Shown piece after piece: positions 1 to 17,885 of a stretch of 17,885 nucleotides of DNA. Position 1 is the first letter of the stretch, and each line of letters starts with the position of its first letter. The translations under genes and the position numbers were made by a program. This DNA comes from Candidatus Velthaea sp. (GTDB lineage: Bacteria; Vulcanimicrobiota; Vulcanimicrobiia; Vulcanimicrobiales; Vulcanimicrobiaceae): assembly GCA_050012475.1 (NCBI GenBank), contig JBEKHC010000099.1, forward strand, positions 1-17,885. Direction: 5' to 3'. The notes below the pieces were generated by a model. That model saw nothing but the letters and a program-made list of their open reading frames with translations. It searched no databases and was not told where the DNA came from.

Positions 1-1304
1 CCGCCGCCGGCGGCAGCTCCGCCGCCCCCGCCCATGCCGCCCGCAGCCATCATCCCGACCTCCATGGCGTTCTCCTGGAGCTTGTTGACCGTGCCCACTC
101 CGGCATCCATCACGCCGCTCGCGGCGCCCATCACACTGTCGAGCGCCCCCGTCGCCGTCCCCGCGGCGGCGCTCAAGCCGCCCATGACGGCACCGCCGAC
201 CGAGCTGAGCGTCGACATCGCCGAGCCCATCGTCAAGCTGGGCGAACCGTTGAGCATCGACGCCGCCAGGCCCGGAAGTTTCGTCGTCAGCATCATGAAG
301 ATGATCGCCGTCGAACCGATGATGAGATAGTTGACCATCATACCGGGAACATAGACGTAGAAATCATTCGCGTTAAAGAAGTGCGTACCCTTAATAGCGC
401 TGAGCGCCGTGCAGATGCCGATCGTATCCGATCCGCCGCAATCGGTGGGAAACAGCGTCACTCCGAGTCCGACGATGAGCGAGAGCACGAACAGCTTGAT
501 CCCAATCGCGAAGGCGTAGCCGAACCACTTCTCGCCGAACGACATCGTCCAGCGGCTGCCGGTGAAACCCAGCAGCACGGCGCCGCCGCCGACCATGATA
601 TACGCCTCGATGAGCGTCATGATCAGCTGCCCGGCCGCGATCAAGAACGCGACGAAGACCACGAAAGAGATCACGACCGCCGAGAGACCCGCCGCGAGCA
701 TCGCGAGCGCCATGAACAGGTCGTCGTAGATCGAGTTGCCGACGTTGTTGAGATCGAAGTAGAAGTTCGCCCACGGCATGTTGGCAAAGATCATCCGGCA
801 GATCGCCGTGCCGATCTCGAACACGCCGGTCGGATTGTTGAGATCGACCGGATGCCCGCTGACGGCGCCGCCCAGTTGAATGAAGCTCTGCATGATCTTG
901 GGCAAGAAGTCGCGCGTGCCCTGATTGAGCAGAATGAAGTAGAAGAACGAAACGCCCATGACCTTAATGACCATCGCCGAAACCAGCTCGCCCAGATTTT
1001 CTTTCTGCAGCGTCCACAGGATCAGCGTCCAAGCGAACTCGATGCCCACCAGCAGGGTGAAGAATCGGGTCGCATTGGTCAAGGCGGTGTCGAGCCAGCC
1101 GATCGCCGCATTACAGTACACGTTGGGAAGTTCGTTGAGGCCGTTGTTGTCGGGACAGCCGCCCAAAACGCCTTGCCCGGCGGCGACGCTGTGCGGCACG
1201 ACGACCGACAGCACGCCGAAGGCGACCAGCGCGAGACACGTGGGAATGGCGAACCGCACGAGCGGATGCGCACCAAGCAGACGGGACCGGAACGAGCGGG
1301 TCAT
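1..1304 (-). CDS. trbL: P-type conjugative transfer protein TrbL (VirB6 family), 3'-partial (runs off window edge)
   Basis: Translated by hand from the ATG at 1304, which overlaps the trbE stop (ATGA) and follows a GGAGG RBS; open to position 1, so absent from the ORF track. Multi-TM protein with TrbL-type segments (ATRFFTLLVGIEFAW, QLIMTLIEAYIMVGGGAVLLGFTGSRWT, FAIGIKLFVL, KLPGLAASMLNGSP) and a Gly/Ala/Met-rich tail. Confidence 0.9.
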   Translation of the reverse strand, partial: MTRSFRSRLLGAHPLVRFAIPTCLALVAFGVLSVVVPHSVAAGQGVLGGCPDNNGLNELPNVYCNAAIGWLDTALTNATRFFTLLVGIEFAWTLILWTLQKENLGELVSAMVIKVMGVSFFYFILLNQGTRDFLPKIMQSFIQLGGAVSGHPVDLNNPTGVFEIGTAICRMIFANMPWANFYFDLNNVGNSIYDDLFMALAMLAAGLSAVVISFVVFVAFLIAAGQLIMTLIEAYIMVGGGAVLLGFTGSRWTMSFGEKWFGYAFAIGIKLFVLSLIVGLGVTLFPTDCGGSDTIGICTALSAIKGTHFFNANDFYVYVPGMMVNYLIIGSTAIIFMMLTTKLPGLAASMLNGSPSLTMGSAMSTLSSVGGAVMGGLSAAAGTATGALDSVMGAASGVMDAGVGTVNKLQENAMEVGMMAAGGMGGGGGAAAGG

Positions 1305-3814
1305 GACGCAACCTCCAGAAGAGCGTACGAAGCATCCGCGGGAGCGTTGTGCTTTCCGCCGATAGTGAGCCAGATTTTGGCCGCAGCGGCGAGGCCGCGC
1401 GCGGCGAGCCACTCCGAGGGCCACGTGTTGGGTGAGTGGGCGATCAACTCGCGGATCGCAGCGATGTCTTCACGTCCGCTAGCGCCGATGAAGCTAAGCG
1501 CGACGGGCCCGAGGCCCAGCTCGAACACGCGCCGTCCCAGCGGACTGACATAGAGATATTGACGCTTGGGCCGCAAGCCGGCGAGAATCTCGATCTGACG
1601 CTCGGTCAGGCCCATCGACAGATAGGCTTGCGATGAGAATTCGTTGCGCGCCTCGAGATTGGGCAGGAAGATCTTCGTCGGGCACGATTCGACGATCACG
1701 TCGCGAATCTCCGAACGCATCACATCGCTTATGCTCTGCGTCGCGAACACCACGGCAGCGTTCGATTTGCGCATCGTCTTGAGCCACTCGCGAATTTTGT
1801 CGCGGAAGATCGGCGAGCTGAGCATGAGCCAGGCCTCGTCGAGCACCAGCAGCGTCGGTTCGCCGTGCAGCCGGCGCTCGATGCGATGGAACAGATACAG
1901 CATGACCGGGACGACGTTCTTCTCGCCCAGCGCCATGAGGTGCGCCATCTCGAAGACTTGAAACGGATTGTCCTTGAGCCCGTCGCGATCGGCGTCGAGC
2001 AGCGTTCCTAAACTTCCCGAGAGCGTGTAGTGCGCGATCGCGTCGCGTAGCTCGGGTTCGGACAGGGTGTGCGCGAGGTCGGTGAGCGTGCGCTTGGGGC
2101 TTTGGGCAAGCAGTTCGAGTGCGCGATGGATGTCTTTGCGGAAGCGCGGCGACATCGTCACGCCCTGGAGCGAAAAGAGCGTTTCGAGCCAGTCGGCGGC
2201 CCAGACACGTTCGCTTTCATTGTCGATGTCGGCTAACGGATAGAACGCGAGCTGACTCTGTTCGCCGGCGATTTCGTAATGATCGCCGCCGCTCGCATTG
2301 CAGAGCGCGTACGCTGAGTTGCCGATGTCGAACGCGAAAATCTGCGCGTTGGGATAGCGGAAGTGCGACGCCATGAGGAAGCCCAGCAGCGTCGATTTCC
2401 CGGCGCCCGTGGGTCCGAGGATCAGCGTGTGACCGACGTCGCCGACGTGCAGATTGAGCCGGAACGGCGTGGCGCCGCTGGTCGCGGCGTACCCCAGCGG
2501 CGGGCTTGCGGGCGGATAGAACGGCGACGGATTGTTTGCCAGCCCGGCCCAAACGCTGGTGAGCGGCAGAAAATCGGCGAGATTGAGCGTGTGCATGATG
2601 GGGCGCCGCACGTTGGCATAGCCGTGACCGGGCAGCGAACCCAAATACGCTTCGACCGCGTTGACCGATTCGACGCGCGCGGTGAAGCCCGAATGGTTGA
2701 TGAGCTTGACGATGTCGCGCGCCATGAGATCGGCGCGGTCGGCGTCGTCTTCCATCACCACGATGACGCTAGAATAGTAGCCGAACTTCACCACGCCGCT
2801 CGAAAGCTCGGCCAGGGCGCCGATCGCGTCGCCGGCCATGCGGTCGGCGTCGGCATTGACGTGGGTGGCTTGGCCGCCCGTCTGTTCGCGCATGAGGTTC
2901 CCGAGTGACTTGCGCTTCTGGAACCACTTCTTGCGATACGTGTCGAGCTGTTTGTGCGCGGCGCCGTCGTCGAGAAAAATGAAGCGGTTCGACCAGCGAT
3001 AGGTCATCGGCAGCCGGTTGAGCCCGTCGAGGATGCCGGGGAAGCTCGAGGCGGGGTACCCGGAGAAGGCGATGCAGCGGATGTGCTTGTCGCCGATGCG
3101 CGGCGCGAGGCCGCCGTAAAAATCTTGGGCTCCCAGTACGGCGTCGAGGTACATCGGCACAGCCGGAACGTTGAACGGATGGGTCACGCCGCCGATGCAC
3201 GCGTCGAGGTGCGAAAGCAGCTCGTCGCGCAGGCATTCGACGCCGGCGGCGTCGCGATAGCGCGTGCTCTTGAGGCGCCGCATGTGCAGCGCCGACGACA
3301 ACTCGTCTTCGATCTCGCGCAGTCCGACGCGGAAATTTTCGAGCGCTCGTTCCAGCGCGGCATCGGCATCGTGGACTTTGCCGTCACCTTCGACGAGCAG
3401 ATTCTGAACGCGGCCCTCGAAATCGGCCGGCGGCAGATAGGTGACCGTCATGAAGAACGCGGTTTCGAAGTGTGCGCCTTCGGCTTCGTACTGGGCGCGG
3501 CGTTCCAGATCGATGAGCGCCGTCGTGCGATCGGCGAATTTGCCGCGCTCGGGGTAGGTGTGGGTCGTGTTGCGCACCGCGTCGACGTGGATCATCCAGC
3601 CGCTGCCGCGCCGCAAAAACGCTTTGTTGACGCGGGCGGAGACGGCGGCGAGTTCCTGATATCCGGCCGACTCGAGGTCTTCGCCGCGATATTCCCAGGC
3701 CGCCATCAAGCTGCCGTCTTTATTGAGCACGACACCGTCGTCGACGAGCGCCGCGTAGTTGAGCAGGTCGGGCAAACCTTTGGAGCGGTTGCGGAATTGA
3801 CGCAGTTGTAACAT
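1301..3814 (-). CDS. trbE: VirB4-family T4SS ATPase TrbE (~837 aa)
   Basis: Start MLQLRQFRNRSKGLPDLLNYAALVDDGVVLNKDGSL at ATG 3814 with a GAGG RBS (the ORF-track extension to 4084 overlaps trbD). DVGHTLILGPTGAGKST Walker A, LVLDEAW Walker B, FATQS, ESCPTKIFLPN. Confidence 0.97.
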   Translation of the reverse strand: MLQLRQFRNRSKGLPDLLNYAALVDDGVVLNKDGSLMAAWEYRGEDLESAGYQELAAVSARVNKAFLRRGSGWMIHVDAVRNTTHTYPERGKFADRTTALIDLERRAQYEAEGAHFETAFFMTVTYLPPADFEGRVQNLLVEGDGKVHDADAALERALENFRVGLREIEDELSSALHMRRLKSTRYRDAAGVECLRDELLSHLDACIGGVTHPFNVPAVPMYLDAVLGAQDFYGGLAPRIGDKHIRCIAFSGYPASSFPGILDGLNRLPMTYRWSNRFIFLDDGAAHKQLDTYRKKWFQKRKSLGNLMREQTGGQATHVNADADRMAGDAIGALAELSSGVVKFGYYSSVIVVMEDDADRADLMARDIVKLINHSGFTARVESVNAVEAYLGSLPGHGYANVRRPIMHTLNLADFLPLTSVWAGLANNPSPFYPPASPPLGYAATSGATPFRLNLHVGDVGHTLILGPTGAGKSTLLGFLMASHFRYPNAQIFAFDIGNSAYALCNASGGDHYEIAGEQSQLAFYPLADIDNESERVWAADWLETLFSLQGVTMSPRFRKDIHRALELLAQSPKRTLTDLAHTLSEPELRDAIAHYTLSGSLGTLLDADRDGLKDNPFQVFEMAHLMALGEKNVVPVMLYLFHRIERRLHGEPTLLVLDEAWLMLSSPIFRDKIREWLKTMRKSNAAVVFATQSISDVMRSEIRDVIVESCPTKIFLPNLEARNEFSSQAYLSMGLTERQIEILAGLRPKRQYLYVSPLGRRVFELGLGPVALSFIGASGREDIAAIRELIAHSPNTWPSEWLAARGLAAAAKIWLTIGGKHNAPADASYALLEVAS

Positions 3815-3837
3815 CACGATCCTCGTTATTGCTATTG

Positions 3838-4158
3838 CTATTGCTGTTTTTTGATGGTGGGGACGATCGCGTTGACCGCCGACCCGGCGGGGTAGAAGCT
3901 GCGGTACTTGACGTGGCGGAGATAGATCTTGGTCATCTGACTGTCGGCCTTGGCCATGCGCCCGAGCACGGCGACCGAGATGACCCAGAACGCGACCCCG
4001 GCGATTGCCAACACGAGGTTGCCGAGCATGAACACTAGCGTGACGGCGATGATCGCTGAGATCATCAGGGGTTCGCGTTCGCACCCCATCATCAGCAGCG
4101 GCCGCGTGAGCGAGAGGTGCACGTCGATCTTGCGGGGTCCGTTCTGTTGCGTCGTCAT
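3838..4158 (-). CDS. trbD: VirB3-family protein TrbD (106 aa)
   Basis: HLSLTRPLLMMGCERE motif, two hydrophobic segments, MAKADSQMTKIYLRH. TAATG overlap with trbC; canonical position between trbC and trbE. Confidence 0.93.
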   Translation of the reverse strand: MTTQQNGPRKIDVHLSLTRPLLMMGCEREPLMISAIIAVTLVFMLGNLVLAIAGVAFWVISVAVLGRMAKADSQMTKIYLRHVKYRSFYPAGSAVNAIVPTIKKQQ

Positions 4159-4481
4159 TAGACCGTGAAGCCGGTGATGTTCAGGGCCGTCACGAAGTGG
4201 CTGCCGGCGATGAGCAGCGCGAGCGACATGACACCGATGAGAACGCGCTTGACGAAGTTGCTCATCTCGTCACCGAACACGAGTCCCGCGCCCGCGGCGA
4301 ACAGGGCGATGACCGCGATCGTCGTCGCGACCGGGCCGGTCAGGCTATCTTGAATGGTCTGGAGCGGGCCTTCCCAGGGTAGCGCGGTTCCGCCGGTAGC
4401 GGCGAACGCGGGCGAGGCGAGCAGCACGAGGAGTGCGGTGAACGGGGCGGCGGTCTTGCTGATGCGCTTGATGGTCTTCAT
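4158..4481 (-). CDS. trbC: VirB2-family pilin TrbC (~107 aa)
   Basis: ATG 4481 with a GGAGA RBS; signal peptide ending SPAFA; LPWEGPLQTIQDSLTGPVA signature; two hydrophobic segments. Confidence 0.95.
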   Translation of the reverse strand: MKTIKRISKTAAPFTALLVLLASPAFAATGGTALPWEGPLQTIQDSLTGPVATTIAVIALFAAGAGLVFGDEMSNFVKRVLIGVMSLALLIAGSHFVTALNITGFTV

Positions 4482-4624
4482 CGTTCGATCTCCATGTGTG
4501 AGAGTGGTGAGGGCTGATGCGTGCCGGCGAAAGCTGCCGACACCCATAGCGTACGAATGCAGCGTCTAGACAGCGTCGCGGCTGCGTCCGAAAGCCGTTG
4601 TTTTGAAAAAAGCGTGTCTTCGAA

Positions 4625-4658
4625 AAGAAAAAAGAGCCGCAGCGCGGCTCTTTTTCTT
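4625..4658. terminator. Bidirectional intrinsic terminator between trbB and trbC
   Basis: AAAAAGAGCCGC-AGC-GCGGCTCTTTTT: perfect 12-bp inverted repeat (4629-4640/4644-4655) giving a U-tract on either strand. Confidence 0.8.
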
Positions 4659-4695
4659 GGTTCGCTAACGATGCGGCATTCGGCGTTGCCGATAT

Positions 4696-5700
4696 TCAGG
4701 CCGCGCGCTGCGGCTCCACGAGCGTCACCTTGGCGTCGAGCCGCTTGACGGTGTAACCGGTTTGCGGCGAATAGCCCGTCACGCGCACCACTTCTTGGAT
4801 GCGCCGGCCCTCGGGTGTGCGCACGATCGAGACGAGCAGATCGACGGCTTCGGCGATGAGCTGGGGCTGCGGCGGGACGTTGGCCTCTTGGACGAGTTGC
4901 TCGAGCCGGACCAGCCCGGCCACGGCGCTGTTGGCGTGGACCGTTGCCAGGCCACCCGGATGCCCGGTGTTCCAGGCTTTGAGCAGCGCCAGGGCTTCGG
5001 CACCACGGACTTCGCCGACGACGATGCGGTCGGGCCGCAGGCGCATCGTCGTGCGCAGCAGCCGGGTCATGTCGGCGCTGTCGCTGGTCTTGAGCGCGAC
5101 GTGGTTGGGCGCGCTGCACTGCAGTTCGACGGTATCTTCGATGATGACCAGCCGCTGCTCGCGGTGCTGCGTGCAAATCTCATCGAGCACGGCATTGGCC
5201 AACGTCGTCTTCCCCGAGCCGGTCGAGCCGACGATGAGGATGTTCTGGCGCTCGGCGACCGCCTGACGGATCACATCAGCCGTGTGTGGGTCGCAGATTC
5301 CTTTTTGGACGTAGTCGTCGAGCGTAAAAACGAGTCCAGCACGCTTACGAATCGCGAAGACCGGACGGTTGGAAATCGGCGGCAGCACGCCGGCGAACCG
5401 GCTTCCGTCGAACGGCAGGGTCCCCTCGAGGATCGGCTGCTCGGCGTTCACGGAAATTTCGAGTGCCGCCGCGATCGTCCGCAGCAGGTTTTCGGCTTGC
5501 ATCGCGCTCATCCGGACCCCGGTATCGCGCATGCCCTCGCCGAGCACGTCGAGCCAGAGCCCGCCGTCGGCGTTGAGCATCACTTCCACGACCGCCGGGT
5601 CGGCTAACGCCGCTACGATGGTGGGCCCCAACTCACGTTCGAGTTTTTCGCGCAGGCGCTTTGCTTGCTCCTCAGCGGCCGAGGTACCGTTTCCCATCAT
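4696..5700 (-). CDS. trbB: VirB11-family ATPase TrbB (~334 aa)
   Basis: RELGPTIVAALADPAVVEVMLNADG N-terminus, GSTGSGKTT Walker A, IIEDTVEL Asp box, RLRPDRIVVGEVRG, WNTGHPGG..TVHA His box. Start is one of the ATGs at 5697/5700/5706 near AAAGGGA. Confidence 0.96.
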   Translation of the reverse strand: MMGNGTSAAEEQAKRLREKLERELGPTIVAALADPAVVEVMLNADGGLWLDVLGEGMRDTGVRMSAMQAENLLRTIAAALEISVNAEQPILEGTLPFDGSRFAGVLPPISNRPVFAIRKRAGLVFTLDDYVQKGICDPHTADVIRQAVAERQNILIVGSTGSGKTTLANAVLDEICTQHREQRLVIIEDTVELQCSAPNHVALKTSDSADMTRLLRTTMRLRPDRIVVGEVRGAEALALLKAWNTGHPGGLATVHANSAVAGLVRLEQLVQEANVPPQPQLIAEAVDLLVSIVRTPEGRRIQEVVRVTGYSPQTGYTVKRLDAKVTLVEPQRAA

Positions 5701-5842
5701 CGCCATCCCTTTTGATTGCATGCATTGCCGGTTGCCGGCCCAGGACAGCGTACGTCTTCGCGCGTCCGCGCAGCGTCGGGTTATCGTCCGCTGCGACCGG
5801 CGCTCCCCCAGCAGCGGCTCGAAACTGCCGTCCGGCGGGCCG

Positions 5843-6673
5843 TCACAGCGTTTGCGGAGGAAGTTGGATGATGAACTCGGTTTCCTGCTGCAGGAGCACC
5901 GAATGAACGCGGGCATCCTGCCGAACGAGACCCAGATCCTCGAAGACGGAAAAGCGCGCGGTTCGAACGACGCCGCGGGTCATTTCCAGCCGTTCATGCC
6001 ACACCGCATACGTACCAAGCCGGCCGTCGCGACGGCGGTAATAGCCGCGCAGCGGGTGGGTTAGGACGAGACTCGTCTCTTCGGCCGTCGCGAAACCATC
6101 GAGCAGACCGGCCGGTTCGGCCGTGCCCGAGCAGCGCAGCAGCGCCGTACCCCAAGCTCCGCGCGCATCGAGGACGAAGTCGACGCAGCGGTGCTGCTCC
6201 CATCGAGCGCGGACCTCGATGTGCGCGCCGTGCCACGGCAGCTTCCACCCATAGCGGGGAACGGCGACGAGCGGCGTTCCCAGCATCGTTCCGAAAAACC
6301 AAACGGCGCGTTCACCGCGGTTTTTCACGTAAGCGCGATAGTTGATCTGATTGAAAGCGAAGCGGAGCCCGGGCAAGCAGACCATTCGAAAGTCGGCGTC
6401 GCGAAACGGCACTGCTGACACCAACGCTCGTTCGGAGCCGTCCGCCAGCGTGAAAACATCGGGCTCGAGGAAGGAAGGGAGCAACGCCCGGAGCCGTTTC
6501 GGGTCGACCGTAAACGACACGATTGCGAAATCGCAAAGACGCGTCGTCACGTCGATGCCCTGTACGCTAGGCCGCGACAACGCGGCCGCGGCCGTATTCG
6601 GCGGCGTCGAGGCGCGCCGCATCATCCGCTCGGGAGCGACGGTCCCGCCGAGCGTGTTGTTCGCTAGGTTCAT
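5843..6673 (-). CDS. DUF2071/YqjF-like protein (acetoacetate-decarboxylase-like fold)
   Basis: Pattern SFTVDPKRLRALLP..LEPD..ALVSAVPF..FNQINYRAYVK...AVWFF..RYGWKLPW fits DUF2071 as recalled; ATGA overlap with the upstream gene. Confidence 0.75.
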   Translation of the reverse strand: MNLANNTLGGTVAPERMMRRASTPPNTAAAALSRPSVQGIDVTTRLCDFAIVSFTVDPKRLRALLPSFLEPDVFTLADGSERALVSAVPFRDADFRMVCLPGLRFAFNQINYRAYVKNRGERAVWFFGTMLGTPLVAVPRYGWKLPWHGAHIEVRARWEQHRCVDFVLDARGAWGTALLRCSGTAEPAGLLDGFATAEETSLVLTHPLRGYYRRRDGRLGTYAVWHERLEMTRGVVRTARFSVFEDLGLVRQDARVHSVLLQQETEFIIQLPPQTL

Positions 6674-7950
6674 GACCGGTGCGGCGGTTTCGGAGGTGCC
6701 GGCTTGGATGCCAGCTGATCGGAGTTCGGTTTCCAGCGCAGTTGCGCGTCGGTGGACGGCGCCGACTTGCCGTCGACGGCCGGCCGAGTCAATTGCAGCT
6801 CGTTCATGACCTCGAGTGCGCCGGTCATCCGTCCCAACGCGGCGCGCGGCGGCACCGGGGGGGCTTGCTTGGCGGCAAGTCCATCAGCGTCGGGCTTCCA
6901 GCGTTGATCGGCGGCGGTCGTCGGCGACGATTGTTGCGCGCGCGCGGTTTCCTCTTCGCTGAGCGGAGTCCGATCGTAAGGACGGTCATCGATTTCTCTG
7001 TCGCCCGAACGCTGAGCGGAATCCATGGCACGCGTGACGTCCTCGAAGCGCTGCGGCTTGGGCAGCGGCTGCCGTTCGCGCAGCACCTTCTCCCACTGCT
7101 CGGGGGTCGATCGAAGCAGTTGGCGCTGTTCGGGATTGCGTTCGAGGTCTTTGAGGAGCTCGACGCCGAGCGGAGTGGATTGTCCGGGACGACGATACGT
7201 GTTCGAATCGCCGAATTGGTGTTCTTCGACGTGTTCGATCTTGAGGCGTACGCCGACGGCACGCGCCGCGGCACGATACGTCGCAACGGTCTCAGGCGAA
7301 GCGTCGCGGGCCAGCGGTGCCATTTTGGAAAGCTTCGCCAGGTCGCCGCCCAAGCGCCGCTTATCGGCCGTGACGACACCGGGATCGAGATCGGAACAAT
7401 ACGCGCCGGGCGCGACCTCCTCACGATTGTCGCGAACTCGCATCGCAGCAAGCTTATTCGCGTTTTCCGTTCGTTTGACGTCTGCGGGATTTTCGGCCGC
7501 GAACCGCGCACCCATCTTGCGCAGTCCGGGTGAGAACGCATCATCGTTCCGACCATCGATGAGGACGCTCTTGCCGACGTTGTCGCGCACGAGATCGTCA
7601 TAGGACTCGAGATCTTTGACCGTGACGGGAACGCCCGCCCGATTCGCTTGCCGCCAATACTCGAGCAAGTCGTCGCCGTTCGAGTCCGGCGTCGGAAGGG
7701 CAATGGTGTTGAACCGCCTGCCGAACAGACCCTTGTCGGGCTGCGGCGCGCCGGAGCGTTCGGCGGCGCGTACCTTTTCGAAACGGTCCTCGTAGCGCGG
7801 CTCTGCCTCTTGCGGACGAGACGATTCGCGAGTACCGATGGGTTGTTCCCGGACGTCGGGCGGTGTCTTTCCATAGTGGGAATTCGACGCTGGCCTCGAA
7901 CCCGATCCAAGTGTTCGGTCGTCGTCAAAAGATAGGCGCGAGTTTTCCAC
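6670..7950 (-). CDS. Hypothetical hydrophilic protein (~426 aa) with duplicated Pro-rich C-terminal motif
   Basis: Long ORF; GTG at 7950 preceded by an AGGAGA RBS; stop overlaps the DUF2071 start (ATGA). No family recognised. Confidence 0.7.
   Translation of the reverse strand: MENSRLSFDDDRTLGSGSRPASNSHYGKTPPDVREQPIGTRESSRPQEAEPRYEDRFEKVRAAERSGAPQPDKGLFGRRFNTIALPTPDSNGDDLLEYWRQANRAGVPVTVKDLESYDDLVRDNVGKSVLIDGRNDDAFSPGLRKMGARFAAENPADVKRTENANKLAAMRVRDNREEVAPGAYCSDLDPGVVTADKRRLGGDLAKLSKMAPLARDASPETVATYRAAARAVGVRLKIEHVEEHQFGDSNTYRRPGQSTPLGVELLKDLERNPEQRQLLRSTPEQWEKVLRERQPLPKPQRFEDVTRAMDSAQRSGDREIDDRPYDRTPLSEEETARAQQSSPTTAADQRWKPDADGLAAKQAPPVPPRAALGRMTGALEVMNELQLTRPAVDGKSAPSTDAQLRWKPNSDQLASKPAPPKPPHRS
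6679..6903 (-). repeat. Two diverged 60-bp in-frame repeats (RWKPDADGLAAKQAPPVPPR / RWKPNSDQLASKPAPPKPPH)
   Basis: Copies at 6844-6903 and 6679-6738. Conserved mainly at protein level with synonymous changes, which supports this reading frame. Confidence 0.75.
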
Positions 7951-8145
7951 GTTTGTTCTCCTGGAGCAGCCCCGGCGAAGGCGCATCGCCGTCGATCGGC
8001 ACCCGGTATCCTTGCTCGCAGAAAAGACGTGAACGAAAGCACTCCGGCTCACGCCAGAGGTAACCTCCGGGCGAATCGTGCCTGCCCGCACAAGCCGTGC
8101 CAACAGCCCCGCCGGGCTCGCCATTCTGGGGTAACCTCCCTTGCG

Positions 8146-9054
8146 ATGATGCGCGCGCGATGCCGCACGGCGATCCTTGCAGCGGCGTTCGGTTACGCCG
8201 GACTGGTACAGAGCCGGCCGCCCGCGAGCGCGGCCGACTTCTCATTCAACCCCTGCGCAAACCATGCCGGGGCGTCGGCTTCCCAAGCAGAGATCACGGT
8301 CGATGGCAGACGGCGCACGTACCTCGTTTCCGTTCGGACGCACGTCGCCGCGCGGCGTTGGCCGGTTGTCTTCGCCTTTCACGGCCGAGGTGAAACGCCC
8401 GAGCTCTTGGCGAACTATTCGGGTCTTTCACGACTGCCGGCCGTCGTCGTCTACCCGCGCGGTCTGCCGGGACGCGGCGGCAAATTGAGCTGGAGCGGAA
8501 CGCCGGCCGCGGCATCAGGTGTCGATGATGTACGCTTCGTCGAAGCGGTGTTGGCCCGGCTCGAGCAGACATCGTGCGTCGATCCAAACCGCATCTATGC
8601 AACGGGAAAGTCCGACGGCGGCGGCCTCGCCGCACAGCTTGCCTGCAAGGCCGCAGACCGCTTTGCGGCTATTGCTCCCGTCGCCGGCGCGTACTATCCG
8701 GTCGCCGGCGGATGCCGTCCGGCCCGCGCGATTGCCGTCCTCGAAATCCACGGTACCGCCGATCGCGTCGTTCCGTACACCGGTTCTCCGCATCGACGAT
8801 TACCGAACCTGCACGCGTGGCTCGTCGCTTGGAGTGAACGCAACGGCTGCACGAACGCACCGCGTCCACGCACGGTCGCAAGCGGCGTCGTGCAAGAACG
8901 CTGGAGCGGCTGCCGCGACGGGACGGTCGTCGAGGGCGATCGCATCGCCGGCGGCGGTCACACCTGGCCCGGCGCGCTCGCCTCGAGCGGACCCGGGAAA
9001 ACGTCCACGGCCATCGACGCAACCGCCGTTATGGCATCCTTCTTCAGCCTGTGA
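8146..9054 (+). CDS. Secreted alpha/beta-hydrolase esterase, LpqC / PHB-depolymerase-like
   Basis: Signal-like N-terminus; VDGRRRTYLV, PVVFAFHG, VDDVRFV, DPNRIYATGKSDGG (GxSxG), HGTADRVVPY, GGGHTWPG. Start at ATG 8146 or 8149. Confidence 0.88.
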   Translation: MMRARCRTAILAAAFGYAGLVQSRPPASAADFSFNPCANHAGASASQAEITVDGRRRTYLVSVRTHVAARRWPVVFAFHGRGETPELLANYSGLSRLPAVVVYPRGLPGRGGKLSWSGTPAAASGVDDVRFVEAVLARLEQTSCVDPNRIYATGKSDGGGLAAQLACKAADRFAAIAPVAGAYYPVAGGCRPARAIAVLEIHGTADRVVPYTGSPHRRLPNLHAWLVAWSERNGCTNAPRPRTVASGVVQERWSGCRDGTVVEGDRIAGGGHTWPGALASSGPGKTSTAIDATAVMASFFSL

Positions 9055-9063
9055 CTATCGTCA

Positions 9064-9114
9064 TATCGCATCCTCCTAGTATCGCGTCTTTTTCGAATAC
9101 CGCGTCTTTTTCGA
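9064..9114 (-). repeat. Direct repeats CGCGTCTTTTTCGA x2 plus one degenerate copy
   Basis: Exact 14-mers at 9083-9096 and 9101-9114; related TATCGCATCCTCCTA at 9064-9078. Confidence 0.7.
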
Positions 9115-9442
9115 GCCCGGGCCGTTCAGGTGGCCCGAGCTCGCCTGCCGTGGCTGCTTACTGGGCCAAACAGGTTTCCCATCTCGCCGGGAGGCCCATC
9201 ATGCTCCTGGGGCTTATGGGGGGCGAGCCGGGCGCCTGCGTTGTTGAGAAGCGGCTATCGAACTGCTCAATCCAAGTCGACTTCGATGCTCTTGTTGCCA
9301 ATGGCTCGACGGATGTCGCAACGATGGAAACACGGATGAACTTTAGAGAACCTAGTGGCGACGGGTCAGCTTTGACCGGAGACACGGGTGCGGGCTGCAG
9401 GTCCGGGCGCGCGACCTTCCGATCCAGCTCGACCAGCTGTTC

Positions 9443-9715
9443 TTGAAACGACGGCTTTTCGTTGCCGCCGACGTGGACGACGCCGCGCGCGCTGCGTGCG
9501 CGCGCGTCGCCGAGCGGCTGCGCGCCAGGGGCTGGCCCGGCAAATGGGTCGCGCCGGAAAACTACCACAGCAGTCCGCGAGATCGCAGCGCGCATCCCGG
9601 CGCTCGACGTGCCGCTCGACACGGTCGGTGCGTTTCCGAACCAGCGGCACCCGCGCGTCGCGTGGGCCGGCTCGGGCGTGCCGGTTCCCGCATTCGTCAC
9701 AATGTGCGGCATCGT
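9443..9715 (+). pseudogene. thpR: RNA 2',3'-cyclic phosphodiesterase (2H family) pseudogene with internal deletion/frameshift and 3' truncation
   Basis: RRLFVAADV...KWVAPENYH stops at the first HxT motif (9568); the sequence resumes in another frame (AVREIAA..LDTVGAFPNQRHPRVAWAG) and is cut at 9716. The second HxT motif is absent. Confidence 0.85.
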
Positions 9716-10036
9716 TGTGAGATTGAGAAGACGATGCAACTAGCGCGAAGAGGATGCAACTAGGCGAGAAGAGGACGCAACTGGACCCATAAAGCGGCGC
9801 TGAGGCGCAAAACGCATCGGAGAGGGGAGGCCGTACCAGAGCAGGGTAAGGACACCCCCAACCCTGGCACGGTGATGTGTGACGGGCCGGTTTTTCCGGG
9901 ACCAACCCAGCCACCCTCCATCGCTTACCTTACATAGCAAGTAAGGCAGCGCAAAGAGGCAGCAGGCTCGCGACGACCTCCCATAGAGCGCGATTTGTGC
10001 GCGACGGCGCCGACTAGCGGAGAAGAAGACGCAACT
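9716..10036 (+). mobile_element. Tn7/Tn5053-like transposon end (TGT terminus + four putative TnsB/TniA sites)
   Basis: TGTGAGATTGAGAAGACGATGCAAC at 9716-9740. Cores: GAAGACGATGCAACT 9727-9741, GAAGAGGATGCAACT 9747-9761, GAAGAGGACGCAACT 9768-9782, GAAGAAGACGCAACT 10022-10036. It begins where thpR similarity ends. No tnsABC/tniAB in this window. Confidence 0.75.
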
Positions 10037-10087
10037 GAGGGCGTGTCGTTTCGTCGCCTATGGCGATGCTAGTAGGCGCTTACCTGG

Positions 10088-11350
10088 ATGTTTGATTCCC
10101 CCTTCGGGCGATCACCCGCACCTGGAACACCGATCCGTTCGCCACACCGCCGCGGCCGGCCGTCCCTGCGGGAACGCCCCGAACAGGTGGCGTTTGCGCC
10201 GGCGGTACCGGTAGCGCTTCGCCTCGATCCCGACCCTGAGCAGCGGACCTGGTATGGAGGCTGGCGACGCAAGATTGAGCTCCCAGCGTGTCGGCTAGTG
10301 TGGGTTGGCGATGCGATCCAGGCACCGGGTCTATCGCGTGGTTGGCACGTCGAGGTGCTGGTCGCGCCGTTGACGAGCCCCGGCGCTTCCGCGCTACAGG
10401 TTCTGACGTTGCCGATGAGCGTGCTTGGCTTGCTCACCGTAGGCCGTGTGCTGGAGGACCCGTCCCAAGAGAAGCCGGCGCACGGTTTTGGCGGTCCGGG
10501 CCCACAGTTAAGCTTCCTGGGCAGCGAGTGGATCGTCGAACTGGACTTTGGCACGCCTCACACGTCGATCGTGAGCGCCGCTGCCTTGGGCCTCTCGGTG
10601 ACACCCCTCCCGCTACGGTTTGCCGACTCGCCGCTGTGCGTGGTCAACGATCTGAGCGCAGGCAAGCTAGTGCTCATCCCTTGTTGGGAGCTTTTTCGGT
10701 TCTACTACGCGCAAATGCCGGCGGTGGCGCGCCTGGTCCTGGACTTTCCGCGTTGGACGCAGGCGACGCTCGAGCGGCTTCTGGGTTTCTTCGACGGCCA
10801 TCGCTTTTCAAGCTCGGTCGCCCGACCGAGCGTCCCTGGCTTGGGCGCAGCCGCCCAGCTGCGCGCGATCGGTCGCGACGCGGCGGTTTCGTACGCCCGT
10901 CGCGGGCGCGTTCAGATTCGGGCCGTCCCGCCGTTTGCCGGGCCCACCATCCTTGAGGTCGTGGGCCTCCCGACGCTGGTCGGGGAACACGAAGCGCTCT
11001 TCGTCCAGCAGATCCTTGAGTCGCGGCCGTTGCCCGCGGGGCAGCCGGGAATCCGGTGGTGGTCCAAGCCGGTGGGTCCAGCCTTCGGCTCGCACGTCGA
11101 ACACCTGGCATGGCGGGTGATGTACTTCACCGGGACGCTCCCGACGACGCTCATGCCGCTGGCAACCTGGGAAGCCTTCGTTGAGCTCGCGGAGCGGGCG
11201 CCCGCCTTACTCCGGATCCGGCACATCGAGGACCCGGACACCTTGCGCGTCGGCTTCTTACACGCGCTGGCGCGCCAGCGAGCGTTCGTGCCGAAGCTTA
11301 CGGCTCGCGGGCGCGCCAGGCCGCATACGCCTGCACGAGGCGAATCGTGA
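10088..11350 (+). CDS. TnsE-like protein (N-terminal domain similarity, divergent C-terminus), 420 aa
   Basis: Colinear blocks RLVWVGDAI..WHVEVLVAP, LGLLTVGRVL, VLIPCWELFRFYY, PPFAGPTILEVVG..LFVQQIL resemble the recalled Tn7 TnsE blocks QVVHIGHLF..WRIFVWFNP, LPLLSRAKVV, YHIPQLELAR.LF, PPPMQGWKLHVKG..YLVEEIV. Start codon uncertain. Confidence 0.6.
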   Translation: MFDSPFGRSPAPGTPIRSPHRRGRPSLRERPEQVAFAPAVPVALRLDPDPEQRTWYGGWRRKIELPACRLVWVGDAIQAPGLSRGWHVEVLVAPLTSPGASALQVLTLPMSVLGLLTVGRVLEDPSQEKPAHGFGGPGPQLSFLGSEWIVELDFGTPHTSIVSAAALGLSVTPLPLRFADSPLCVVNDLSAGKLVLIPCWELFRFYYAQMPAVARLVLDFPRWTQATLERLLGFFDGHRFSSSVARPSVPGLGAAAQLRAIGRDAAVSYARRGRVQIRAVPPFAGPTILEVVGLPTLVGEHEALFVQQILESRPLPAGQPGIRWWSKPVGPAFGSHVEHLAWRVMYFTGTLPTTLMPLATWEAFVELAERAPALLRIRHIEDPDTLRVGFLHALARQRAFVPKLTARGRARPHTPARGES

Positions 11351-11867
11351 AGAACGGCGCTTCGGGCGCGATCACCATCCCGGCCGGTCCGCGAGCGGCA
11401 ATGGCGCGCAGAGCAGCTTGCTGGGCTTCGGGGAGCGCAGCGATCGCCGCTAGCGCGCGCTCGCGTTCGGTCTGCCAGACCACGGTCGGATCGACTTCTG
11501 GGGGGTTGGTCCGCCGGGAGATCTCGTCGGCGCGATGGTCGCGGCAGACCCACACGACCTCACGCCACTTGGCCGGATCGAGAATCAGCGCCGTGACGTC
11601 GTCCCAGGCCGAACAGCGAACGCAGCGGCCCTTGAGGATCTTGCCGCGGGCGATCGCGACGAACAGTTTGGCCCGGGCCGAGTCCTTGGCGCGGGCGGTA
11701 TCATCGCGGTACACGGCGCGGGTGCGCCGGCGGGCGTTGCGCTCGCGGTGGTGGCGCTCGTGTGAGGCGCGGTTGGCGGCGGCAAAGCACGCTTTGCAGT
11801 AGCGCCCATCCGGAGTGGGCGTGTTTTTGCAGCGCGGTTTTGAGCACGTCCGGCGCAGCGGTGGCAT
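11298..11867 (-). CDS. Zn-finger protein with degenerate HNH-like module (~189 aa)
   Basis: CSKPRC...CKAC, a basic helix, then ARAKLFVAIARGKILKGRCVRC...VVWVCRDH, resembling the phage-type CxxC..AHHxDY..WLCxxH module but with ALILDP in place of AHHxDY. ATG 11867 chosen; its 3' end overlaps the convergent TnsE-like gene. Confidence 0.65.
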   Translation of the reverse strand: MPPLRRTCSKPRCKNTPTPDGRYCKACFAAANRASHERHHRERNARRRTRAVYRDDTARAKDSARAKLFVAIARGKILKGRCVRCSAWDDVTALILDPAKWREVVWVCRDHRADEISRRTNPPEVDPTVVWQTERERALAAIAALPEAQQAALRAIAARGPAGMVIAPEAPFFTIRLVQAYAAWRAREP

Positions 11868-11909
11868 TTCCGTTTCAGACGCTAACACGATTTTGGGGTG
11901 CCGTCCAGG

Positions 11910-11937
11910 GGTTAAGATAATTGCGAGTATATTAACT
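11910..11937. promoter_or_regulatory. dif/Xer-like tyrosine-recombinase crossover site (11-6-11)
   Basis: GGTTAAGATAA-TTGCGA-GTATATTAACT: arms are 8/11 inverted repeats and resemble the XerD arm TTATGTTAAAT. AT-rich island ending 3 bp before the recombinase ATG. Confidence 0.65.
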
Positions 11938-11940
11938 CTC

Positions 11941-12164
11941 ATGCAGCCCGAACCGCCGCCCGCGCCTCATCCCAGCCCGGCCGAACCGCTCCGCGCCCCG
12001 CTGATCGCCCGCCCGGGCCGGGCCGAAGAAGAGGTCGCCGCGCTGCCGATTCCGCCCGACACCACCGACAACGAGCTCGTCGCCCTGTGGCTGCACGGCA
12101 AGAGCCCCAACACCATCCGGGCCTACAGTGAGGACGTCGCCGCTTTCCGGGCCTTCACCGGCAA
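11941..12164 (+). pseudogene. Tyrosine recombinase/integrase N-terminal (SAM-like) fragment truncated by the Tn3 insertion
   Basis: DNELVALWLHGKSPNTIRAYSEDVAAFRAFTGK is a typical integrase N-terminal pattern (SxNTxRAY..D...F). The frame then enters the Tn3 IR and stops at 12192. Confidence 0.8.
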
Positions 12165-12202
12165 GAGGAGAAGACACGAAACGGAATTTTAAGCACGTTA
12201 AG
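12165..12202 (+). repeat. Tn3-family 38-bp left terminal inverted repeat
   Basis: GAGGAGAAGACACGAAACGGAATTTTAAGCACGTTAAG: 38 bp with a Tn21-like inner part ending ACGTTAAG; starts GAGG rather than GGGG. Confidence 0.85.
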
Positions 12203-12329
12203 GGCCTGCTGCGAGTGCTGCAATGGTATAAATATAAAAGACCCTTTTGCGAGCGGCAAGAAGTCCCGCGAGCCGGGGAGATCCTCTCCTGCACGAGCAT
12301 GCCGAAGTAGACCGCGTCTCGGGCCGACG

Positions 12330-13865
12330 TTATCGGATCGGGTGCTGGCCGAGATCGTGGGGGCCTATGCCGCTGCGGGCCGCCTCGATAGCGACTTCGT
12401 CGTCCGTCAGGCGCCGCTTGGCGGCAACATCTCCACGAACACGATGCATCACGCCGACGGGGGCGGCAGTTGTAACACGCGGAGCGGATTTATCAAATGT
12501 GATAGCAAGAATGGCTACGTCGTCGACCGGCTTCACGGCCGAGAAAAGAGCTTGCTCGATGGCCCGCGCAGGATTCGGTTCTTTCATTGCGGTGCGCATC
12601 AGTTCGAGTAAGCGAGCGAGTCCTGCGATGATGTCACGGTCTTGCTCGATCACTCCGTCAGTGTAAAGCAGCAGTGTCGCACCTGGCGGAGCCGTTAGCT
12701 TAAAATCCTTATACCTCGTATCGAAGAAAACTCCGAGCGGCAAACCATCATATGGCAGAAGGACCGGAGCCTCACCCGGGTCAGCCAGCATCGGTGGCGG
12801 ATGTCCCGCCGTCGCATACACGAGCTCGCGCGTAAAGGGGTCGATAAAACCGACAATCACCGTTACCATGTGCGGCTCTTGAAGCATGAGCGCCCTGTTC
12901 GCGCGTTCGAGCACCTTTGCCGGATCATCGTCTTGGAGTGCAGCTGCAAGAAGCGATTGTCGAACCCGGTTCATAATGACGGCAGCAAGAAGTCCATGAC
13001 CTCCGACATCGCCGATCGAAAACATGATCCGTTTGTCGGGCAACTCATAGACGTCGTACCAATCGCCCCCGACGAGCAGATGGTGAGCCGCCGGACTATA
13101 CACCGCGTCGAACGTCAAATTCGGAATCGCAGGCAGCGAGTTGCCGGCGAGCGCCTTTTGGAGCAGAGTTGCAACTCGTCTATGGCTTCCGCCAGACACA
13201 CGTGCGAGAACGAGTGCGTACGCTGACGCTATCACCGCGATCAACGCCGCGATAACGAACGTTAGCAAGATGCGCAACGAACGTTCTGACTCTTCGTCTG
13301 CTTTTGCTGCGGCGTGACTAAGCCGCTCTTCCAGCTCCGCATTGTCTCCGCGGAAGCGGTCGACGATGGCTTTGCCGCGGCGTTGTAGTGCGAGGGTCGC
13401 GGGTGAGAAGCGCCAGTCGGCCAGCAGTGGTTGCGCGACCACCGTCAGCCACTCATTGTTCATCCGCTCCTGATCCGCTTCAAGCAACACCGCTCGGTCG
13501 ATTCGAAGGTCTTGTAATGCGCGATGGAGTTTCGGGAATGCAGCGGAGAGTTTAGGGAGCGCCAGGCGGTAGGGTTCAAGGAACCACGGGTCACCGGTGC
13601 CCGTATAGCCCCGAACGCCCGTTTCCTCGTCGAGTTGATACCTCAAAACGCGCGCCCGCAAGGCCTGCACGATGCGGATCTCGCGCTGGTACGCTGCGCT
13701 CGTCTTCGCGCGATCGAAGACTGCCCACCCCGCAACTAGGAGCACGGCAATAACGATCACCAGCGCTGGTATCGTGGTGTACGCCTCATTCGCTAGAGCG
13801 ACTCGCCGCATCGGCACGTCAGCGACATTCTGAGGACGATACGGTCGCGACCTAGCGCTGTACAT
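12330..13865 (-). CDS. Membrane sensor phosphatase: TM-CHASE3-like-TM-SpoIIE/RsbU (PP2C)
   Basis: LDEETGVRGY..TGDPWFLEPY (CHASE3-like) between two hydrophobic segments; PP2C motifs VGGDWYD, DVGGHG, AGHPPP, YTDGVIE, DDVAIL. True start may be ATG 13811. Confidence 0.92.
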   Translation of the reverse strand: MYSARSRPYRPQNVADVPMRRVALANEAYTTIPALVIVIAVLLVAGWAVFDRAKTSAAYQREIRIVQALRARVLRYQLDEETGVRGYTGTGDPWFLEPYRLALPKLSAAFPKLHRALQDLRIDRAVLLEADQERMNNEWLTVVAQPLLADWRFSPATLALQRRGKAIVDRFRGDNAELEERLSHAAAKADEESERSLRILLTFVIAALIAVIASAYALVLARVSGGSHRRVATLLQKALAGNSLPAIPNLTFDAVYSPAAHHLLVGGDWYDVYELPDKRIMFSIGDVGGHGLLAAVIMNRVRQSLLAAALQDDDPAKVLERANRALMLQEPHMVTVIVGFIDPFTRELVYATAGHPPPMLADPGEAPVLLPYDGLPLGVFFDTRYKDFKLTAPPGATLLLYTDGVIEQDRDIIAGLARLLELMRTAMKEPNPARAIEQALFSAVKPVDDVAILAITFDKSAPRVTTAAPVGVMHRVRGDVAAKRRLTDDEVAIEAARSGIGPHDLGQHPIR

Positions 13866-14029
13866 GCCTTTTCCGTTGCTTTACAGTGTTGCGCTGTGCT
13901 GGCACGCACGCACCCGATGGACCAGTTACGTATGACTTGGATCAGTATGTCCGAGATATAATACGTTGATAGCAGCCGGCGGTCCCGAGCTTCGCGCGCA
14001 AGCGTCGGATGTTGACGTCCACGGTGCGC

Positions 14030-14677
14030 TCATCGTCGGCTGATTTCATCGACCACGTCTGGCGATAGGGCCGGCATTTTAACGCGGTCGCGCTTGACGA
14101 TATCCAGGACGGTATTCTTGCTCAGCCCGAGCCGGTGGCTGATTTCGCGGTAAGACTGTCCTTCGCCGACGAGCTTTAGCACTTTCGGCGCAAAACGGTC
14201 CGCCTTGATCCGCTGTCCGGGCCGCCGGCCGAACACGACGCCACGTTCGCGTGCGGCCGCAATACCGGAGCGGACCCGTTCGCGCAGTAGATCCCGCTCA
14301 AACTCTGCCAACGCCGCCATCAGGGAAGCGATTAATTTTCCCTGCGCGCTACGGAGATCGAACTGCAAGCCGGTCTGAGCCACCAGCGACACGTTCCAGG
14401 CCTGTAGGTCCTGCAGCGTGTGGAACAGATCGAGCATCGATCGGCCCCAGCGGGTGAGTTCGGTAACCAGGATGACGTCGATCTTGCGGGCCTGCGCCAA
14501 TGCGAGAACCAGTTTGCGTTCGGCGCGCTCGTCCTTAGCTCCGGAGGCGGTTTCTTTCCAGACCCCGACGACTTTGTAGCCGGCCTTTTTGGCGAAGGCG
14601 CGCAGATCGCTTTCCTGTCGGGCACAGGTCTGGTCGGCGGTGGATACCCGGCAATACAGCGCGGCAGACTGTCCCAA
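14030..14677 (-). CDS. tnpR: Serine resolvase (~215 aa)
   Basis: TTG start at 14677 after GAAGGG; YCRVSTADQ catalytic motif, VTELTRWGRS, AEFERDLLRERVRSG, FGRRP, C-terminal HTH (SYREISHRLGLSKNTV). Confidence 0.95.
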   Translation of the reverse strand: MGQSAALYCRVSTADQTCARQESDLRAFAKKAGYKVVGVWKETASGAKDERAERKLVLALAQARKIDVILVTELTRWGRSMLDLFHTLQDLQAWNVSLVAQTGLQFDLRSAQGKLIASLMAALAEFERDLLRERVRSGIAAARERGVVFGRRPGQRIKADRFAPKVLKLVGEGQSYREISHRLGLSKNTVLDIVKRDRVKMPALSPDVVDEISRR

Positions 14678-14767
14678 TTGAACCCTTCGCGCCAAACACC
14701 CCGGAAACGGGCCTTTTCGTGTGGCAGAGTGTTGGTCTATTCAAAGTATACTTCAAAGGGGACAGGC
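14678..14767. promoter_or_regulatory. Divergent tnpR/tnpA promoter region with putative res site I
   Basis: Palindrome AAGTATACTT (14744-14753) gives TATACT on both strands and has a central TATA with GTC/GAC flanks. Position is as in Tn3-type res; subsites not resolved. Confidence 0.45.
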
Positions 14768-17745
14768 ATGCCGCACCGAGAGCTGCTCACCGAGCCGCAG
14801 CGGGTCAGTTTCCATGCGCCCGCGAGCGATGAGCGAGAGATGGTGCGCCACTACACGCTGAGCTCCGAAGACCTGGCGCTGATCAATCGACGTCGCGGTG
14901 ACCCCAACCGTCTGGGCTTCGCCCTCATGCTCTGCTACCTGAGATTTCCGGGGCGGATCCTCCAACAAGGAGAGCGACCTCCGGCCGCGCTGTGCGCCTT
15001 CGTCGCGGAGCAACTGGGTGTTGATCCGGCGCAATTCGGCGACTACGCCGAGCGGGATCAAACTCGCCGCGAGCACATCGTTGAGATCCAGACCGCCCTC
15101 GGGTTTCGCGCCATGACCAGCTCAATGTATCGAGAAGTTTCGGCCTGGCTGTTGCCGACGGCACTCGCGACCGATCATGGGCCCACGTTGGTGGCCACCG
15201 TGCTTGAGGAATTGCGCGTGCGCCGCATCGTCTGCCCGCCACTGCCGGCCATTGAACGGCTCGGGGGCTCGGTGAGAGCCCGTGCGCAGCGCCAACTGTG
15301 GCGTTGGCTCGCTGACGGGCTGACCGATCGGCAACGCCAGGGATTGGATGAACTGCTCGAGGTCCGCGTCGGCGGCGGACAAAGCACGCTGGCGTGGCTG
15401 CGGCAGACCGCATATGCGGCGACGAGCGGCAACTTTCCTAAGCTAATCGAGCGACTAAGTCAACTGCGCGCGCTCGGCATCGAGTCGGAGCGTGCCACGC
15501 GCGTTCATCAGAACTATTGGCTCAAGCTTGCGCGCGAAGGCGGGCAGAGTACCGTGCAGCACTTGGCGGAGCTCGAGCCGCTGCGCCGTTACGCCACCCT
15601 GACGGCGGTGGTCCTTGATCTCACCGCGACGCTGACCGATGAGGCGCTCAACATGTTCGAGCATCTCATTGGGAAGCTGTTCAAGAAATCCGAACGCGCA
15701 CACGCCGACGAGTTTCACGCCAGCGGCAAATCCATCAACGAGAAGGTTCGACTCTATGCCCGGATCGGCAAAGCGCTGATCGCAGCGCGCTCCAGCGGCG
15801 GGATGCCTTTGCCGCCATCGAGGCCGTTTTGTCGTGGTCCAAATTTGAATCGACCGTCGCCGAAGCCCAGATTCTCGCCCAGCCTGAGGAGTTCGACTAT
15901 CTGGGGCTGCTGAACGAGCGCTACGGCACGGTGCGCAAGTTCGCGCCGCTGCTGCTCGCGCATTTTGAATTCCATGCCGCCCCGGCCGCAGCCGAACTGT
16001 TGCAGGCTCTCAATCTGCTGCGCGACCTCAATGCCAGCGGCAAGCGCGCGCTGCCCGAGCACGTGCCGACGGGCTTCGTAAAGCCACGCTGGCGGCCTCA
16101 CGTGTTTGCCGTCGGTGGGGTGGATCGGCATTTCTACGAGCTGTGCGCGCTTGCGGAGCTGCGCGATCGCCTGCGCGCCGGCGACATCTGGGTGACGGGG
16201 AGTCGACAGTACCGGGATTTCGAGACGCATCTGATTCCCGCCGCAACTTTCGAGACGATGCGACAACAGCCGCTGCCCCTGGACATCGACACGCACTTGC
16301 CGTCCTACATGGCCGAGTATCGACACAAGCTGGAGGACAGCCTCACCACCGTCGCGCGCAAGGCACGGGAGAATACCTTACCCGATGTCACGCTCACGGA
16401 CGGAGATCTGCGCATCGCGCCGCTGCGCAAGAACACGCCGGAATCCGCTGAAGTCTTCGCTGAAAATGCCTACGCGCTGATGCCGCACGTCAAGATTACC
16501 GAACTGCTCGCGGAGGTCGATCAGTGGACGAATCTGGGCGATCAATTCTTGCATCTGCGCACCCAGGTACCACCGAAAAACCGGCAGGCCTTGCTCACCG
16601 CGGTGCTGGCCGATGGCATTAATCTCGGGCTCACGCGCATGTCCGAGGCCTGTCGCGAGACGACCTGGCGGCAATTGTCCTGGACTGCCGATTGGCATGT
16701 GCGCGAGGAGTGTTATGCGCAGGCCTTGGCCAGTCTGATCGATGCCCAACATCGACTGCCCCTGGCGGCTCACTGGGGCAGCGGCACCACCTCATCCTCG
16801 GACGCGCAGTTCTTTCGCGCCGGAGGCCGTGGCGAAGTCGGGGGACTCGTGAACCTGCACTATGGTCAGGACCCCGGCGTCAAGTTCTACACTCACCTAT
16901 CCGATCAGTTTGGTCCCTTTCATTCCAAGGTGATTGCCGCGACGGCCAACGAGGCGCCCCACGTGCTCGATGGACTGCTCTATCACAAGAGCAGTCTGGT
17001 CATTAACGAGCACTACACCGACACCGGCGGATTCTCCGATCACGTCTTCGCCATGTGCCACTTGCTCGGCTTCCGCTTTGCGCCGCGCATCCGCGATCTG
17101 AAGGAAAAGCGGCTCTACACCTTACCGGGTATGACTGTGCCGCCGGAGCTCACCTCGCTGGTGGCCGGAGCCATTAATCTGCGCGCACTCAGCGATCATT
17201 GGATCGAACTGCTGCGCCTGGCCATGTCGATCAAGACCGGAACGGTCACCGCTTCGGTCATCCTGCGCAAACTCTCGGCTTACCCTCGGCAAAACGGCTT
17301 GGCGCTCGCGCTGCGTGAACTGGGCAAGCTGGGACGGACACTCTTTACGCTCGAGTGGCTGCAGGACCCCGAGCTACGTCGCCGTAGCCACGTCGGCCTC
17401 AACAAGGGCGAGCAGCAGAATGCGCTTCGCCGTGCGGTGTTCTTCAACCGGCTCGGTGAAATCCGCGACCGCTCCTATGAAAACCAGCGCCACCGCGCCA
17501 GCGGTCTCAACCTGCTCGTCGCCGCCATCATTCTTTGGAATACCACCTACCTGCAGCGCGCCCTGGAGCACATGCGAGAACAGGGGTACAACCCGGAACC
17601 CAGCGATCTCGTCCATCTGTCGCCCCTGGGGTGGGAACACATCAACCTGACCGGCGATTACCACTGGGGCACGTCACCAGCGCTCGGGCCAGATCAATTC
17701 CGGCCCCTCCGGATCCGTGCACTCGATCTCGGCGCCGTCGCTTAG
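14768..17745 (+). pseudogene. tnpA: Tn3-family transposase (~992 aa if repaired) with a 1-bp frameshift near 15800
   Basis: MPHRELLTEPQR..NRLGFALMLCYLRFPGR N-terminus; the reading continues DAFAAIEAVLSW in another frame from 15802. DDE-region motifs SSSDAQFF, HYTDTGG, LNKGE; HLSPLGWEHINLTGDY C-terminus; the stop lies inside the IR. Confidence 0.93.
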
Positions 17746-17764
17746 CGTGCGTAAAATTCCGTTT
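17741..17764 (-). repeat. Inner 24 bp of the Tn3 right IR
   Basis: Reverse complement AAACGGAATTTTACGCACGCTAAG matches 12179-12202 at 22/24 positions; similarity stops abruptly at 17765. Confidence 0.88.
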
Positions 17765-17885
17765 GTCGGGTGAAGGACTGGCGCGGTGCCGACGGTTTAG
17801 CGTCTGTCCGTTTCCAGCCCCTCCCCATAAGAACTGCTCGTGAAGTTTTCCCTCAAGCAGCTCACCCCGCAAGTTTCGGCGAAAG
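17765..17885 (-). ncRNA. Group II intron 3' end (domain V, domain VI, 3' splice site), partial
   Basis: Minus strand: DV GAGCTGCTTGAGGGAAAACTTCACGAGCAGTTC (17863-17831; AGC triad, 2-nt bulge, GAAA-type loop). DVI GGGGAGGGGCTGG...CCAGTCCTTC-A-CCCGAC, with a bulged A at 17771 (7th nt from the end) and terminal AC. Confidence 0.88.

What the first reader, a model, noticed from the sequence alone, without database searches (positions are those of the whole stretch)
17741..17885. Group II intron inserted precisely inside a Tn3 terminal inverted repeat
Seen: the right IR matches the left IR for the inner 24 bp and then switches to the intron 3' terminus (minus strand ...CACCCGAC^AAACGGAATTTT), antisense to tnpA. 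The intact left IR shows the probable empty site GAAGACACG^AAACGG. Known: IS4321/IS5075 target Tn21-type IRs, and group IIC introns target terminators/attC sites; I do not know of an intron lineage specialised on Tn3 IRs. Inference: a retroelement homing to transposon ends, which would immobilise the host Tn3 and has a second potential target 5.6 kb away.
Basis: partly seen in the sequence, partly recalled or inferred. Interest (0 to 1): 0.75.

Follow-up and report, generated by a model that had tools for sequence, protein, structure and literature searches.

The report
Retargeted intron splitting a transposon end
A self-splicing mobile intron, whose relatives aim at the active-site codon of one large group of transposase genes, has changed its two aiming sequences to match the end repeat of an unrelated Tn3 transposon and sits inside that repeat, a natural case of a mobile element switching address.

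Summary
Confirmed. A group II intron 3' end (17765-17885, minus strand) splits the right 38-bp inverted repeat (IR) of a Tn3-family transposon at bp 14/15. The rest of the intron (class F, g2 group; 435-aa RT, no endonuclease) lies on the adjoining contig. A near-identical metagenome copy has the outer 14 bp as 5' exon, and one sequencing run holds the empty allele.

The family is not a Tn3-end specialist. Of 57 distinct relative sites, 53 are R-W-x-x-E or R-G-x-M-E codons at the catalytic Glu of IS4-superfamily transposases; none is a Tn3 end. This intron's exon-binding sites EBS1 and EBS2, located by covariation, have switched. They pair with the IR at 8 of 8 tested positions (family consensus: 4 of 8). 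The only two perfect 11-position matches in the genome are empty copies of the left IR; 3 of those 11 positions were added after the fact.

Only one insertion event is documented. About 100 close RT relatives could not be read in context, and a second 3' flank probably exists, so 'retargeted variant' is supported and 'specialist lineage' is unproven. Targeting of IRs has a published precedent (RmInt2). One other relative has switched to an IS1634 end.

The parts
17765..17885 (-). 3' end of a class F (g2) group II intron: tail of domain IV, DV (about 17863-17831), DVI (about 17826-17768) with branch A at 17771, last base 17765. The intron continues on G000:C30:2-1928; full length about 1982 nt with the 55 nt seen only in L103.
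   Evidence: Rfam hit, fold, contig overlap, L103
17741..17764 (-). Inner 24 bp of the right Tn3 IR, serving as 3' exon; overlaps the tnpA stop codon
   Evidence: 22 of 24 identical to the left IR; empty allele in run X1
14768..17745 (+). Tn3-family transposase tnpA (Tn21-like clade by best hits), split by a frameshift near 15800
   Evidence: DUF4158 and DDE_Tnp_Tn3 in two frames; NF033527; best plasmid hits 55-59%, including TnAs1/TnAs3 types; contigs of X1 and X3 cross the place without a gap, X2 and X4 show a length variant
14030..14695 (-). Serine resolvase tnpR, divergent from tnpA
   Evidence: Pfam Resolvase E 5.7e-38
12330..13865 (-). Cargo gene, CHASE3 sensor plus SpoIIE (PP2C-type) phosphatase
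   Evidence: Pfam
12165..12202 (+). Intact left 38-bp IR (starts GAGG); empty potential target between 12178 and 12179, Watson-Crick match to the intron's binding sites at all 11 positions scored
11941..12164 (+). 5' part of a gene cut by the left IR; resembles a tyrosine-integrase N-terminus (my reading, no Pfam hit)
   Evidence: 93% DNA match to G000:C22, which runs on past the cut; no Pfam family

Best explanation
A class F/g2 group II intron whose RNA address has been reprogrammed. SHOWN: relatives insert inside the Glu codon of the Y-(2)-R-(3)-E-(6)-K motif of IS4, IS5, IS50-like, IS701 and IS1380 transposases. They pair with exon positions -1 to -4 (EBS1) and -9, -10, -12, -13 (EBS2), leaving the Arg wobble base (-11) and the variable codon (-5 to -7) free. 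In this variant EBS1 reads CGUGUC instead of CGAUAA, the EBS2 core reads CUCU instead of CACG, and the stem carrying EBS1 is rebuilt. The new sites pair with bp 1-14 of this Tn3 IR and no longer with the family target. INFERRED: the RT-lariat particle reverse-spliced into the IR strand that reads from outside inwards, and, having no endonuclease, was copied using a replication-fork primer as other En-minus introns are. Each transposon offers two targets on opposite strands. The 2-kb insert separates the IR tip from the inner transposase-binding part, so this end probably cannot transpose, and the intron must spread by homing to other IR copies. The switch is documented for one variant and may be recent.
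For: Both junctions and the empty allele are seen. Covariation in relatives: EBS1 positions 1-4 pair in 54/54, 45/54, 54/54 and 54/54 intron-target pairs (permutation p at most 5e-5 for positions 2-4); EBS2 pairs at -9 53/53, -10 52/53, -12 52/53 and -13 44/53 Watson-Crick, each minority base at -10 but one being compensatory. The variant pairs 8/8 with both IRs, the family consensus only 4/8; the variant reaches at most 6/8 on 57 family targets. In 5.36 Mb only 2 sites are Watson-Crick at all 11 positions, both left-IR copies. EBS1 sits in a 7-nt loop of the rebuilt stem. EBS2 is dispensable for splicing of class F introns in vitro (PMC3753933), so a matched EBS2 points to selection on homing. 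The same IR type recurs in G003 and in 2 of 4 viral pattern hits.
Against: One insertion event only (C99/C30 and L103 are the same locus). A match between EBS and flank is partly expected for any insertion. Positions -5, -6 and -14 are not paired in the family and were added after seeing the IR; on the 8 validated positions 30 genome sites are Watson-Crick perfect (3 are IRs) and 1579 pair with wobbles. The pair at -13 is weak (p 0.056) and related introns are not independent, so the p values overstate. Two assemblies break one base past the intron end, implying another 3' flank that I could not read. Many close RT relatives come from JGI data, yet the metagenome scan for this EBS1 found 1 intron among 13 hits, and a scan for intron-end plus Tn3-IR junctions found 0. 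Perfect left-IR sites stay empty. No sigma-70-like promoter was found in the 700 nt upstream. C30 lacks the intron's first 55 nt, so this genome's copy may be dead.
Confidence: 0.77

Rival explanations
1. Bystander hit: the variant's real home is another repeated site with the same paired bases (for example an R-G-x-H-E codon run in an IS1380-like transposase, or another transposon's end), and the Tn3 IR happened to fit.
For: A second 3' flank differing from +2 is implied in two assemblies. Depth over the last bin is about 2-3 times that over the transposon in all 4 runs, though summed over organisms. Relatives L039 (EBS1 CGUG, R-W-E-H-E) and L029/L032/L042 (R-G-E-M-E) show that single switches stay within transposase codons.
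Against: The best matches in the genome are IR copies, including the empty left IR, which fits better than the occupied right IR. With 1579 sites allowed by the 8-position rule, landing on one of a few IRs by chance is unlikely. IS1380-targeting relatives use CCCG, not CUCU.
Confidence: 0.14
2. Adaptation after the fact: a family-type intron landed ectopically at G^AA in the IR, and its EBS sequences later changed to match the flank.
For: The family consensus already pairs 4 of 8 positions; one insertion known; the variant has a somewhat longer branch than its close relatives (0.04 versus 0.008-0.022).
Against: Of 57 family targets only 1 pairs as poorly as 4/8 with the consensus, and that one (L023) has its own matching EBS. 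A non-coding IR gives no reason to select for splicing, and EBS2 is not needed for splicing. About seven coordinated changes plus a rebuilt stem would be needed.
Confidence: 0.06
3. Assembly chimera joining an intron from elsewhere to the IR.
For: The junction is next to a graph branch, and C30 has a 133-nt gap relative to L103.
Against: An independent assembly has the outer IR at the 5' end; run X2 crosses the 3' junction; EBS-IR complementarity cannot come from misassembly.
Confidence: 0.02

Closest known systems
B.th.I3 of plasmid pBMB67 and the g2 group of class F introns (Toro and Martinez-Abarca 2013, PMC3552965; not the different intron called B.th.I3 in PMC2504315)
   Same: FADD motif, RT plus maturase without endonuclease, 435 aa, about 1.98 kb; 68.7% DNA identity over 88% of the query
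   Different: B.th.I3 sits in the R-W-Q-I-E codons of an IS4-family transposase with family-type EBS; this intron has changed EBS1 and EBS2 and sits in a non-coding Tn3 IR. Table S2 lists host loci only as 'transposase' or 'non-coding'.
RmInt2 of Sinorhizobium meliloti (PMC4615759)
   Same: En-minus intron whose copies lie in terminal inverted repeats, two targets per element on opposite strands
   Different: An RmInt1 relative (class D, recalled) that targets ISRm17, with many copies and homing shown by experiment; here class F/g2, a Tn3 IR, one insertion, no experiment
IS4321/IS5075 (IS1111 family)
   Same: Insert into the terminal IRs of Tn21-family transposons (title of Partridge and Hall 2003 as cited in PMC11187229)
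   Different: DNA elements with a DEDD transposase, not RT retroelements; their exact position in the IR was not checked here
Introns that home to the RT active-site codons (M.a.I5, P.l.I2, the B. thuringiensis israelensis intron in PMC2504315)
   Same: A lineage tied to the codons of a catalytic motif of another mobile element, as the g2 family is tied to YREK
   Different: They target YADD of reverse transcriptases; a different intron class

Membership tests
Group II intron | DV with catalytic triad and DVI with bulged branch A, ending AY | tested here: met
   Rfam full-model hit 38.1 bits (gathering 40), fold z -5.07
Group II intron | RT/maturase ORF in domain IV | tested here: met
   RVT_1 and GIIM; TIGR04416 351 bits, cut-off 300; gene on C30
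Group II intron | 5' end GUGYG-like with EBS1-IBS1 pairing | tested here: met
   Start GCGTG in L103, as in most relatives; EBS1 6 of 6. The start is absent from C30
Group II intron | Splicing and retrohoming activity | not testable with these tools
   No RNA or bench data
Class F, group g2 | FADD in RT5 | tested here: met
   RFADD in P0001; feature from PMC3552965
Class F, group g2 | No endonuclease domain; 5-nt DV loop; long DVI | tested here: met
   435 aa, only RVT_1 and GIIM; fold; features from PMC3753933
Class F, group g2 | Clusters with named g2 members in an RT tree with all classes | tested here: inconclusive
   No tree with reference classes was built; 68.7% DNA identity to B.th.I3; nested among Bacillus-containing relatives in quick trees
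Class C (IIC), terminator/attC type | No EBS2, insertion after a stem-loop | tested here: not met
   EBS2 pairing covaries in relatives and fits the IR
Tn3-family transposon (host) | Tn3 transposase, resolvase and 38-bp IRs | tested here: met
   IRs start GAGG; tnpA frameshifted
Tn3-family transposon (host) | 5-bp target duplication | tested here: not met
   Left flank and right flank (from L103) differ, so the two ends come from a rearranged copy; a 5-bp duplication is seen for the same IR type in L134
   0 of 63 3' flanks; RT identities 67-82%
Group IIB-type exon recognition | EBS3-IBS3 pairing at +1 | not tested
   +1 is A in 56 of 57 relative flanks and here; EBS3 was not located

The most novel reading that the evidence does not exclude
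The whole peat/soil subclade around this RT (about 100 sequences in two clusters, 87-97% identical) has left the IS4 catalytic-Glu codon and specialised on Tn3-type ends. g2 introns switch repeatedly from a codon-tolerant address (4-base EBS1, split EBS2 skipping wobble positions) to transposon termini, as a second relative did with an IS1634 end, giving a natural series of reprogramming events.
Probability: 0.3. Interest if true: 0.68.

Novelty: new variant of a known kind. Interest (0 to 1): 0.55.

Why it matters
It gives a before-and-after picture of how a retroelement changes address in nature: the ancestral target, the pairing rules and the changed bases can all be read off. The family rule is itself useful: one intron group reaches five insertion-sequence families across many phyla by pairing only with the bases fixed by a catalytic motif. 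I did not find this in the searched literature. It also suggests a role in homing for the class F EBS2, which is dispensable for splicing, and gives natural compensatory changes to test that. An intron that splits Tn3 ends would be a one-way brake on a transposon family that spreads cargo genes, although this particular IR type was seen only in environmental sequence.

Tried and rejected
My first reading was a one-off ectopic insertion; dropped. I first took C30's 5' flank for a second intron copy or a Tni-type end; L103 showed the same locus with 133 more nt. The missing 5' 55 nt were not found elsewhere in G000. Pattern for intron end plus Tn3 inner IR in metagenome contigs: 0 hits. EBS1 pattern: 12 of 13 metagenome and 2 of 2 viral hits were chance non-intron matches. 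No close copy in 60 relatives, 400 phylum genomes (1 hit at 82%) or 347 family genomes (hits at 78% and 76%); these genomes are incomplete samples. Viral RT scan gave 1 relative, family-type site. Plasmid relatives reach at most 77-81%. A scan for inverted-repeat partners of the insertion site in 53 relative loci found none above 20 of 30; it also missed L023, whose IS end was shown only by cross-genome comparison. Of 4 non-own hits for the outer-IR pattern among 400 genomes, 3 were chance. Whole-domain-I folding was uninformative (z -2.2). The first tree did not finish its careful search and held one mis-extracted row (L047); it does not show that this intron and L023 are sisters (86, open fork; not grouped). 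The read layout hid 163 loose-end rows, so the second 3' flank was not seen. Ten literature searches found no paper on g2 introns at the YREK codon or on introns in Tn3 IRs; subscription journals, the intron database and bioRxiv supplements were not searchable.

Full report
Observation. The window is the whole contig G000:C99. Its last 121 nt are, on the minus strand, the 3' end of a group II intron: Rfam Intron_gpII over the full model at 17865-17765, 38.1 bits against a gathering score of 40, E 1.8e-4, folding as DV plus a long DVI with a bulged A at -7. The next 24 nt match the inner part of the left IR at 22 of 24. Between the IRs lie a CHASE3-SpoIIE cargo gene, a resolvase and a Tn3 transposase split by a frameshift near 15800. 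The 38-bp boundary of the left IR is fixed by exact copies with other flanks on C4 and in G003 and by a miniature copy with identical 5-bp flanks in L134.

The rest of the intron. C99 overlaps C30 by 122 nt, the overlap shown by 34 of 70 contig-end overlaps (each pair counted from both sides). C30 carries a 435-aa RT/maturase with FADD and no endonuclease. C30 lacks the intron's start. L103, a metagenome contig 99.9% identical to C30 over 3223 nt, has 133 extra nt there: 63 of host DNA plus 1 shared base, the outer 14 bp of the right IR (GAGGGGAAGACACG), and the first 55 nt of the intron. Run X1 holds the empty allele with the same outer 14 bp, and a contig of X2 crosses the 3' junction by 29 nt (4 of 23 listed runs were laid). 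The insertion is therefore precise, at bp 14/15, and the intron is about 1982 nt. The outer flanks of the two IRs share no 5-bp duplication, so the transposon has been rearranged since it inserted.

Class. The FADD motif marks group g2 of class F (PMC3552965, parts 2 and 3 of 4 and Table S2 read). The g2 member B.th.I3 on pBMB67 is my plasmid hit H2, 68.7% identical over 88% of the query. No tree with all reference classes was built.

What relatives target. A scan of GTDB representatives found 170 relatives and kept 79 loci at 67-82% RT identity. The start was located in 72 and the end in 69. Of 57 distinct 25-nt 5' flanks, 50 encode R-W-x-[IVMHT], 3 encode R-G-x-M and 4 something else; -1 is G in 57 of 57 and +1 is A in 56 of 57. 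A few R-W-type sites are not in an open frame, so the motif is recognised as DNA. I sent 56 of 117 exon pieces to Pfam and 37 hit DDE-type transposase families; 12 of 12 chosen pieces hit IS4, IS5, IS701 or IS1380 models in NCBIfam, 4 below the curated cut-off. The split codon is the E of Y-(2)-R-(3)-E-(6)-K, the catalytic glutamate (PMC2266710, passages). None of 63 3' flanks resembles the Tn3 IR (best 13 of 24).

How they pair. Alignment and covariation place EBS1 in a hairpin loop about 200 nt into the intron. Its first four bases pair with -1 to -4 in 54/54, 45/54, 54/54 and 54/54 pairs; the next two do not pair (7/54 and 4/54). An EBS2 about 30 nt upstream pairs with -9 (53/53), -10 (52/53), -12 (52/53 Watson-Crick, 1 wobble) and, weakly, -13 (44/53, p 0.056), skipping -11. 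Three or four introns per site were dropped where the anchor motif was not found. The skipped positions are the Arg wobble base and the variable codon, which would explain how one intron group reaches many IS families (inference). Relatives are not independent, so the permutation values overstate the support.

The switch. This intron has EBS1 CGUGUC and EBS2 core CUCU; neither occurs among 59 distinct relatives, whose commonest states are CGAUAA (35) and CACG (46). The stem under EBS1 differs from the family's but still presents the six bases in a 7-nt loop (z only -1.1 for this short piece). On the 8 validated positions it pairs 8/8 with the right IR (one wobble) and 8/8 Watson-Crick with the left IR; the family consensus pairs 4/8; against 57 family targets the variant reaches at most 6/8. 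Adding -5, -6 and -14, chosen after seeing the IR, only 2 sites in the genome are Watson-Crick at all 11, both left-IR copies. Without them, 30 sites are perfect (3 IRs) and 1579 pair with wobbles. Because class F EBS2 is dispensable for splicing in vitro (PMC3753933, abstract and passages) and the IR is non-coding, the matched EBS2 is best read as selected for homing.

Limits. Only one insertion is known. The RT belongs to a well-supported subclade: clusters of 79 and 20 members, with the listed members at 87-97% identity, a few singletons at 84-95%, then a gap to 82% or less. Their DNA could not be reached. Many come from JGI data, yet my EBS1 scan of the JGI collection gave 1 intron in 13 hits, which suggests that most keep another EBS1, unless the collection lacks them. 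Both the G000 assembly and run X2 break exactly one base past the intron end, implying another 3' flank. Perfect left-IR sites are empty, no promoter was found upstream, and this genome's copy may have lost its 5' end.

A second switch. L023 has EBS1 CCGC and EBS2 CUGG(G), matching its own flank. Empty homologues L124, L127 and L128 keep the sequence for 8 nt past the site and then diverge, and the neighbours are DUF6788 and an IS1634-type transposase (below cut-off). So this relative sits 8 nt from the tip of a probable IS1634-type end. The trees do not show the two variants to be sisters.

Mechanism. Shown: anatomy, both junctions, empty allele, family target, pairing rules, changed EBS. From established knowledge: En-minus introns reverse-splice into the target and use replication-fork primers (PMC4424553, passages). 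Inferred: homing into IRs as the variant's way of life, two targets per transposon on opposite strands, and loss of transposition at the split end.

Comparison. It works like RmInt2, whose copies lie in the IRs of ISRm17 (PMC4615759, passages), but it belongs to another class and targets a Tn3 end. IS4321/IS5075 use Tn21-type IRs by a DNA route (reference title only). Passages of PMC2504315, PMC6542083, PMC6199540, PMC8632793, PMC7306698, PMC8643678 and PMC12584367 say that introns hide in mobile elements but do not describe the YREK target or a Tn3-IR target. Ten searches found no such paper; subscription papers, the intron database and most supplements were not seen and could hold it.

Verdict. 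A real, precise, EBS-directed insertion by a retargeted g2 intron. New variant of a known kind, interest 0.55; the lineage-wide reading has probability about 0.3.

Noticed in passing
L023:3480-5461 (empty homologues L124, L127, L128): A g2 intron with EBS1 and EBS2 switched to a site 8 nt from the tip of a probable IS1634-type element end, next to a DUF6788 gene.
   Followed up: partly
L012-L090: The g2 family as a whole targets the catalytic Glu codon (YREK motif) of IS4, IS5, IS50-like, IS701 and IS1380 transposases in many phyla, pairing only with codon-fixed bases.
   Followed up: yes
L046:5457: Two intron copies head to tail: the 3' end is followed directly by another intron start.
   Followed up: no
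L134:301-365: A 65-bp miniature element made of one full IR of this type, a short spacer and the outer part of a second IR, with a 5-bp duplication, in a viral contig.
   Followed up: no
G000:C153:5899-7803 (L011): A second, unrelated group II intron with a 509-codon open frame (YADD), running to the contig end; the start of C92 matches its 5' junction.
   Followed up: no
G000:C4:31843-31880, C6:79833-79990, C9:69043-69710 (L007, L009, L010): A lone exact copy of the left IR beside a sigma-factor gene, 6 kb from another Tn3 element with a GGGG-type IR, and decayed remnants of this transposon on C6 and C9.
   Followed up: partly
window 1-5916: Conjugal transfer cluster on the minus strand: TrbB-like ATPase, small pilin-like genes, TrbE/VirB4 and TrbL/VirB6; with the cut integrase-like gene at 11941 this suggests an integrative element hosting the transposon.
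   Followed up: partly
window 10088-11350 and 6670-8124: Two long ORFs (420 and 484 aa) without any Pfam family.
   Followed up: no
window 9738-10037: Three copies of a 25-nt repeat (spacing 21 and 254) in a non-coding stretch.
   Followed up: no
L103:2695-3108 (G000:C30): Fragments resembling a metal ABC permease gene and a TniB-like gene (my reading of short DNA matches) between the right IR and a serine hydrolase gene with a beta-lactamase-family domain.
   Followed up: no
G000:C93:4456, 5965, 7474: Three near-identical sites spaced 1509 nt apart, found as perfect 8-position matches; probably a tandem repeat.
   Followed up: no
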